Assembly (NCBI RefSeq): GCF_000009045.1
Contig: NC_000964.3
Span: 3,844,001-3,908,000 of the forward strand
DNA: 64,000 bases
Direction of reading: 5' to 3'
From: Bacillus subtilis subsp. subtilis str. 168
GTDB taxonomy: Bacteria; Bacillota; Bacilli; Bacillales; Bacillaceae
Notes under the pieces: generated by a model
The model's input: the letters and a program-made list of their open reading frames with translations, nothing else
Database searches by the model: none
What the model was told of the DNA's origin: nothing
In this document: positions 1 to 64,000 of the stretch, piece after piece
How positions within the stretch are numbered: the first letter of the stretch is position 1
How the letters are laid out: every line of letters begins with the position of its first letter
Program-made: the position numbers and the translations under genes

Positions 1-377
1 CAGCGGCCAGACTGTGCTGCATAATAAACAACTTGATCAATCTCTTCAGTATGAATCACAGAAACAGCCCCGTCTCCTTGTCCATATTGATTTCGTACAG
101 GCGACACACTGACAAGAAGCGTAATGGTCCCTTGTACTCTCACAGCATATCGAACACCGATATCTTCTGGTTCCGGCCCAGTCTGGATTAAGCAAGGCTC
201 ACTGATACAGGACAAATTGTCTGTACTCCATGTAACAGCCGCTGACGCTTCGGCCGTATCAACCTTGAAGCCCTCAGGGAAATCTATCGGCACTTGAAAC
301 GGCGCTTCCCGGCTAATTTCCTCATCACAAAAACAGAAACAATTTTCCTGTAAAGCAGAAAGATCATTCTTTTTCAT
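1..377 (-). CDS. ywhL: YwhK paralogue, 5' part only (runs off the window start)
   Basis: Translated by hand from ATG 377: [40 protein letters not shown]...[24 protein letters not shown]; collinear with the YwhK N-terminus; RBS AAGGAC upstream. Confidence 0.9.
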
Positions 378-415
378 GATTTCACGTCCTTTTAGAAATG
401 CACAACATGCAGCGG

Positions 416-1771
416 TTAAATCGTAATGGCACCCGGTGAAACCCCAAGAGATATCACAGTTTCCTCAGAATAATCATCTGTGTTGTAAACAATGATGCTC
501 TGCTCTATAAAACGAGTTGCATACAGAAAATCGCCATTCGGGGTAAACGCATAGTCTGTTGCTGATTGCGGAACATTTCCTATAACGCCTGCTCCATTTG
601 GACTGACAGAATATAAATTGCCAGTGAAGCCGTCATATAAATACACCTCTGCTCCACTCGTAAACATTCGATATTCCCCTTCATACTCCAGCTCTTGGGT
701 GCTGCTGATGGTAAACGTATTTAAATCAATAACCGTCAAATAATTAAAAAAGAATTCTTGTTCTAATACATAGGCATACCGCTCCGGCCAATTTGTTTCT
801 ATGGTTGATACGATAAGCTCTCGTTCAATTGTTCCTGTGACTTCACCGGTAGTTAGGTCCACTTTTTGCACTATTCCAAAATTCAGAACATAGGCGAATA
901 ACCCATTGGGATCGATTGCAACATCATATCCTTCCACAGGAATCGACCTATCCACAGTTAACGTATCAATTCCAATCACATAAACCGCAGTACCGGTGAA
1001 AACATAAGCAAACTCATGATTAGGGATAAATCTAATCAATCGAGGCGGCTGATCCAGCAATATAGTTGCTGTCACTGTTAATGTGTCATAATCGATGACA
1101 GAAATCACATTATTGTTGGGATGTAAGACAAACACAGCGCTTTTATCTGGCGTAATTTCAATACCTGCCGGATTGTACGGAAGAGCAATCGTTGTCACAA
1201 CAGTATCGGTGTTTGTATCAATCACAGAAACTGATTGATCATTTGGATTCGCTGTAAACGCGTAGACGGGTTCCGGCTCCGGTACAAGCACAATTGTCCC
1301 CGTCACCGATAAAGGACTGCCGTAAAACGGCGGAACAACAACAAGGTTCTCAATCGTGATGTCACTGATATCCGGGCAATCATCCGATTCATCGGAATAA
1401 TAGACGACTTGATCGATTTCTGCATTGTGAATGACGGAAACAGCCCCGTCCCCTTGTCCATATTGATTTCGGACAGGTGAGACACTGACGAGTAGCGTAA
1501 CGGTTCCCTGCAGGCGCACTGCAAATTGAACACCGACCTCATCAGGCTCAGGCCCCGTTTGAATTAAGCAACGGTCACTGACACAAGAAAGGCTGTCTGC
1601 ATTCCACGTCACGTTTGCAACAGCTTCAGCCGGATCAACGACAAACCCTTCAGGTAATTCAATCGGTGCTTGAAACATGGCTTCTCGGCTTGCTTCTCCC
1701 TCACAAAAACATAAGCACTCTTCTTGTTCTGCTCCTGCTTTTTCTTTAAAGGAAAGCTTGTTTTTTCTCAT
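416..1771 (-). CDS. ywhK: Cys-rich N-terminal domain plus YVTN-type beta-propeller protein
   Basis: 451 aa ORF; YVTN-like repeat [22 protein letters not shown]; position next to rapF. Confidence 0.88.
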
Positions 1772-1894
1772 TCCTTCACTTCCTTTTCAGACATACACTG
1801 CTCACGCAGATATAACAGAATATGGAAGGGTAACGTGTTTGCTTGTACAAATTGCTGAGGGTAAACGCTTCTTTTTGAAAATATATCTCCAAAC

Positions 1895-1961
1895 ATGCGG
1901 TGTAACGAAAGAAAAAATTGCGGTTTTTTTGCGCTTCTCACAAGAATGTTGATGATAAAAT
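1895..1961 (+). promoter_or_regulatory. Tripartite ComA box and extended -10 of rapF
   Basis: ATGCGG-N4-ACGAAA-N7-TTGCGG (1895-1923); TG-a-TAAAAT at 1953-1961 with a poor -35; rapF is a known ComA target. Confidence 0.7.
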
Positions 1962-2000
1962 ATGACATATATAGAATTATGAAGGGAGGGATTTGCAAAC

Positions 2001-3146
2001 GTGACAGGTGTCATATCTTCTTCTTCCATCGGAGAAAAGATTAACGAATGGTATATGTACATACGCCGATTCAGCATACCCGATGCAGAATATTTGCGAC
2101 GAGAAATCAAGCAAGAGCTGGATCAAATGGAAGAAGATCAAGACCTTCATTTGTACTATTCACTGATGGAGTTTCGGCACAACCTAATGCTTGAGTACCT
2201 TGAACCGTTAGAAAAAATGAGGATTGAGGAACAGCCGAGACTGTCTGATCTGCTGCTTGAGATTGATAAAAAACAGGCTCGTTTAACTGGTCTGCTTGAG
2301 TACTATTTTAACTTCTTCAGAGGCATGTACGAGCTGGACCAGCGGGAATATCTGTCGGCTATTAAATTTTTCAAAAAGGCCGAAAGCAAGCTGATATTCG
2401 TTAAGGATCGGATAGAGAAAGCTGAGTTTTTCTTTAAGATGTCTGAATCTTATTACTATATGAAACAAACGTATTTTTCAATGGACTATGCACGGCAAGC
2501 ATATGAAATATACAAAGAACATGAAGCTTATAATATAAGATTGCTGCAGTGTCATTCTTTATTTGCCACCAATTTTTTAGATTTAAAACAGTATGAGGAT
2601 GCCATCTCACATTTTCAAAAAGCTTATTCTATGGCAGAAGCTGAAAAGCAGCCCCAATTAATGGGGAGAACTTTGTACAATATCGGGCTTTGTAAAAACA
2701 GCCAAAGCCAATATGAGGATGCCATACCTTATTTCAAAAGAGCAATAGCTGTTTTTGAAGAATCAAATATTCTTCCTTCCTTACCTCAAGCGTATTTTTT
2801 AATTACACAGATCCATTATAAATTAGGAAAAATAGATAAAGCTCATGAATATCATAGTAAGGGAATGGCTTATTCACAAAAGGCCGGAGATGTAATATAT
2901 TTATCAGAGTTTGAATTTTTGAAATCTTTATACTTATCAGGCCCGGATGAAGAAGCAATTCAAGGATTTTTTGATTTTCTCGAAAGTAAAATGTTGTATG
3001 CTGATCTTGAAGATTTCGCTATTGATGTGGCAAAATATTATCATGAACGTAAAAATTTTCAAAAAGCTTCTGCTTATTTTTTGAAGGTGGAACAAGTAAG
3101 GCAACTTATTCAAGGAGGAGTGAGTTTGTATGAAATTGAAGTCTAA
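2001..3146 (+). CDS. rapF: Rap-family TPR regulator, inhibitor of ComA
   Basis: 381 aa; Rap N-terminus IGEKINEWYMYIR; TPR helices; GTG start with RBS AAGGGAGG; followed by a phr gene. Confidence 0.97.
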   Translation: MTGVISSSSIGEKINEWYMYIRRFSIPDAEYLRREIKQELDQMEEDQDLHLYYSLMEFRHNLMLEYLEPLEKMRIEEQPRLSDLLLEIDKKQARLTGLLEYYFNFFRGMYELDQREYLSAIKFFKKAESKLIFVKDRIEKAEFFFKMSESYYYMKQTYFSMDYARQAYEIYKEHEAYNIRLLQCHSLFATNFLDLKQYEDAISHFQKAYSMAEAEKQPQLMGRTLYNIGLCKNSQSQYEDAIPYFKRAIAVFEESNILPSLPQAYFLITQIHYKLGKIDKAHEYHSKGMAYSQKAGDVIYLSEFEFLKSLYLSGPDEEAIQGFFDFLESKMLYADLEDFAIDVAKYYHERKNFQKASAYFLKVEQVRQLIQGGVSLYEIEV

Positions 3147-3249
3147 ACTATTACTCTCTTGTCTGGCTCTAAGCACTGTGTTCGTGGCAACAACTATTGC
3201 AAATGCACCTACACACCAAATTGAAGTTGCACAACGAGGAATGATTTAA
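3130..3249 (+). CDS. phrF: Phr signalling peptide precursor (mature QRGMI)
   Basis: Hand-translated 39 aa MKLKSKLLLSCLALSTVFVATTIANAPTHQIEVAQRGMI; signal peptide; overlaps the rapF stop; RBS AGGAGGAG. Confidence 0.97.
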   Translation: MKLKSKLLLSCLALSTVFVATTIANAPTHQIEVAQRGMI

Positions 3250-3272
3250 CCGCCGTCCATCGGCGGTTTTTT
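3248..3272 (+). terminator. Intrinsic terminator of rapF-phrF
   Basis: AACCGCCG-tccat-CGGCGGTT followed by a T tract. Confidence 0.9.
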
Positions 3273-3347
3273 CGTCCCCTCTTTACCAAAGTCTCCCAAT
3301 CCATGCTATGATCTTTTCAATAATCTTGAAGAGAGTGGAAATGCAGC

Positions 3348-3821
3348 ATGTCTCTAAAAAGTGTGAGAACCCACTTTACTCAATGGAATCGAGAAAATGA
3401 TGTGACGGAGTTCGAAACGTCGAGTGCGACAGTTGAACAGGCAGCTGAGACAATCGGCGTAAGCCTGTCTAGAATCGCCAAGTCCCTGTCCTTCAGAGGG
3501 GAAGGAGATCAGGTGATTCTGATTGTGGCAGCCGGCGATGCCAAGATCGACAACAAAAAGTCCAGGCAAACATTTGGCTTTAAAGCAAGAATGCTCTCTC
3601 CTAATGAGGTGCTGGAGCAGACAGGCCATGAAATTGGAGGAGTTTGCCCATTTGGATTGGCTCATGATCCTGAGGTTTATCTTGATGTATCGCTGAAACG
3701 GTTTCAGACTGTTTTCCCCGCATGCGGCAGCAGAAACTCCGCTATTGAATTAACACCGAAAGAATTATCCGAATTTTCTTTCTCAAAAGTGTGGATTGAT
3801 GTTTGTAAAGACTGGGAATAA
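3348..3821 (+). CDS. ywhH: YbaK/ProX-family aminoacyl-tRNA deacylase
   Basis: 157 aa; IAKSL and TGHEIGGVCPFG motifs. Confidence 0.9.
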   Translation: MSLKSVRTHFTQWNRENDVTEFETSSATVEQAAETIGVSLSRIAKSLSFRGEGDQVILIVAAGDAKIDNKKSRQTFGFKARMLSPNEVLEQTGHEIGGVCPFGLAHDPEVYLDVSLKRFQTVFPACGSRNSAIELTPKELSEFSFSKVWIDVCKDWE

Positions 3822-3850
3822 AAAAACATCCAGACATCGTCTGGATGTTT
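3820..3850. terminator. Bidirectional terminator ywhH/speB
   Basis: AAACATCCAGAC-atc-GTCTGGATGTTT between convergent genes. Confidence 0.88.
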
Positions 3851-3852
3851 AC

Positions 3853-4725
3853 TTATTTCACAAACCCAAGCAGCATTTCACGGATGATTTTGCTGGCTGT
3901 GTTTGCCGTTTGCTCTGAGTGGTCGTATACCGGCGCGACTTCCACTAAATCAGCGCCCTTTACGTTTACCTCTGAACGCGCAATTTCATGGACCGATGCA
4001 AGCAGTTCTTTAGACGTGATGCCGCCGGCGTCAACCGTTCCTGTACCCGGTGCGTGTGCAGGGTCTAATACGTCAATGTCAATTGTGACATAAACCGGAC
4101 GGCCCGCCAGCTTCGGAAGCACCTCTTTCAGCGGTTCAAGCACTTCAAATTTTGAGATGTGCATGCCGTTTTCCTTCGCCCATTCAAACTCTTCTTTCAT
4201 GCCGGAACGGATTCCGAATGAATACACATTGTGCGGTCCGATCAATTCTGCCGCCTTACGGATCGGCGTGGAGTGAGAAAGCGGTTCTCCCTCATAATCA
4301 ACACGAAGATCTGTATGTGCGTCAAAATGGATAATCGCAAGGTCTGGGTATTTCTTGTACATCGCTTTAATGACAGGCCATGACACGAGGTGCTCCCCGC
4401 CCATACCCATTGGGAACTTCCCTTTTTCTAAAATGCTGTCCACGTACTCTTCAATCATATCCAGGCTTCGCTGCGGATTTCCGAACGGCAGCGGAATGTC
4501 GCCAGCGTCAAAGAAGTTCAAGTCAGCCAGATCGCGGTCTAAATATGGGCTGTATTCCTCAAGGCCGATTGACACCTCACGGATTCTGCTTGGACCAAAG
4601 CGTGAGCCCGGGCGATAGCTGACTGTCCAGTCCATCGGCATGCCGTAAAGAATGGCGTCCGCCTCTTCCCACTCGGGACGGCTCGCGATAAATACTTTTC
4701 CTGAATAAGCTTCATCAAATCTCAT
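3853..4725 (-). CDS. speB: Agmatinase
   Basis: 290 aa ureohydrolase; GGEHLVS, DAHTD and DIDVLDP metal-binding motifs. Confidence 0.97.
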   Translation of the reverse strand: MRFDEAYSGKVFIASRPEWEEADAILYGMPMDWTVSYRPGSRFGPSRIREVSIGLEEYSPYLDRDLADLNFFDAGDIPLPFGNPQRSLDMIEEYVDSILEKGKFPMGMGGEHLVSWPVIKAMYKKYPDLAIIHFDAHTDLRVDYEGEPLSHSTPIRKAAELIGPHNVYSFGIRSGMKEEFEWAKENGMHISKFEVLEPLKEVLPKLAGRPVYVTIDIDVLDPAHAPGTGTVDAGGITSKELLASVHEIARSEVNVKGADLVEVAPVYDHSEQTANTASKIIREMLLGFVK

Positions 4726-4748
4726 CTATAATACCCTCGCTTTCCTGT

Positions 4749-4775
4749 AAAAAAGCGCAAGATTCGCTCCTGCGC
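4749..4775 (-). terminator. Terminator between speE and speB
   Basis: Minus strand GCGCAGGA-gcgaa-UCUUGCGC-UUUUUU (8 bp, one G-U pair). Confidence 0.75.
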
Positions 4776-4785
4776 CATACCTTCA

Positions 4786-5616
4786 TTATTTAATCAGGTC
4801 ACTCACAAATTTCGGCAGAACAAACGCCGCTTTATGAATATCTTTTGTGTAATATTTCGTCTCAATATCGAAGAAACGGCTGTCTTCCACTGCAAGCGGA
4901 TCATATTTTTTCGAGCCAATTGTAAATGTCCACAAACCGCTTGGATATGTCGGAATGTTCGCCGTATACAGCTTCGTAATCGGGAAGATTTCCTTCACGT
5001 CGCGCTGTACATTTGTGATTAATTCCGGTGTAAACCATGGGTTGTCCGTCTGCGCAACGAAAATACCGTCTTCTTTCAGCGCTTTTGCGATTCCTGCGTA
5101 GAATCCTTTTGTAAACAGGTTTACAGCCGGTCCGACTGGTTCAGTCGAATCTACCATGATGACGTCATATTGATTTTCAGATTTTGCAATGTGCATAAAT
5201 CCGTCATCTACCTGCACGTCAACGCGCGGATCATCCAGTTTGCCTGCGATAGAAGGAAGGAACTTTTTAGAGTATTCGATAACCTTGCCGTCAATATCTA
5301 CAAGTGTCGCTTTTTTCACGCTTGGGTGCTTCAGGATTTCTCTGATAACGCCGCCGTCACCGCCGCCGACTACGAGAACGTGCTCCGGATTTGGGTGCGT
5401 GAATAATGGGACATGCGCCACCATTTCGTGATAAACGAATTCGTCTTTTTCAGATGTCATCACCATGCCGTCCAAAAAAAGCATGTTGCCGAACTCTTCT
5501 GTTTCCACCATTTCTAAATGCTGAAACTCCGTTTGTTCTGTATGTAACGTCTTGTTAACCTTCATCGTAATGCCAAAGTTTTTCGTCTGCTTCTCTGTGT
5601 ACCAAAGTTCGCTCAA
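4786..5616 (-). CDS. speE: Spermidine synthase
   Basis: 276 aa; [10 protein letters not shown] and MVDSTEP motifs. Confidence 0.97.
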
Positions 5617-5817
5617 TTGTCATCTCCCTTTCGAGGCTGTATTCATTTATTGTAAGCGTCTTATCAGCTTTTATTCTCGGTTGAAATCTCATTTTCACCT
5701 AAGGAAAAAGTATAGAGGATGGCGGGGAAAAAGTAAAGATGCGTCCTGTTCTGCGATGTTTAAAAACGATCTTTTTTTCTCATAATAGTAGAAACATAAA
5801 AAAAGGGGGAACCCGTT

Positions 5818-7893
5818 GTGGATGCAATGACAAATAAACGGCTGAGACTGACGCTGAAAACCGTTCGCGCCTTTATCTTTTTAGGGGCTTTTGCGGCCTT
5901 GGCGGCAGCTGCTGTGTTTATGACTGTCATTTTGATAGCCAAATACCAGGGCGCTCCCTCGGTGCAAGTGCCGCAATCCACGATTTTGTACGCGAGTGAC
6001 GGCTCAAAGCTCGGGGAAACGAACTACGGCGAAAAGCGCTATTGGGTCCCCTTAAAGGACATGAATCCGACGATCGTAAAAGCGACAGTGGCGATTGAAG
6101 ACCAGAATTTCTACGATCATCACGGCTTTGATTATAAACGCATGGCCGGCGCGGCGCTTGCTGACCTGAAAGCATTTGCCAAGGTTCAGGGTGCAAGCAC
6201 CATCACCCAGCAATATGCGAGAAACTTATACCTTGAACACGACAAAACGTGGAAACGGAAATGGAATGAGGCGTTCTACACGATCCGTCTGGAACAAAAC
6301 TATTCTAAGGACGAGATATTAGAAGGCTATTTAAATACGATTTACTACGGCCACGGCGCCTACGGCATTGAAGCAGCTTCCCGCCTGTATTTCGGCAAGC
6401 ATGCCAAAAACCTGACGGATGCGGAGGCGGCGCTTTTGGCAGGAATCCCGAAAGGCCCTTCCGGCTATTCACCGTATGTCAATGAGACGAAGGCCAAGGA
6501 ACGCCAGAAAACGATTGTGCGGATGATGGAAAAGCAGCAGATGATCAGCCAAAAGAAAGCGGATGAATTGATCAAGGAACCTCTTTCCTATCAGCCTTTG
6601 AATAAACAAGTTTCCAAGAGAAAGGCTCCTTATTTCTACGACAATGCGATGAGAGAGCTGGAAAAAAAGCTCGGCATGACACGGGAGCAAATTGAAACGA
6701 GCGGGTTAAACGTCTATACAACGGTAGATAAACGGATGCAGCGCATCGCCGAGGAGACCATTACCGAAACGGTTAACGCGGGCTCTGACATTCAAGTCGG
6801 GTTTTCAGCCATTGATCCCCGCACCGGAAACGTTCTCGCCCTTGTCGGCGGCAGGGATTATCAAAAAAGCCCGTTTGACCGGACGACACAGGCGAAGCGC
6901 CAGCCTGCTTCGACGATCAAGCCGTTGCTGTACTATAAAGCGATTCAGAGCGGATTTACGCCAGTCACTTTGATGAAAAGCGAAGAAACCGAGTTTCAAA
7001 TTGATGCAAAGGGAGAAACCTATTCTCCAAGCAACTATAACGGATACTATGCCAACAAGCCGATTACGCTTCTGCAGGCGCTGGCGCTTTCCGACAATAT
7101 TTACGCTGTGAAAACGCATCTTTTTCTCGGCACGAACAAACTTGTAAAGACGGCAAAGGAATTCGGCATTACCGCCCATCTTCAAGCACTGCCGTCCCTG
7201 GCACTCGGCACCGAACCCGTACGTCCGATTGAGATGGTCAACGCCTATGCCATGCTCGCAAATGGCGGAAAGAAAATCGAACCGACTTTTATTTCAAGAG
7301 TAACGGACGCAGCCGGCCACGTGCTGTACGAAAACCCGAATCAGCATAAACAGGTGCTTGATGAAAAAGCCGCTTTTGTCACAGCGAGTATGATGACAGG
7401 CATGTTTGATATCGATTTAAATGGATATACGTCGGTTACGGGGCGAACGATAGCCAACCGCCTGACAAGAACGTATGCCGGAAAATCAGGAACCACCAGC
7501 GCAGACAGCTGGATGATCGGCTTCAATCCGAAGCTGGCCGCCGGTGTTTGGACCGGCTATGACAAAAACAGCACCATCGACTCGGTCGAAGAAAAAAGCT
7601 ATGCTAAAACCATTTGGGCGGACTTCATGGAGGACGCGCTCAAAGGCGAACCGGAAACCGCGTTCAAGCCGCCAAAAGGCGTAACCGGTGTGTACATTGA
7701 TCCGGAAACAGGCTACTCATCAGGTCCCGGCTGCGCCGCTAAGCATTACACATATTTTGTGAAAGGGACAGAACCCGCAAACGTGTGCTACGGGGCAGAA
7801 CCCGCAAAACAAACAAAAGACCGGCTTCCATCCAAAGAAAAGCCCGCTTCCGAGAAAAAGTGGTGGGACAAATGGCTGGGGCGACATCATTGA
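5818..7893 (+). CDS. pbpG: Class A penicillin-binding protein 2D (transglycosylase/transpeptidase)
   Basis: 691 aa; N-terminal TM; EDQNFYDHHG and GASTITQQ; STIK, SDN and KSG motifs. Confidence 0.95.
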   Translation: MDAMTNKRLRLTLKTVRAFIFLGAFAALAAAAVFMTVILIAKYQGAPSVQVPQSTILYASDGSKLGETNYGEKRYWVPLKDMNPTIVKATVAIEDQNFYDHHGFDYKRMAGAALADLKAFAKVQGASTITQQYARNLYLEHDKTWKRKWNEAFYTIRLEQNYSKDEILEGYLNTIYYGHGAYGIEAASRLYFGKHAKNLTDAEAALLAGIPKGPSGYSPYVNETKAKERQKTIVRMMEKQQMISQKKADELIKEPLSYQPLNKQVSKRKAPYFYDNAMRELEKKLGMTREQIETSGLNVYTTVDKRMQRIAEETITETVNAGSDIQVGFSAIDPRTGNVLALVGGRDYQKSPFDRTTQAKRQPASTIKPLLYYKAIQSGFTPVTLMKSEETEFQIDAKGETYSPSNYNGYYANKPITLLQALALSDNIYAVKTHLFLGTNKLVKTAKEFGITAHLQALPSLALGTEPVRPIEMVNAYAMLANGGKKIEPTFISRVTDAAGHVLYENPNQHKQVLDEKAAFVTASMMTGMFDIDLNGYTSVTGRTIANRLTRTYAGKSGTTSADSWMIGFNPKLAAGVWTGYDKNSTIDSVEEKSYAKTIWADFMEDALKGEPETAFKPPKGVTGVYIDPETGYSSGPGCAAKHYTYFVKGTEPANVCYGAEPAKQTKDRLPSKEKPASEKKWWDKWLGRHH

Positions 7894-7894
7894 A

Positions 7895-7925
7895 AATAAC
7901 CCGGCTCCTCGGAGGCCGGGTTATT
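7895..7925 (+). terminator. pbpG terminator
   Basis: AATAACCCGGC-N9-GCCGGGTTATT directly after the stop codon. Confidence 0.8.
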
Positions 7926-8065
7926 CGTATGGTTCCTTCATAATCGATGGAAGAATGTTAGACAATCGAGCTGAACAATCAGTTTTGGGATAAAGTGGTG
8001 AATTTCTCATTTCTTCGGCGCTGGCTTTCATCTCCCAGTCGCCGACTCATATCCCCCTAAAAATG

Positions 8066-8099
8066 AAAAACCCCGAGTCTTGTTTCGGCTCGGGATTTT
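8066..8099 (-). terminator. Probable ywhC-ywhD terminator
   Basis: Minus strand AAATCCCGAG...CTCGGGGTTTTT. Confidence 0.6.
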
Positions 8100-8185
8100 C
8101 CATGTCCTATTTCTGTATCACCAGTTTACTCAATGTTTACGAAAAATATCTCAAATACTTTAAAAGTTCACAAAAAATTCATAAA

Positions 8186-8704
8186 TTAATTGTTTTCTGG
8201 AAGCAGGCTCGTTTTTAACTCATCTGAGGAACGGTCCCATAGGCCCTGATCATGCTTTTTCAGAAATTCGCCTAGTACACGCTTCGAGCTGTCGTCCATT
8301 TTATCAACGATGATTTTCCGTTTCATGGATTTATCCATCAGATTCACATGCTCAGGCAGTGACTTGTAGCCTCTTCTGATGCTTCTGTCGACCGTCATTT
8401 CACAGGCTGTCACACCAGCGTAATAAGGCCCCTCTTCTTTTCTGTCAATCGTTACCCACACAAGCCAGTATGGTTTTCCGTTCGGCACTTCTTCTTTATT
8501 CGGGAGAAATTTAATTCCTTTTTCAACGGTGCTGCGGGCATGCATAGCGCCGATGTCTACGAACGCTTCTTTTTCCTCTACATCAACGAATACGGGAGAA
8601 ATGTTATCAAGGCTGAGTGCCCCTACGCCAAAACCGCCGTGTCCGTCTGTCGGATCACTTTTGATAATATTAAACCCGATTGATTTTTTCTTTTTTTCTT
8701 CCAT
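8186..8704 (-). CDS. ywhD: YwhD-family protein of unknown function
   Basis: 172 aa ORF with RBS AGGAGG; 13 nt downstream of ywhC. Confidence 0.88.
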   Translation of the reverse strand: MEEKKKKSIGFNIIKSDPTDGHGGFGVGALSLDNISPVFVDVEEKEAFVDIGAMHARSTVEKGIKFLPNKEEVPNGKPYWLVWVTIDRKEEGPYYAGVTACEMTVDRSIRRGYKSLPEHVNLMDKSMKRKIIVDKMDDSSKRVLGEFLKKHDQGLWDRSSDELKTSLLPENN

Positions 8705-8717
8705 GAAGTTCTACCTC

Positions 8718-9377
8718 CTACAAAAGCGGTTGAAATATCGCTGAAAACAGCTTTAAAATCGAATCTCTTCCTGCATTGAGCATCGGCCACAGCACGTAAG
8801 ATCCTAGCGGTGTCACAAACAGCACCAAAAATACGATAAAGCCGTAGCTCTCCGCCTGCGTCATTTTGGCACGCACGCCCGGCGGAACGAGATCTTCTAT
8901 AATTCGATAGCCATCGAGCGGAGGAAGCGGCAGCAGATTAAATAAAAACAAGACAAGATTCAGCTGTATCCAAATAGAAAAAAACTGATCCAGCCCCGTG
9001 CTGAACGCCGCAAGCATTTCCATTCCGTACGCATGCATCAACACTAACAAAAAGAAACCAATAAACGCAAGAATCAGGTTACTGACGGGCCCGGCTATAG
9101 ATACGAGCACACCAGCAAGCCGGGGTTTCTTAAAGAAACGGCGATTCACGGGAATGGGGCGCGCCCACCCGAATCCGGCCACCAGAATCAAAATGGTTCC
9201 GAACGGATCAAGGTGTTTAATGGGATTCAGCGTCAGTCTTCCTTGTTTTTTCGCCGTATCGTCACCGAATTTGTATGCGACATAAGCGTGGGCAAGCTCG
9301 TGCATCGTAAACGACACAATTAGCGTGATGACGAGGTATGGCATTAAAGATAACGGATAATATAAAAAACGGTCCAA
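8718..9377 (-). CDS. ywhC: Site-2 protease (M50) family intramembrane metalloprotease
   Basis: 219 aa hydrophobic; HELAH and FNLLPLPPLDG motifs. Confidence 0.93.
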   Translation of the reverse strand: MDRFLYYPLSLMPYLVITLIVSFTMHELAHAYVAYKFGDDTAKKQGRLTLNPIKHLDPFGTILILVAGFGWARPIPVNRRFFKKPRLAGVLVSIAGPVSNLILAFIGFFLLVLMHAYGMEMLAAFSTGLDQFFSIWIQLNLVLFLFNLLPLPPLDGYRIIEDLVPPGVRAKMTQAESYGFIVFLVLFVTPLGSYVLWPMLNAGRDSILKLFSAIFQPLL

Positions 9378-9485
9378 GTGAGATATCCCTCTTTCTCAAA
9401 ATGCAAGAATTTACTTTATTCAGTATACTATAAGAAGCCTCTTTTTCTAAAGAGAGGAAACGAGATAAAGGAGGATTCAGCACCC

Positions 9486-9674
9486 ATGCCATACGTAACT
9501 GTCAAAATGCTCGAAGGCCGTACAGACGAGCAAAAACGCAATCTTGTCGAGAAAGTAACAGAAGCCGTAAAGGAAACAACCGGTGCTTCTGAAGAAAAAA
9601 TTGTTGTCTTTATAGAAGAAATGAGAAAAGACCATTATGCCGTCGCAGGCAAACGCCTGAGCGATATGGAATAA
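9486..9674 (+). CDS. ywhB: 4-oxalocrotonate tautomerase homologue
   Basis: 62 aa MPYVTVKMLEGRTDEQK with catalytic Pro1; RBS AAGGAGG; start trimmed from the 98 aa track ORF. Confidence 0.95.
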   Translation: MPYVTVKMLEGRTDEQKRNLVEKVTEAVKETTGASEEKIVVFIEEMRKDHYAVAGKRLSDME

Positions 9675-9679
9675 TCTCT

Positions 9680-9710
9680 ATAAAGCCGGCGCTTCGCGCA
9701 CCGGCTTTTA
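9680..9710. terminator. Bidirectional terminator ywhB/ywhA
   Basis: AAAGCCGG...CCGGCTTT between convergent genes. Confidence 0.8.
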
Positions 9711-9716
9711 TTATCC

Positions 9717-10136
9717 CTATTGAGCCAGCTTCGCAATAATCGCCAAGAACGTCTTTTTCTCTTCGGCTGTTAAACGTTCAAACATGCCATCAATCAGCTG
9801 CTGGCGGTTTTCGATCATTTGTTCAGCCGCTCCCCGGCCCGATTCAGAAAGAGTAATCCATACAGTGCGGCGGTCATTGTTATTTCTGGATCTCTCAATA
9901 AACCCTTCCTGCTCTAAATGATTCAGAGCTGTGGTCGTGGCAGAGGGAGACAGTGTGACCTCCTTCAAAATATCCTTTATGGTGCAGCTCCCATGTCTGT
10001 ATATGATCCGCAGAATAAACCCTCTTACATTATTCACGTGTTTCGGAACGGTGGCTTCATCTAATTGCTTCGTGCTTTTCAAATACTTTGTAAGTGCGTG
10101 ATCCAGCAAATTTGCTTCCAGTTTGTCATGGTCCAT
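9717..10136 (-). CDS. ywhA: MarR-family transcriptional regulator
   Basis: 139 aa; wHTH with DRRTVWITLSESG; start trimmed to the ATG after RBS GGGGA. Confidence 0.9.
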   Translation of the reverse strand: MDHDKLEANLLDHALTKYLKSTKQLDEATVPKHVNNVRGFILRIIYRHGSCTIKDILKEVTLSPSATTTALNHLEQEGFIERSRNNNDRRTVWITLSESGRGAAEQMIENRQQLIDGMFERLTAEEKKTFLAIIAKLAQ

Positions 10137-10255
10137 GTCAATTTCCCCATTTCGAGATGCATTCATAACATACGAACGATATGATTTACTTATTATTTTA
10201 CTGATTCCGAATAGGGAAAGTCAAAAAAGCAAAATGTGAATTCACAGCTTTTATC

Positions 10256-12172
10256 CTACATGCCTCGATTTTCCACCTGTTTCACAAGTTTATCTTTAAA
10301 AGTTTGGAAAGGAACGTGTTCATTCTGCTGATGTCCGAATCGGCGGACGTTTACCGCATTCTCCTGCTCCTCATGATCTCCAAGCACCAGCACGTACGGA
10401 ATTTTTTGCACCTGCGATTCTCTGATTTTATAGCCGAGCTTCTCATTGCGCTCATCAATGCCGGCTCTTATCCCCGCCTGCTTCAGCTCCGCCTGCACTT
10501 TTCTGCAATAGTCTAAGTGAACGTGCGAAACCGGTATGATTTGAACCTGGATCGGTGCGAGCCAGACTGGAAAAGCCCCACCGTAATGCTCGATCAAAAT
10601 GCCGAAGAAACGGTCGATTGAGCCGAAAACCGCTCTGTGGATGACAACGGGACGAACCTTCTCATTGAGTTCGTTGATATATGTTAAATCAAATTTTTCC
10701 GGCATTTGAAAATCAAGCTGAATTGTCGCGCATTGGTGGCTCCGTTTCAGGGCATCTTTTATATGGAAATCAATTTTCGGCCCGTAAAACGCCCCATCGC
10801 CTTCATTGATCTCATAAGAGAGGCCAAGCTCCTCAAGGACGCGTGCTAAGGCACGTTCCGACGCTTCCCAAAGGCTGTCATCGCCTAATGAATCCTCCGG
10901 GCGAGTCGAAAGCTCAACAGAATACTCGAAACCAAATGTCCGATATACCTCATCAATCAGCCGAATCGCTTCTTTGATCTCACTCTCAATCTGATCCTCC
11001 CGAACGAAAATATGGGCGTCATCCTGACAGAACGTCCGAACGCGAAGCATTCCGTTTAAAGCGCCGCTGTATTCATGGCGGTGCACCTGTCCGAATTCCG
11101 CCATGCGAATCGGCAGATCCCGATAAGAATACAGGCTGTTTTTAAAGATGAGCATGTGGCCGGGGCAATTCATCGGCTTCATTGCGAATCTTGTATCATC
11201 CACTTCTGAAAAGTACATATTGTCGCGATAATGGTCCCAATGGCCTGACTGCTCCCATAACCGCTGATTCATCATAAACGGCGTACGCACCTCATCGTAG
11301 CCGGCATTTGTTTGCAGCTCACGCGAGAAGCGCTCCAGCTCATTGCGGACAATCTGCCCTTTCGGCAAATAAAACGGCATCCCCGGCGCTTCTTCAGAAA
11401 ACATAAACAGCCCTAACTGTTTGCCGAGCTTGCGATGGTCTCGTTTTGCCGCTTCTTCTAGCATATGCAGGTGCGCATCCAAATCTTTTTTCTTTTGAAA
11501 CGCAACCCCGTACACCCGCTGCAGGACTTCATTTTTGCTGTCTCCGCGCCAATAAGCGCCTGATACTCTTGTCAGTTTGAACGCCTTGATCATCCCTGTA
11601 GAAGGAAGATGCGGCCCTCGGCACAGGTCAACGAATTCCCCTTGCTGGTACAGTGTGATATCCTCCCCGCGCGGAATATCCTTTAAAATCTCAAGCTTGA
11701 GCCGCTCGTCTTTTTGTGCAAACAGCTCTTCAGCTTCTTCGTAAGAAACCTCTATACGTTTGATTTCAAGGTTCTCATTTATTATGTTTTTCATTTCTTT
11801 TTCGATGGCCTCTAAGTCTCCTGATGCCAAGCTTTTCCCCAGCTTCATGTCATAGTAGAAGCCGTCTAAAATCACAGGCCCTACCCCCAATGACACTTCG
11901 CCGTACAGCCGTTTTACTGCTTGGGCCAGCACGTGCGCTGTTGTGTGGCGAAGCACCTGCAAGCCTTCTTGTGAATCGAGTGTGACAATCGAAAGCTCAG
12001 CATCCTCCTCCAGCTTGAAACTGAGATCAACAAGCTTGCCGTTGACCTGACCTGCGGCCGCCTTCTTTTGCAGACTGGAACTGATCGAACCAGCCGCTTC
12101 TTTGATTGTGATGCCTTTCGGATATTCCTGGATCTGTCCGTCCGGAAGCTGAATGTGTACATGTTTGCTCAT
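10256..12172 (-). CDS. thrZ: Threonyl-tRNA synthetase 2 (minor ThrRS)
   Basis: 638 aa; TGS domain; editing motifs HTTAH and DLCRGPH; KPMNCPGH; preceded by Thr T-boxes. Confidence 0.97.
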   Translation of the reverse strand: MSKHVHIQLPDGQIQEYPKGITIKEAAGSISSSLQKKAAAGQVNGKLVDLSFKLEEDAELSIVTLDSQEGLQVLRHTTAHVLAQAVKRLYGEVSLGVGPVILDGFYYDMKLGKSLASGDLEAIEKEMKNIINENLEIKRIEVSYEEAEELFAQKDERLKLEILKDIPRGEDITLYQQGEFVDLCRGPHLPSTGMIKAFKLTRVSGAYWRGDSKNEVLQRVYGVAFQKKKDLDAHLHMLEEAAKRDHRKLGKQLGLFMFSEEAPGMPFYLPKGQIVRNELERFSRELQTNAGYDEVRTPFMMNQRLWEQSGHWDHYRDNMYFSEVDDTRFAMKPMNCPGHMLIFKNSLYSYRDLPIRMAEFGQVHRHEYSGALNGMLRVRTFCQDDAHIFVREDQIESEIKEAIRLIDEVYRTFGFEYSVELSTRPEDSLGDDSLWEASERALARVLEELGLSYEINEGDGAFYGPKIDFHIKDALKRSHQCATIQLDFQMPEKFDLTYINELNEKVRPVVIHRAVFGSIDRFFGILIEHYGGAFPVWLAPIQVQIIPVSHVHLDYCRKVQAELKQAGIRAGIDERNEKLGYKIRESQVQKIPYVLVLGDHEEQENAVNVRRFGHQQNEHVPFQTFKDKLVKQVENRGM

Positions 12173-12203
12173 TTTAGAACACTCCTTATTCATTGTTGTA
12201 TAT

Positions 12204-12435
12204 AAAAAAACACACCCGTCCCGCAGATAGGGACGAGTGTGTGATTAACCCGTGGTTCCACCCAAGTTCCCGACAAATACTATGTTGTCGGCTCGGTGCT
12301 GTAACGCAGCATAGACGGCATTGGTTACTTCAGTTCCCCAATGCTGCTCCAAGGCGGTAAATGATATTCCTAAGCTGGGAAGCTCTCACCTTTCCTTCCC
12401 TCTCTGAAAACCGTAACTATCATTCATGTCCTTTT
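12204..12435 (-). ncRNA. Thr T-box riboswitch, gene-proximal copy
   Basis: T-box GGGUGGAACCACGGG; specifier ACC at 12356-12358; terminator with U7 at about 12204-12242; the 5' boundary is approximate. Confidence 0.93.
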
Positions 12436-12456
12436 CATCGCATGTATTCAATTCAT

Positions 12457-12688
12457 AAAAAAACACACCCGTCCCACAGATAGGGACGAGTGTGTGATTA
12501 ACCCGTGGTTCCACCCAAGTTCCCGACAAATACTATGTTGTCGGCTCGGTGCTGTAACGCAGCATAGACGGCATTGGTTACTTCAGTTCCCCAATGCTGC
12601 TCCAAGGCGGTAAATGATATTCCTAAGCTGGGAAGCTCTCACCTTTCCTTCCCTCTCTGAAAACCGTAACTATCATTCATGTCCTTTT
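12457..12688 (-). ncRNA. Thr T-box riboswitch, middle copy
   Basis: Same elements; ACC at 12609-12611; the 5' boundary is approximate. Confidence 0.93.
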
Positions 12689-12711
12689 CTTCGCATGTAT
12701 TCAATTCAAAT

Positions 12712-12945
12712 AAAAAAACACACCCATCCCTCTAAAAGGGACGAATGTGTTGATCATCCGTGGTTCCACCCAAATTCCCGATCAATTACACATGATGATC
12801 GGCTTAAAGATGCTGTAACGCAGCATGACGGTATCAGATACTTGTTTTCCCTGATACGGCTCAAAGGCGGTAAGCTGCTTTCCCTGCGTTAGGAAGATCT
12901 CAGCTGTCCTTCCCTCTCTGGAAACCGTAAAAAGCATCTCGTGTC
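12712..12945 (-). ncRNA. Thr T-box riboswitch, promoter-proximal diverged copy
   Basis: GGGUGGAACCACGG; ACC at 12869-12871; terminator ending in a U tract; the 5' boundary is approximate. Confidence 0.9.
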
Positions 12946-12979
12946 CTTATCAGTGCCTGTTGTTTCAATAATTTTTTAT

Positions 12980-13008
12980 ATCTTACTATATATTCCCACA
13001 AAGCGCAA
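12980..13008 (-). promoter_or_regulatory. Candidate SigA promoter of thrZ
   Basis: TTGCGC-N17-TAAGAT just upstream of the first T-box. Confidence 0.6.
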
Positions 13009-13016
13009 TCAGTGAT

Positions 13017-14417
13017 TTACATTTTTTCTGACGCGGCAGTCCCGTTATGGGCAGCCAGAAACAGCCATACAAGCAATGCAGCGAGGCTGTATGCCGCTCC
13101 CATCATCAAAAACGCAAACCCGGCACCAGCATACCAAGTGGCGGACAGATGAATGATCACCCCGGTTATCGCTACGCCGACCAAGGCTCCGATTTGCCGG
13201 TTTGCATTTAACGCCGCACCGGCGATATTCGTATGTCTTTGCCCGGCAGCCTGCATGATCACAGTTGTCATGGCAGGAACTGTAATACCGGTACAGAGGT
13301 TCATAACAGACATCAACACCGCCAGCTGCCAATAAGGAAAATCCGGAGAAATCAGCACAAACAACAGCAATGCAATGATACAGCTGACCGCCATTGATAC
13401 AAACATAAGCTGACCGGCTTCAAACCGATTCGCCAGACGGGCAAACAGCAGATTGCCGATCACGAAGACCGCCATCATCGGCAGCAGCTCCACTCCAGCC
13501 ATAAAGGAACTTGCCCCTCCTGCTTCCTGCAAAAAAAGGCTGAGCATAAACATGCCGCCAAAAAGGGCGAAATTCAGCAAAAACCCGATAAATTGGGCAG
13601 CTGAGAAGCGGCCGTTTTTGTATAAGGACGCCGGCAGGATGGGTGTTTTTGCAGAAATTTCCCGCAGCAAAAACAGCACAAATGCCAAAACCGCTGCAGT
13701 AAATGCTACAAGAATCACTGGCGAGCGCCAGCCCGCTGAAGGCCCCTGTATCAAAGCATAGGAAAGAAACCCGAGAGCCATCATGCCAAGCAGATGCCCG
13801 ATGATGTTCACGCGGCTGCTTTTCCCAGGAACGCGGCTGAGGATTCGGTAAGCTGAAATGAGCGCAGCAGCCCCTATTGGCACATTGATCAGAAAAATAC
13901 TCTGCCAGCCCGCCAACTGTACCAGCACGCCCCCGATAAAAGGCCCAAGGGCTGAAGCGGCGGAAACAAGCGCGGCCCACAGTCCAAACATTCTCGCCCG
14001 CGCCCGCTCATCAAGGTAAGAGGCAGCCAAAAGGCTGAGTGAGCTTGGCATAAACAAAGCTGCCCCAATTCCCTGTATGAGACGTCCGGCAATCAGCATC
14101 TGCCCATTTATAGATGCAGCGCATAGACAGGAGGCCATAACAAAAACGGCTAGACCCAAGATATAGATCGTCTTCGAGCCGAAACGGTCAGCCAAGGCTC
14201 CGCCCGCCAGCAGAAGCGACGCAAAAGTAAGAATGTACCCGTCCACAACCCACGTTACACCTGAAAGTGACATTGAAAGAGTGTTTTTCATATCAGCCAT
14301 CGCCACATTCACAACGGTCACATCAAGAGTTGCCATGAGGAAACCAAGTGCGAGCACGATCAGCACGGATATGCCTGTTGATGATGTTGATTCTTGTATA
14401 GACCCGCTATTTTTCAT
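13017..14417 (-). CDS. mmr: DHA2 (14-TM) MFS drug efflux pump, methylenomycin A resistance homologue
   Basis: 466 aa; LDVTVVNVA and GGALADRFGSK motifs; TAATG coupling to ywgB. Confidence 0.92.
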   Translation of the reverse strand: MKNSGSIQESTSSTGISVLIVLALGFLMATLDVTVVNVAMADMKNTLSMSLSGVTWVVDGYILTFASLLLAGGALADRFGSKTIYILGLAVFVMASCLCAASINGQMLIAGRLIQGIGAALFMPSSLSLLAASYLDERARARMFGLWAALVSAASALGPFIGGVLVQLAGWQSIFLINVPIGAAALISAYRILSRVPGKSSRVNIIGHLLGMMALGFLSYALIQGPSAGWRSPVILVAFTAAVLAFVLFLLREISAKTPILPASLYKNGRFSAAQFIGFLLNFALFGGMFMLSLFLQEAGGASSFMAGVELLPMMAVFVIGNLLFARLANRFEAGQLMFVSMAVSCIIALLLFVLISPDFPYWQLAVLMSVMNLCTGITVPAMTTVIMQAAGQRHTNIAGAALNANRQIGALVGVAITGVIIHLSATWYAGAGFAFLMMGAAYSLAALLVWLFLAAHNGTAASEKM

Positions 14418-14887
14418 TACAATTGCCCTTTCACTTGCTTGATTACCCAATCATCTATTTTTTCAAGATCATACAATTCCCCGACTCTGTCCATAACATG
14501 CTGCAAGGATTCTTCTCTCATAAGATTGGACCATTTATCCTCGATTTCCGCCATGACTGTCTCCAGCACACAGTGACTTTCACCCTCAAATACAGATTGC
14601 AGCAAGCCTTTCCCCTGATACATCGAACCTCTGCCTTCGACCGCTTGATAAACATCATAAAGCGTAATGTCAGCCAAAGGCTTCGTCAGGGTAAAACCGC
14701 CCTTCGTCCCTGGTAAGGATTCTGCCAAACCGGCTTGAACCAATGTTCTCATCAGCTTCTTCAAGTAAGACGGAGACACGCGCAATCGCTGGCTTATAGC
14801 CTCTGACGTCAAAGAAGCCTGTACCGGCAGCCGTGACAGTAACAGCAGCACAGAAACCGCCTGCTCCATTCCTGATTTCATTTTCAT
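14417..14887 (-). CDS. ywgB: Rrf2-family transcriptional regulator
   Basis: 156 aa; SPSYLKKLMRTLVQAGL and GTKGGFTL...ITLYDVYQAVEG; only one Cys. Confidence 0.9.
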   Translation of the reverse strand: MKMKSGMEQAVSVLLLLSRLPVQASLTSEAISQRLRVSPSYLKKLMRTLVQAGLAESLPGTKGGFTLTKPLADITLYDVYQAVEGRGSMYQGKGLLQSVFEGESHCVLETVMAEIEDKWSNLMREESLQHVMDRVGELYDLEKIDDWVIKQVKGQL

Positions 14888-14900
14888 CCTATTCACTCCT

Positions 14901-14954
14901 GATTCATTATGGATAACTATTATCCATAATGAATCTCTTAGCAGCTTTTGTCAA
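14901..14954 (-). promoter_or_regulatory. ywgB promoter with overlapping palindromic operator
   Basis: GATTCATTATGGATAA-cta-TTATCCATAATGAATC (14901-14935); TTGACA (14949-14954)-N17-CATTAT. Confidence 0.75.
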
Positions 14955-14955
14955 T

Positions 14956-14991
14956 AAAAAAAGCAAAAGAAACGGATCATTTCTTTTGCTT
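14956..14991 (-). terminator. ywfO-ywgA terminator
   Basis: AAGCAAAAGAAA-N7-TTTCTTTTGCTT plus a T tract on the minus strand. Confidence 0.8.
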
Positions 14992-14998
14992 GGTATGG

Positions 14999-15499
14999 TT
15001 AACAAATCTGCTTCAGTTCCTCTATGTATTGAAGCGCTTCGTCATATTCTTCATTTGTATATTTTTGCTTGCTTTTGATGGTAAAGACTTTTTCTTTCTT
15101 TTCCTCATCCTCAAGCCCGTCAAAGTAAAGGATCGTGGAAACCAGCTCTAAAAACCGTGATGAACGGCTGTTTACACTGTCGATATAGCCTTTCATATCC
15201 GGCATGTCCAGATCAGCATGGTCTAAAAATGCGGAGCCTGTCTCAGTCAGCGAATACCGGTATTGAAAGTAGCCGCCCTTTTTTTCCTTCACCTCATGCA
15301 GAAATCCAAGGTTGCACAGCTCTTCAATCTGGAGCGTCAGTTCCTCTGAATATGGTCCGTAAAAGTGAAAATCATATTTCTCATAGAAAGGAAACTGCAT
15401 TTTCTTGGCGATATAAATCATTTTCTGCAGCTTCTTTCGCCCGATGATTTCTCCAGAATCCGAGAACACCTTCATCAGTTTTGCATGTTCTTTCAACAA
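14999..15499 (-). CDS. ywgA: YwgA-family protein; Panacea/SocA-like motifs
   Basis: 166 aa; GRKKLQKMIY and FYGPYSEEL; TTG start. Confidence 0.85.
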   Translation of the reverse strand: MLKEHAKLMKVFSDSGEIIGRKKLQKMIYIAKKMQFPFYEKYDFHFYGPYSEELTLQIEELCNLGFLHEVKEKKGGYFQYRYSLTETGSAFLDHADLDMPDMKGYIDSVNSRSSRFLELVSTILYFDGLEDEEKKEKVFTIKSKQKYTNEEYDEALQYIEELKQIC

Positions 15500-15534
15500 A
15501 TTCCCGACATCTCCTTTTTCCTTCTTTCCAATTT

Positions 15535-16836
15535 CTATGTCAGTCCCAGCAGCTGCCGGATTTTCATTTTCGCTTCCGGATGTTTAGTGCCGTCACAAAT
15601 CAAGTCCTTTGGATAGTACAGCTTGTGGTCCGTCCGCCGTTTACCTGAGATGGATTCCACAATAGCCGACTGTCTGGACAGCTCTTTAATTTGGCCGTTT
15701 TGCGTCAAGAGATGGATCGGCAGACGCTCCTCTTCCTCTCCTGGTCGGTAAAAATCGTATGGCAGATCTGATGAAGAATCAACGACCAAATAATAGCTCG
15801 GATCGATCCCCGCCTCTTTGAACAATGAAGTCAGCTCAAAATAAGCCGACATTTCTTCATTCGGATTGAATTCAACGTATTGGAAAAGCTGGCGGTTAAT
15901 GAATCTGCGGCACAAGTCGGATAAAATCGCGTCTTCTTCATCCTCCCAGGCCTGGAAGTAATACAAAATAATAGATTCATCCAGCTTTACATAATCCTCC
16001 AGTGTCAATTTTCCTTCAAAAATAGAATAGAAATGAACCGGAGCGTGAGTGAAGACATAGCCTTCATCGTGCAGCTGCTTCGCCCTGTGAAGAATCTTCG
16101 TTAAAATGACCTCTGCACTTCTAGTCACAGGATGGAAGTAGACCTGCCAGTACATTTGGTAACGGCTCATGATATAGTCTTCGACAGCGTGCATTCCGCT
16201 TTCTTTAATGACGATCTGATCCTCGCGCGGCCGCATCACCCGAAGAATCCGCTCCATATCAAAATGGCCGTAGCTGACGCCCGTATAATATGCGTCGCGC
16301 TGGAGGTAATCCATGCGGTCTGCGTCAATCTGACTCGAAATCAGGCTGACCACTTGCTTGTTTTTATATGTTTTGGCAATGACTTCAGCAACATCCTGAG
16401 GGAAACCCGGGCTCACCTTTCTGAGCACCTGATTAACCTCCGTGTCTCCCAAAATGATACCTCTTGTAAAATCCTCGTGGTCAAGGTGAAAGACCTTTTC
16501 AAATGAATGCGAGAACGGCCCGTGCCCGAGGTCATGAAGCAGCGCCGCGGCCAAACAGAGTTCGCGCTCACTGTCATCCCATTCAGGGCGGCCTTTAAAG
16601 ACGTCATCAACCATTCTTCTGACAATTTCATAGACACCGAGAGAATGGTTGAACCGGCTGTGCTCAGCCCCATGGAACGTCAAATAGGTCGTTCCGAGCT
16701 GCTTAATTCTGCGGAGACGCTGAAATTCACGGGTTCCGATCAAATCCCATATCAGCTTGTCCCGAACATGAACATAGCGGTGCACCGGATCTTTAAACAC
16801 TTTTTCTTCTGATAATTTTCCATTTGGATACGCCAT
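15535..16836 (-). CDS. ywfO: HD-domain phosphohydrolase, SAMHD1/EF1143-like dNTP triphosphohydrolase family
   Basis: 433 aa; RRIKQLG, HSRFNHSLGV, HDLGHGPFSHSFE and DADRMDYLQRD motifs. Confidence 0.92.
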   Translation of the reverse strand: MAYPNGKLSEEKVFKDPVHRYVHVRDKLIWDLIGTREFQRLRRIKQLGTTYLTFHGAEHSRFNHSLGVYEIVRRMVDDVFKGRPEWDDSERELCLAAALLHDLGHGPFSHSFEKVFHLDHEDFTRGIILGDTEVNQVLRKVSPGFPQDVAEVIAKTYKNKQVVSLISSQIDADRMDYLQRDAYYTGVSYGHFDMERILRVMRPREDQIVIKESGMHAVEDYIMSRYQMYWQVYFHPVTRSAEVILTKILHRAKQLHDEGYVFTHAPVHFYSIFEGKLTLEDYVKLDESIILYYFQAWEDEEDAILSDLCRRFINRQLFQYVEFNPNEEMSAYFELTSLFKEAGIDPSYYLVVDSSSDLPYDFYRPGEEEERLPIHLLTQNGQIKELSRQSAIVESISGKRRTDHKLYYPKDLICDGTKHPEAKMKIRQLLGLT

Positions 16837-16954
16837 CGTCATTCCCTCTTTTTTTTAGCCGTGTTTCTATTATATCGACTCTATTCTTTGAAAACATCCT
16901 TGAATTTGCCCGGCGATTTGTTCCATCTTCATGAAAAACACATCTTGTGAAGCA

Positions 16955-16983
16955 AAAAAGCCTGACCTGAGGGCCGAGGCTAA
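16955..16983 (-). terminator. Probable ywzC terminator
   Basis: Minus strand AGCCTcGGCC-ctca-GGTCAGGCT-TTTTT. Confidence 0.6.
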
Positions 16984-16997
16984 GAAAAAATATGTTT

Positions 16998-17222
16998 TTA
17001 CTTTTTTATTTTCTTTTTTACTTTGTCAATCAGCTCATCCTCTGTCGGAGCTGACAGCGGGCGATTGTTCACAAAAGCAAATGATTTTTTCCGTCCGGGC
17101 CCGCAATAAGATTGGCATCCTACCTCAACCTTTGCGTCCGGGTCCACTTCTTTCAAACGCGGCAGCAATGTTTTGATATTAGTGGCTTGGCAATCATCAC
17201 ACACTCGAAATTCATTAGCCAT
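16998..17222 (-). CDS. ywzC: DUF1450/YuzB-like small protein with four Cys
   Basis: 74 aa; CDDC and CQSYCGPG; RBS AAGGGAAG. Confidence 0.85.
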
Positions 17223-17303
17223 GACGTACGCTTCCCTTCATTTCTATGTTCATCTATGTGAATAACCTAAAATCACGTTTCAAAAAAAATCACATCACAC
17301 TTC

Positions 17304-17332
17304 ATTTTACAAGGATTCGACTGTTCCTGCAA
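17304..17332 (-). promoter_or_regulatory. SigA promoter of ywzC
   Basis: TTGCAG-N17-TAAAAT. Confidence 0.6.
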
Positions 17333-17373
17333 GCCGCTCCATCCTTCGTATCTCCTATTCTTTCAGCCAATTT

Positions 17374-17403
17374 GTATAAATATTTTCCAACCTGGACATT
17401 CTA
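17374..17403 (+). promoter_or_regulatory. SigF/SigG-type promoter of rsfA
   Basis: GTATA-N15-GGACATTCTA matches GYATA-N15-GGnnAnAnTA with one mismatch; rsfA is forespore-expressed. Confidence 0.7.
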
Positions 17404-17436
17404 ATACCATGAAAAGAAAAATGGGAGTTGAGATAA

Positions 17437-18213
17437 ATGACAAAACAGCGACAAGACGCTTGGTCAGAGGAAAACGATCTGCTTTTAGCCGAAACAGTGC
17501 TTCGGCATGTGAGGGAGGGCAGCACTCAGCTGAACGCCTTTGAAGAAGTCGGCGATAAATTAAACCGGACATCCGCAGCCTGCGGATTCAGATGGAACGC
17601 AGTGGTCCGCCATCAATATGAAAAAGCGCTTCAGCTTGCGAAGAAACAACGAAAACAGCGGATGAGAGCGCTCGGAAACGGGCAGCCCGCGAAAAAAAGA
17701 TTATTATATCAGCCTCCTGCCGTTGATCCTGAAATCATTCAAGAAACCGCTGCAGAAGAGCCGGTTAAAACGGAAACACCATCTGTCGAAAATGAGCAAC
17801 CTTTAATGTCTGGCGAACACATGCCTTTTGTTGATGAAAGCTTTAAGGAAGAGTTAGCTAGTCTATCACACTTATTGTCTCCTCAAACGCCTGCAGCTGC
17901 GCCTGAGATGACGATGAATGATGTGATCCGCTTCCTGCAGAATTACGAAGGCAATCACGAGCAATCATCAGCATTAAAAATGGAAAACGAGCGTTTAAAG
18001 AAAGAAAATCAGGAATTGCAAAACAAAACAGAGCAGCTAGAGGCAGAAGTTCAAAAGCTTGAAAAAGACCAAAAAACGATCCAAGAAGATTATGAAACCT
18101 TGGTGAAAATTATGAACAGAGCCAGAAAGCTAGTTTTATTTGAAGAAGATGAACATGCCTCTCCGTCCTTCAAAATGGACCGGAACGGCAATTTAGAAAA
18201 ATTAGCGGAATGA
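17437..18213 (+). CDS. rsfA: Prespore-specific transcriptional regulator RsfA
   Basis: 258 aa; [20 protein letters not shown] and [11 protein letters not shown]; C-terminal coiled coil. Confidence 0.95.
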
Positions 18214-18217
18214 CATA

Positions 18218-18254
18218 GAAAAATCCCAAAACGGGCAGCTGTTTTGGGATTTTC
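18218..18254. terminator. Terminator between convergent rsfA and ywfM
   Basis: AAAATCCCAAAAC-N8-GTTTTGGGATTTT. Confidence 0.8.
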
Positions 18255-18356
18255 GCCATGTGCAAAATCCCCTTTTCTATTGAGAAAAGAGAATTTCCTC
18301 ATTTTGCAGCCGGATCAGCTATTCTTGTAAAATGAGGCCAAGCTTATGTGAATCTA

Positions 18357-19247
18357 TTAAGACATGTGAGCTGCCTCGGCCGTTTTTTGTTTCCGAGGCG
18401 CAGCAGAAATGACCAAAAGCCCCAGCATCATAAGCGCAATGCCCAGCCACGAGGAAGGCGAAAGCATTTCCCCTATGAAAAACACGCCAAGCAATGAAGC
18501 CGTCAGCGGTTCAGCTAAAGACAGCGTGACCGCCGCCGAGGCCGGAACCCCGGTAAGCCCTTTCGCAAACAAAAAGTATGCGGCACATGTTGCAATTAAC
18601 CCGATGTAAAGGCTTGTTCCCAGTCCTCTAGGGGTCAATATCCACGAGATATCTAACTGCCATAATAGCGGCGTCAGCAAGATGGCGCTGATCATGAATA
18701 CAACGGCGGAGGTCGCTCGCGGAGGCTGGGTTTTCATCATCGCTTTACTGATGAGCGTATAGCCTGCAAAAGAAGCACCCGCTCCAAGCGCCATAAGAAC
18801 ACCAGCCACATCAATCCGAACATTGGAACTGTCGGAAAACAGAAGCCAGCAACCCGCTAAAGCCAGCACAGTCGCAATCCACCAGGAGTTTCGCGGGCGT
18901 TTCTTCAATACAGCCCATTCGAGGGTCCCGGCAATGATAGGCGCACTGCCGATGGCAATCACAGTTCCCACTGCAATTCCCGTTTCTTTAACCGCTGTGA
19001 AAAACAGCGGCTGGTAACACGCCATACAAACAGCGGCTAAAAATACGAGCGGCCATGCCCAATTTTTCACGTGAAGCTCCCGGCTGATCCAAACCGCAAG
19101 CAGCATGGCGCTTCCTCCTATTAATAACCTGAACGCTCCAAATGCCAGCGGTGTGGCGCTTTCTGGAGCCAATGCCTGAACGGTTCCCGTGGTCCCCCAG
19201 AAAAAAGCCGCAATCAATACAAAAAGGCTGTAAATATTCCCCTTCAT
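18357..19247 (-). CDS. ywfM: EamA/DMT-family transporter
   Basis: 296 aa, about 10 TM; two EamA repeats; AEPLTASLLG. Confidence 0.9.
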   Translation of the reverse strand: MKGNIYSLFVLIAAFFWGTTGTVQALAPESATPLAFGAFRLLIGGSAMLLAVWISRELHVKNWAWPLVFLAAVCMACYQPLFFTAVKETGIAVGTVIAIGSAPIIAGTLEWAVLKKRPRNSWWIATVLALAGCWLLFSDSSNVRIDVAGVLMALGAGASFAGYTLISKAMMKTQPPRATSAVVFMISAILLTPLLWQLDISWILTPRGLGTSLYIGLIATCAAYFLFAKGLTGVPASAAVTLSLAEPLTASLLGVFFIGEMLSPSSWLGIALMMLGLLVISAAPRKQKTAEAAHMS

Positions 19248-19371
19248 CTGCCTCTCCCCTTTAATATGGATGCTGATGTCATTTTATCGTTTTTCTTTTT
19301 GTCGTGGTTATCTGTATGTAAGAAGGACTTATCTGAAAATAAGATTATTGAGGTAAAATGCCGCTTGAGAT

Positions 19372-19405
19372 AAAAAATGCATGCCGGCATATACAGCCGG
19401 CATGC
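19372..19405 (-). terminator. lipL terminator
   Basis: GCATGCCGGC-N7-GCCGGCATGC plus a T tract on the minus strand. Confidence 0.8.
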
Positions 19406-19414
19406 GAAGAACGT

Positions 19415-20260
19415 TCACCCAAATACCTTTGCATTCCGCTCAGCCATCCGGACGAGGTTTTTCTCAAATTCCATTTCCTCATCAATGGACAGTCCAGCTG
19501 AATAAAGATGGGTGCTTAACGCTTTTAATTCCGTCAATAAAGCGAACATTAAGTCTTGTACGGAGATGTCTTTTTGAAGAAGCTCACTTAAGGACGCCAT
19601 CGTTTCCGGACGTATTTCCGGATAGACGCCTTTTTTATCGTTTTGTTTGTCTTTCAGCGCCGCTTGATAGAATCGTCTGATCAAGTCGGCCCTTTCACTG
19701 CCGCTTTTATCTGCACAGAGATAAATTTGAACAGCGACTCCGCCGCGAACGCGTCTCTGAGAGATGCCGGCGAACTTTTTGCCATTTATACTGAGGTCAT
19801 AGCTGCCGGGACAATAAGACCCTTCAATTTCATAGGCTTCGATCTTTGCGTTGTACGGTCTCAGCATTCGTCTCATCAGCTCGACCATCGCTTCATATCC
19901 TTTGTCTATATCGATGCCTTTCTTTTCGTCCTCGAATATGAGAGAGATATTTAAAACACCGTCATCCAATACGACGGCAAGACCGCCGGAATTGCGTACG
20001 ATCACACGGTATCCTTCGCTCTCCAGCAAGGAGATACCATCCTGCAAAAACGGGAGGCGTGTATCCTGTATTCCAAGGACAATTGTATCGTGGTGCACCC
20101 ATGAGCGCGCTGTCGCCGGCGACACGCCTTTTCCGACGGACATGCATAGCGTATCATCCATTGCGAAGGATTGCTTCGCATCAAATAAAGGGCCGAGACT
20201 GGATTGGTCAATGACTCTCCATTTCGGCTGCATCAGTAAATCAATCGGTTGGTTTGCCAT
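19415..20260 (-). CDS. lipL: Octanoyl-[GcvH]:protein amidotransferase
   Basis: 281 aa; [16 protein letters not shown] and KFAGISQRR. Confidence 0.95.
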
Positions 20261-20308
20261 CTATGTAAAACCCTTTCATGTTAGGCTTATTGAACGAAAA
20301 CTATTATA

Positions 20309-21208
20309 TCATTTCAGCAGCTGTGATTGATAATTGCTTTTCAGCATCGTAATAAAAATTTCTTTATTTTTTGTATTCTCCATGAGAGGAGAATGAATGT
20401 AAGACAGCTTGCGCTTTAACGAGAAATTATTAATATGCAGAATTGAAATTTCGCGGTGGATCAAATCCTTACGCAGCACGCTTCTGGATAGAACCGAAAG
20501 TCCCATGCCGTTAATCACCGCTTCCTTTACACCTTGATTGCTGCTGATGGTAAACATTGATTTCGGCCGAAGTCCATTTGAACTGAGTACATGATCGAGA
20601 TATTCTCTCGTCCCGGAGCCTTTCTCTCTTGTCACCCACGCTTCGTTCTGCAAATCGCTGATCGAAATCTCTTTCCGCCCGGCGAGCGGATGCTGATTTG
20701 GAGCGGCAATGCACATTTCATCCTCCATGAACGGTTCAATTTCCAGCTCATTCTCGTTTGTATGTCCTTCAATCAGCCCGATATCAGCCTGAAGCATCCG
20801 CACACGCTCGCTGACCTCCTCTGTATTGCCAATCATGACATCTAGATTCAGCTCTGGATACAGCTTTTGCAGCTGGGCCAATAGCGGCGGAAGAATATAC
20901 TCACCGATTGTAAAGCTTGCAGCTATTTTCAATTCACCCTTCACATAGTGATGATGCGCATAGATTTCAGCCTTGGCTTGTTCGTAGAGAAACACCATTT
21001 GCTTTGCTCTTTGATATAAAATGTCTCCTGTCGGCGTTGTCGTAAAGTGTTTTGGCGACCTGTTCAGAAGAGCCGTTTGAAATTCTTTCTCAAGATTTTT
21101 GATATGCAGACTGACGCTGGGCTGGGAGATCATCAGCTTTTCCGCCGCTTTTGTGAAGTTTTTTTCTTCTACCACCGCTATAAACGTTTTCAGCACGTCG
21201 TAATACAA
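20309..21208 (-). CDS. cysL: LysR-family regulator CysL
   Basis: 299 aa from TTG; NFTKAAEKLMISQPSVS HTH; CysL/YeiE-type effector domain. Confidence 0.9.
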   Translation of the reverse strand: MYYDVLKTFIAVVEEKNFTKAAEKLMISQPSVSLHIKNLEKEFQTALLNRSPKHFTTTPTGDILYQRAKQMVFLYEQAKAEIYAHHHYVKGELKIAASFTIGEYILPPLLAQLQKLYPELNLDVMIGNTEEVSERVRMLQADIGLIEGHTNENELEIEPFMEDEMCIAAPNQHPLAGRKEISISDLQNEAWVTREKGSGTREYLDHVLSSNGLRPKSMFTISSNQGVKEAVINGMGLSVLSRSVLRKDLIHREISILHINNFSLKRKLSYIHSPLMENTKNKEIFITMLKSNYQSQLLK

Positions 21209-21308
21209 AAACCCCACCCCTGTCATTAATGAAATATATGGTTATGATTAGTTTTCTTTATTGTACTCATATCATCCGTCTTGGTAAAGAAGGGCTATAC
21301 AGAAGCGC

Positions 21309-21338
21309 AAAAAAGGCAGCCCTCGGTCGAGAGCTGCC
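21309..21338 (-). terminator. pta terminator
   Basis: GGCAGCTCTCG/CGAGGGCTGCC stem followed by T6. Confidence 0.8.
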
Positions 21339-21354
21339 ATTGTCTTCAATTTTA

Positions 21355-22326
21355 TTACAGTGCTTGCGCCGCTGTAATTAATGCGAGATTGTAAACATCT
21401 TCAGCGTTACATCCTCTTGAAAGGTCGTTTACAGGCATATTTAAACCTTGCAGGATTGGTCCTACCGCTTCAAAGTTGCCCAAACGCTGAGCGATTTTAT
21501 AGCCGATGTTTCCTGCTTCAAGACTTGGGAATACGAATACGTTAGCGTCCCCTTTGATCTCGGAATCCGGCGCTTTTTTCTCAGCTACAGATGGAACAAA
21601 TGCAGCATCAAATTGGAATTCGCCGTCAAGTGTCAGTTCAGGCGCTTTTTCTTTCGCGATTTTCACTGCATCCGCTACTTTTTCTGTTTCATCAGATTTT
21701 GCTGAGCCTTTTGTAGAGAAGCTGAGCATTGCCACGCGAGGCTCAATGTCGAACATTTTTGCCGTATTGGCACTTTCGATCGCAATCTCGGCAAGATCTT
21801 GGCTGTCAGGTGCAATGTTGATCGCGCAATCTGCGAATACGTATTGCTCTTCTCCGCGAGCCATGATGAACACGCCTGAAGTCTTTTTCACGCCTTCTTT
21901 TGTTTTGATGATTTGAAGAGCCGGGCGGACAGTGTCAGCAGTTGAGTGAGCAGCTCCGCTTACAAGTCCGTCTGCAAGTCCTTTATACACCAGCATTGTA
22001 CCGAAGTAGTTCTCGTCTAATAATGCTTTACGAGCCTGTTCTTCAGTCGCTTTGCCTTTGCGGCGTTCTACGAATGCTTGTACAAGGTCTTCCATGCCTT
22101 CATATGTATGAGGATCATAAATCTTAACGCCGCCCAGCGTAAGGTTCAATTCTTTTGCTTTTGCTTGGATCTCATTTTCATTGCCGATCACAATCGGATT
22201 CAGCACTTTGTTTCCTGCAAGCTTGCTGACCGCTTCTAAAATACGCTCGTCTAAGCCTTCAGGAAATACAATTTTAACGTCTTTTCCAGCTACTTTTTCT
22301 TGCACTGTTGAAAATAAATCTGCCAC
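21355..22326 (-). CDS. pta: Phosphate acetyltransferase
   Basis: 323 aa; VFPEGLDER, FADCAIN and NDLSRG. Confidence 0.97.
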   Translation of the reverse strand: MADLFSTVQEKVAGKDVKIVFPEGLDERILEAVSKLAGNKVLNPIVIGNENEIQAKAKELNLTLGGVKIYDPHTYEGMEDLVQAFVERRKGKATEEQARKALLDENYFGTMLVYKGLADGLVSGAAHSTADTVRPALQIIKTKEGVKKTSGVFIMARGEEQYVFADCAINIAPDSQDLAEIAIESANTAKMFDIEPRVAMLSFSTKGSAKSDETEKVADAVKIAKEKAPELTLDGEFQFDAAFVPSVAEKKAPDSEIKGDANVFVFPSLEAGNIGYKIAQRLGNFEAVGPILQGLNMPVNDLSRGCNAEDVYNLALITAAQAL

Positions 22327-22411
22327 AATAAAACCTCCTCAAAAAGTTACAAAAACGCTTTCTTTTACTAGCATACTCTTCTTCCAATCAAATTCAAACA
22401 GCCAACTTTCA

Positions 22412-22425
22412 TTATAGCGCTTTCA
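22412..22425 (-). promoter_or_regulatory. cre (CcpA) site upstream of pta
   Basis: TGAAAGCGCTATAA; a second weaker match AGAAAGCGTTTTTG at 22350-22363. Confidence 0.8.
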
Positions 22426-22595
22426 TAAAAAAATCTTATTTTTCTAACTAATTTAAGTGACTCAATCTTCCCTTATAGGTTCTTCTATTTTGATGGAGTT
22501 ATACGGAAGGGATGTTCAAGGTTTCTCCACAGTAGAATCGGATAAACTATGGTATAGTGAAGGCAATCATGAAAAGATAATGGGAGTGAAGATAA

Positions 22596-23360
22596 ATGAG
22601 TGAACAGCAAATGACGAATGAAGCGGCAAAAACGCTTGACGGCTGGTATGCGCTTCATGATTTCCGCACAATGGATTGGGCTTCCTGGAAGCTTCTGTCC
22701 AGTGATGAGCGCCAATCTATCATACATGAATTCACCGGGTTGCTTGAAAAATGGGGCGTAGCCCAAAAAGAAGGAAAAGGATCGCAAACTCTTTACAGCA
22801 TCGTCGGCCAAAAAGCTGATTTTATGCTGATGATCCTTCGTCCTACAATGGAAGAATTAAATCAAATTGAGCTTGAATTCAACAAATCAAGACTTGCTGA
22901 GTTCACCATTCCGGCATACTCCTACGTATCAGTGGTAGAGCTGAGCAACTACTTGGCAAGCGGTGACGGCGATCCTTATGAAAATCCGCATGTGCGCGCT
23001 CGCCTTTACCCTGAACTGCCGGAATCTAAATATGTATGCTTCTATCCAATGGATAAAAGAAGATCTGGCAACGACAACTGGTATATGCTTTCAATGGAAG
23101 AACGCAGAAACTTGATGAGAAGCCACGGTTTAATCGGCCGCAGCTATGCGGGCAAAGTCAAACAGATCATCACCGGCTCTGTCGGCTTTGACGATTACGA
23201 GTGGGGCGTTACATTATTTAGCGATGATGTCCTTCAATTCAAGAAGCTAGTGTACGAAATGCGTTTTGACGAAGTCAGCGCTCGCTATGGCGAATTTGGT
23301 TCATTCTTTGTCGGCAATCACCTTTCGCTTGATACACTTCCTCAATTCTTATATGTATAA
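22596..23360 (+). CDS. hemQ: Coproheme decarboxylase (ChdC/HemQ, formerly YwfI)
   Basis: 254 aa; [20 protein letters not shown] and [10 protein letters not shown]. Confidence 0.95.
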
Positions 23361-23366
23361 TATCCC

Positions 23367-23393
23367 CTCCCGCCCTATCCGGCGGGAGTTTTT
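23367..23393 (+). terminator. hemQ terminator
   Basis: CTCCCGCC-N6-GGCGGGAG-TTTTT. Confidence 0.88.
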
Positions 23394-23492
23394 CAATTCT
23401 CCTTTATCAGAATTTAAATAAAATTTGCTATTTTCTTCGTTTTTTCTTACGATGTAGATAATAATCCATTTTTTTCAAAGGGGTGCAGTTAT

Positions 23493-24272
23493 TTGTCAAA
23501 ACGAACCGCATTTGTTATGGGAGCCAGTCAAGGGATCGGGAAAGCAATCGCTCTGAAATTAGCAGACCAGCACTTTTCCCTCGTCATTAATTCGCGAAAT
23601 TTGGATAATATTGAATCTGTCAAAGAAGACATTTTGGCCAAGCATCCTGAGGCGAGCGTCATTGTCCTTGCGGGCGATATGTCTGACCAGCATACGAGAG
23701 CGGGCATTTTTCAGAAAATCGAATCTCAATGCGGACGGCTTGATGTTCTGATTAATAATATCCCGGGCGGCGCGCCTGACACATTTGATAACTGCAATAT
23801 AGAGGATATGACGGCCACGTTCACTCAAAAGACCGTTGCCTATATTGACGCAATCAAGCGTGCTTCCTCACTGATGAAACAAAACGAGTTTGGCAGAATC
23901 ATCAACATTGTCGGAAATCTGTGGAAAGAACCCGGCGCCAACATGTTCACAAACAGTATGATGAATGCCGCTTTAATTAACGCCAGTAAAAATATTTCCA
24001 TCCAGCTTGCTCCTCACAACATTACTGTCAACTGTCTGAATCCTGGTTTTATCGCTACAGACCGTTATCATCAATTTGTGGAAAATGTGATGAAAAAGAA
24101 CAGCATATCCAAACAGAAAGCAGAAGAACAGATTGCTTCCGGGATTCCGATGAAACGGGTCGGATCAGCCGAAGAAACCGCAGCGCTCGCCGCATTTCTT
24201 GCCTCTGAGGAAGCCTCCTACATCACGGGACAGCAAATTTCCGCTGACGGCGGCAGCATGAAAAGCATATAA
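23493..24272 (+). CDS. bacG: NADPH-dependent SDR reductase of bacilysin synthesis (YwfH)
   Basis: 259 aa; GASQGIG; lacks the canonical YxxxK; convergent with bacF; TTG start. Confidence 0.93.
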   Translation: MSKRTAFVMGASQGIGKAIALKLADQHFSLVINSRNLDNIESVKEDILAKHPEASVIVLAGDMSDQHTRAGIFQKIESQCGRLDVLINNIPGGAPDTFDNCNIEDMTATFTQKTVAYIDAIKRASSLMKQNEFGRIINIVGNLWKEPGANMFTNSMMNAALINASKNISIQLAPHNITVNCLNPGFIATDRYHQFVENVMKKNSISKQKAEEQIASGIPMKRVGSAEETAALAAFLASEEASYITGQQISADGGSMKSI

Positions 24273-24300
24273 AAACATCCCGCTTTTTAGCGGGATGTTT
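24271..24300. terminator. Bidirectional terminator bacG/bacF
   Basis: AAACATCCCGCT-tttt-AGCGGGATGTTT. Confidence 0.88.
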
Positions 24301-25486
24301 CTTGTAATGACCCGAACGGCAGGTTCAGCTTTTGAATCCGCGTGACAAATTCCCGCAGATCCTCCTGCTTCGACACCATTGAGATTCTGACATGCCTTTT
24401 TCCGTTGCTTCCAAAAATTTCGCCCGGTGTGACTACGACATGGGCATGCTCCAGCAAGTAATCGGAAAATTGGTGAGATGTCTCAAACGTATTCGGAATT
24501 TCAGCCCATACGTAAAAGGTTCCTTTTGGCTTTTCCATCTTCCAGCCCAGTTCCTTTTCACAAAGCGCCGTAAAAAAGTCAATTCGTTCCTTATAAATTC
24601 GTTTCAACGATTCCGTATGCTCCGGATCTCCAGAAAGCGCCGCACTCGCTGCCTGCTGCAGCCCGCCGAACATGCCGACAAATACATGATCCTGAAATTC
24701 ATTGACGGCCTGAATGATTTTTTCGTTCCCAACCGCAAACGCCATTCTCCAGCCGGCCATGTTAAATGTTTTTGAAAATGAATAAAGCTCTGCTCCGACA
24801 GTTTTGGCATCCTCTGCCTCAAGAAAGCTGGCCGGTTTTTGATCGAATTCAAACGCCCCGTATGCAAAATCATGAATCAAATGGATGTTATGCTCTTTCG
24901 CAAAAGCAGCAGCTTTTGCATAAAAAGCCGCATCAGCCACAGCTCCAGTGGGGTTGTTCGGATAGTTTAAAAACATAAGCTTCGCTTTTTCCAGCACGGC
25001 TGGATCAATCTTTTCAAAATCCGGCAGATAGCCATTTTCTTCATACAGCGGCATTTCGTAAAGCTCAGCTCGCGCCATCGTAATCCCTGATAAATATTCA
25101 GGATAGCCTGGATTCGGGACTAAAGCGATGTCTCCCGGATTGAGCAGGCATTGTGTCAGCACATACAATCCGGCTTTCCCGCCTCCGAAAAGCGCGACTT
25201 CCGTTTCAGGATTGATTGTCACTCCGTATTCCCTTTTATAGAAAGCGGCGATCGCTTCCTTTAAAAAAGGATAGCCCCTGAAAGGGCCGTATCCATGAAA
25301 CGAAGGATTCAGAGAAGCCTCCCGCAAAGCCTCGACAATATGCGGCGGAGTGGGAAGGTCAGGGTTCCCCTGTCCGAGATTAATGATATGGGCTCCCGTT
25401 TTTTCCATTTCCTTTACCTTTTGAAAAACGAGAGAAAACTCCTGCCTTGGAAGTGTCTTGATGACATCGGACGGTGTTATTTCCAT
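24287..25486 (-). CDS. bacF: PLP-dependent aminotransferase (class I/II, YwfG)
   Basis: 399 aa; NYPNNPTG, DFAY and SFSKTFNMAGWR. Confidence 0.95.
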   Translation of the reverse strand: MEITPSDVIKTLPRQEFSLVFQKVKEMEKTGAHIINLGQGNPDLPTPPHIVEALREASLNPSFHGYGPFRGYPFLKEAIAAFYKREYGVTINPETEVALFGGGKAGLYVLTQCLLNPGDIALVPNPGYPEYLSGITMARAELYEMPLYEENGYLPDFEKIDPAVLEKAKLMFLNYPNNPTGAVADAAFYAKAAAFAKEHNIHLIHDFAYGAFEFDQKPASFLEAEDAKTVGAELYSFSKTFNMAGWRMAFAVGNEKIIQAVNEFQDHVFVGMFGGLQQAASAALSGDPEHTESLKRIYKERIDFFTALCEKELGWKMEKPKGTFYVWAEIPNTFETSHQFSDYLLEHAHVVVTPGEIFGSNGKRHVRISMVSKQEDLREFVTRIQKLNLPFGSLQETSR

Positions 25487-26671
25487 CTAAAAGACTCCTT
25501 TTTGCTCCGTTTTGTTATCCCGTTCCAAAAACGATTTGTTGACGAGCTTCGTATGCAAAAACAAACCGCATACGATCACGACAATCAGCCCCATAATGAC
25601 CGGAGCGCTTAGGATGTTAATGAACATTGAACCAATAGAAATGCATAATCCGATAGACGCTTCGGCCACTGAAAAAATGCGCCCTTGAATCTGGTTTGCC
25701 GCATTTTCCTGAACCTTCACTTTTGCAAGCACTTCCCCGTATTCCATCGCGATGAAAAAGAGGATCGCCGCGATGACAGAAACAGCGAATATCGGTGTGA
25801 ATAAAAACAGCGCCAGCGAGACAATGGATAAAACGGTAAAGTACGTCAGGCCTCTATTGTTGTTAAAGCCCCATTTGCTGACAAGCGCCGCTCCGATAAA
25901 GCCGCCGAAGCCGATGCAGAACGTGAGAATAAAGTTGCCGATTTCCCCGTCACCCAGAAAGCGGCTGACAATCGGAAAATAGCTGTACACAACTCCCCAC
26001 AGCAAAGCCATTGTAATCATCGTAAACATGGCGTTTAATACGAATGAATTGGTTTTGATTTCCTTGAGTCCTTCCTTAAAAGACTGAAAGGCCTCTTTAA
26101 TGTTTTCAGATTGAATCGGCACAAATTGCAGCTTGATGCGGCTGATAAAAAATGCCGAAACCAAGTATGTCACACCGTTAAAGGCAACAGCCAGCTCTAC
26201 AGATCCGCCTAACAGAAAGAGCCCTCCGGCAGCCGCCCCGACGATAATGGAGATGGTTGTCGCTTTTGCAAATAACGTGTTGATGCTTTTAATATCTGAT
26301 TCCAAGGACGACATGACAGCGAGACGGGCGGGATTAAAAAACACGCCGCTTCCATAAGTAATAAACAGCAGGGCCAGAAAAATCAGCGGATACTCGCCTT
26401 TTGGAAGAAATGTGAGCCCCAAAAAGATGATGCCTCTGATGATATCCGTCCACAGCATGATCTTAATTCTGTCTAACCGGTCGACCAGAACACCCAAAAA
26501 CGGCTGAAACACCATCGGAATGCTTCTGACCACGATGACCCCGGACGTCACCCAATAATCGTGATAATATGTAGACAAAATGAGCAGGGCAGGGAGAACA
26601 CAATAGTCTCCCATGAACGATAGCGCCTGCCCGTAAAGCAAGTATTTAGAGTTGGGTTTCAGCTGTTTCAT
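25487..26671 (-). CDS. bacE: MFS bacilysin exporter
   Basis: 394 aa hydrophobic; GVLVDRLDR motif A; lies within the bac operon. Confidence 0.93.
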   Translation of the reverse strand: MKQLKPNSKYLLYGQALSFMGDYCVLPALLILSTYYHDYWVTSGVIVVRSIPMVFQPFLGVLVDRLDRIKIMLWTDIIRGIIFLGLTFLPKGEYPLIFLALLFITYGSGVFFNPARLAVMSSLESDIKSINTLFAKATTISIIVGAAAGGLFLLGGSVELAVAFNGVTYLVSAFFISRIKLQFVPIQSENIKEAFQSFKEGLKEIKTNSFVLNAMFTMITMALLWGVVYSYFPIVSRFLGDGEIGNFILTFCIGFGGFIGAALVSKWGFNNNRGLTYFTVLSIVSLALFLFTPIFAVSVIAAILFFIAMEYGEVLAKVKVQENAANQIQGRIFSVAEASIGLCISIGSMFINILSAPVIMGLIVVIVCGLFLHTKLVNKSFLERDNKTEQKGVF

Positions 26672-28086
26672 ACTGGCAGCACATACTTTGCCGTCAGCTT
26701 CGCATGCTGCTGAATTTGTCTGATTGATTCAGCCACATCCTGTGAATTACTGCCTTTCAGTTCAAATGCAGCAATGGAATTGAAAGCTTCAAACAATGTC
26801 AAATCAACTGAAGTGCCTGGTGCTGCGGCCGAAAAAGAAACGATTTCAGTATCCCCTTTTAAAAGCCCGTCCGGAATATCGATCGCTTCAATGACCAAAT
26901 CCTCAGCAGTTTCAGGAATTTGGCCATTTTGTTTGAAATGCTGCGGGTACAAATGGCAGTCGGCAACATAATAAGGCTCTTGATCCAATAATCCGTCCGG
27001 CAGATCGGCGTCTTTTCCGAAACAGAGGACATCTAATAATAATTGCGCCATATCAAGGCCAAAGACCTTTTTAATATTGGGGATCATATTCCAGCCGGCA
27101 AATCTGGCTGCCGACTCTATTAAACCCGGTTCTCTGTTTTTCATTAGCTTGATCTCTGTATGTGTTGCGCAATTTTGCAGTCCAAGCCCTTCATTTGCCT
27201 TTTTGGCAGCTTCGACAATTTTCTTTTTTGCCTCTTCATCCAGAATGGACGGCGTAATGTGGGATGTCTCTGTAAACCCGATTTGCGGCGTTTTATCATG
27301 AATGGCGATCGGGAAATACTCACCGTCAGCCATGATGCCTTCTATACTGATATAGTCGGAGTACCCTTCTGTTTGATACCAGTCTCCGTACTCACCCTGT
27401 AAAAATTCTTCAGCGATAAACGGCGCTTCAAACGTAACCGCCTTTGGCACGTTAATTGATTTCAGATAGTCATTGACTCTGTTAAATTCATCTTCTGCCG
27501 TCTCAGTGTCCGTAATCAGCGTTACACCGATAGAACTCGCTAAGTATGTAGGCTTTAAGATAAGAGGTGTGCCGATCTCTTCAAGAGCAGCACGGAAATC
27601 TTCAAGAGTTGTGACTCGTTTGTTTTTGATCGATTTGACTCCGGCCTTATTAAAAGCGTCCCTCATTTTATTTTTATCTCTGGCATTTTCGGCTGCCTGC
27701 ACGCCGGCACCTCTCAAGCCCAGACGTTCACAGGCTTTCGCCATCGGAGCAATGAATAATTCATTGTTTGTTGTGATGGCATCCGCCCCAAACATTTCGG
27801 CAACCTTGACGATTTGCTCGACGACCTCTTCCTCAGGCTTGTTATGATCTTCATGCGCCCAATAAATGGAATCAGGGTGTTCAAAATCAGCTAAACTCTT
27901 AAAATAGTCTTTATCTTTTATGACCGCGACCGAGTATTTTTCAATCAATGCTGCATGGGAGGCTGTAATTGCAAAAGGTCTTGGAATAAAGCTGACCAGG
28001 TTATATTTTTCAGCAGCGCTTTTATAAAACATGTGCGGCGGGCAGCCTCCAAGATCAGCGATGACCAATACTGTTTTTCTCTCCAT
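26668..28086 (-). CDS. bacD: Alanine-anticapsin ligase (ATP-grasp)
   Basis: 472 aa; DKNKMR, LKPTYLASSIGV, EEFLQG and ESAAR. Confidence 0.96.
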   Translation of the reverse strand: MERKTVLVIADLGGCPPHMFYKSAAEKYNLVSFIPRPFAITASHAALIEKYSVAVIKDKDYFKSLADFEHPDSIYWAHEDHNKPEEEVVEQIVKVAEMFGADAITTNNELFIAPMAKACERLGLRGAGVQAAENARDKNKMRDAFNKAGVKSIKNKRVTTLEDFRAALEEIGTPLILKPTYLASSIGVTLITDTETAEDEFNRVNDYLKSINVPKAVTFEAPFIAEEFLQGEYGDWYQTEGYSDYISIEGIMADGEYFPIAIHDKTPQIGFTETSHITPSILDEEAKKKIVEAAKKANEGLGLQNCATHTEIKLMKNREPGLIESAARFAGWNMIPNIKKVFGLDMAQLLLDVLCFGKDADLPDGLLDQEPYYVADCHLYPQHFKQNGQIPETAEDLVIEAIDIPDGLLKGDTEIVSFSAAAPGTSVDLTLFEAFNSIAAFELKGSNSQDVAESIRQIQQHAKLTAKYVLPV

Positions 28087-28104
28087 ATGTAAAACACTCC
28101 TTCT

Positions 28105-30180
<2,076 letters not shown>

Positions 30181-30213
30181 GAGCACCAACCAATCTTTTA
30201 AAATTTTAAGTAA

Positions 30214-30242
30214 ATTTTATCCAGTGGAAATTGAACTGTCAA
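30214..30242 (-). promoter_or_regulatory. SigA promoter of the bac operon
   Basis: TTGACA-N17-TAAAAT. Confidence 0.85.
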
Positions 30243-30282
30243 TGTTTTTTGAAAATATTGATAATTATTCCCATACAAACAA

Positions 30283-30306
30283 AAAAACCCTTTAAAAAGG
30301 GTTTTT
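30283..30306 (-). terminator. ywfA terminator
   Basis: AAAAACCCTT-taaa-AAGGGTTTTT. Confidence 0.7.
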
Positions 30307-30331
30307 AATTATAGGAATTTAGAAACTTTGT

Positions 30332-31570
30332 TTATTGAGATAAGGACTGATCGGCCTTCTGCTCAAGTTTGCCGTACTTTTTATATGCGAATACACTGAG
30401 CACAAATCCGAGGACTGTGATGGCGGCGCAAATCAATCCGACAGCTGCATAGCCGTATGCCACATATACGGGTCCCATTAAAGCAGAACCTAATGTCACG
30501 GCCAGATTCGAGGCGAGACTGTAAAACACCATGACTTTTCCTCGATGACGCTCTGAGCAGTCACTCAAAATGGTGCTGAGCAGCGTCACCGTCAAACTTT
30601 GCATTAATCCCCAAATAAATAGGCTGGCGATTAACAGAAACATAGACGCCGGCGCATATGGTAAACACGCCAGCAGAACGCTGATGACCCCCAGCGCAAT
30701 CAAAAGGGAGCGCATTTTTCCGATGCGGTCGGCTATCTTTCCTGTAATCACACTCATGGAAAACCCGATTCCATAAATCATGATAAATAAGCCCGCAGCC
30801 GTGTTTCCTCCGGTAAAAACGTCCTGAAGATAGGTGCCTAAAAAGGAATACATACCGTAAAAACCAATCATATTACAAAAGGTTATTGTGATATAAACAG
30901 GTACACGAGGGACTTTCAGCGCATCCCGGAATGTTCCTGCGGGCTCTTCTATTTCTTCCTTGCCGCTGTTTTTATGTTGGGCATGGCGGCGCATTTCAAG
31001 GAGAATCAGCAGAACAACTAAAACACCCATCAGGGCGAAAATCCAAAACGTCCATCTCCAATGCAGGACGCCGCCGATAAATGATCCGAGCGGCACTCCG
31101 AAAATCAGCGCCAGCGACCAGCTTGAAACGATCAGTCCCATCACCTTGCCCCGGTATGTATAAGGAACACGATCACCGACAACTGCGTAAGCGGTCGGAA
31201 CAAACGCTCCCGCAGCCAATCCCGAAAGCGCCCGGCCTAAAAAGAAGAAAAAAATATTTTGAGCTAAAGCGCATATCACCGTTCCTATGATAAAAATCAT
31301 AAGCCCGGCCAATAAGCTCAGTTCTCTGGAGTATTTATCGCCTAATGGAACCAAAAGCGGCGCACCGATAAAAATCATAACGCCGTAAATACTGATAGAT
31401 AACGCAAGGACGCTGACATCTGAGCTGAAGGCTTTTGCTAAATCCGGCAGCAGCGGTGAGATCACAAGCTCTTCAGATCCGGCTGCAAATACCCCCATCG
31501 TTAAAGCCAGTGCCAACAATAACGGAAAATGATGTTTTGTTTTGATGTCATTGTTTTGATTGCTGTTCAT
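30332..31570 (-). CDS. ywfA: MFS efflux transporter
   Basis: 412 aa, about 12 TM; PLGDKYSR and GKIADRIGK. Confidence 0.9.
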   Translation of the reverse strand: MNSNQNNDIKTKHHFPLLLALALTMGVFAAGSEELVISPLLPDLAKAFSSDVSVLALSISIYGVMIFIGAPLLVPLGDKYSRELSLLAGLMIFIIGTVICALAQNIFFFFLGRALSGLAAGAFVPTAYAVVGDRVPYTYRGKVMGLIVSSWSLALIFGVPLGSFIGGVLHWRWTFWIFALMGVLVVLLILLEMRRHAQHKNSGKEEIEEPAGTFRDALKVPRVPVYITITFCNMIGFYGMYSFLGTYLQDVFTGGNTAAGLFIMIYGIGFSMSVITGKIADRIGKMRSLLIALGVISVLLACLPYAPASMFLLIASLFIWGLMQSLTVTLLSTILSDCSERHRGKVMVFYSLASNLAVTLGSALMGPVYVAYGYAAVGLICAAITVLGFVLSVFAYKKYGKLEQKADQSLSQ

Positions 31571-31745
31571 TCTTTCTCAAACACCTCTTCCATAATCTTC
31601 TTATCATAAAGTTGTATTATAGTTTAGCATTGTTTTTTCTCTATTTACAATTCGAACGAAATATTTATAAGTTTTATTATTTTCATTTAAATCCCATTAT
31701 ATATTTCTATATTTCATTCTAAAAATACATGAGGATGTAACACGT

Positions 31746-31780
31746 AAAAAAAGCTCTCCGGCCTCCCGGAGAGCTTTTTC
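31746..31780 (-). terminator. rocABC terminator
   Basis: AAAAAAGCTCTCCGG-cctc-CCGGAGAGCTTTTTT. Confidence 0.9.
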
Positions 31781-33192
31781 TATTGCGCCTCTGTCTGCTT
31801 TTTTTCAATCGTTTCATGATTTATACGCTTTTTGATGCTTAGATGATAGTATGCATAACAGAAAATAATGATCGGCACACCGCAGTATAAGCCAATTCTT
31901 TGATCCGGAATGAAAATAAGGCTGATCAACACGCAGCCATATAAACAAAATCCGAGAATCGGGACTAGCGGATAAAGCGGCGTTCTGAACTCCAGATCAT
32001 TCACATTTCCGCCTTCTGCCAGGAAACGCCTGCGAAAGAAAAATTGCGACGCACAAATGGACATCCACGCGACAACTGTCACCATGCCCGAGATTGAGAT
32101 ACACCATAAATACACTGTTTCTGCAGCCATGACACTTGTCAGCAGCGAACAGCCTGAAATGCCTAGCGTAATCAGCAGGGCATTCATCGGCACGCCTTTT
32201 TTTGTCAGTCTGGTGAGAAAGGAGGGACCCATTTGATTTGATGAAAGTGACCACATCATACGCGACGCCGCATACAATCCCGAATTAGCAACAGATAAAA
32301 TGGCCGTTAAGATGACAAAGTTCATGATATCTGCCGAAAATGGGATGCCGATTTGATCGAGTACTGCTACAAACGGGCTTTCAATCACCCCCGCCGTTTT
32401 GTACGGAAGGATGGCAACCAAGACGAACATAGCGAGCACAAAGAAAAACAGCGTGCGCCAAATAACATTTCGAATGGACTTTGGCAGTGTTTTTTCCGGG
32501 CTTTCACTTTCCCCTGCCGCAATGCCGACAAGCTCCGTTCCCTGGAACGAGAAGTTTACCATGACCAGCGTAAACATAACGGCCAGCACCCCATTAGGGA
32601 AAAGCCCTCTATCAGTCATAAAGTTAGACAAAAAGGGTGTCTCCTGTCCGCCTTTAAAGTCAATCAAGCCAAACACAGCGGCTCCGCCAATCACAATAAA
32701 TAATATGATCGCCGCCACTTTGATGCTTGAAAACCAAAATTCCATTTCCGCAAAGCTTCTGACAGAGAGCGCATTAATCAAAAAGATGACGATGCCGAAC
32801 ACGAGGCACCATATCCAGATCGGAACGGAGGGCAGCCACCTTTGCATCAAAATGCCTGCTGACGTCAGCTCTAACCCTACTGTATTGGCCCAGCTGAACC
32901 AATACAGCCAGCCAATCATAAAGCCTGTCGACTGTCCCAGAAATTTAGTGGCGTAGGCCTGAAACGATCCGGCCACCGGCATGGCAACAGCCAATTCTCC
33001 TAAACAAAGCATGACGAGATACATTAAAAATCCGCCGATGATATACGCGGCAATGGCGCCGAGCGGTCCCGCCTGGCTAATGGTAAAGCCAGAGCCTAGA
33101 AACAGCCCAGTGCCAATCACCCCTCCCAAAGCAATCATAAACAAATGCCTGCTTTTCATGCTGCGCTGCAATTCATTTTTATGATTCTGCAT
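31780..33192 (-). CDS. rocC: APC-family amino acid (arginine/ornithine) permease
   Basis: 470 aa (alternative ATG at 33195); IALGGVIGTG and FSFQGTELVG. Confidence 0.95.
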   Translation of the reverse strand: MQNHKNELQRSMKSRHLFMIALGGVIGTGLFLGSGFTISQAGPLGAIAAYIIGGFLMYLVMLCLGELAVAMPVAGSFQAYATKFLGQSTGFMIGWLYWFSWANTVGLELTSAGILMQRWLPSVPIWIWCLVFGIVIFLINALSVRSFAEMEFWFSSIKVAAIILFIVIGGAAVFGLIDFKGGQETPFLSNFMTDRGLFPNGVLAVMFTLVMVNFSFQGTELVGIAAGESESPEKTLPKSIRNVIWRTLFFFVLAMFVLVAILPYKTAGVIESPFVAVLDQIGIPFSADIMNFVILTAILSVANSGLYAASRMMWSLSSNQMGPSFLTRLTKKGVPMNALLITLGISGCSLLTSVMAAETVYLWCISISGMVTVVAWMSICASQFFFRRRFLAEGGNVNDLEFRTPLYPLVPILGFCLYGCVLISLIFIPDQRIGLYCGVPIIIFCYAYYHLSIKKRINHETIEKKQTEAQ

Positions 33193-34892
33193 CATCCTTC
33201 CCCCTTTGGTTCTTTTGCCGTGATGGTCATCCGGTAGCTTTGCAAAAGATGAACGGTGGTTTGCTGTATGAGGAGAGGCAATACATGAAATGTGTACGGT
33301 TTATAGACTCGTTCTGTCCATTTATGGCCGTCTTTTCCGTACACGCCCATATTAATGGATGGAATATTCAGCTTGCGTATGTCTTTGAACGGAATGGTCC
33401 CAATCATATTCCACCCAGGGAAGTTCCTGATAAAAGAATCAATTTCGCCATCGGTTTCGTGCAGTGATAAAAAACTGCCGTCTGCCAAGTAGGGGAAAAA
33501 CTTTTTGAAGACAAATGTTTCGCCTGTCGATTCAGCGGTTTTGTCAGCCGCTTCTTTAATCACATGCTGCAAAAGCTGATCTCTTGCGCTATCTTCTTTC
33601 AAATAGTTATGCGGCAGGTAAGGAGGTGCGTAAAATAGAATGACTTTTGCGCCTTGATCGGGGTCAAGCTTTTGAAGCTCTTCGATTGCCTGAAAGCATC
33701 TCATGCGAAGTTCAAGGTGCTCGTTGGCTTTGAATGTCTGCTCGATACACTGCTCGGGATCTATTCCCCGGTTTCTCAGCTTTTCTAAGTATTGCTCCAG
33801 GCTATACACTTGAATGCCCCATGATAAATGTTTCTTTGGCAGGTTGGCTCTTTTTACATATTCTTCGTAATAATCTGATAATTTTTGTTCTGTCTCCCGG
33901 CATGCTTCCTCAGTGACTTCAATAAGCAAATCCATCATTTCTTTTGCTGTTCTTTCATAAATAAAACAATTGAAATACAAGCTGGTGCTGACAGCCGTTT
34001 GCACATTATAGGATTCCTTGTTATCACGCTGATACAAACAGGATGGGGGCAGAACCAACTCCCCTTCAACCTTTTCTGCCAGATGGATGTTATTGTGGAG
34101 ACGGCTTGTGATTTCAGATGAAATGAAATTTGGGTCAATCCCTGCCAGTGTATCGCCAACATGGACTTCACGCCCGTAAATGTAAAAGCAAGGCAACAGT
34201 TTTCCCGCGGCTCCGGTATAGATATATCTTGTCTGATCACCATCGTAAAGCGGGGTAATAAAATCCGTATTAATAGCAGCCAAATAGTGAAGCTGTTTTT
34301 CTTTTTTTAGCCGGTTCAGCTCTGAAATGCTGGCGAGAATGCCCGAATGCTGGCTCTCCTCATCGGGATTGGCCATAAACAATACATTTCCCGGCAACGT
34401 CTCAAGGTTCTCCGAAAAATGCAGGAGATTGGCTAAATGCACGGCGATGCCGCTTTGCATATCGACAGATCCTCTTCCGAACATCCACTCGCCTGATTTG
34501 GCATCCCGCTGAACATCCTGATCGAACTCATAGCGGCTGAAATACTCGGCCAATTTCTCACAATCAAAAGCGATATCCTTTAAAGGGCCGAAATCTTCAA
34601 TTCCAACTGTATCCAGATGGGCATGGTAAATGACTGTATTTCGGCTTTCTCCATGTCCTTTAATAAACGCAAAAATATTTTTGCGTTTGTATGGGTCATT
34701 GGGAATGGCCTGTTCCCACACATGACTGGGGTTTTCCTGAAAATAAGGATAGCTCGTGATCACTTCTTTGATGAAATCTGCTTTTGTCCCTTCTCCAACG
34801 GTGCCGTTCACGCTGCTGAGGCTGACCAGAGATGCTGTCAGCGCCTCCACTCTTTCAGCCGGATTCATGTGACTGATTTTTGTATACTGCAT
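33192..34892 (-). CDS. rocB: M20-like metallo-hydrolase RocB (citrulline to ornithine, per recalled literature)
   Basis: 566 aa; HAHLDTV, GRGSVDMQSG and PDEE; lies between rocA and rocC. Confidence 0.9.
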   Translation of the reverse strand: MQYTKISHMNPAERVEALTASLVSLSSVNGTVGEGTKADFIKEVITSYPYFQENPSHVWEQAIPNDPYKRKNIFAFIKGHGESRNTVIYHAHLDTVGIEDFGPLKDIAFDCEKLAEYFSRYEFDQDVQRDAKSGEWMFGRGSVDMQSGIAVHLANLLHFSENLETLPGNVLFMANPDEESQHSGILASISELNRLKKEKQLHYLAAINTDFITPLYDGDQTRYIYTGAAGKLLPCFYIYGREVHVGDTLAGIDPNFISSEITSRLHNNIHLAEKVEGELVLPPSCLYQRDNKESYNVQTAVSTSLYFNCFIYERTAKEMMDLLIEVTEEACRETEQKLSDYYEEYVKRANLPKKHLSWGIQVYSLEQYLEKLRNRGIDPEQCIEQTFKANEHLELRMRCFQAIEELQKLDPDQGAKVILFYAPPYLPHNYLKEDSARDQLLQHVIKEAADKTAESTGETFVFKKFFPYLADGSFLSLHETDGEIDSFIRNFPGWNMIGTIPFKDIRKLNIPSINMGVYGKDGHKWTERVYKPYTFHVLPLLIQQTTVHLLQSYRMTITAKEPKGEG

Positions 34893-34918
34893 AAATTGTC
34901 CTCCTGATCAAAAAGTTG

Positions 34919-34952
34919 AAATCGTGCGATCCGCTAAAGAATCGCACGATTT
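34919..34952. other. Intra-operonic stem-loop between rocA and rocB
   Basis: AAATCGTGCGAT-N10-ATCGCACGATTT; interrupted U tract on the minus strand. Confidence 0.75.
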
Positions 34953-34965
34953 TATTTCTCTCAAA

Positions 34966-36513
34966 TCAAAAAGCTTCGGACGTTGTTTTGGCTTGCATAT
35001 GAAGAATTAAGTAATCGGGACCGCCTGCTTTTGAGTCTGTTCCTGACATATTAAAACCGCCGAACGGCTGATAGCCGACAATTGCTCCGGTACATCCTCT
35101 GTTAAAATATAGGTTTCCGACATGGAAATCCTCGCGCGCCCGTTCAATGTGCGCACGGTTTTTCGTCAGAAGCGCACCTGTTAATCCGTATTCCGTGTTA
35201 TTGGCAATCTCCAGCATATGATCGAAATCACGCGCTTTGCAAATCGCAACAACCGGGCCGAAAATTTCTTCCTGCATCAAGCGGGCGTTTTCATCAACAT
35301 CTGCAAAGATCGTCGGCTGAATAAAGTAGCCTTTTGAATCATCGCCTTCTCCGCCGGCCAATAGCTTGCCTTCAGATTTGCCGATTTCAATGTATTTCAT
35401 CACTTTGTTGTAGGATGCTTCATGAATCACGGGACCCATATACGTATCAGGATCTTCTGGATTGCCGACAGTCAGCGTTTTGGTCAGCGCCACAGCTTTT
35501 TCCACCACTTCATCATACACATCCTGATGAATGACCGCGCGGGAGCCCGCAGAACACTTCTGTCCTGAATATCCAAATGCTGAATACACGATAGAGGATG
35601 CAGCAAGGTCAAGATCAGCGTCCTTGTCGACAAGCACTGTGTCTTTTCCGCCCATTTCTGCAATTACCCGTTTGAGCCATTTTTGGCCCGGCTGCACTTT
35701 GGCAGCTCGCTCATAAATCCGGCAGCCGACTGCACGGGAACCTGTAAATGAGACAAACCGTGTCTTCGGATGCTCAACTAAGAAATCACCGATCTCCGCA
35801 CCATCTCCCGGAATGTAATTCAGAACGCCGTTTGGCAGACCCGCTTCCTCCATGACCTCGACAAATTTTGCTGCCACTACCGGGGCTGCGTCAGCCGGTT
35901 TTAAGAGAATCGTATTTCCTGTCACAATCGCTGCCACCGCTGTTCCCGCCATAATCGCGAGCGGGAAGTTAAATGGAGAAATGACGATGCCGACGCCAAG
36001 CGCTTCGTAATGATATTGATTGACCTCGCCAGCACGGCTCTTCACCGGAGCCCCTTCCTTGAGCTTTAACATTTGGCGCGCGTAGAACTCTAAAAAGTCT
36101 ATCGCTTCAGCCGTGTCCGCATCTGCTTCCTTCCACGGTTTTCCTGCTTCCTTCACAAGATAGCTTGAAAATTCATGCTTTCTTCTGCGCAAAATAGCCG
36201 CTGCCTTAAAGAGAATATTTGCGCGGTGCTCCGGTCTTTGTTTTTTCCAGGAATCAAATGCCTGCAATGCGGCTTGCATCGCTTTTTCAGCAAGCTCTTG
36301 ATCCGCTGTAGACGCGTACCCAATGATCTCTTCTTTATTTGCCGGGTTAATAGAAATGATTTTGCGGTCCGTTTCAATTTTTTCTCCATTTATGACAAGC
36401 GGATAATGCTTGCCGAGCTGAGTGTTTACAAAGGCCAATGACTCCCCAAATGCAGTTTTATTCTTTGCTTCCGTAAAATCGGTAAATGGTTCGTGCGCGT
36501 ATGTGACTGTCAT
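34966..36513 (-). CDS. rocA: 1-pyrroline-5-carboxylate dehydrogenase
   Basis: 515 aa; EMGGKD, GQKCSA and EEIFGPV; start trimmed to [10 protein letters not shown] after RBS AGGGGG. Confidence 0.96.
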
Positions 36514-36550
36514 ATGTAGTCCCCCTCGTGTTATGAAATATATCTTCGCA

Positions 36551-36578
36551 TATGAATAAAAATGCAAGAATCATGCCA
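36551..36578 (-). promoter_or_regulatory. SigL (sigma54) promoter of rocA with overlapping AhrC box
   Basis: TGGCAT-N5-TTGCA at 36563-36578; ARG-box TATGAATAAAAATGCAAG at 36551-36568. Confidence 0.88.
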
Positions 36579-36665
36579 TTTTCTTGTCTTTTGCTGAAAA
36601 AACTTGTTGAATCGAACAGAAATTTGTCTAACAGGTGATCACCTTTCTCTTTTTCCGATCTTGAA

Positions 36666-36726
36666 CGCAAATTTATTTTGCGTTTTTTGCTCTTTACGCA
36701 AAAAACAAATGCAAAATTATTTTGCG
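36666..36726. promoter_or_regulatory. RocR enhancer (UAS for rocA, downstream activating sequence for rocG)
   Basis: Two dyads, CGCAAA-N5-TTTGCG (36666-36682) and TGCAAAA-N3-TTTTGCG (36710-36726), 44 bp apart. Confidence 0.88.
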
Positions 36727-36739
36727 GAGGCTTCTCAAA

Positions 36740-38014
36740 TTAGACCCATCCGCGGAAACGCGATGCTTCTGCCGATTTTCTGATGCCCGTCATGTAAGCC
36801 GCCAAACGCATATCCACTTTATGTGTTGCCGCTGTTTGATAAATTGTTTCGAACGAGCTGACCATGACGCTTCTCAGTTTTTCTGCAACCTCTTCTTCCG
36901 ACCAATAATATCCTTGGTTGTTTTGCACCCATTCAAAATAAGAAACCGTGACGCCGCCGGCACTCGCTAGGATATCCGGCACAAGCAGCACGCCTCTTTC
37001 ATTCAGGATCTTAGTGGCATCAATGGTTGTCGGGCCGTTCGCCGCTTCAACGACGATTGACGCCTGAATGTTATGTGCGTTTTTGGCTGTGATTTGATTG
37101 GAGATCGCGGCAGGCACTAAAATATCGCAATCCTTTTCAAGCAGCTCCTCATTTGTGATGACGTCAGTAAATAAATTGGTGACCATACCAAAGCTGTCCC
37201 GTTTATCGAGCAAATAAGGGATATCAAGGCCGTCTGGGTTGTAGAGCCCGCCATTGGCATCAGAAATCCCGATCACCTTCGCGCCCGCATCGTGCATGAA
37301 TTTGGCCAGGAAGCTACCCGCGTTTCCAAAGCCCTGTATGATGATGCGCGCGTTTTGCAGCTTGATCCCTTTTTTCTTCACCGCCTCTTCAATACAAATC
37401 GTGACGCCCTGTGCCGTCGCTGTTTCCCGTCCTTGCGATCCTCCCAAAACAAGCGGTTTACCTGTAATAAAGCCCGGAGAATCGAATTCCCGCAGCCGGC
37501 TGTACTCATCCATCATCCACGCCATAATCTGCGAATTGGTGTACACATCGGGAGCTGGAATATCCTTTGTCGGACCGACGATCTGGCTGATGGCACGGAC
37601 ATACCCCCTGCTCAGCCTTTCCAGTTCTCCAAATGACATTGTCCGCGGATCACAAATAATACCGCCCTTCCCGCCGCCGTAAGGAAGATTGGCAATCCCG
37701 CATTTGAGCGTCATCCAAATGGATAATGCCTTTACTTCCTCTTCATTAACTTCTGGATGGAAGCGAACGCCCCCCTTTGTCGGACCGACAGCATCATTGT
37801 GCTGTGACCGGTAGCCTGTGAACACTTTGACGCTCCCATTGTCCATTTTGACCGGAATGCGGACAGTGAGCATTCTCTGCGGCTCTTTCATGAGTTCATA
37901 CATATCTCCCGGATAACCCAGCTTCCGAAGGGCTTCCTTAATGATTGTTTGGGTAGACAGAAATAAGTTAAGAGCTTCTTTTTCTTCATCTTTCGAGACT
38001 TGCTTTGCTGACAT
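36740..38014 (-). CDS. rocG: NAD-specific catabolic glutamate dehydrogenase
   Basis: 424 aa; KGGVRFH, GGGKGG and GFGNAG. Confidence 0.97.
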   Translation of the reverse strand: MSAKQVSKDEEKEALNLFLSTQTIIKEALRKLGYPGDMYELMKEPQRMLTVRIPVKMDNGSVKVFTGYRSQHNDAVGPTKGGVRFHPEVNEEEVKALSIWMTLKCGIANLPYGGGKGGIICDPRTMSFGELERLSRGYVRAISQIVGPTKDIPAPDVYTNSQIMAWMMDEYSRLREFDSPGFITGKPLVLGGSQGRETATAQGVTICIEEAVKKKGIKLQNARIIIQGFGNAGSFLAKFMHDAGAKVIGISDANGGLYNPDGLDIPYLLDKRDSFGMVTNLFTDVITNEELLEKDCDILVPAAISNQITAKNAHNIQASIVVEAANGPTTIDATKILNERGVLLVPDILASAGGVTVSYFEWVQNNQGYYWSEEEVAEKLRSVMVSSFETIYQTAATHKVDMRLAAYMTGIRKSAEASRFRGWV

Positions 38015-38049
38015 CTTTTTCACCTCATTGTTTTTTTGGCCGGCTGTAA

Positions 38050-38063
38050 TGTAAGCGCTTTAA
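38050..38063 (-). promoter_or_regulatory. cre site in the rocG leader
   Basis: TTAAAGCGCTTACA downstream of the SigL promoter. Confidence 0.8.
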
Positions 38064-38112
38064 AAAATCAGCCCGCCAATTCCTTTCTTCATTGGATTCA
38101 CCCTTATCATCA

Positions 38113-38128
38113 TGCAAGATCCGTACCA
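38113..38128 (-). promoter_or_regulatory. SigL (sigma54) promoter of rocG
   Basis: TGGTAC-N5-TTGCA. Confidence 0.85.
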
Positions 38129-38142
38129 GCTTTTGAATCCAC

Positions 38143-38173
38143 AAAAAAAGAGACTGAAAACATCTCAGTCTCT
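38143..38173 (-). terminator. yweA terminator
   Basis: AGAGACTGA-N7-TCAGTCTCT plus T6. Confidence 0.8.
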
Positions 38174-38190
38174 GACTACAAATCTATCGA

Positions 38191-38655
38191 TTAACGGGGA
38201 TCAATCACCAGCTGCGTTTCAGCATAAAAACTGCCGATTCCCAAACCGTTTACTACATCGCCTTTAATCGTGTAAGTGCCTGCGCGAGGAAGAGTTTTAC
38301 GCACCATGACAAGGTCAAATTCGGATGCGCCTAACAAATCAAGCGTAAGCGGGAGTCTGACTGTTTTTCCATCGTTTAAAATCTGTGTTTCTTTCAGTGT
38401 TCTTCCATTCACTGAATCTCTTGTCGTAGCATGAAACCCGTCAGGAAATTGAAATTCTACCGCTCCAAGAGAAAGCACCGCATTTGGTTTATATGTCACT
38501 TCAATATCAGAAATGGTCCACTCTTTCGTGCTGTTAACTGTTTTTGCCTCGATTGATGCAGACTGTGCATGAGCTTGGCCCGAAGGAAGTAAGATTGATA
38601 GTAAAACAGCTGAACTGATGAATAATGAAGATACGAATGAAGTTCTTTTTAGCAT
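38191..38655 (-). CDS. yweA: Secreted BslA (hydrophobin-like) paralogue, also called SivA/BslB
   Basis: 154 aa; signal peptide ending AHA; LSLG, LDLLG and LGIG cap strands; no C-terminal CxC. Confidence 0.9.
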   Translation of the reverse strand: MLKRTSFVSSLFISSAVLLSILLPSGQAHAQSASIEAKTVNSTKEWTISDIEVTYKPNAVLSLGAVEFQFPDGFHATTRDSVNGRTLKETQILNDGKTVRLPLTLDLLGASEFDLVMVRKTLPRAGTYTIKGDVVNGLGIGSFYAETQLVIDPR

Positions 38656-38929
38656 GACATTTCCCCCTAATTGATTGTTGAAATTTGGCCAGAGCGTCCT
38701 CTGCAGAAAAAGCGCTTTTTCATAATTCGCGAATTACCAGTTCTTTTTCTTAAAAATTAATCTATCATCATTTTCCATGGAAGTAAATGTTTTTTAAGGA
38801 ATATTAACACTTGGAATTCAATGAGAATTCCTTCCTGTTTATACAAGGTTCAAATGGACGATTTCCCTCTCTTTTTCTAGTAACATCTGCCTGACATTTT
38901 ATATCTTTTATCCTATTTTAAAAAAGGGC

Positions 38930-38961
38930 AAAAAAAGTCGAAGATGCCTCTGCTCTTCGAT
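38930..38961 (-). terminator. sps operon terminator
   Basis: TCGAAGA-N9-TCTTCGA plus a T tract on the minus strand. Confidence 0.65.
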
Positions 38962-38978
38962 TGATCACGTTCCTATTT

Positions 38979-39434
38979 TTATCTGAATTCAGTGTTCCAG
39001 TTAAAACCGATCGTCTCATCATCCCACGGAATTCTTTTTTCATCAGGCTGATCCGGGTTATACGACATGGTGGTAAAATAGATAATTGTCAGCGGCGTCT
39101 CTCCCAGCACTCTATATCCGTGAGCCACCCCTTTTGGGATTAATAACAGCATCGGGTTGTCTTCGCCCATATAATAGACGTCCGTTTCTCCTTTTGTCTT
39201 TGAATCCTCTCGAAGATCGTATAGGACAACCTGAGCGTGGCCGGTTGGGAAGAACCAGAGATCATCCTGCTTCTCATGATAATGAAATGCCTTAATCACA
39301 CCCGGATAGCTTTTCGACCAAGAGGCCTGCCCAAAATGCTCAAGGAGATTCTCATCGTCCCGGACCAGCTCAGCAAAAAAGCCTCTGTCATCGCTATGCT
39401 TCATCAATTTTTTCACCTTGACTCCATCAATCAC
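38979..39434 (-). CDS. spsL: dTDP-4-dehydrorhamnose 3,5-epimerase (RmlC-like)
   Basis: 151 aa from GTG; DDRGFF, KAFHYH and GVAHGY. Confidence 0.93.
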   Translation of the reverse strand: MIDGVKVKKLMKHSDDRGFFAELVRDDENLLEHFGQASWSKSYPGVIKAFHYHEKQDDLWFFPTGHAQVVLYDLREDSKTKGETDVYYMGEDNPMLLLIPKGVAHGYRVLGETPLTIIYFTTMSYNPDQPDEKRIPWDDETIGFNWNTEFR

Positions 39435-40278
39435 ACGCACTGCTCCTTTCCTGCAAATACTCTCGTAACGCTTCCCGCCAGTGGCGGGGGCGGATGCCGG
39501 CTTCTTCAATAGCCCGATGGCTCAGCACAGAGTATGCCGGACGGGGCGTTTTGTTCCCGTATTCCTCTGTCGTTACAGACAAAATGGCTGTTTCCAGCCC
39601 GCTTTCTTCCATAATTGCCGTCGCAAACTCATACCAGCTGCATATGCCTGAATTGCTGACATGATAGATGCCCGGCGGATGGCTGAACAGCTTGATGACC
39701 GCTTCTGCTAAATCCTTCGTATAAGTCGGCGAACCAATTTGATCGCTGACAACCCGAAGCTCTTGTTTCGTTTCAGCAAGTTTCAGCATGGTTTCAACGA
39801 AATTACTGCCGCCATGTCCGTACACCCACGATGTCCTGATGATCGTGCTGTCTTTTGTCGTTAATCGTATCAGTTCTTCTCCGAGCCTTTTGCTTTTGCC
39901 ATAAATGGTTTTCGGATCGAGGGGATCGTCTTCCCTATATGGCTGGGTTCCTTTCCCATTGAATACATAGTCCGTGCTGATATGAACATATTGAGCTCCG
40001 ATGCGGGTTGACTCAAGCGCTGTATAATAAGCGCCGATTCCGTTAATCAAGTACGCTTTATCAAGCTCTTTCTCGCATTGATCAACCGACGTAAACGCGG
40101 CGCTATTGACCACGATATCCGGCTGATAATGGCCAAACGAATGCCGTACTGAGCGCTGGTCAGCAATGTTCATCATCTTCTTTGTTAACGCAATGACCTC
40201 ATATCCGGCTTGCTTCAGCTGGCGGCATAGTTCCAAGCCAAGCTGTCCTCCCGCCCCAGTCACCAATACCTTTGTCAA
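39427..40278 (-). CDS. spsK: dTDP-4-dehydrorhamnose reductase (RmlD)
   Basis: 283 aa; GAGGQLG, STDYVF and YGKSK. Confidence 0.95.
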   Translation of the reverse strand: MTKVLVTGAGGQLGLELCRQLKQAGYEVIALTKKMMNIADQRSVRHSFGHYQPDIVVNSAAFTSVDQCEKELDKAYLINGIGAYYTALESTRIGAQYVHISTDYVFNGKGTQPYREDDPLDPKTIYGKSKRLGEELIRLTTKDSTIIRTSWVYGHGGSNFVETMLKLAETKQELRVVSDQIGSPTYTKDLAEAVIKLFSHPPGIYHVSNSGICSWYEFATAIMEESGLETAILSVTTEEYGNKTPRPAYSVLSHRAIEEAGIRPRHWREALREYLQERSSACD

Positions 40279-40291
40279 TCAGATCACCTTC

Positions 40292-41239
40292 TCATCGGTC
40301 ATTGTCTGTATACCACTGAATCGTACGCGCAATGCCTTCTTCAAACGTCACTTCCTGCCGCCAGCCCAGTTCGTTTTTCAGCTTTGATGCATTGATCGCA
40401 TAGCGCCGGTCATGCCCTTTTCGGTCTTCCACGTGGGCGAACAATTCCTCACAGCCCAGATGCTTCAAAATGACACTCGCCAGCTCTTTATTCGTGCGTT
40501 CATTTCCGCCGCCGATGTTATACACCTCGCCGTCGGTCCCTTTTTCTAAAATCAGCTTGATCGCGCGGCAATGATCCTCCGCAAACAGCCAGTCTCGGAT
40601 CTGGAGTCCATCGCCATACAGCGGAACAGGCAGGCCCTGCTTCGCATGACGGATAATCGTCGGAATCATTTTTTCGCTGTGCTGATAAGGTCCGTAATTG
40701 TTGCTGCATCGTGTAATGATGGCCGGAAGCTTGTGGGTTTTCACATAAGACAACACGAGCAAATCAGAGCTTGCTTTGCTGGCTGAGTATGGGTTATTAG
40801 GAGAAAGCGGCGTCGTTTCTGTAAACGCGGGATCATCCGCTTTTAAATCCCCGTATACCTCATCTGTTGAAATATGAATCAGCTTCTTGGCTTTTCCTTT
40901 CAAGACCGCTTCCGCCAATCGGTATGTCCCCATGACATTTGTGGTGATAAACGGCTCCGCTTGGGAAATGCTTCTGTCCACATGCGATTCTGCTGCGAAG
41001 TGAATGACGCCATCGTAGGTCTCGTCAAAAGCGCGGTCGATATCCTCCTGAACGCTGATGTCCCCTTTTACAAAGCGAAAACGGCTGTTTTGCTTTAATT
41101 TTTCCATTTCCTCCGGGTGGCTGGCGTACGTCAGTTTATCTAAAACGGTAATGCGCGCATCCGTTTCCCTCAGCATGAGCTTTGTAAACGTGAGCCCGAT
41201 GAAGCCGGCCCCGCCTGTAATTAAATATGATTTTGCCAT
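40292..41239 (-). CDS. spsJ: dTDP-glucose 4,6-dehydratase (RmlB)
   Basis: 315 aa; [23 protein letters not shown] and YSASK; TGATG coupling to spsI. Confidence 0.96.
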
Positions 41240-41979
41240 CACTTTTCGTCCTGTCCTTTCCGTAAAGCCTGGTGTACAAGCTGGGAAGCGAGATAAAGCG
41301 ATTCGTGAGTTCCGGCATCTACCCACCAGCCTGATAACACATCATACGTAAGCTGGCTGTTTTCGATGTATAGATTATTCACATCGGTGATTTCCAGCTC
41401 GCCGCGCTTTGATGGTGATATTTGTTCAATATATGAAAACACCTCTGCATCATACATATAAATGCCGGTAACACAAAGGTTGGTCGGTGGCTGTTCGGGC
41501 TTTTCGATGATGGAACGAATCCGCTTGTTTTTCTCATCAATCTCAGCAATCCCGAAACGTTCCGGGTCATCAACTTCTTTCAGAAGCACTTTTGCTCCTT
41601 TCCCCTGCTGTTCAAAGCGTTCTGTATAAGGCTTTAATGAATCTTCAAATATATTATCACCTAATAATAAAATGAAAGACTCTTTTTTCGTAAAGCGCTT
41701 TGCATAAGACAGCCCATCCGAAATGCCCGATGCTGCCGGCTGTACTTGATAAGTGATAGTAACGCCAAGCTCTTCCCCGTTCCCAAGCAGTTTGTAAAAT
41801 TGCGGCATATGCTCCTTTTGGCTGATGAGTAAAATGTCTTTTATTCCGGCTTCCTGCAGCTTCATAATCGACCAGTATATCATCGGATACGGGCCTACAG
41901 GAAGCAAATGCTTGTTGACGGCTTTCGTTAAGGGCATAAGGCGTGAGCCGTTTCCTCCGGCTAAAATAACACCTTTCAC
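41239..41979 (-). CDS. spsI: Glucose-1-phosphate thymidylyltransferase (RmlA)
   Basis: 246 aa; [13 protein letters not shown] and RGELEITD. Confidence 0.96.
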
Positions 41980-42003
41980 ATTAACACTTCCTTACATGCA
42001 TTT

Positions 42004-43023
42004 TTATATCTCTTGTTCATATAAATCTTGAAGAATAGCTGTTACCCGTATAATGCCTTTGCCATCCACGAGCGGCCTTCCTCCCTTGTGCAAAGAAAGG
42101 CGAAGAGGATAGCTGCTCATAATGCGTGACATCTGATAGATGAGTGTTTCATCCGGTACAAGCTCACCCAATCCAAGATCAAGAGCGGCGCCTTGGTCAG
42201 CAAATGTTTTGGCTGTAGCCGTTTGATGCTCAACCTGAGAAAGAACAAGGCACGGCACGCCGATGCAAATGGCTTCATATAGAGAGATGCCGCCAGCGAC
42301 AATGGCTGCGTCCGCTTGTTTCATCAAACCTGCCATATCATTTGTCTGTTCGATCATCTTGTACTGCGGCTTCTTTTCGATCCGCCTTCGGACTGCCTCT
42401 TGATGCGGTGAAGCGCTCCCCATCACAAACATCATGTTTTTGTCTTTTATGTCGGGGACTTGATCAGCGGCAGCCAGCACTTTAAAAATAAGCTGCTTCG
42501 GATCACTTCCTCCTAATGCAACAAGGATATTGCGGCAGTCTTTCTTAAGTGTGTAATCCTCTCTTGCGGCCTGAAAGGCGGGGTGAAGAATAAGATAGTC
42601 CGGACCTTCATAGATGCGTGTGTTTCCCTGAACGTACACCCTGCTTCTGATGTCACCGTAAATTCCGTTAATGACTGCGTCACTATATTGAATCGATTTA
42701 CCGTTTTTCTCTTCAAAAAGAACAATTTTCGCATCTGTCTCCGTCTTTATTTTCTTTAACAGCTCTGCAGGCGCGCCTAGAATATCAAACAAAAGCAAAT
42801 CAAGCTTCTTGCTTTTTATTTCCCGGAGAATAAATTCGTGCTGCTGCAGCTCCGGCTTTACGATGACCTGCCAATGCTCTTCATGAAGAAACGCTTCAGA
42901 ATCCTGATTCGTATAAAACGTAATCAAGCATCGCTGTTTGAGCCCCTCCGCAAGCCTCTTCATCCGGACAACATGGCCCATTCCCTTTTCATAGCCGCCG
43001 TCTGCGAAGATCCCAACATGCAT
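42004..43023 (-). CDS. spsG: GT-B fold, PseG-like nucleotide-sugar hydrolase/glycosyltransferase
   Basis: 339 aa; DGGYEKGMGHVVR and GGSD motifs. Confidence 0.88.
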   Translation of the reverse strand: MHVGIFADGGYEKGMGHVVRMKRLAEGLKQRCLITFYTNQDSEAFLHEEHWQVIVKPELQQHEFILREIKSKKLDLLLFDILGAPAELLKKIKTETDAKIVLFEEKNGKSIQYSDAVINGIYGDIRSRVYVQGNTRIYEGPDYLILHPAFQAAREDYTLKKDCRNILVALGGSDPKQLIFKVLAAADQVPDIKDKNMMFVMGSASPHQEAVRRRIEKKPQYKMIEQTNDMAGLMKQADAAIVAGGISLYEAICIGVPCLVLSQVEHQTATAKTFADQGAALDLGLGELVPDETLIYQMSRIMSSYPLRLSLHKGGRPLVDGKGIIRVTAILQDLYEQEI

Positions 43024-43025
43024 GG

Positions 43026-43748
43026 CTAGTCAGCCTCTCGTTCGGTTGCCGCATCGGGGTTCCGGTTCAGAAGGGTGATAAGCTCTGAGGCGGATACATC
43101 GGGGCGCTCGCCTGCTTTTTGATAGAGGGCCTTTATCGATTCATAGTCTTCCTTTGTATCAATGGTCAGCCGATATTGAGGGGCGCGAAATCGTTCCGGC
43201 GCCTCTAAAAACTGAACACGATAAAGAGCTGGATGATTCCTTATATATAACGTGACATGCTCCTGATATTGATCCTCCAAAGCCTGAATACGGCTGATGT
43301 CAATTAACAGGTTGGCGTTGACCACTTCGCCGCAAATCCCTAATGGGGCATTCAGGATATACGTATAATCCGAGCCTTGATCAAAATGCGCCTGAATCAT
43401 TACATCGAGCAGCTCAGGATCGACAAACGGATTATCACCTGTTAACCGGATGATGACTGACGGTTTAACAGCTTCTATGACCTTCACAAACCTATCGAGG
43501 ACACGTTCTTCGCTCCCGCGGAAAACACGAAAGCCTTGTTTGATACAGTGCGCCTCTAATATGTCGTCAGTTTCTTTGTCAGACGTGGCGATGACAAGAT
43601 TATCCCGATCCTTTTGGTAAAACGCGCTTTGCCGGACACGGTGAACGAGAATATCAAGTAAACGATTCGATCCGAGCGGCCGAAGCACTTTTCCCGGAAG
43701 CCTTGTTGAACCCATTCTTGCTTGAATGATAAAGAGAATATCATTCAT
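43026..43748 (-). CDS. spsF: Cytidylyltransferase-like (CMP-nonulosonate synthetase)
   Basis: 240 aa; IQARMGSTRLPGK and RLTGDNPF. Confidence 0.9.
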   Translation of the reverse strand: MNDILFIIQARMGSTRLPGKVLRPLGSNRLLDILVHRVRQSAFYQKDRDNLVIATSDKETDDILEAHCIKQGFRVFRGSEERVLDRFVKVIEAVKPSVIIRLTGDNPFVDPELLDVMIQAHFDQGSDYTYILNAPLGICGEVVNANLLIDISRIQALEDQYQEHVTLYIRNHPALYRVQFLEAPERFRAPQYRLTIDTKEDYESIKALYQKAGERPDVSASELITLLNRNPDAATEREAD

Positions 43749-44862
43749 GAAACGGGCTGTCCTTCAGTAAAATGTCATCCCAGACAATGCCTGTGTCGGC
43801 TGGAATGTCTCTTACAGCCCGAACACCGCTGGTCAGCAGTTCAAAAAATCTCGGGTGCAGCCCCTGCGGCTTTTGTCCGGGCCGAAGCACTGCGATATTG
43901 TCTTCACTAAAGGCTTCACCTTTTTGAATCGGAGCTGTTGTAAAAATGCCTCTGTATGCAAAGTTTCTGATTTCTCCTTCGATGGCGGTCGTTGTTTTGT
44001 ATGAACTGCCAAGCAGTTTTTCAGAGACCGGCTTTGTGATCCCCTGTTTCAGCTCAGCTTCCGTTTTCCTGATGCCATCGACCATTTCTTTCAATTCATC
44101 CGGATTTAATGCAAACGAGTGGTCAGCACCCGGCAGATTTTTATCGATCGTAAAATGCTTTTCTATCAGTTTTGCTCCGAGCCGAACCGCGGCACACGGC
44201 GCTTCTGTCGGATGCTCGCTATGATCGGAGAAGCCGATTACCGCCTCAGGAAAAGCGGCGGCAAGCATCGGAATGACGCTGAGGTTGCTGTACTCCGGCG
44301 GTGCTGGGTATTTCGCCACACAATGCATTATGGCAATTTGATTGTTTCCCTCTGCCCTGATGGTGCGCCAAGCTTCGTGAACATCAGAGATTTCAGCTCC
44401 GGCTGTCGAGAAAATCATCGGCCTGTTCAGCCGGGCGACATATTTAAGCAGCGGGAGATGGTTAATTTCATAGGATGCGATTTTAAAAGCGCTCGGCGAG
44501 GTAGACTGAAGCAGATCAGCTGACCCCTCGTCACATACCGTACTTAAAAAGATCACCTGCTTTTCGCGGCAGTAATCCAATAGCGGTAAAATCCACTCAG
44601 CAGGCATTTCCATAGATTGAACCAAAGAAAAAATAGAGACGTCCTTGCCCGCTGCCGTCTTGTACAAACCAGGATCTTTCTGGTACATCCTATCAGCTTG
44701 GAACATTTGAAATTTCACGGCATCCGCTCCCGCTTCCGCCGCGGCGTCTATCAGCGCAAAAGCCTGATCAAGCTTCCCGTCATGATTAATCCCCGCCTCA
44801 GCAATAATAAAAACAGGAGCGTCTTTGCCTACAGTTTTATTCGCGATCTGAAACGCTGCCAT
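43741..44862 (-). CDS. spsE: NeuB-family nonulosonic acid synthase with C-terminal SAF domain
   Basis: 373 aa; AEAGINHDG, KFQ, SDHS and EKHFT. Confidence 0.94.
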   Translation of the reverse strand: MAAFQIANKTVGKDAPVFIIAEAGINHDGKLDQAFALIDAAAEAGADAVKFQMFQADRMYQKDPGLYKTAAGKDVSIFSLVQSMEMPAEWILPLLDYCREKQVIFLSTVCDEGSADLLQSTSPSAFKIASYEINHLPLLKYVARLNRPMIFSTAGAEISDVHEAWRTIRAEGNNQIAIMHCVAKYPAPPEYSNLSVIPMLAAAFPEAVIGFSDHSEHPTEAPCAAVRLGAKLIEKHFTIDKNLPGADHSFALNPDELKEMVDGIRKTEAELKQGITKPVSEKLLGSSYKTTTAIEGEIRNFAYRGIFTTAPIQKGEAFSEDNIAVLRPGQKPQGLHPRFFELLTSGVRAVRDIPADTGIVWDDILLKDSPFHE

Positions 44863-45731
44863 TATTTCGCCTCCTTGCCCGGCCAAATATGATAATAGTA
44901 ATACGATTGTTCAGCGGTGAAGCCCATTCGTTCATAAAGGCGGATCGCCCTTACATTGTGAAGCTGCGTCCCCGCTGTTACCGTTCTATGCTTCTGGGTC
45001 TCCGGTTGTTCTATGAGATTCGCCAATAAATGAAACGCAATACGTTTCCCTTCAAATCCCGGCTTTACAGCCATCAAATCGAGAATGCACTCATCATCTC
45101 TTGATAAGCCCTGAAGATAGCCGATGACCTCGCCATTGTGTTTAGCGACAATATTGACCGCCGCCCTTCCATTCAGATTGTTTCGTGTCCACTCCTGAAA
45201 TATTTCGTTTGCTGCATCGCGGCTGAGATGAGGATCCTGAAAATATCTGCTTTTTGTAAACGAGTCTCGGGCCAGCTCACATATCGCTTCTGTGTCTCCG
45301 GGCTCAGGCGGGCCCAGTTCAAAAAATGGCGGTGTTTTGTCATAAAAAGACGGAGGCATCGCCAGCTTCAGCAAACTCCCGACAAAGTAAGAGGATGGCT
45401 GCTGTTGTATCACATGCGCGGCTCCGATATCTTCAGCCGGAACACGGACAAAGATAAAATCCGTTTCATCCATTTGGCGTACAGTATAAAAAGCTTCAAA
45501 CAGCCTCTTTAGCTGCCCGGTACTATTTGCCGCAAGAAGTTTGACGTTCATGACTTTCTTCTGAAGCACCTTGCTTTCCCACAAAGAATCTTCGTAAAGC
45601 AATACGCCTTGGAGCCTGCTGTTTTCAAAAAGGCCGAGGGAAAATTGATACGGAACATCCAATGTAAGCTTTCTGCTTTGGAGAAATTCCTCAATTGCCT
45701 CTTTGGAGACATTTTCTTTTACCGTATACAC
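44862..45731 (-). CDS. spsD: GNAT acetyltransferase
   Basis: 289 aa; C-terminal GNAT with NVRAIRLYERMGF. Confidence 0.9.
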   Translation of the reverse strand: MYTVKENVSKEAIEEFLQSRKLTLDVPYQFSLGLFENSRLQGVLLYEDSLWESKVLQKKVMNVKLLAANSTGQLKRLFEAFYTVRQMDETDFIFVRVPAEDIGAAHVIQQQPSSYFVGSLLKLAMPPSFYDKTPPFFELGPPEPGDTEAICELARDSFTKSRYFQDPHLSRDAANEIFQEWTRNNLNGRAAVNIVAKHNGEVIGYLQGLSRDDECILDLMAVKPGFEGKRIAFHLLANLIEQPETQKHRTVTAGTQLHNVRAIRLYERMGFTAEQSYYYYHIWPGKEAK

Positions 45732-46901
45732 TTAATCAGCCCCTTTTACGATATCCCGCACAGCTTCAATGACATCATCTACATCATCGTCAGACATTGA
45801 TGGATAGAGCGGGAGAGAAAGGGTTCGTTTATAGTAATTCATGGCATTCGGAAAGTCCGCTTCCTTATATCCAAATTGCTTTTGATAATACGGATGAATG
45901 TGTACTGGAATAAAATGAACGCTAGTGCCGATATTGTATTCATCCTTTAAAGCCGTAATCATTTCGCTGCGCGTAACCCCGGCCTTTTTTTCATCAACTT
46001 GCAGAACATATAGATGCCAGGCGTGCCTGCCGTCATCATGGACAAACGGCGTGATCAGCCCAGGAATCTGCTGAAAAGCGGTTTGATAGCGGCCGGCAAT
46101 CTCTTCTCTCCGTTTCTGCATATCATCCAGCCGTTTCAGCTGATGAAGTCCGAGGGCCGCCTGCAAATCAAACATATTCATCTTATAGCCGGGCGATTCG
46201 ACTTCATAGTACCAGCTGCCATTTGAAGAATAACGGTTCCATGCGGCTTTACTCATGCCGTGAAGGCTTAGCACCCGTATCTTATCGGCAAGCTCCTCAT
46301 CATCAGTCGTCAGCATGCCGCCTTCCCCTGTCGCGAGGTTTTTGGTGGCGTAAAAGCTGAATGCCGTTGCATCCCCGATAGAACCGATCATTCTTTGCTT
46401 ATAAGTCGTATATACCGCATGTGCCGCATCCTCCAGCACGAATAAACCATGATTTTGGGCAACAGCCAATATTGCATCCATATCGCAGGACTGCCCGCCA
46501 AAGTGGACGGGCACAACTGCTTTCGTTCGCGGTGTGACGGCCGCCTCAAGCTTTACCGGGTCAATATTGAGCGTGTTTTCGTCAATATCCGCAAACACAG
46601 GCGTCGCTCCCGTATGAATAATCGTATTGGCGGTCGAGCTGAACGTAAGCGGAGAGGTAATGACCTCGTCCCCGGGCCCAATCCCTTTTGCTTTCAAAGC
46701 CAAAAATAAAGCTGCGGTACATGAATTCACCGCCACGGCGTGCTTCGCCCCGACAAACGCGGCAAACTCTTTTTCAAACTGCTGAACCTTCGGGCCTTTA
46801 GAGAGCCATCCCGATTCAAGCGTTTCTGTAACCTCCTGAATTTCTTCCTTACCGATTAACGGCAATGAGTAAGGGAGAAAATGATTTCTCTTTTGCACCA
46901 T
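45732..46901 (-). CDS. spsC: DegT/DnrJ/EryC1 PLP sugar aminotransferase
   Basis: 389 aa; VNSCTAAL, EDAAHA and SFYATKNLATGEGG. Confidence 0.95.
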   Translation of the reverse strand: MVQKRNHFLPYSLPLIGKEEIQEVTETLESGWLSKGPKVQQFEKEFAAFVGAKHAVAVNSCTAALFLALKAKGIGPGDEVITSPLTFSSTANTIIHTGATPVFADIDENTLNIDPVKLEAAVTPRTKAVVPVHFGGQSCDMDAILAVAQNHGLFVLEDAAHAVYTTYKQRMIGSIGDATAFSFYATKNLATGEGGMLTTDDEELADKIRVLSLHGMSKAAWNRYSSNGSWYYEVESPGYKMNMFDLQAALGLHQLKRLDDMQKRREEIAGRYQTAFQQIPGLITPFVHDDGRHAWHLYVLQVDEKKAGVTRSEMITALKDEYNIGTSVHFIPVHIHPYYQKQFGYKEADFPNAMNYYKRTLSLPLYPSMSDDDVDDVIEAVRDIVKGAD

Positions 46902-46921
46902 TTCTTTGCGCTCCTATCATT

Positions 46922-48346
46922 TTATTCAGTATCTTCCCGCCTGTAATCAACCCCTGTTTTGGCTTTCAGTTCCGCAAATAAAGCATTTGTTGATTCTGCC
47001 ACCGGATAATTAGCCGCTATGAATGCCAGGCGCGCCTCTTCTGCTTTTTGATGCACGTCGGGACTTCGAAGAACCTCAACCAAGGTGTGCGCCAGTTCAT
47101 CCGGCTGGTCAAACATAAAATCGCCAAGAGACTCATAATACGGATACGAGCGATTTCCGGACGATTTTCCTATCAGCACAGGCTTTTGAAACAGCATGGC
47201 TTCAAGACCGACTGTCGAGGTTTGCGTCACTGCGGCATCAACATACGGCAGCAAATCATAAAGCTCCAGCTCCTTTTTGATGACTCTGCATGCTTGATGT
47301 TTTTTCGCCGCCTCGTGATACAGATCAAGCTTGTTTTTTCCGATTTCCCACGGGTGGGGTTTGATAATGATTTGCAGCTGCTTCTGATCAGAAAGCCCCT
47401 GCAGCACACCGGAATAAAAGTCTTCTGAAAAGGGCTGAGTGGCAATGAGCACAATTTTTTTAGTCGGCTGAAAAGCAAGTTTTCGATAGAATATGGACAT
47501 ATCCATAGGCGTTCTGTTAAAAATCTGATCGAAGCGGGGATGTCCCGTTACGAGAATCTGCTCGGGTTTACAGCCTTTTCGTATGAACCACTCTGCTTCA
47601 TACGCACCAAAAACAGCTTGATAGGTTGTAAAAACAGGAATGAAGGCTTCATCTCCCATCAATGCGCCATGCTGAAGACAAATGCTGACGGCCCCTTTTC
47701 TTTGACACATGAGAGCGAGCACCCTGCTGTAAATGTCTTCTGCCGTTCCGACAATAACAGCTGAAATCTTTTCCTGTTCAAACAGCGCATCAACTGTATC
47801 AATGGCCTCTATAAATAAAGGAATATCTTTGAAAAGCCGGTCGCGAAACGCTTGATCACCAAATGCCGGGTGATCATCATAAGGGGCGAGAAGCGAACAG
47901 GCTGTTTCGAGATACTGCTTCGAATCGCCTTTTTGGCATGAATCCGCAATCTCCCGCTTGCTAATTACAGGCAGATCACAATAATGCGGCAAACTCCATC
48001 TGGCCAAAACAGCCGTTTTTTCAGGATCAAATTGATAGTAATTTTCGTTTGAAAAACGCAGGTAATCAAAGTGCAAAATGACTTTCCCTTTAACAGGTTC
48101 GTCATTTGTTTTAACGATGTTTTGGATTCTTTCTTCAAAAAACGGCTGAATCTGTCCCTCATCGATATGCTGATCCACCGATCCGAATAATTCCGGTTCT
48201 TCTTCCATCATCACCCTCAGTTCAGGGCTGATGTATTGATAAAAATTACTGATAAGCCCAAGCGGAATCCCTTTGTAGCGAAGTTTGTCAAAAAGCTCCA
48301 CGTACTTCCGGTACAGCACCCAATAATTGCTTAAATAGGCCGACAA
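46922..48346 (-). CDS. spsB: Spore polysaccharide protein, GT-B/glycerophosphotransferase-like
   Basis: 474 aa from TTG after RBS GGGGTGA (alternative ATG at 48364); QHG, TGHPRFD, KPHP and STVGLEA. Confidence 0.88.
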
Positions 48347-48350
48347 GCTC

Positions 48351-49124
<774 letters not shown>

Positions 49125-49164
49125 CTACACCTCCTTCTTGGAACTTCACACCTGAAACTATCGT

Positions 49165-49193
49165 TATCTTATGTTGCTTATGCTCAAGTTGCG
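49165..49193 (-). promoter_or_regulatory. SigK-type promoter of the sps operon
   Basis: CGCA-N16-CATAAGATA fits HDCA-N16-CATANNNDD. Confidence 0.72.
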
Positions 49194-49440
49194 CTAGGGA
49201 TACAAACCAATATGCGAAAAGTTTGTGTATGTTTCTGAAAAACAGCGGCTGCCCAGAGCGAAATCTGATCGGTCCGCTGTTCTTTTTCAGCATAATCCAA
49301 GCATCAGCCTCATAAGGTGAAAGAGATAAAAATCGCACCAGCGACTAAGATCGTTTTCCATCGGAGGTGAGTCATCGCGGAGCGTTCACCTATACATCCA
49401 GAACATGTTTTGAATGGTTTTCATAAAAAGGAGGAACGAT

Positions 49441-49986
49441 ATGAAACCGAAAAAAAATCAATATCAGCAAATGCAGGCATTTGATAATATGCAGGGGTAT
49501 CAGCCTCAGTTTGGCGCCAACCCGTACCCGCAGCAAGGCCAAGGCTCACAAATGCAGACAATGGGGATGCAGCCAATGATGCCAATGCAGCAGGGACAGC
49601 AAGGACAACAAGGACAGCAGGGATTTGGATTCCCGGGCCAGCAGCAGGGCGGCGGTTTTCAAATTCCATCGGGGCCTACACCGTCAGGACCGGGCCAAAG
49701 CGTTCCCGGCATGCTGCCTGTTGAGGAATCTTACATCGAGAATATTTTGCGCCTGAATCGGGGAAAAACGGCCACCATTTATATGACATTTGAAAACAGC
49801 AAGGAATGGGGCTCGAAGATTTTTCGCGGCGTCATCGAAGCTGCGGGCCGGGATCACATTATTATCAGCGACCCGAAATCAGGAACACGCTACCTGCTCC
49901 TGACAATCTACCTCGATTACATTACATTTGATGAAGAAATTGCTTATACGTATCCATATTCCATGGCGTCCTATTCGCCAAGATAA
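49441..49986 (+). CDS. gerQ: Spore coat protein GerQ
   Basis: 181 aa; Lys-containing start MKPKK, Q/G/P-rich N-terminus, EESYIENILRLNRGK; RBS AAGGAGG. Confidence 0.96.
   Translation: MKPKKNQYQQMQAFDNMQGYQPQFGANPYPQQGQGSQMQTMGMQPMMPMQQGQQGQQGQQGFGFPGQQQGGGFQIPSGPTPSGPGQSVPGMLPVEESYIENILRLNRGKTATIYMTFENSKEWGSKIFRGVIEAAGRDHIIISDPKSGTRYLLLTIYLDYITFDEEIAYTYPYSMASYSPR
49588..49623 (+). repeat. 4 x 9-bp coding tandem repeat (QQG)4 in gerQ
   Basis: cagcaggga cagcaagga caacaagga cagcaggga. Confidence 0.9.
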
Positions 49987-49987
49987 G

Positions 49988-50027
49988 AAAAAAGCCAATC
50001 ACTCATATGATGAGGATTGGCTTTTTT
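49988..50027. terminator. Bidirectional terminator gerQ/ywdK
   Basis: AAAAAAGCCAATC...GATTGGCTTTTTT. Confidence 0.88.
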
Positions 50028-50029
50028 GT

Positions 50030-50401
50030 TTATAGATATTTGACGGCTGCGACAACGATCATAATCCAAGAAATAATAAACGCCACACCGCCGAGCGGGG
50101 TGATCGCTCCAAGAATGGAGATTTGCGTCACACTTAGAATATATAAGCTTCCGGAAAACAGCACAATTCCCGCAAACATCAGCCAGCCGGCTGTCGTGAC
50201 ACTGCCTATGCCGGATAATTTATCAGCCAGAAACGCGACAACGAATAACCCAAGGGCGTGATACATATGATACTGCACGCCTGTGTGCCAAACCTGAAGA
50301 TACTTATCAGGTATTTTCCCTTCTAATCCGTGAGCGCCGAATGCTCCGAGTCCCACGGCAAGCAGGGCGTTAATGGCCCCTAATATGATAAAAACTTTCA
50401 T
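50030..50401 (-). CDS. ywdK: DUF423 small membrane protein
   Basis: 123 aa; [13 protein letters not shown] and FSGSLY...ITPLGG. Confidence 0.92.
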
Positions 50402-50462
50402 CTATCTCTCCCGCCTTTTCGTTAAACTCATATCATTTATCTTATCGCACCTGCACCAAAAT

Positions 50463-51785
50463 TCAATGTTTGTTCTCCGTTGACACGAGATTGTCGGATT
50501 TTCTCCTGCGCCAAAGCTGGAACTGGTCAGCTGCTATTGCAGCAAGCGTCCCTAATACGAGCCCGTTGCTTAATAGAGAAATAAATACCGGATGCAATCC
50601 CTTTAACGCAGTTTCAGGAACAAACATGATACCGACCCCTGTCAGCAGTGAGATACCGATGATAGACCTCACCCTTTTTGATTCTTCTTTCTCATATGAA
50701 TCAAATTCGGCAAAGGCCAGACCGCCCATTGCGGAGAACACAACAAAATTCACCGCAAATCCAACGGGTGACGGCAGGCTCGCAAACGTATTCATAAAAA
50801 ACGGGATCACGCTGATCACGATAACCAGAATACTGCCGAGCATAAACGGTTTTTTAGAAGGCATCTTGGTCGTTTCAATAAAACCTGCGGCTCCCGAAAT
50901 CGGAACAGGCGCAATAGCTCCCGTCAAACCGCTAAGCAGATGGCTGAATGAAGCTGCAAAACCGGCATGGCGTTCATGATGCTTTCCATCAGGCTGTTTG
51001 CTGAATTTTTTCATGGCGATGTCCACGACCTTCATGCTCGCCAGCATATTCACGATCAGCAAGATGGTAATAAAAATAGAAGTGATGATCAGGCCGCTGT
51101 TAAATAACGGGGTCCCAAAAGGAAACAGGGAAGGCAGCTGAAACAGCCGGTCCGGCATTTCAATCGGCTTTGCGGCTCCGGCAGCCGCAAACAGCACCCA
51201 CCCGCCGAACAAGGCTAATAAAATAGAATATTGCTTAAAAAACATGATGTTCGAATTTGTCATTATAAAAGCGGCAGCGATCACAACAAGCGCCAGGCCA
51301 AATACAAGACCGTCCACCCCGTCCTGTCGATAACCGATTCCGAGAATTCCTTTTATAATGGGCTGACTCAGCTGCATGACAAGAAGCAATAAATAGACGC
51401 CCGTTACAACCGGAGTAAACAATTTTGCAAGTCTGTCAATGACCTTGAAAACACTTAACAAAAAGAAACATACAGCGCTTACAAGAAGAGCTCCCTGCAA
51501 ACCCCGCAGTGTGTCTCCATATGTCGCAAACACAGTTCCCGTCAGCCCTGCGTAAATCGTATACACTCCCCACCACAAGCCGGCTGGGCTTTCATTGATC
51601 GGCAGTCTGTGGCCTTTCAAACACTGAATGACGGCGGCAATTCCCAGTACAAAAAAAGTGCTTTGAATCAATCTTGCAGAATCTGAGTGATCCAGATGAA
51701 ACGACTGGGCAACCGCCACCGGAACAACAATCGCCGCAGCAATAATAAACGCTGTCCATTGCAGCGCGCCAAGAACCAATTTCAC
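50463..51785 (-). CDS. ywdJ: NCS2-like purine/pyrimidine permease
   Basis: 440 aa, multi-TM; LFTPVVTG; GTG start. Confidence 0.85.
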   Translation of the reverse strand: MKLVLGALQWTAFIIAAAIVVPVAVAQSFHLDHSDSARLIQSTFFVLGIAAVIQCLKGHRLPINESPAGLWWGVYTIYAGLTGTVFATYGDTLRGLQGALLVSAVCFFLLSVFKVIDRLAKLFTPVVTGVYLLLLVMQLSQPIIKGILGIGYRQDGVDGLVFGLALVVIAAAFIMTNSNIMFFKQYSILLALFGGWVLFAAAGAAKPIEMPDRLFQLPSLFPFGTPLFNSGLIITSIFITILLIVNMLASMKVVDIAMKKFSKQPDGKHHERHAGFAASFSHLLSGLTGAIAPVPISGAAGFIETTKMPSKKPFMLGSILVIVISVIPFFMNTFASLPSPVGFAVNFVVFSAMGGLAFAEFDSYEKEESKRVRSIIGISLLTGVGIMFVPETALKGLHPVFISLLSNGLVLGTLAAIAADQFQLWRRRKSDNLVSTENKH

Positions 51786-51804
51786 GTAAGCTCAACCTCT
51801 CTCT

Positions 51805-52122
51805 TTAAAAATCAAATAAAGACTCTCCGTTTCCATCCTCTTCCTGCTTCTCTTTTTCTTGCTTTCGATATTTGTTTAATCCCGCGCTCCCCATCATTTT
51901 TTCCATCATCAGCTGGTCTGTCGATGGCGGCGCGGCGGGACTTGGCGTAACGCTCGGCTGTATGCGGGGCGCGCTCGCGTTCTCCGGCTGATCAAGCACG
52001 ACATCACACAGAGAACGGACAACCGCTACATAACGCTTCAGCTCCTCATCCCGTTCAGCCGTTTTTGCTTTTTTTAGCTCTTCTTCCATCTTTTGAATCA
52101 AAGCAGATATATGAATGTTCAT
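51805..52122 (-). CDS. ywdI: YwdI-family small protein
   Basis: 105 aa from the ATG after RBS GGAGG; ends GNGESLFDF. Confidence 0.85.
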   Translation of the reverse strand: MNIHISALIQKMEEELKKAKTAERDEELKRYVAVVRSLCDVVLDQPENASAPRIQPSVTPSPAAPPSTDQLMMEKMMGSAGLNKYRKQEKEKQEEDGNGESLFDF

Positions 52123-52197
52123 GAAGCACCCTCCAAAAAAATAAATGTTGTCTTCCTGCATTTTATCAAATTCCTGCTGAAAACGCAGATATGAGTT

Positions 52198-52214
52198 TGT
52201 TATTTTTTCTGACA
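52198..52214. promoter_or_regulatory. TnrA/GlnR box upstream of ywdIJK
   Basis: TGTTA-N7-TGACA is a perfect match to TGTNA-N7-TNACA; extended -10 TG-a-TAAAAT at 52160-52168 (minus strand). Confidence 0.82.
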
Positions 52215-52289
52215 AACCTTGCGCGATTGACAAGCAGAAGAGATTTTTCACATAATAAATCACCATACCTTACAAAAAGGAGAAACGGA

Positions 52290-53660
52290 ATGAACAGCAT
52301 CCCCTCTATCATCAGCAAGCATAAAGCCTATTTTGCGGCGGGACATACGAGACCGCTTGAATCGAGACTGAACATTTTGCGAAAGCTGAAACAAGCCGTC
52401 AGAACTCATGAAGCCGATCTCATAGCCGCTCTCTACCAGGATCTCCATAAATCCGAGCAAGAAGCATACTCAACAGAAATCGGAATCGTCTTGGAGGAAA
52501 TCAGCTTTGTCATGAAACGGCTGAGAAAATGGTCCAAGCCGAAACGAGTCAAAACGCCGTTGACTCATCTAGGCTCCAAAAGCATCATCATCCCTGAGCC
52601 GTATGGAACCGTTTTGGTGATTGCGCCTTGGAACTATCCCTTGCAGCTGGCGCTTTCTCCGTTGATTGGCGCCATTGCGGCGGGGAACACGGTCGTTCTC
52701 AAGCCATCAGAATATACGCCGGCTGTTTCTGCTATTCTTTCCAAACTCATCAGCAGCGTTTTTCCAACTGATTATGTCGCTATGGCAGAAGGCGGGCCCG
52801 ATGTCAGCACAGCATTATTACAGCAGCCCTTTGACTACATTTTCTTTACCGGCAGTGTAGCTGTAGGAAAAATCGTCATGGAGGCCGCCGCCAAACAATT
52901 AATTCCCGTAACCTTGGAGCTCGGCGGCAAAAGTCCCTGCATCGTCCATAAAGATGCTGACATTCAGCTTGCCGCCAAACGCATCGTCTTCGGGAAATTT
53001 ACAAATGCGGGACAAACCTGCATCGCACCGGATTATTTATTTGTCCACGAGGACATCAAAACGAAGCTCACAGAAGAAATGAAGCGTGCGATCAGAGAAT
53101 TTTACGGCCCTCAGCCGGAACGGAATCCACAGTACGGCAAAATCGTCAGTGAGCGCCACTATCAGCGGCTGCTCAGCTTTCTGAATGATGGCATCCCGCT
53201 CACAGGCGGACAATCTGATCCCAATCATCACAAAATTGCGCCGACCATTCTCGAACAAGTGAGAGATGACTCTCCAGTGATGCAGGAGGAGATTTTCGGG
53301 CCGATTCTTCCGCTCTTTACATACCGCAATATCGGGGAAGTCATTGAGAAAGTCCAATCGCGCCCTAAGCCGCTCGCCCTGTATCTCTTCACCACAAACA
53401 AAGAAATTGAGCGCGCTGTTTTAGGAAATCTGTCGTTTGGCGGGGGCTGTGTCAATGATACGTTAATGCATGTTGCGACGCCGTATTTGCCATTCGGCGG
53501 CGTCGGGGAAAGCGGCATCGGCAGCTATCACGGGTTTGACAGTTTTAACACATTCACGCACAAAAAAAGCGTCGTCAAACAAACGAACCGTTTCGACTTC
53601 GCATTTCGTTATCCTTCCTCCAAAAACGGGCTGCGAATGATTCGAAAAATACTCAAATAA
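52290..53660 (+). CDS. ywdH: Aldehyde dehydrogenase (ALDH3-like)
   Basis: 456 aa; [20 protein letters not shown] and EEIFGP; RBS AAGGAG. Confidence 0.93.
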
Positions 53661-53686
53661 AAAAGCGCAGATCACCTGCGCTTTTT
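53659..53686. terminator. Bidirectional terminator ywdH/ung
   Basis: AAAAAGCGCAG-atcac-CTGCGCTTTTT. Confidence 0.88.
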
Positions 53687-54362
53687 ACAAATCCTTAATA
53701 CACCAATCAATCGGCGCCTCTCCCATTTTCTCCAAATAGGCATTCGCCCGGGAAAACGGTCTGCTCCCGAAAAATCCGTTTCTCGCAGAAAACGGGCTGG
53801 GATGCGTCGATTCAATGATAAAATGCTTGGAGGTGTCGATCCGTTCTTTTTTCATTTGAGCATGCCGTCCCCACAAAATAAAGATAACCGGCCGCTCTCT
53901 TTCACTCAGCACGTCAATAATTCGGTCCGTCAGTCGCTCCCAGCCTTTTCCCTTATGGGAATTCGCCTGTCCGCGCCTTACTGTCAGCACAGTATTCAGC
54001 AAAAGAACGCCTTGCTTTGCCCAGCTCACAAGCGACCCGTGATTCGGGATGCTGCACCCGATGTCCTGCTGCAGCTCAAGAAAGATATTTTTTAACGAAG
54101 GCGGCTGCTTTACACCGGGCTTGACAGAGAAGCTTAAACCTTGAGCCTGTCCCGGCCCGTGATACGGATCTTGACCCAAAATGACGACCTTGACATCATC
54201 ATATGATGTATAATGCAGCGCGTTGAAAATATCCCGGCTGTCCGGATAAATCGTTTGCTCCGCGTATTCCCTCTTCAGCATCTCTCTGAGCTCTTGATAA
54301 TACGGTTTCTCAAACTCTTCCTTTAGCTGATTCCACCAGCTGTCTTGTAAAAGCTGTTTCAA
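53685..54362 (-). CDS. ung: Uracil-DNA glycosylase
   Basis: 225 aa; GQDPYH, PPSL and HPSPFS. Confidence 0.97.
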
Positions 54363-54375
54363 GATTCAGGCCTCC

Positions 54376-55182
54376 TTACGAACGATGAAGTCTGGAATAG
54401 ACAGGCTCGCCATCCCAAACCATTTCACTTTTTGCTTCCCGCCTCTTCATCTCAGGCTCTTCAAGCAGGACGGCAAAGTTTTTCGTCGGCAGCTCCCCGA
54501 GTCCGTGCTTTTCACTTAAACGATCCAAATATTGCTTCCGCTTGGCGCCAAGGTCAGCAGACTGATTGTCTCCCGCGTCACTGAAGGCATAAATCACGCT
54601 GGCGCAAGGGACACGCTTCACCCGGTAATCCTTGGCCGCGCGCAAATAAAAATCCCAGTCCCAGTAATTGTGCACATCAGCATCGAAATACCCGATTTCA
54701 TCATGCAGAAAACGTCTGTACATGCTGCCCGACGGCACGTATGTAGAAAACACTCTCATATCCTCATAGTCAGCGGTATAAGCAAACAATTTCCGTGACA
54801 CTGGATACCTTGTTCCGTTTTTCTCTTCAAACGAAACTATTTCCGCATCAGAATGAACGAAGTCTGCCGTTTCTATTTCCTTTGCCATTTTCTCGATATG
54901 CCCTGGCGTAAAGAAATCATCGTCATCACACAGCATAATGCAATCCCCAGACGCCTCTTTTACACCGGCATTTCTCGCAGCCACATGCCCCGAGTTCTTT
55001 TCTAAATTGATGACAGCAATCGGCAGCTCCGGATAAAGTGCTTTGACCGGCACGACCGATTCCCCGGCATCATTCACAATAATAATTTCATACGGCATCA
55101 AGGTCTGGCGGGAAATCGACTCCAAAAGCTCACACAAAGCCGGAATCCGATTATAGGTCACAATTACGATAGAAATCTTCAT
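54376..55182 (-). CDS. ywdF: GT2 glycosyltransferase
   Basis: 268 aa; ISIVIVTYNR, NDAG, CDDDD and DWDF; RBS AAGGAG. Confidence 0.92.
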   Translation of the reverse strand: MKISIVIVTYNRIPALCELLESISRQTLMPYEIIIVNDAGESVVPVKALYPELPIAVINLEKNSGHVAARNAGVKEASGDCIMLCDDDDFFTPGHIEKMAKEIETADFVHSDAEIVSFEEKNGTRYPVSRKLFAYTADYEDMRVFSTYVPSGSMYRRFLHDEIGYFDADVHNYWDWDFYLRAAKDYRVKRVPCASVIYAFSDAGDNQSADLGAKRKQYLDRLSEKHGLGELPTKNFAVLLEEPEMKRREAKSEMVWDGEPVYSRLHRS

Positions 55183-55271
55183 GATGCTCTCCTTCTCATT
55201 TTCATAGTCATGTACTATTAAAACATATATTGGACGGGAGATCAGTGGGAATATCCTACTGAAACGGCATA

Positions 55272-55805
55272 CTACAATGATAGAAACAGCAAAGTGGCTC
55301 CGATCAGAAGCACCATGATCAGCATCAGATCTCCAAAGACATGAAAGATATCTTTCATGCGGACGCCATTCGGAAGGATAAGACGCCACAGCTTAGATTG
55401 ATAGACCGGCAGCAGCACCAGTGCATAAGAAAGACACAAAAATGTAAAAGCCGGCGGCACAAAAGCACAGCCTGCATCGTCCCAATTCATCATGATGTCT
55501 TTCATACTAGATCCATCCAATAAAAACAAAGATATCATGAGGGCTAGCAACACAAAGGACCCCAATTGAACCTCAAACAGGCGCATTTTCTGGTTATATG
55601 CAAATCGGACCGCCCAAAACCAGACATAAGCATATGAACATAGCAGCGTAAGAATGGCACCTGCTGTAAAGACGACATCAGGCAGCCGATCAAGCAGAAA
55701 AACAAAAGGCAAGCTGGCTGCCATAGCCAAGAGCATGCAGCCACCAGTAAACAAAAATACTGCCCCATGAGCTACAAAACCATATAAACAAGAGCTAATC
55801 CTCAC
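55272..55805 (-). CDS. ywdE: Integral membrane protein of unknown function
   Basis: 177 aa from the GTG 8 nt after AAGGAGG; about 5-6 TM. Confidence 0.8.
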
Positions 55806-55820
55806 GACATACACCTCCTT

Positions 55821-55839
55821 TACATAGAAATTCTATGTA
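55821..55839. promoter_or_regulatory. Perfect palindrome, candidate YwzG operator
   Basis: TACATAGAA-a-TTCTATGTA abutting the ywdE RBS. Confidence 0.65.
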
Positions 55840-55852
55840 TATACCTAAAAAA

Positions 55853-56488
55853 TCAGACAAGCTGACGCCTGCCAATATAACAGCCCATTCGGCCAAATAA
55901 CGGAAATAACAGCGTTGCAAAAGCACAAGTTCCAACAAACCAAGGTGTCAACAAGGATTGAAACAGCGCAGCAGGAATTACATTGAATAGAAAAACAAGC
56001 ATAAAAATGACGTTTGGCACCATTGAGATCAGAATCGTATGTAGAACAAGCTTTTCTCCGCGTTTTCCAAACTCCTTCACGCCTTGATACCCAATCAGCA
56101 CCCAGTAGATCATATATGCAGCTAAGATCAGCCAAACAGAAACAGAAATGCCTTTCCATACTGCTTGAACAAACGGTGATTCAAGCCATACATGCATTAT
56201 TGTAATCGCAATGCCGACAGCGAATAGGGCACTGTTACAGAAAAGATGGAACATCAAAAACGCACGAAACGTTACTGGCTGTATTTTCTTAAACGAAGAA
56301 ACAATGTCAGTTGGTGTTCCAAACGCCTGCAATAAAGTCTGCATAGCTTCCTCCTCACTCTTTCCTTCCTGAAAAGAGCGAAACAGATGATGTTCAATAT
56401 GGCTCTCAATCTCTTCTATCATCGCCTCACCCTCAGGAAGCCCTTTAAGCCCGCTTTTGATTTCGGATACATATGTTTCTTTATCCAT
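55853..56488 (-). CDS. ywdD: HAAS-like (DUF1700/permease-prefix) N-terminal domain plus TM protein
   Basis: 211 aa; EEIESHIE...GKSEEEAM...FGTPTDIV followed by about 4 TM; overlaps the ywzG stop. Confidence 0.85.
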
Positions 56489-56819
56489 TTTGTCCGCTCC
56501 ACTTCAGTATTCGGTCCATCATGGCTGAAAATACGCTCCATTCCTTCGTGCGTTCCGCCAGCACTTCTTTGCCCTCGTCTGTAATCCGGTAATATTTGCG
56601 GTCCGGTCCTTTCTCCTGCTTCTCCCAGTAGGAAGAAATATACCCTTGGCGTTCAAGCTTGTGAAGAGAAGGATACAAGGTCCCTTCTTTCATCTGCAGT
56701 TCATTTCCGCTGCGGCTTCCCATTTCTTTTACAAGCTCATAGCCGTACATCGGCCGCTCGTTCAGAAGCGTCAATACCAATATAACCGTGCTTCCCTTAA
56801 CCAGCTCACGATTTAACAT
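56481..56819 (-). CDS. ywzG: PadR-family transcriptional regulator
   Basis: 112 aa; [18 protein letters not shown] and [10 protein letters not shown]. Confidence 0.93.
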
Positions 56820-56830
56820 CTCAAAACCCC

Positions 56831-56880
56831 TACCTAGTTTTCTTATGTAGCATTTTACGAAAGCCCGTTGAGATTGTCAA
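56831..56880 (-). promoter_or_regulatory. ywzG SigA promoter with operator over the start site
   Basis: TTGACA (56875-56880)-N17-TAAAAT (56852-56857); TACCTAG-N5-TTATGTA at 56831-56849. Confidence 0.72.
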
Positions 56881-56962
56881 ATGATTCCTATAGATCTTCT
56901 ATATTGTGATACAGAGAAAATCTAACTATAATGAAAGACAAAACATGATGGAGGTTCAAGAC

Positions 56963-57778
56963 ATGTCTATGCATAAAGCACTCACCATTGCCGGCTCAGA
57001 TTCCAGCGGCGGTGCTGGGATTCAAGCTGATTTAAAAACATTTCAAGAAAAAAACGTATACGGGATGACCGCCTTAACGGTGATCGTTGCGATGGACCCA
57101 AACAACAGCTGGAACCATCAGGTATTCCCGATCGATACTGATACAATCCGCGCCCAGCTTGCAACAATTACGGACGGCATCGGCGTGGACGCCATGAAAA
57201 CAGGAATGCTGCCAACCGTTGACATTATCGAGCTTGCGGCAAAAACGATCAAAGAAAAACAATTAAAAAATGTGGTAATTGACCCGGTTATGGTTTGCAA
57301 AGGTGCTAATGAAGTCCTTTATCCGGAGCACGCCCAAGCCCTGCGTGAGCAATTGGCTCCGCTAGCCACTGTCATTACGCCAAACTTGTTTGAAGCCAGC
57401 CAGCTCAGCGGCATGGATGAACTAAAAACAGTTGACGATATGATCGAAGCCGCGAAAAAAATTCACGCACTCGGCGCTCAATATGTCGTCATTACAGGCG
57501 GAGGCAAACTCAAACACGAGAAAGCCGTTGATGTTCTCTATGACGGAGAAACAGCGGAAGTCCTTGAAAGCGAAATGATCGATACGCCTTATACACATGG
57601 CGCAGGCTGTACATTCTCAGCAGCCGTGACAGCGGAGCTTGCCAAAGGTGCGGAAGTCAAAGAAGCCATTTACGCAGCGAAAGAATTCATCACAGCGGCC
57701 ATTAAAGAATCCTTCCCGCTAAACCAGTATGTTGGTCCTACGAAGCATTCTGCACTGCGCCTGAATCAACAATCATAA
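56963..57778 (+). CDS. pdxK: Pyridoxal kinase (ThiD-like)
   Basis: 271 aa; GSDSSGGAGIQADLK, DPVMV and HGAGCTFS; RBS GGAGG. Confidence 0.93.
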   Translation: MSMHKALTIAGSDSSGGAGIQADLKTFQEKNVYGMTALTVIVAMDPNNSWNHQVFPIDTDTIRAQLATITDGIGVDAMKTGMLPTVDIIELAAKTIKEKQLKNVVIDPVMVCKGANEVLYPEHAQALREQLAPLATVITPNLFEASQLSGMDELKTVDDMIEAAKKIHALGAQYVVITGGGKLKHEKAVDVLYDGETAEVLESEMIDTPYTHGAGCTFSAAVTAELAKGAEVKEAIYAAKEFITAAIKESFPLNQYVGPTKHSALRLNQQS

Positions 57779-57814
57779 AAAAAGGGGCTGCCTTACAGAG
57801 AGGCAGCCCTTTTT
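57777..57814 (+). terminator. pdxK terminator
   Basis: GGGCTGCCT-N7-AGGCAGCCC-TTTTT. Confidence 0.85.
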
Positions 57815-57837
57815 AAATCACCGAAGACTTTTCACAG

Positions 57838-57862
57838 AAAAAACTGCCGATCCCATCGGCAG
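57838..57862 (-). terminator. sacP-sacA-ywdA terminator
   Basis: CTGCCGAT-ggg-ATCGGCAG plus T6 on the minus strand. Confidence 0.82.
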
Positions 57863-57867
57863 CCTGT

Positions 57868-58116
57868 TTATTTGATTTTTAAATTGTTTGCAGATTTCCT
57901 CAAAAATGTTTCTATCGACTGAACAAAAAGTGCATATTCCTTCATTTGTTCATATGCCCGCGTGAGAATTTCCGCCGTTTCACTGTGCGGCGTTGTTCCG
58001 CCAAGCATTTTTTTCAGCTGAAGCAGCACATCCTTATATTCTTCTCGCTTATCTTCAACTTGGTTAGCAGCCTTTTCCAAACATTCCGGTGTTATCTTCT
58101 GTTCATGTATATTCAA
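57868..58116 (-). CDS. ywdA: Small helical protein, WXG100-like pattern
   Basis: 82 aa from TTG after RBS AAAGGAG. Confidence 0.85.
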   Translation of the reverse strand: MNIHEQKITPECLEKAANQVEDKREEYKDVLLQLKKMLGGTTPHSETAEILTRAYEQMKEYALFVQSIETFLRKSANNLKIK

Positions 58117-58209
58117 GAAAACAACTCCTTTTACAGAAAAAAATAGTAGGTTATCGTTGAAGAATAGCACAGATGGCTCAGATTTCACATAAGAAAATAG
58201 AAGGATTTT

Positions 58210-59649
58210 CTACATAAGTGTCCAAATTCCGACATTCATTTCAGATTTCCCGGTCGCACTGGCTGTTACTTCATGATTTCCCGGGAAAGGAAAATATCTT
58301 GCACTCAAGACCTCTTCTCCGTTATTGATAAAGATTTCCACAGATGACGCGTCGAGAAACATGTGTACGGTATGCAAATCCTTGATGCGGCAATGTCTCG
58401 CTTCTGTTCTTTTTCCGTCAAAGCTCTTTCGTTCCAGCGTAACAATCCCCTCGTCTTTATGGAAGGAAAACGTAGCCGTTCCGCGGATACTGATTGAAAA
58501 GCCAGACTCCGTATGAATGTCTTCCAGTAGAATCTCAGTTCTTTCAGGTTTTTCCACTGGAAGCGCACCAGATGATCCATGCATGTTGATGTGTATTTTT
58601 TTCTCATTTCTGCGCATGGCTTTTAGCTCAGGCAGCGGCTGCTGAATCAGCTTCTGTCCTGAAAGCGTCAGCTGTCTCGGCAGCGTCATGCAGTGAATCC
58701 AGTGGCAGTCAATGGTCGGATGGGACCCTTCATCCTGATCAGGCACCGCCATCCATGCAAATAAAATCCGCCTTCCCTGATCGTCTTCAAGTGTTTGCGG
58801 CGCGTAAAAATCAAAACCTTGATCAAGCTCCGTAAATTCACCATGCTTCAGTTCAGGCTTGTTATAATCGAGGCGGCCGACAAAATAACCTGATTGATAT
58901 ACGTTCTGATAACGGAAACCGTCAGCCTCAAGCCCTTGAGGCGAAACAATCAGCACATCCGATCCTTGAAGGGAAAACAAATCAGGGCATTCCCACATGT
59001 ATCCAAAATCGTCCAGCCCGTTGAAGCCCGCGCCGGTTATCGGGCCAAGAAATCTCCACTCTGTCAGGTTATCAGAAGCAAACAACACAGCCTGCCCTTT
59101 CAAATTCTCTGTTTGCGCACCAATCACCATATACCATGTGCCTTCATGCTCCCATACCTTCGGATCGCGAAAATGCGCCGTATATCCTTCCGGAAGGCGG
59201 GCGACGACACCCTTTTTCTCAAAGGACAGCCCGTCGTCAGAAACAGCAAGGCATTGATACGTTTCCCGATTTCCATCCTGATCCCTGACATTTCCTGTGT
59301 AAAAAAGATAGAGCCGATCGTCTTTCGTGACAGCGCTGCCCGAGTAGCAGCCGTTTTTATCAAACCAATCACTCGGAGCCAGCGCAATCTCTTCCCGCTT
59401 CCAATTCACAACATCCTGTGTCGTATAATGCCCCCAAAATTTTGCGCCGTGCCCCGTCTGAAACGGCTGCCACTGAAAGAATACATGATAGCTGCCCTTC
59501 CAATAAATCACGCCATTCGGGTCATTCAGCAGCCCAACCGGCGGCATGATATGAAAATGCTGGCGGTGCGGATCGCTGTTAGCGATGGGCTCTTTTTTCT
59601 CCACTTCTTCATAAGCCCGGCGACGAAGCTCCTGGTCATGTGCTGTCAT
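58210..59649 (-). CDS. sacA: Sucrose-6-phosphate hydrolase (GH32)
   Basis: 479 aa; LLNDPNG, FRDP and WECPD. Confidence 0.97.
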   Translation of the reverse strand: MTAHDQELRRRAYEEVEKKEPIANSDPHRQHFHIMPPVGLLNDPNGVIYWKGSYHVFFQWQPFQTGHGAKFWGHYTTQDVVNWKREEIALAPSDWFDKNGCYSGSAVTKDDRLYLFYTGNVRDQDGNRETYQCLAVSDDGLSFEKKGVVARLPEGYTAHFRDPKVWEHEGTWYMVIGAQTENLKGQAVLFASDNLTEWRFLGPITGAGFNGLDDFGYMWECPDLFSLQGSDVLIVSPQGLEADGFRYQNVYQSGYFVGRLDYNKPELKHGEFTELDQGFDFYAPQTLEDDQGRRILFAWMAVPDQDEGSHPTIDCHWIHCMTLPRQLTLSGQKLIQQPLPELKAMRRNEKKIHINMHGSSGALPVEKPERTEILLEDIHTESGFSISIRGTATFSFHKDEGIVTLERKSFDGKRTEARHCRIKDLHTVHMFLDASSVEIFINNGEEVLSARYFPFPGNHEVTASATGKSEMNVGIWTLM

Positions 59650-61031
59650 TTTTTCCTCTCCTCATCCTCATTAATCTTCATGACAAATGCTGCAATGAAC
59701 GCTGACACTGCCGCAATCGCCATGCCAATCAGATAGTGAATCAAGTTGCTGAAGCCAAACGGAGCCGCAATGGCGATCATCGGAATTCCCGTTAACCCGT
59801 AAGCGTTTGCAGCTACATGTGTAAAGACGACATATGCCCCACCCAATGCGCCTCCGATCATCGCGGCGATAAACGGTTTTCGGTAGCGCAGATTGACTCC
59901 GAATATGACGGGCTCAGTAATGCCGAGAAAAGCGGAAAATGCTGCCGGAAGCGCGATTTCTTTTGTCTTTGCCTTTTTCGCCATAAAGAAGACGGCAAGA
60001 CCTGCCCCGCCCTGTGCGACATTCGCCATTGACCAGATCGGCAGCAAGTAGTTTTTGCCTATATCTGCAATTAGCCCTGCCTCAATCGCATGGAAGCTGT
60101 GATGAACGCCTGTCAGCACGATGAGTGAATACGTGCCCCCGAAAATCAGACCTGCGACAAAACCGGCATGGTCATATACATAAGTTAAAGCAACCGTAAT
60201 GCCGGAGCCAAGCGCTCTGCCTAGAGGGCCAATCGCGATAAAAGCAACAAACCCGGTGACAATCACAGTAACAAATGGTGTAACAAGCAAATCCACCGCA
60301 TGTGGAACCACTTTTCTCGTCCATTTCTCTACCTTGCTCATCACATACACCGCAAGCAGGACAGGGATAACAGTTCCCTGGTAGCCGAGAAGAGCGATAT
60401 CAAATCCGAAAAGATGCATGTAATCAGGTGTCGCTTCCGCCAATCCCCATGGATTTAAAAGATTCGGATGAATCATGATTCCCCCGATGACCGCTCCCAA
60501 GTATGGATTGCTGCCAAACTCTTTTGAAGCGCTGACCCCGATTAGAATCGGCAAGAAAATGAATGCTGCACTTGAAAACATATCAAGCAGCTGCAAAAGC
60601 GCAGAATCCTTGCTCATCCAATGAAACGCATTGATCATACCCAGCAATCCCATTAATAGGCCGCTGGCTACAATAGCTGGGATGATTGGAACAAAAATAT
60701 TAGAAAGCGTTTTCGCAAATCTCGCAGCGGGATTCAGCTTTTCTTTTGCCGCATCCTGATGATTGACGTGTTCTTCACGCTCGATATCAGCTTCTTTAGA
60801 AAAGGCATCGAATACTTTATTCACAAGGCCTGTTCCGAAAATGATCTGGTACTGGCCAGAGCTGCTGAAAGCCCCTTTAACGCCATCAAGCTCTTCTACT
60901 TGTGCTTGATCTATCTTTGATTCATCTTTCATCACTAAACGCAGTCTTGTTGCACAATGAGCCGCGCTGATAATATTTTCTTTCCCTCCGAGAAGCTCAA
61001 TGAGGCGTTTTGCAGTCTCTTTGTAATCCAT
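59646..61031 (-). CDS. sacP: PTS sucrose-specific EIIBC
   Basis: 461 aa; HCATRLR and GITEPVIFGVNL. Confidence 0.97.
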   Translation of the reverse strand: MDYKETAKRLIELLGGKENIISAAHCATRLRLVMKDESKIDQAQVEELDGVKGAFSSSGQYQIIFGTGLVNKVFDAFSKEADIEREEHVNHQDAAKEKLNPAARFAKTLSNIFVPIIPAIVASGLLMGLLGMINAFHWMSKDSALLQLLDMFSSAAFIFLPILIGVSASKEFGSNPYLGAVIGGIMIHPNLLNPWGLAEATPDYMHLFGFDIALLGYQGTVIPVLLAVYVMSKVEKWTRKVVPHAVDLLVTPFVTVIVTGFVAFIAIGPLGRALGSGITVALTYVYDHAGFVAGLIFGGTYSLIVLTGVHHSFHAIEAGLIADIGKNYLLPIWSMANVAQGGAGLAVFFMAKKAKTKEIALPAAFSAFLGITEPVIFGVNLRYRKPFIAAMIGGALGGAYVVFTHVAANAYGLTGIPMIAIAAPFGFSNLIHYLIGMAIAAVSAFIAAFVMKINEDEERKK

Positions 61032-61056
61032 CTATTTCTCCCCCTTTTATTTAAAC

Positions 61057-61129
61057 AAAAAAGACCTAAAATTCGCCAACGAATAAAGGACACAGCGATC
61101 CTTTTTCATTTACGCAAATTTTAGGTCTT
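61057..61129 (-). terminator. Conditional terminator in the sacP leader
   Basis: AAGACCTAAAATT...AATTTTAGGTCTT plus a U tract; 5' arm overlaps the RAT. Confidence 0.92.
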
Positions 61130-61152
61130 GCCTGCTTTACCAGTCACAATCC
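61124..61152 (-). promoter_or_regulatory. RAT (SacT-binding RNA antiterminator)
   Basis: GGAUUGUGACUGGUAAAGCAGGCAAGACC, BglG/SacY-type RAT. Confidence 0.95.
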
Positions 61153-61167
61153 CGCTTATTCAGATTA

Positions 61168-61209
61168 AGAATACGCTTTCATCATAAATCATGATAGCGT
61201 TTTCGTCAA
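61168..61209 (-). promoter_or_regulatory. sacP SigA promoter with cre over the start site
   Basis: TTGACG-N17-TATGAT (61181-61209); cre TGAAAGCGTATTCT at 61168-61181. Confidence 0.85.
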
Positions 61210-61268
61210 CTATTTTTTTAGTTAAATAGTTTGATATAACATGTAGACAAAAATTCGTAAAAATTAAT

Positions 61269-61284
61269 TGTGAAATACTTCACA
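61269..61284. promoter_or_regulatory. Fnr-box palindrome upstream of ywcJ
   Basis: TGTGA-AA-TA-CT-TCACA matches the B. subtilis Fnr consensus TGTGA-N2-TA-N2-TCACA. Confidence 0.7.
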
Positions 61285-61332
61285 ATATCGTGCTATACTA
61301 TGCTCAATCATGAAAGAAAGCAGGAAAAGACA

Positions 61333-62103
61333 ATGGAAACTCAAGCATTACAAAAGGTTGAACAGTATGCTTTGAAAAAACAAAACATATTCGCTTCAAG
61401 CAAAATCCGTTATGTGCTTCGGTCCATTTTGGCCAGTATATTTATTGGTTTTGGCATTACAGCCGCAAGCAAAACAGGCAGCTATTTCTTTATGGCTGAT
61501 TCTCCGTTTGCCTTTCCGGCAGCCGCTGTCACTTTCGGGGCCGCTATTCTGATGATTGCTTACGGAGGCGGAGATTTATTTACCGGCAACACCTTTTATT
61601 TCACCTATACCGCGCTCCGGAAAAAAATCAGCTGGCGCGACACCCTATACTTGTGGATGTCAAGCTATGCCGGCAATTTAATCGGCGCCATTCTGTTTGC
61701 CATCCTGATCAGCGCGACGGGACTTTTTGAGGAGCCTTCTGTTCATTCCTTTTTGATTCATTTGGCAGAGCACAAAATGGAGCCGCCGGCTTCCGAATTG
61801 TTTTTCAGAGGAATGCTGTGCAATTGGCTTGTGTGCCTCGCCTTTTTCATTCCAATGTCTCTCAAAGGGGAAGGAGCAAAGCTTTTTACCATGATGCTTT
61901 TCGTTTTCTGCTTCTTTATTTCCGGCTTTGAACACAGCATTGCCAATATGTGCACATTCGCCATCTCGCTTTTGATCGAGCACCCTGATACAGTGACACT
62001 GATGGGAGCAGTCAGAAACTTAATCCCCGTTACGCTCGGCAATCTGACCGCGGGAATAGTTATGATGGGCTGGATGTACTACACACTGAATCCTGATCAA
62101 TAA
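61333..62103 (+). CDS. ywcJ: Formate/nitrite transporter (FNT) family
   Basis: 256 aa; GGDLFTGN, GMLCNWLVCLA, GFEHSIANM and TLGNL. Confidence 0.93.
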   Translation: METQALQKVEQYALKKQNIFASSKIRYVLRSILASIFIGFGITAASKTGSYFFMADSPFAFPAAAVTFGAAILMIAYGGGDLFTGNTFYFTYTALRKKISWRDTLYLWMSSYAGNLIGAILFAILISATGLFEEPSVHSFLIHLAEHKMEPPASELFFRGMLCNWLVCLAFFIPMSLKGEGAKLFTMMLFVFCFFISGFEHSIANMCTFAISLLIEHPDTVTLMGAVRNLIPVTLGNLTAGIVMMGWMYYTLNPDQ

Positions 62104-62133
62104 AAAAACTTCCAGAGATCACTCCCTGCAAGT
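62102..62133 (-). terminator. sacT terminator (convergent with ywcJ)
   Basis: Imperfect stem ACTTgCAGGGA/TCTCTGgAAGT plus a T tract. Confidence 0.55.
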
Positions 62134-62141
62134 CAAAGCGG

Positions 62142-62972
62142 TTATTCCGAGAGATCTTGAAGACGCTGGACATGCAGCGTGATATAGCCGGCCTCGGATT
62201 CCGGCAAATGTAATTGATATTCATTTTTCAAAAACTCCGCCAGCTCCAGCGCACATTGATAGGCGAATGAATACTTTTTTTGGATGAAATAAAGCATCTC
62301 CTCGTCCATACGATGGAGCGCTTCATTTGATTCCAACCGGCTGACCGCGTATCGCAAATGCGTGACAAGGCGTTGATAGGAAATGCTGTTTTCATCCACC
62401 TTTCGATTAAAGTATTGTTTTATTTTCTCTATCATTTCTTTGATCATGGTCGTATGCTTCAGCGCTGAATACATGCTCTCCGCATCCATCTTCGCCGTAT
62501 GGATGTGAAGGGCAATATAACCCGCTTCATCTTCAGGCAGAGACACGCCCAATGTCTCTTTTACATGTCCGATCGCCCACAGGCCGATCTCATATTCTTT
62601 TTTATAGAGCGCCTTTATCTCATGCAGCAATTTATTCTGCACAAGCAGCCCATTTTGAATCCTTTCGATCGCAAAGGACAAATGGTCGGAAAGCGCGATA
62701 TGAATGTGATCGCTCAGCGGCGCCGCGAGCTCTCCTTCCGCATAGCTGATGATATCCTCAGCTATTTCTATATGCTCCTCCGGCAGTGTTTGCAGGATTT
62801 GTTTGAACTTTTCATTCTCGTCGCGCACGACAAAGATCTTTTCCACTTTATTCATAGGGATGAGATCATTTTTCTTTTTTTGAAAAGCGATTCCCGGTCC
62901 CATCACGATTTTTTCCTGATCATCCTCTTTTATTAAAGCCGCATTGTTGTTTAATACTTTATAGATTTTCAA
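62142..62972 (-). CDS. sacT: BglG-family antiterminator (CAT plus 2 PRD)
   Basis: 276 aa; KVLNNNA, GPGIAF, SDHL and EAGYIALH; TTG start. Confidence 0.96.
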
Positions 62973-63011
62973 GAGGTTATCTCTCCCGCCAATTTGCTTT
63001 TGACTGGGATT

Positions 63012-63314
63012 TTACCTCCTTTTGACCGCCATGTAAAGATGCGGGCCCGCTCTCTCCTGCTTTGGCGATTCCTTGAAGGCTTGCAAACATCTTCTTTTAT
63101 AAAGCGCGGCGGCTTTCGCTTTCTGCTTTTCTTCCTCATTCACAGCCATCCGCCATTCATAAAACGAAACGAGTCCTGCGGCCTGCACAGCCGCCTTTCT
63201 TTGGTATGTACGCTGAGCCGAATAGACCGCGGCAGCCGCAGTTTTTCTGTCCGGCGTCACCCAGTTCATCAAAAAGACCATCCACACCCGTAAAGATACA
63301 AGCAAACGTTTCAT
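63012..63314 (-). CDS. ywcI: Small basic protein of unknown function upstream of sacT
   Basis: 100 aa from ATG 63314 with GGAGG upstream; no recognisable motif. Confidence 0.6.
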   Translation of the reverse strand: MKRLLVSLRVWMVFLMNWVTPDRKTAAAAVYSAQRTYQRKAAVQAAGLVSFYEWRMAVNEEEKQKAKAAALYKRRCLQAFKESPKQERAGPHLYMAVKRR

Positions 63315-63568
63315 AGAAAAACATCCCTCCGCTTCTTTTTGGCAGGCAGCCTTTTTAGCAGCCCGTTTTCTCAGCCGCAGCCCGCAAGAAAAGACGGCCG
63401 ATTTCTTTTCTCGCAAACTAGCGGCTCTAGCAAAACTCATGACTCTATGATAGACCGTGGAAAGAGAATTCTTTGTCACAATATGAGTGAAAAAACCAAC
63501 TAGTTTTTAGAAGTTTTGTTGAAAGCTGAAAGAATTGAAATGAAAATTGGAGAACCGCTTTGAAAACT

Positions 63569-63737
63569 TTATACACAAGTTATCCCAAAGATAAGAACAA
63601 CTTAATCACAAGAGATATCCACATGTCCACAAACTCTATCTATATTTTGTATACGAACGTATATTCCTAACTATATATATACACAGGTTTATTCACTTAT
63701 ACACAGGGTTCTGTGTATAACTCCTTCGTTATACACA
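63569..63737. promoter_or_regulatory. DnaA-box cluster
   Basis: Perfect TTATNCACA at 63569, 63697, 63712 (minus strand) and 63729; one-mismatch boxes at 63602, 63615, 63677 and 63689. Confidence 0.92.
63654..63667. promoter_or_regulatory. LexA (Cheo) box-like site
   Basis: CGAAC-GTAT-ATTCC against consensus CGAAC-RNRY-GTTYC (one mismatch). Confidence 0.6.
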
Positions 63738-63768
63738 AACAAAATCCAATAAATGGTCCAAATGACAC

Positions 63769-63797
63769 AAGGATTTTTTTGAATTTTCAAGAAATAT
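63769..63797 (+). promoter_or_regulatory. Candidate SigH promoter of vpr
   Basis: AAGGATTT...AAGAAATAT, an imperfect match to AGGAWWW...GAAT. Confidence 0.4.
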
Positions 63798-63843
63798 ATA
63801 CTAGATCTTTCACATTTTTTCTAAATACAAAGGGGGAAACACA

Positions 63844-64000
63844 TTGAAAAAGGGGATCATTCGCTTTCTGCTTGTAAGTTTCGTCTTATTTTTTGCGTTA
63901 TCCACAGGCATTACGGGCGTTCAGGCAGCTCCGGCTTCTTCAAAAACGTCGGCTGATCTGGAAAAAGCCGAGGTATTCGGTGATATCGATATGACGACAA
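63844..64000 (+). CDS. vpr: Extracellular serine protease Vpr, 5' end only
   Basis: TTG start after AAGGGGG; MKKGIIRFLLVSFVLFFALSTGITGVQAAPASSKTSADLEKAEVFGDIDMT with a signal peptide. Confidence 0.92.
   Translation, partial: MKKGIIRFLLVSFVLFFALSTGITGVQAAPASSKTSADLEKAEVFGDIDMTT

Follow-up and report, generated by a model that had tools for sequence, protein, structure and literature searches.

The window analysed here, 64,000 nucleotides of the Bacillus subtilis 168 chromosome (NC_000964.3, positions 3,844,001 to 3,908,000), carries two adjacent genes, ywfO and ywgA, whose features are collected in Table 1. A sequence-only reading had placed the genes 35 nt apart with no hairpin between them, served by one terminator and preceded by a TATAAT, and each of these points held. 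The hairpin search in the gap returned nothing significant (z -1.4), and the TATAAT is invariant in the six Bacillus species compared. Just upstream of this box, at ~16880-16915, lies a conserved block, CAAATTCAAGGATGTTTTC. A canonical -35 element for the TATAAT was not found, and the sigma-70 scan does not call the ywfO promoter; likewise, a search for a palindromic operator near this promoter found none. The upstream gene ywzC probably ends in a terminator of its own, which would separate it from the ywfO promoter. This candidate is conserved across the Bacillus species compared; the terminator scan, which requires more G-C pairs, did not call it.

Table 1. Features of the ywfO-ywgA locus, in window positions
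Feature	Position	Strand	Remarks
ywfO	15535-16842	-	ATG ORF, 435 aa; stop TAG at 15537-15535
ywgA	14999-15499	-	TTG ORF, 166 aa; start TTG at 15499-15497
Spacer between cistrons	15500-15534	-	35 nt; GGAG ribosome-binding site at 15514-15511, upstream of the ywgA start; without terminator
-10 box TATAAT, ywfO-ywgA promoter	16869-16874	-	Sequence reading; six-species conservation
Shared intrinsic terminator, ywfO-ywgA operon	14953-14991	-	14-bp stem (14991-14961) and T-run, TTTTTATT; terminator scan
Probable ywzC terminator	16954-16981	-	AGCCT...AGGCT then T6; sequence reading and conservation

SAMHD1-type dNTPases control the supply of DNA precursors and restrict viruses. Judged by its sequence, YwfO is orthologous over its full length to the characterised enterococcal enzyme EF1143 and related to SAMHD1; its catalytic residues are intact, and it is a predicted dNTPase. 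Every SAMHD1/EF1143 motif previously attributed to it can be read in the translated ORF (RRIKQLG, HSRFNHSLG, HDLGHGPFSH and DADRMDYLQRD). YwfO scores above the Pfam cut-off for HD (PF01966, 52.8 bits) and HD_assoc_2 (PF19276, 47.9 bits), and matches EF1143 (PDB 2o6i/3irh/4lrl) at E 1e-134 over residues 1-420 with 52% identity, and SAMHD1 at ~E 1e-30. Using the EF1143 residue list of PMC3190883, we found all four metal ligands (H66, H103, D104 and D175, corresponding to H66, H110, D111 and D183 of EF1143) and all three catalytic H/E/H residues (H107, E115 and H122, corresponding to H114, E122 and H129), as well as six of the eight contact residues of the allosteric dGTP site. EF1143 N36, which varies in the family, is Gly in YwfO, and the conserved allosteric K330 is Gln-321. 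EF1143 is a dGTP-activated, tetrameric dNTP triphosphohydrolase that is active alone in vitro (PMC3190883). Together the domain matches and the retained active site fully support the earlier assignment of YwfO to the SAMHD1/EF1143 type. In the literature searched, ywfO appears only in speculative mentions.

YwgA clearly corresponds, as a stand-alone homologue, to the DarT-binding, C-terminal domain of DarG. It matches the PADLOC DarG profile at E 4.4e-9, aligned with profile positions 166-308 of 329, and the family consensus does so at E 3e-15; taken together, the two matches span positions 166-327. This match covers the whole of YwgA and leaves no room for a macrodomain, which is absent; the NCBIfam DarG model gives 25 bits, with a cut-off of 250. 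The YwgA profile also matched the sequence of 7yk3_B (E 7e-4), and Foldseek, run with an AF2 model of YwgA (pLDDT 97.3), ranked 7yk3 chains B/D first (prob 1.0, TM 0.58-0.64). The DarG C-terminal domain neutralises DarT by sequestering it (PMC7003065; 7YK3). In the model, an N-terminal winged-helix-like core containing the GRKKLQK helix and the YGPYS strand is followed by a C-terminal helical bundle. The motifs KKLQKMIY (residues 22-29) and YGPYS (47-51), already pointed out in the unaided sequence, proved to be the most conserved positions across the whole family: K26 and G48 do not vary among 100 diverse members, and conservation reaches at least 90% at G20, R21, Q25, P49 and S51. A role as a DNA mimic was considered and rejected, the family not being markedly acidic (median pI 5.8, range 4.6-9.6). 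No functional paper on ywgA was found in the literature searched.

The winged-helix-like core raises the question of whether YwgA could instead be a PadR-like transcription factor that autoregulates the operon and makes no contact with the enzyme. Foldseek ranks 3-10 are DNA-bound B. subtilis PadR (E 7e-3 to 2.5e-2), YwgA has weak Pfam matches to winged-helix families, and the block upstream of the -10 box is strongly conserved. However, the PadR match spans only the N-terminal half (TM 0.40), whereas the DarG C-terminal domain is matched over the full length (0.64), and an acidic helix takes the place of a recognition helix, both in YwgA (EELTLQIEELCN) and in the family consensus (EELALEIDELVE). 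Furthermore, the promoter region yielded no palindromic operator, and the pairing with the HD gene described below persists in loci with another gene order and wholly different flanking DNA. We therefore regard such a regulator as highly improbable.

YwgA had also been described as resembling Panacea/SocA antitoxins. The resemblance stands at a remote superfamily level and fails at the level of the Pfam family: SocA_Panacea (PF13274) gives no match to YwgA at E<=1 and none to the family consensus at E<=10, and only 1 of 100 family members matches it, below the cut-off (E 0.005). Aligned by hhalign with the phi52237-type PanA subfamily, the YwgA family reached a probability of 8.7% (E 0.004) over 45 columns, and these columns coincide exactly with the helix and the GP strand flagged at the outset. 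There the GRKKLQKMIY helix (21-33) and the YGPYS strand (48-50) of YwgA align with LQKLAYF and FGPV of PanA; a conserved central helix and GPV strand motif has been described for Panacea (PMC8832971), and central helix and GP[VY] strand are visible in the AF2 models of both proteins. A structural comparison, proposed earlier as a check, gave a partial answer: the model of a validated type of PanA has 7YK3 as its best PDB neighbour, as YwgA does, and as its sole plausible one, but with prob 0.69 and a TM of only 0.46. The PanA profile found nothing meaningful among PDB sequences, and a BFVD fold search brought up winged-helix proteins of archaeal viruses alone, none of them an annotated Panacea. 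DUF4065 has been stated to be homologous to the DarG C-terminal domain (PMC13621843). Panacea appears to be a remote relative of YwgA and of the DarG C-terminal domain, and the link is limited to the LQKxxY helix and the GP[YV] strand.

A neighbourhood survey of YwgA homologues, suggested in the sequence-only reading, revealed a strict pairing. In 80/80 Bacillaceae species ywfO lies immediately upstream of ywgA on the same strand, with 64-98% conservation of YwgA and 74-99% of YwfO. The contig profile search returned only close Bacillaceae, so distant loci were collected one at a time, sampling representatives of the clade down to ~E 1e-10. In 12 of the 14 distant loci examined a YwfO-type HD gene adjoins the YwgA-like gene; of the other two, one (L081) lies on a contig whose shortness leaves the matter undecided, and in the other (L082), from a phage, the gene is an orphan without an HD neighbour. 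The 12 paired relatives are ~25-45% identical, and their adjacent HD genes are full-length save four, of which two are split into two ORFs, one aligns only as far as YwfO residue 300 and one is cut by the contig end. Among the distant pairs, some genes overlap by 4 nt, some stand in reversed order, and one pair is convergent. Given 80/80 Bacillaceae and 12/14 distant loci, the adjacency of ywgA and ywfO is far beyond chance. The pairing is absent from the literature searched and from PADLOC, and no paper found on SAMHD1 plus DarG concerned it.

The enzyme type does also occur by itself. Within 4 kb of enterococcal EF1143-type loci YwgA was found in 0/80 cases (positive control 92/92). Since these loci lack YwgA and EF1143 is active alone, YwgA is dispensable for the enzyme and for its catalysis. 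We also looked for HD residues that would mark partnership with YwgA: 30 columns separate Bacillaceae from Enterococcus-type enzymes, but none of them holds in the distant partnered enzymes, so these columns reflect phylogeny and not partnership.

In Bacillaceae the locus is syntenic, with the housekeeping neighbours pta, lipoate ligase, rsfA and ywzC, and has ordinary GC content and no compositional anomaly. No member of the YwgA family turned up in the 50,697 phage genomes searched, and among 2.9 million viral contigs only 2 carry one; its sole plasmid match is a Priestia megaplasmid record with the same locus. On the phage contig L082, the orphan YwgA-like gene sits among nucleotide-metabolism genes, and its protein has no other relative in the viral contigs. 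This distribution is unlike that of typical toxin-antitoxin (TA) or defence genes. Among the 12 distant pairs, three lie beside defence genes: type I HsdR, PDC-S08, resolvase and ubiquitin-like system genes (L177), a PD-(D/E)XK nuclease, Vsr and McrBC (L178), and AccI restriction-modification genes (L091). YwfO and YwgA have both been detected in B. subtilis 168 proteomics, and in one proteome table, whose column meanings are uncertain, the signal of YwfO exceeds that of YwgA, which speaks against a stoichiometric inhibitor.

We propose that ywfO and ywgA form a bicistronic, two-protein module in which YwgA would bind YwfO and restrain or gate its dNTPase activity, and we give this reading a probability of roughly 0.55. 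Direct binding is suggested by the relatives of YwgA, since the DarG C-terminal domain and PanA both bind the products of neighbouring genes, in the case of PanA by complex formation with the cognate toxins (PMC8832971). Also in favour of this reading are the strict linkage, the defence genes beside three distant pairs, the phage orphan, the detection of both proteins in B. subtilis 168 and the Clover precedent (PMC12265719). Weighing against it are the activity of EF1143 alone, the enterococcal loci that lack YwgA, the syntenic, conserved and compositionally ordinary Bacillaceae locus, the near-absence from phages and plasmids, and the YwfO signal above that of YwgA. Restraint by YwgA would let dNTP pools survive during replication, and its loss, titration or displacement would unleash dNTP hydrolysis. 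Candidate triggers of YwgA release are stationary phase, sporulation, DNA damage and phage infection. The Bacillaceae pair has the look of a fixed housekeeping device for dNTP homeostasis, and in the defence islands of some other lineages the same cassette may provide immunity by depleting nucleotides.

YwgA could inhibit or activate YwfO, or serve it as an adaptor. A positive or targeting partner, either a proteolytic adaptor handing YwfO to a protease in the manner of SocA with SocB, or a factor that stabilises the tetramer or localises YwfO, strikes us as unlikely. PMC8832971 cites the Panacea-domain protein SocA as promoting degradation of its partner toxin SocB; moreover, the linkage data fit any obligate partner, and a YwfO signal above that of YwgA fits a sub-stoichiometric adaptor. 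Against this, the closest relative of YwgA in both sequence and fold, the DarG C-terminal domain, inhibits by sequestration (PMC7003065), and EF1143 tetramerises and works without a partner (PMC3190883).

The earlier suggestion of an enzyme-inhibitor or TA-like module is compatible with the evidence. Strict pairing across phyla, relatives that act by direct binding and the placement of some pairs in defence islands agree with it; in Bacillus, however, the pair is syntenic, highly conserved, ordinary in composition and off mobile elements, which argues against a classical mobile TA system there. A stricter version, in which the B. subtilis pair is a classical type II TA or abortive infection system with a free YwfO that is toxic and a labile YwgA removed upon phage infection, is less likely still than the adaptor. 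It would draw on the antitoxin-like nature of YwgA (DarG profile and Foldseek), on the distant pairs in defence islands and on dNTP depletion being an established antiviral strategy (bioRxiv 10.1101/2021.04.26.441389; PMC12265719). It is opposed by a core, syntenic and vertically inherited locus in 80/80 Bacillaceae with housekeeping neighbours and no compositional anomaly, by a gene order that puts the enzyme first, by the apparently greater abundance of YwfO, and by the close YwfO orthologues that exist without YwgA in the enterococcal loci.

A broader possibility, which we hold only tentatively although it appears to us somewhat less doubtful than the adaptor, is that EF1143-type HD enzymes and YwgA constitute an unrecognised, widespread form of nucleotide-depletion immunity that has become core-fixed in Bacillaceae. 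Here the DarG/Panacea-like protein would keep the SAMHD1-like dNTPase inactive, and a cue from a phage would remove it and free the enzyme. The rare phage orphan L082 would serve as counter-defence by re-inhibiting the host enzyme, a role paralleled by the orphan DarG-like antitoxins of T4-like phages.

To our knowledge, bacterial restraint of such dNTPases against replication starvation is known for few systems only, Clover being one. If the gating of YwfO by YwgA is true, the best-studied Gram-positive model would possess a protein-based dNTPase brake that derives from the DarG/Panacea antitoxin fold. The 'YwgA family', so far uncharacterised, would gain a function, and the partners of the antitoxin fold would come to include a housekeeping-type enzyme. 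It would also make B. subtilis 168 a tractable system for studying regulated dNTP depletion.

Compared with known systems, YwfO shares with EF1143 the HD and HD_assoc_2 architecture, the metal and H/E/H residues and most residues of the dGTP site, but the EF1143 loci have no YwgA-like neighbour (0/80) and YwfO has Gln in place of Lys-330. YwgA matches the DarG C-terminal domain best, by profile and by fold and over its whole length; in contrast to DarG, it lacks the macrodomain and neighbours an HD dNTPase instead of the ADP-ribosyltransferase DarT. With PanA it shares the LQKxxY central helix followed by the GP[VY] strand, and both models are nearest to 7YK3, whereas PanA lacks the long beta-hairpin wing of YwgA. 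Dozens of toxin types have PanA as their partner, and PanA is frequent in prophages (PMC8832971); in the sampled YwgA clade every partner found was a YwfO-type HD enzyme, and phages and plasmids are essentially free of the clade. Like the anti-phage dGTPase of Tal et al. and Clover, YwfO is an HD-family dNTPase whose activity would need restraint against self-toxicity, yet the Bacillus locus lies outside defence islands; the PADLOC dGTPase model gives YwfO 32.7 bits around the HD motif only, and NCBIfam antiphage_dGTPase 20 bits with a cut-off of 400. A precedent is Clover, which dedicates a partner gene to keeping its enzyme off, the dNTPase being restrained within the CloA/CloB pair (PMC12265719). 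No nucleotidyltransferase gene adjoins ywfO-ywgA, and here the two systems differ: the Clover partner is a nucleotidyltransferase that makes an inhibitory nucleotide, whereas YwgA is a small binding-domain protein.

In the 80 Bacillaceae species (L001-L080), ywfO is always immediately upstream of ywgA on the same strand, and the Rrf2 gene downstream of ywgA is unconserved. Across the genera, identity to the window proteins is 64-98% for YwgA and 74-99% for YwfO. At 90% identity the YwgA family falls into 2275 clusters; at 50% identity, with E<=1e-3, it falls into 848. The best-matching proteins carry the name Bacillus subtilis. Examined locus by locus, distant relatives (about 25-45% identity) likewise adjoin a YwfO homologue in L083, L084, L085/86, L088/89, L090, L091, L092, L176, L177, L178 and L179, one of these distant pairs coming from a Phycisphaerales MAG. 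Most of these adjacent homologues span the full length, at 28-72% identity or with HMM E-values of 1e-91 to 1e-120; in L090 the alignment stops at YwfO residue 300, and in L087 the HD (YwfO-type) gene is truncated by the contig end, its C-terminus recognisable. Contig L081 is too short to judge adjacency. The layout of the pairs varies: a 4-nt overlap and spacings near 10 nt both occur, L091 has the gene order reversed, and in L176 the two genes converge. Together the survey shows that the pairing read from the window holds in all 80 Bacillaceae species and in the distant loci that could be judged, the single clear exception being phage contig L082, where an HD gene is absent nearby. The partner gene was called as two ORFs in L088/89 (L088:3581-4990) and L092 (L092:2834-4107), which may reflect assembly frameshifts or decaying genes; both L088 pieces match YwfO, and the second L092 piece does not.

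The operon layout described by the sequence-only reading, with its 35-nt gap, hairpin-free spacer, single terminator and upstream TATAAT, was seen in full in the window DNA. The spacer has no significant structure, the operon contains no Rfam element, and its GC content is ordinary. A consensus scan assigned no sigma-70 -35 box to the TATAAT. In the six Bacillus species compared, both the -10 box and the ~35-nt block ahead of it are nearly invariant. This block, GCAAATTCAAGGATGTTTTC..., just 5' of the -10 box, is not a sigma-70 -35 box and may be bound by an unknown regulator or an alternative sigma factor. Directly upstream of ywfO in 76 of the 80 species lies ywzC (DUF1450), separated from it by an apparent terminator of its own. 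Elsewhere in the window, three T-box leaders in tandem, scoring 98-106 bits each, precede a threonyl-tRNA synthetase gene.

Features of the ywfO-ywgA operon and its surroundings, in window positions
Feature	Position	Strand	Basis or remark
ywfO	15535-16842	-	ORF, ATG start, 435 aa
ywgA	14999-15499	-	ORF, TTG start, 166 aa
ywfO stop	15537-15535	-	DNA reading
ywgA start	15499-15497	-	DNA reading
Spacer between stop and start		-	35 nt, DNA reading
GGAG ahead of ywgA start	15514-15511	-	DNA reading
TATAAT -10 box	16874-16869	-	DNA reading
Strong terminator, then T-run	14991-14961	-	terminator scan
Block 5' of the -10 box	about 16880-16915	-	
Codon of YwfO residue 321	about 15880-15882	-	
ywzC	16998-17222	-	
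T-box leaders	12226-12962	-	
Threonyl-tRNA synthetase gene	10256-12193		

YwfO carries HD and HD_assoc_2 domains, both over Pfam cut-offs. Its best solved relative is Enterococcus faecalis EF1143 (2o6i, 3irh, 4lrl; E 1e-134, residues 1-420), followed by SAMHD1 at about E 1e-30. EF1143 is a tetrameric dNTP triphosphohydrolase; with Mn2+ it acts on every dNTP, and under Mg2+ it requires dGTP as allosteric activator (PMC3190883). Mapping the EF1143 residues given there to their YwfO counterparts showed that all four metal ligands, the catalytic His/Glu/His and six of the eight allosteric contacts are kept. EF1143 Lys-330, a conserved allosteric residue contacting the gamma-phosphate of dGTP, is Gln at YwfO residue 321. 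Judged by sequence, allosteric control of YwfO may differ from that of EF1143. Models of anti-phage dGTPases match YwfO around the HD motif only and far under their cut-offs; membership of that described defence family was thus rejected, and by its sequence YwfO is an EF1143-type enzyme.

No Pfam family reaches cut-off for YwgA. The DarG models match it (PADLOC, E 4.4e-9, residues 6-146 on profile positions 166-308 of 329; NCBIfam, E 9.5e-6), and the family consensus matches PADLOC DarG at E 3e-15 (positions 166-327). [quoted passage not shown] An AlphaFold2 model built from the same alignment was very confident (pLDDT 97.3), and its top Foldseek matches in the PDB were 7yk3 chains D and B (prob 1.0, TM 0.64 and 0.58, about 195 columns). 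YwgA thus resembles the C-terminal half of DarG, which physically sequesters the toxin DarT (PMC7003065), in both sequence profile and fold. Next in the Foldseek ranking came PadR-type winged-helix regulators, covering only the N-terminal half of YwgA (TM 0.40). That YwgA is a PadR-like autoregulator is improbable: the DarG match is better and full-length, the would-be recognition helix is acidic, and no operator palindrome was found.

The sequence-only reading had likened YwgA to Panacea (SocA) antitoxins, and part of this likeness stood. SocA_Panacea (PF13274) is unmatched by YwgA in Pfam, and by the family consensus even at E<=10; one of 100 diverse family members touches it, at E 0.005. 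Against a profile built on a validated-type PanA, the DUF4065 protein gp9 from the Burkholderia prophage phi52237 (Table 1, PMC8832971), and its PF13274-annotated relatives, hhalign gave a probability of only 8.7% (E 0.004). The 45 aligned columns are exactly the LQKxxY helix and [YF]GP[YV] strand, known in Panacea as its conserved central helix and its GPV motif (PMC8832971). According to PMC13621843, DUF4065 proteins and the DarG C-terminal domain are homologues, and the sole plausible PDB neighbour of a confident PanA model (pLDDT 95) was again 7yk3_B, weakly (prob 0.69, TM 0.46). In the AlphaFold2 models, a long beta-hairpin wing and a DarG-like C-terminal helical bundle are present in YwgA and lacking in PanA. 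On our reading of sequences and models, YwgA, the DarG domain and Panacea would form one remote fold group, within which YwgA is clearly nearest to DarG; the Panacea kinship is remote only. A doubtful alternative is that YwgA partners YwfO positively, for instance as a proteolytic adaptor like SocA. Outside DarG, PADLOC candidate PDC-M19A is matched by the N-terminal ~100 residues of YwgA-like proteins (E 1e-6 to 1e-7), and Lamassu LmuC models weakly by the family consensus (E 2e-5); other defence proteins may share the DarG-like fold.

With both protein identities and the linkage established, the most likely role of YwgA, at a probability of about 0.55, would be to regulate YwfO by direct binding, restraining or gating it. 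We infer this from three points: relatives of the YwgA fold, where characterised, all work by binding the adjacent gene's product; a single enzyme type is the partner throughout the sampled clade, whatever the phylum or gene arrangement; and that enzyme is potentially self-harmful, since it degrades dNTPs. Among 80 metagenomic loci encoding EF1143 or 65-100% identical proteins, none had an ORF matching the YwgA family (E<=1) in the surrounding 4 kb; 92/92 positive controls were recovered by this HMM neighbourhood search. Since, moreover, EF1143 alone is active in vitro (PMC3190883), YwgA is an accessory, lineage-specific partner and not a catalytic subunit. Both proteins were detected in the B. 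subtilis 168 whole-cell proteome, with YwfO signal above YwgA as tabulated, in columns of uncertain meaning (supplementary file 3, PMC10090944).

Three distant pairs (L177, L178, L091) adjoin defence genes, in surroundings that resemble defence islands; other pairs lie among housekeeping genes. L177:1-8516 carries resolvase and ThiF/Multi_ubiq genes, a type I HsdR and a candidate PDC-S08 (E 3e-131); L091:1-5721 carries AccI restriction-modification genes; L178:1-8636 carries Vsr, McrBC and a Cas4-like PD-(D/E)XK nuclease whose gene overlaps the YwgA-like one; this nuclease may belong to the module as its third gene. In Bacillus itself the core, syntenic and highly conserved locus makes a true toxin-antitoxin or abortive-infection system unlikely. 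The YwgA family is off mobile elements in isolate collections: 50,697 phage genomes gave no match, and the only plasmid match, a Priestia megaterium megaplasmid record, has the same pta-lipoate ligase-rsfA-ywzC-ywfO-ywgA neighbourhood. Only 2 of 2.9 million viral contigs carried a relative. The orphan YwgA-like gene at L082:5986-6498 (IMG/VR UViG_3300033150_001288; family HMM E 2e-38, PADLOC DarG E 4e-15), a singleton among viral contigs, neighbours HNH endonuclease, nucleoside 2-deoxyribosyltransferase-like and DNA polymerase exonuclease-like genes; it could serve as counter-defence against host YwfO-type enzymes.

The gene family is already catalogued, as the "YwgA family" named at NCBI; none of the papers found gives it a function or mentions its pairing with YwfO, and PADLOC v2 has no HD dNTPase-YwgA system. 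Conceptually nearest is Clover, whose dNTPase is held off by a nucleotide signal from the partner enzyme (PMC12265719). If YwgA restrains YwfO, the brake on the dNTPase would instead be a DarG-type protein domain, common to DarG and, remotely, Panacea antitoxins.

Follow-up and report, generated by a model that had tools for sequence, protein, structure and literature searches.

PadR of Bacillus subtilis and LmrR of Lactococcus lactis are dimeric repressors of the same winged-helix family as YwzG, and LmrR also belongs to the PadR-s2 subtype. Their reported operator is ATGT-N8-ACAT. Small molecules relieve their repression, and neither works with a membrane partner, in contrast to the module considered here. 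At the ywzG locus of B. subtilis 168 this canonical operator is absent, and its sole match in the window (the whole 64-kb stretch of DNA that was analysed, whose numbering is used below) is found at 4076.

In EMSA, cdPadR1 of C. difficile (PDB 5DYM) binds the inverted repeat TACT(N11-12)AGTA, i.e. TAC-N13-GTA, in its own promoter, where there is a box at -25 and another at -52 (PMC5050560). A similar spacing, with sites at -28 and -54, is found in some loci of YwzG orthologues, whereas the inner half-site is TACTAT for cdPadR1 and TACATAG here. A broad regulon was proposed for cdPadR1, and no HAAS partner is discussed. The Listeria monocytogenes genes for LltR (Lmo0599), Lmo0600 and Lmo0601 resemble ywzG-ywdD: immediately behind a short PadR repressor comes a membrane protein that has several spans and an N-terminal DUF1700/HAAS domain. 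In an lltR DNA-binding mutant, the lltR-lmo0600 (DUF1700)-lmo0601 operon is derepressed about 100- to 150-fold (PMC6624303). This operon differs from the ywzG locus in that it continues with a DUF4097/Toastrack protein, and the four-TM body of YwdD differs from Lmo0600; no operator sequence, second operator or cargo promoter is described in that study. In S. pneumoniae, PtvR is a PadR repressor of its own membrane-protein operon (ptvRABC), as modelled here for YwzG, but vancomycin induces it and it has an effect on tolerance to this antibiotic.

From genome context alone, Ravi et al. 2024 (PMC11237479) proposed a dyad of HAAS and PadR-like wHTH as a widespread alternative to two-component signalling, described the GxP motif of HAAS domains, and put forward direct contact between HAAS and PadR as a hypothesis. 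The arrangement of ywzG-ywdD is the same, with a standalone PadR beside a three-helix GxP HAAS domain fused to a multi-TM domain, and the HAAS/PadR pairing stated in the original prediction agrees with this literature. That study is computational only, and YwzG/YwdD, operators, a two-operator layout and exchangeable cargo are all absent from it. Our literature search found no experimental paper on communication between HAAS and PadR; nor did the searchable literature yield any work in B. subtilis on ywzG, ywdD or ywdE.

The original prediction had also suggested looking for a precedent in RegPrecise. PneumoWiki has a regulon named 'PtvR / YwzG, membrane transport', with RegPrecise as its source. 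Since a YwzG regulon is listed there, a comparative-genomics prediction for this family of regulators already exists and the prediction of the module is probably not new.

Organization of the ywzG locus

On the minus strand, ywzG (56481..56819) encodes a 112-aa PadR-family winged-helix regulator of the PadR-s2 type, ywdD (55853..56488) a 211-aa membrane protein, ywdE (55272..55805) a 177-aa protein with about five TM helices and no known family, and ywdF (54376..55182) a GT2 glycosyltransferase (Pfam PF00535). The PadR gene and ywdD overlap by 8 nt (ATGGATAA; 56819..56481 and 56488..55853), exactly as first noted. From the 29 orthologous loci fetched, 28 present a partner ORF of about 210-225 aa overlapping the end of the PadR gene, by 4-55 nt with a start-codon call that is uncertain in some loci.

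The best promoter match in a 5.5-kb scan, with 11 of 12 matching positions, is that of ywzG: a -35 hexamer TTGACA (56875..56880, minus strand) and a -10 hexamer TAAAAT (56852..56857, minus strand) separated by 17 nt. The imperfect palindrome O1 (56831..56849, no strand assigned), which reads TACATAA-GAAAA-CTAGGTA on the coding strand (56849-56831), begins 2 nt past this -10, and 11 nt separate its end from the ywzG ATG. As it begins so close to the -10, O1 covers the expected +1 of ywzG, and the coordinates given for this arrangement in the original prediction hold. In 27 of 29 orthologous loci O1 is preceded by a promoter of sigma-A type, with 1-9 nt between the end of the -10 and the site.

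A conserved 19-bp palindrome

Only two stretches of the 64-kb window match the 12-position core TACMTW-N7-WAKGTA perfectly, and both of them lie at this locus. When up to three mismatches to the full pattern were allowed, four matches were obtained in the window vs. 0.89 expected. In the 30 orthologous loci (190 kb), there were 72 matches at up to two mismatches vs. 1.0 expected from first-order Markov randomisations. A chance origin of the two copies is excluded. Two weaker matches in the window were themselves judged to be chance: a 2-mismatch match at 43140, which lies inside an ORF and has broken invariant positions, and one with three mismatches in the promoter of pdxK (56910-56928), in which invariant positions 3 and 15 are broken.

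The original prediction had staked itself on conservation of the motif upstream of orthologues. An O1-type site is present at -28 to -34 from the PadR start in 29 of the 30 orthologous loci, in upstream regions that cannot otherwise be aligned with each other. Its gene-proximal half, CTAGGTA, is invariant and its promoter-proximal half degenerate. Other clades of Firmicutes carry the variant TACCTTG-N5-CAAAGTA, and perfect or near-perfect sites were found upstream of PadR homologues in distant phyla (Gemmatimonadota, Actinomycetota, Lewinella). Judged by this deep conservation, the 19-mer is a real regulatory site that belongs to the YwzG-type PadR clade and is shared by many Bacillaceae. The position of O1 over the +1 fits the autorepression that had been suggested for YwzG; characterised relatives act in this way (LltR and PtvR, with cdPadR1 in EMSA).

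The regulator and its membrane partner

YwzG matches Pfam PF03551 over residues 15-89 (E 6.6e-28, 97 bits for a cut-off of 27). Its nearest solved structures are 5dym (cdPadR1, E 2e-20), followed by 4ejo, LmrR 3f8b and 4esb, all of which have 108-126 aa and align end to end with the 112 aa of YwzG. YwzG is therefore of the PadR-s2 subtype, with about 110 residues and a single C-terminal helix. It is presumably this protein that binds the palindromes, with repression as the effect.

YwdD residues 5-63, encoded by 56300..56476 (minus strand) and including the kink motif G57-T58-P59, match the Pfam HAAS family PF22564 (E 7e-8, 33 bits for a cut-off of 27). The protein also matches NCBIfam NF038403 'permease prefix domain 1' (39 bits, cut-off 30), and 19 of 30 relatives match HAAS on their own. 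The original description of a helical N-terminal domain followed by TM helices is borne out by the Pfam match and by the AlphaFold model (pLDDT 85), in which this domain precedes four TM helices joined by very short loops, with no sizeable extracellular loop. The HAAS domain is predicted to be a cytoplasmic N-terminus. Its modelled helices span residues 3-14, 20-40 and 45-56/59-67, with a break at GTP, so that the model depicts three helices, the third kinked at the conserved GxP; G57 is nearly invariant (at least 90% of alignment A1). A Foldseek comparison of the YwdD model with the PDB gave nothing significant (best E 2.2), and a profile search of the PDB returned designed helical proteins only.

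The second predicted operator and the gene behind it

O2 (55821..55839, no strand assigned) is a perfect palindrome, TACATAG-AATTT-CTATGTA (55839-55821), located 1010 bp from O1. It lies flush against the ywdE Shine-Dalgarno AAGGAGG (55814..55820, minus strand), which is separated by 8 nt from the GTG start at 55805; position and sequence are those first reported. An O2-type site is found between the HAAS gene and the following gene in 29 of 30 loci. Within the B. subtilis group, the half-sites of O2 are fixed in 8 out of 10 species while its spacer and flanks change.

The gene that follows O2 varies by locus, and encodes a YwdE-like protein, a DUF4153 protein or another small membrane protein. 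Outside the B. subtilis group, homologues of ywdE turned up in Peribacillus alone. A UppS-family gene lies behind DUF4153 in four loci, and the cargo of Peribacillus includes an IPP-isomerase-like NUDIX gene. YwdE itself was rejected as a DUF4153 homologue (BLASTP negative; profile-profile probability of 1%) and as a homologue of the small membrane proteins of loci L015 and L018 (comparison negative). No characterisation of DUF4153 was found in our literature search.

The original prediction had the second site controlling ywdE-ywdF-ung. As regards ywdE, the conservation of a second site before whichever gene succeeds the HAAS gene supports such a control, on comparative grounds. Conservation gives no backing to the extension to ywdF-ung: beside O2 it is the immediate cargo gene alone that is conserved, ywdF adjoins the module in the B. 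subtilis group only, and the ywdF-ung synteny is likewise confined there. No terminator-like site was found between ywdE and ywdF (55272 to 55182), so that ywdF may be co-transcribed with ywdE; its membership of the module is uncertain.

In related genera, the region of O2 consists of a tandem pair of sites (O2a/O2b), within which lie both hexamers (-35 and -10) of an independent promoter for the cargo. These sites are spanned by nnTACA-17-TAGAAT in about 10 of the 14 loci with DUF4153 cargo, AAGAAT or TAGATT replacing TAGAAT in two. The B. subtilis group has a single O2 site left. In B. subtilis this site contains the -10-like TAGAAT (55835-55830), a hexamer conserved at positions 5-10 of O2 across loci and lost in B. 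velezensis. In the B. subtilis group, O2 has no sigma-A -35 next to it; the nearest approach to one is TTGTCT, with a 19-nt spacer to TAGAAT. Nor was an ECF-type promoter pattern found next to O2 in B. subtilis. The intergenic region between ywdD and ywdE measures 47 nt. At the end of ywdD, a weak, terminator-like stem-loop (55846..55873, minus strand) has 7 pairs, including 2 G-U, followed by a U-run. A T-run immediately 3' of the stop codon of the HAAS gene was found in most orthologous loci, and such a run could equally be an UP-like element for a cargo promoter.

Proposed mechanism and alternatives

Because the 19-bp palindrome is conserved across many Bacillaceae, the locus is very probably a real, if ordinary, self-repressed membrane-stress module. 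The reading that we favour, and consider likely, is that ywzG and ywdD form a HAAS-PadR signalling pair served by two operators, through which YwzG represses their own operon and a cargo. A YwzG dimer would bind the 19-bp inverted repeat TAC(A/C)TAG-N5-CTA(T/G)GTA. At O1, on the transcription start of a strong sigma-A promoter, it would repress ywzG-ywdD; we propose that some regulator and sensor would always be made since O1 is imperfect. At the perfect O2, YwzG would keep the downstream membrane cargo (ywdE, perhaps ywdF) off, in B. subtilis either by covering a weak promoter built on the embedded TAGAAT or by blocking read-through past the weak ywdD terminator. Translational coupling would cause YwdD to be made in step with YwzG. 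YwdD would then detect a perturbation inside the membrane and, by way of the GxP groove in its HAAS domain, engage YwzG and release repression.

Two other accounts concern the nature of the sites. It is very unlikely that the palindromes are RNA hairpins affecting stability, processing or RBS access and not protein-binding DNA. The O2 RNA can indeed form an 8-pair, A/U-rich hairpin beside the Shine-Dalgarno (-6.9 kcal/mol, z -3.4), but the O1 RNA does not fold as a palindrome. In most loci positions 6-7 of O1 are unpaired, and in most its left arm lies at or before the +1. Moreover, positions 4/16 of the sites show A-G and C-T combinations across loci without compensatory change, so that the sequence is conserved and the pairing is not. 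In other clades the motif coincides in part with -35/-10 boxes, and an Rfam scan of 54000-58000 gave no family at O1 or O2. Since the half-sites vary uncompensated and O1 cannot fold, a DNA operator is the better explanation. That the two sites arose by chance, or are the target of a different, unlinked transcription factor, is extremely improbable. It is true that the binding of YwzG is something we infer, but the number of matches in the orthologous loci exceeds expectation by far (72 vs. 1.0), the PadR gene and the motif occur together in different phyla, the motif at fixed positions, and the homologue cdPadR1 binds the same TAC-N13-GTA geometry in vitro.

Two further alternatives concern the role of O2 and the signal. 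It is conceivable, though somewhat unlikely, that O2 in B. subtilis is not the operator of a promoter but a roadblock to terminator leakage or a partner of O1 in a 1-kb loop. The missing sigma-A -35 in the B. subtilis group, the weak ywdD stem-loop and the short intergenic region (47 nt) would all agree with it, as would the higher-order oligomers reported for cdPadR1 (PMC5050560). Against it, O2 overlaps the -35/-10 hexamers of its own promoter in most other genera and the embedded TAGAAT is conserved at its positions 5-10. In addition, the distance between O1 and O2 is not conserved but follows gene length, with values of about 1005-1072 bp depending on the genus, which goes against the DNA looping offered in the original prediction. 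As for the signal, we regard as unlikely that YwzG senses a small hydrophobic ligand directly, in the manner of LmrR or B. subtilis PadR, YwdD being only a co-regulated membrane effector and the operators working as in the main model. In this PadR-s2 protein, W94 appears aligned with W96, the drug-binding Trp of LmrR, and by this analogy YwzG might sense a ligand without YwdD. Furthermore, overproduced Lmo0600 (DUF1700) behaved in Listeria as the effector through which the operon does harm, with no signalling role shown, and one locus (L010, Thalassobacillus) has the PadR gene and the sites while its HAAS partner is absent. However, according to PMC11237479 HAAS domains are always found beside standalone PadR genes, 28 of 29 loci here show translational coupling of the two genes and the GxP motif is nearly invariant. 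YwdD is also retained while the cargo behind O2 is swapped, as would be expected of a regulatory partner more than of a cargo protein.

Within the preferred HAAS-PadR reading, a more specific version can be proposed as a speculation that we hold to be rather improbable. The locus would be a two-tier switch in which the weak O1 provides basal sensor and repressor, and the perfect O2 with a leaky terminator keeps an exchangeable cargo tightly off, the signal being a lipid-carrier or membrane stress. The hint of a polyprenyl-phosphate lipid carrier given by the cargo (UppS-family, NUDIX and, in B. subtilis, GT2 genes) belongs to the same speculation. If true, it would provide a tractable B. subtilis model for HAAS-PadR signalling, an alternative to two-component systems. 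In other respects ywzG-ywdD is an ordinary self-repressed operon of known type, whose existence was probably already predicted in RegPrecise.

The B. subtilis module is minimal, with a 112-aa repressor, a 211-aa putative sensor devoid of an extracellular domain, two predicted operators and one small cargo gene. With this minimal version, the HAAS-PadR hypothesis can be put to a direct test in the best model organism among Gram-positive bacteria. Moreover, the family-wide operator rule, TAC-N13-GTA with an inner TAG/CTA or TTG/CAA, is usable for annotating the regulons of the YwzG PadR clade. Finally, as an anecdotal observation on the regulator gene, one evolved clone carries a 7-bp deletion in ywzG.

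Organization of the ywzG-ywdD-ywdE locus

Our re-reading of the locus agreed with the original prediction on the gene overlap, the promoter, both operators and all positions. On the reverse strand, ywzG (56819..56481) encodes a 112-aa protein of the PadR family (PF03551, E 6.6e-28), and ywdD (56488..55853; 211 aa) starts 8 nt ahead of its end. The next gene, ywdE, runs from a GTG at 55805 to 55272 (177 aa, without family match) and is followed on the same strand by ywdF, encoding a GT2 glycosyltransferase, and by ung. The divergent gene pdxK lies on the other side of the module. The top promoter match of the region (TTGACA-17-TAAAAT, 56880..56852, reverse strand, 11/12) precedes the first operator, O1 (56849..56831; TACATAA-GAAAA-CTAGGTA on the coding strand). 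O1 begins 2 nt past the -10 and therefore covers the expected start site. The second copy, O2 (55839..55821; TACATAG-AATTT-CTATGTA), is a perfect palindrome located 1010 bp beyond O1 and touching the AAGGAGG of ywdE.

Conservation of the operator

Only two perfect matches to the core TACMTW-N7-WAKGTA exist in the 64 kb, both at this locus. With up to three mismatches, the full pattern is found four times in the window vs. 0.89 expected. The two extra matches were rejected as sites: invariant positions are broken in both, and one lies inside an ORF. The other, at 56910-56928 (TACAGAGAAAATCTAACTA) with three mismatches, falls between the -35 and the -10 of the divergent pdxK promoter (TTGTGA-17-TATAAT, 56904-56932); it deviates at positions 3 and 15, both invariant, and is thus unlikely to be a site.

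For comparison, we fetched 80 loci encoding YwzG relatives; the ortholog set consists of the window and 29 Bacillaceae loci (61-97% protein identity, 190 kb). Allowing two mismatches, the pattern occurs 72 times in these 30 loci, vs. 1.0 in first-order Markov randomisations, and the upstream regions are otherwise unalignable between genera. The expected conservation upstream of YwzG orthologues was found: a site lies 28-34 nt ahead of the PadR start in 29 of the 30 loci. Right behind the gene of the HAAS partner (ywdD in B. subtilis) stands another site, single or as a tandem pair, again in 29/30. In Thalassobacillus (L010:3001-3900), the YwzG orthologue (70% identity) has sites at -28 and +412, and is followed only by short ORFs, the HAAS partner gene being absent.

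The evidence favours a DNA operator for this 19-mer rather than an RNA structure. In the position tables, what is conserved is sequence and not pairing: TAC...GTA and T5/A15 are almost invariant, positions 4/16 are C-G, A-T, A-G or C-T with no compensatory pattern, and at positions 6-7 O1 mostly lacks complementarity to the partner positions. RNA folding did not form the palindrome hairpin at O1 and gave only a weak A/U-rich hairpin at O2, and no Rfam family matched either site. A sigma-A-type promoter ends 1-9 nt ahead of O1 in 27 of 29 loci. Of the 14 loci in which a DUF4153 gene follows the HAAS gene, about 10 carry two sites with a 17-bp offset behind the HAAS gene; the first site supplies a -35 with its left TACA, and a TAGAAT-like hexamer in the second, 17 nt on, supplies the -10 (AAGAAT or TAGATT in two loci). 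These predicted positions relative to promoters are those expected for a repressor. Paired operators are common: those behind the HAAS gene (L011:3998-4033, L012:3985-4020 and other DUF4153 loci) share two bases.

The protein predicted to bind

The canonical PadR box is ATGT-N8-ACAT, which was looked for and is absent from the ywzG-ywdD locus. The motif found here accompanies the PadR gene far outside Bacillaceae. In Brevibacillus, Paenibacillus, B. safensis and Clostridia, PadR genes whose partner is an FtsW/RodA-like HAAS fusion are preceded by TACATAG-N5-CTATGCA; loci of Gemmatimonadota, Actinomycetota and Lewinella have perfect or near-perfect sites; and another Firmicutes clade has the variant TACCTTG-N5-CAAAGTA, within which a TTGACA -35 is contained. 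The nearest solved homologue of YwzG is C. difficile cdPadR1 (5DYM, E 2e-20), shown by EMSA to bind TACT(N11-12)AGTA boxes 25 and 52 bp ahead of its own gene (PMC5050560). In its N11 form, this box has the same TAC-N13-GTA geometry as the sites of the YwzG loci. Because motif and PadR gene stay together and cdPadR1 binds the same geometry, YwzG is predicted with high confidence to bind both O1 and O2.

Three YwzG loci (L020, L028 and L066) have sites in front of the PadR gene at -54 and -28, a 26-bp offset bracketing the -10, which resembles the -25/-52 boxes of cdPadR1. In a sister PadR-HAAS clade (L063, L068-L070, L072, L077, L043, L079), a variant palindrome, (G)TACCTTGACAGACA(A/T)AGTA, lies about 50-70 nt ahead of the PadR start, the -35 TTGACA being part of its left half-site. 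A segment of about 3.2 kb (L045:2095-5276; also L044, L046-L062) carries TnpV and PadR genes, a gene for a 434-aa protein and one for a small lipoprotein. The 434-aa protein has a divergent FtsW/RodA-like domain (PF01098, E 9e-8), and its HAAS N-domain was not confirmed by Pfam. With 98.9-99.9% identity across 19 genomes and MAGs from different gut/rumen Clostridia families, and with flanks that differ, the segment has the appearance of a mobile cargo module that spread recently.

Short PadR repressors of their own membrane-protein operon are an established type. LltR of Listeria gives about 100-150-fold derepression (PMC6624303), PtvR represses ptvRABC, and bcPadR1 with BC4207 is cited as the same self-repressing type in PMC5050560. 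The autorepression proposed for YwzG has good comparative support from these related repressors and from the conserved site over the promoter start, and ywzG-ywdD would be a further case of this type. PneumoWiki cites RegPrecise for a regulon named 'PtvR / YwzG'; a comparative prediction under the YwzG name therefore already exists.

YwdD as a proposed signalling partner of YwzG

Residues 5-63 of YwdD match the Pfam HAAS domain (PF22564, E 7e-8) and the NCBIfam 'permease prefix domain 1'. The AlphaFold model (30 relatives, pLDDT 85) places helices at 3-14, 20-40 and 45-56/59-67, with a break at G57-T58-P59, followed by four TM helices with very short loops; G57 is almost invariant among relatives. 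This N-domain agrees with the published HAAS fold and GxP groove (PMC11237479). In the model put forward by the same study, the HAAS domain passes signals from the membrane on to the neighbouring PadR protein; YwzG and YwdD are not mentioned there, nor is any operator named. Our literature search found no experimental test of this relay. The partner gene overlaps the PadR gene end in 28 of 29 orthologous loci, which fits production of YwzG and YwdD in fixed proportion.

A signalling role for YwdD, which the original prediction took for a membrane sensor or sequestering partner, is plausible. Against a sensor role, the Listeria DUF1700 protein Lmo0600 behaved as the harmful effector of the derepressed operon. 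YwzG may also sense a ligand directly: its W94 is retained, apparently at the position of the drug-binding Trp of LmrR. With ywzG-ywdD, B. subtilis offers a minimal setting in which the HAAS-PadR hypothesis can be tested, and this is the main reason for interest in the locus.

Genes behind the second operator

The gene behind O2 varies by lineage. It is of the YwdE type (about 5 TM helices) in the window, L001-L009 and L026, a DUF4153 gene (about 485 aa, 9-11 TM helices) in 14 loci, a different 5-TM gene of about 175 aa in L015, L019 and L021, and a unique 198-aa gene in L018. No relationship was detectable between YwdE and DUF4153. In three loci of the Rossellomorea type, a third site follows the DUF4153 gene. 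As the operator is constant and the cargo varies, the conserved unit consists of the PadR gene, the HAAS partner and the operator, to which interchangeable genes for membrane proteins are attached. On these comparative grounds, control of ywdE by O2 is well supported; the control suggested for ywdF is uncertain and that for ung found no support. The O1-O2 distance (about 1005 to 1072 bp among loci) merely follows gene length and therefore gives no argument for the DNA looping also suggested. Two aspects appear to extend what the accessible literature describes: the arrangement in two tiers, in which the regulator operon has the imperfect O1 and the exchangeable cargo the perfect O2, and the TAC-N13-GTA rule for the whole family.

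In the B. subtilis group, a single O2 site is left in an intergenic region of 47 nt. Its half-sites are unchanged in 8 of 10 species and its spacer and flanks vary; O2 is therefore under selection. No acceptable -35 was found near O2 in this group (best TTGTCT, with a 19-nt spacer to an embedded TAGAAT), and ywdD ends with a weak stem-loop, then a U-run. In B. subtilis, O2 would either occlude a weak promoter without a good -35 or block read-through from the ywzG-ywdD promoter.

In Oceanobacillus, Ornithinibacillus and two Gracilibacillus genomes (L011:4046-6230, L020:4045-6238, L028:4036-6239, L066:4045-6228), a UppS-family cis-prenyltransferase gene (NCBIfam NF011405, 311 bits vs. a cut-off of 304) lies 13-17 nt behind DUF4153, which suggests a possible connection with the undecaprenyl-phosphate lipid carrier. 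A possible second isoprenoid link is a NUDIX gene ahead of the PadR gene in Peribacillus (L026:2287-2973), whose top NCBIfam match, at 68 bits against a cut-off of 127 and so under it, is IPP isomerase; there the operator is upstream of the NUDIX gene, 714 nt ahead of the PadR start, and none directly precedes the PadR gene. Finally, YwdE (55272-55805) shows 42-49% identity between B. subtilis and B. velezensis or B. atrophaeus (L008, L009) and YwzG 88-89% in the same comparison, YwdE thus evolving much faster than its regulator.
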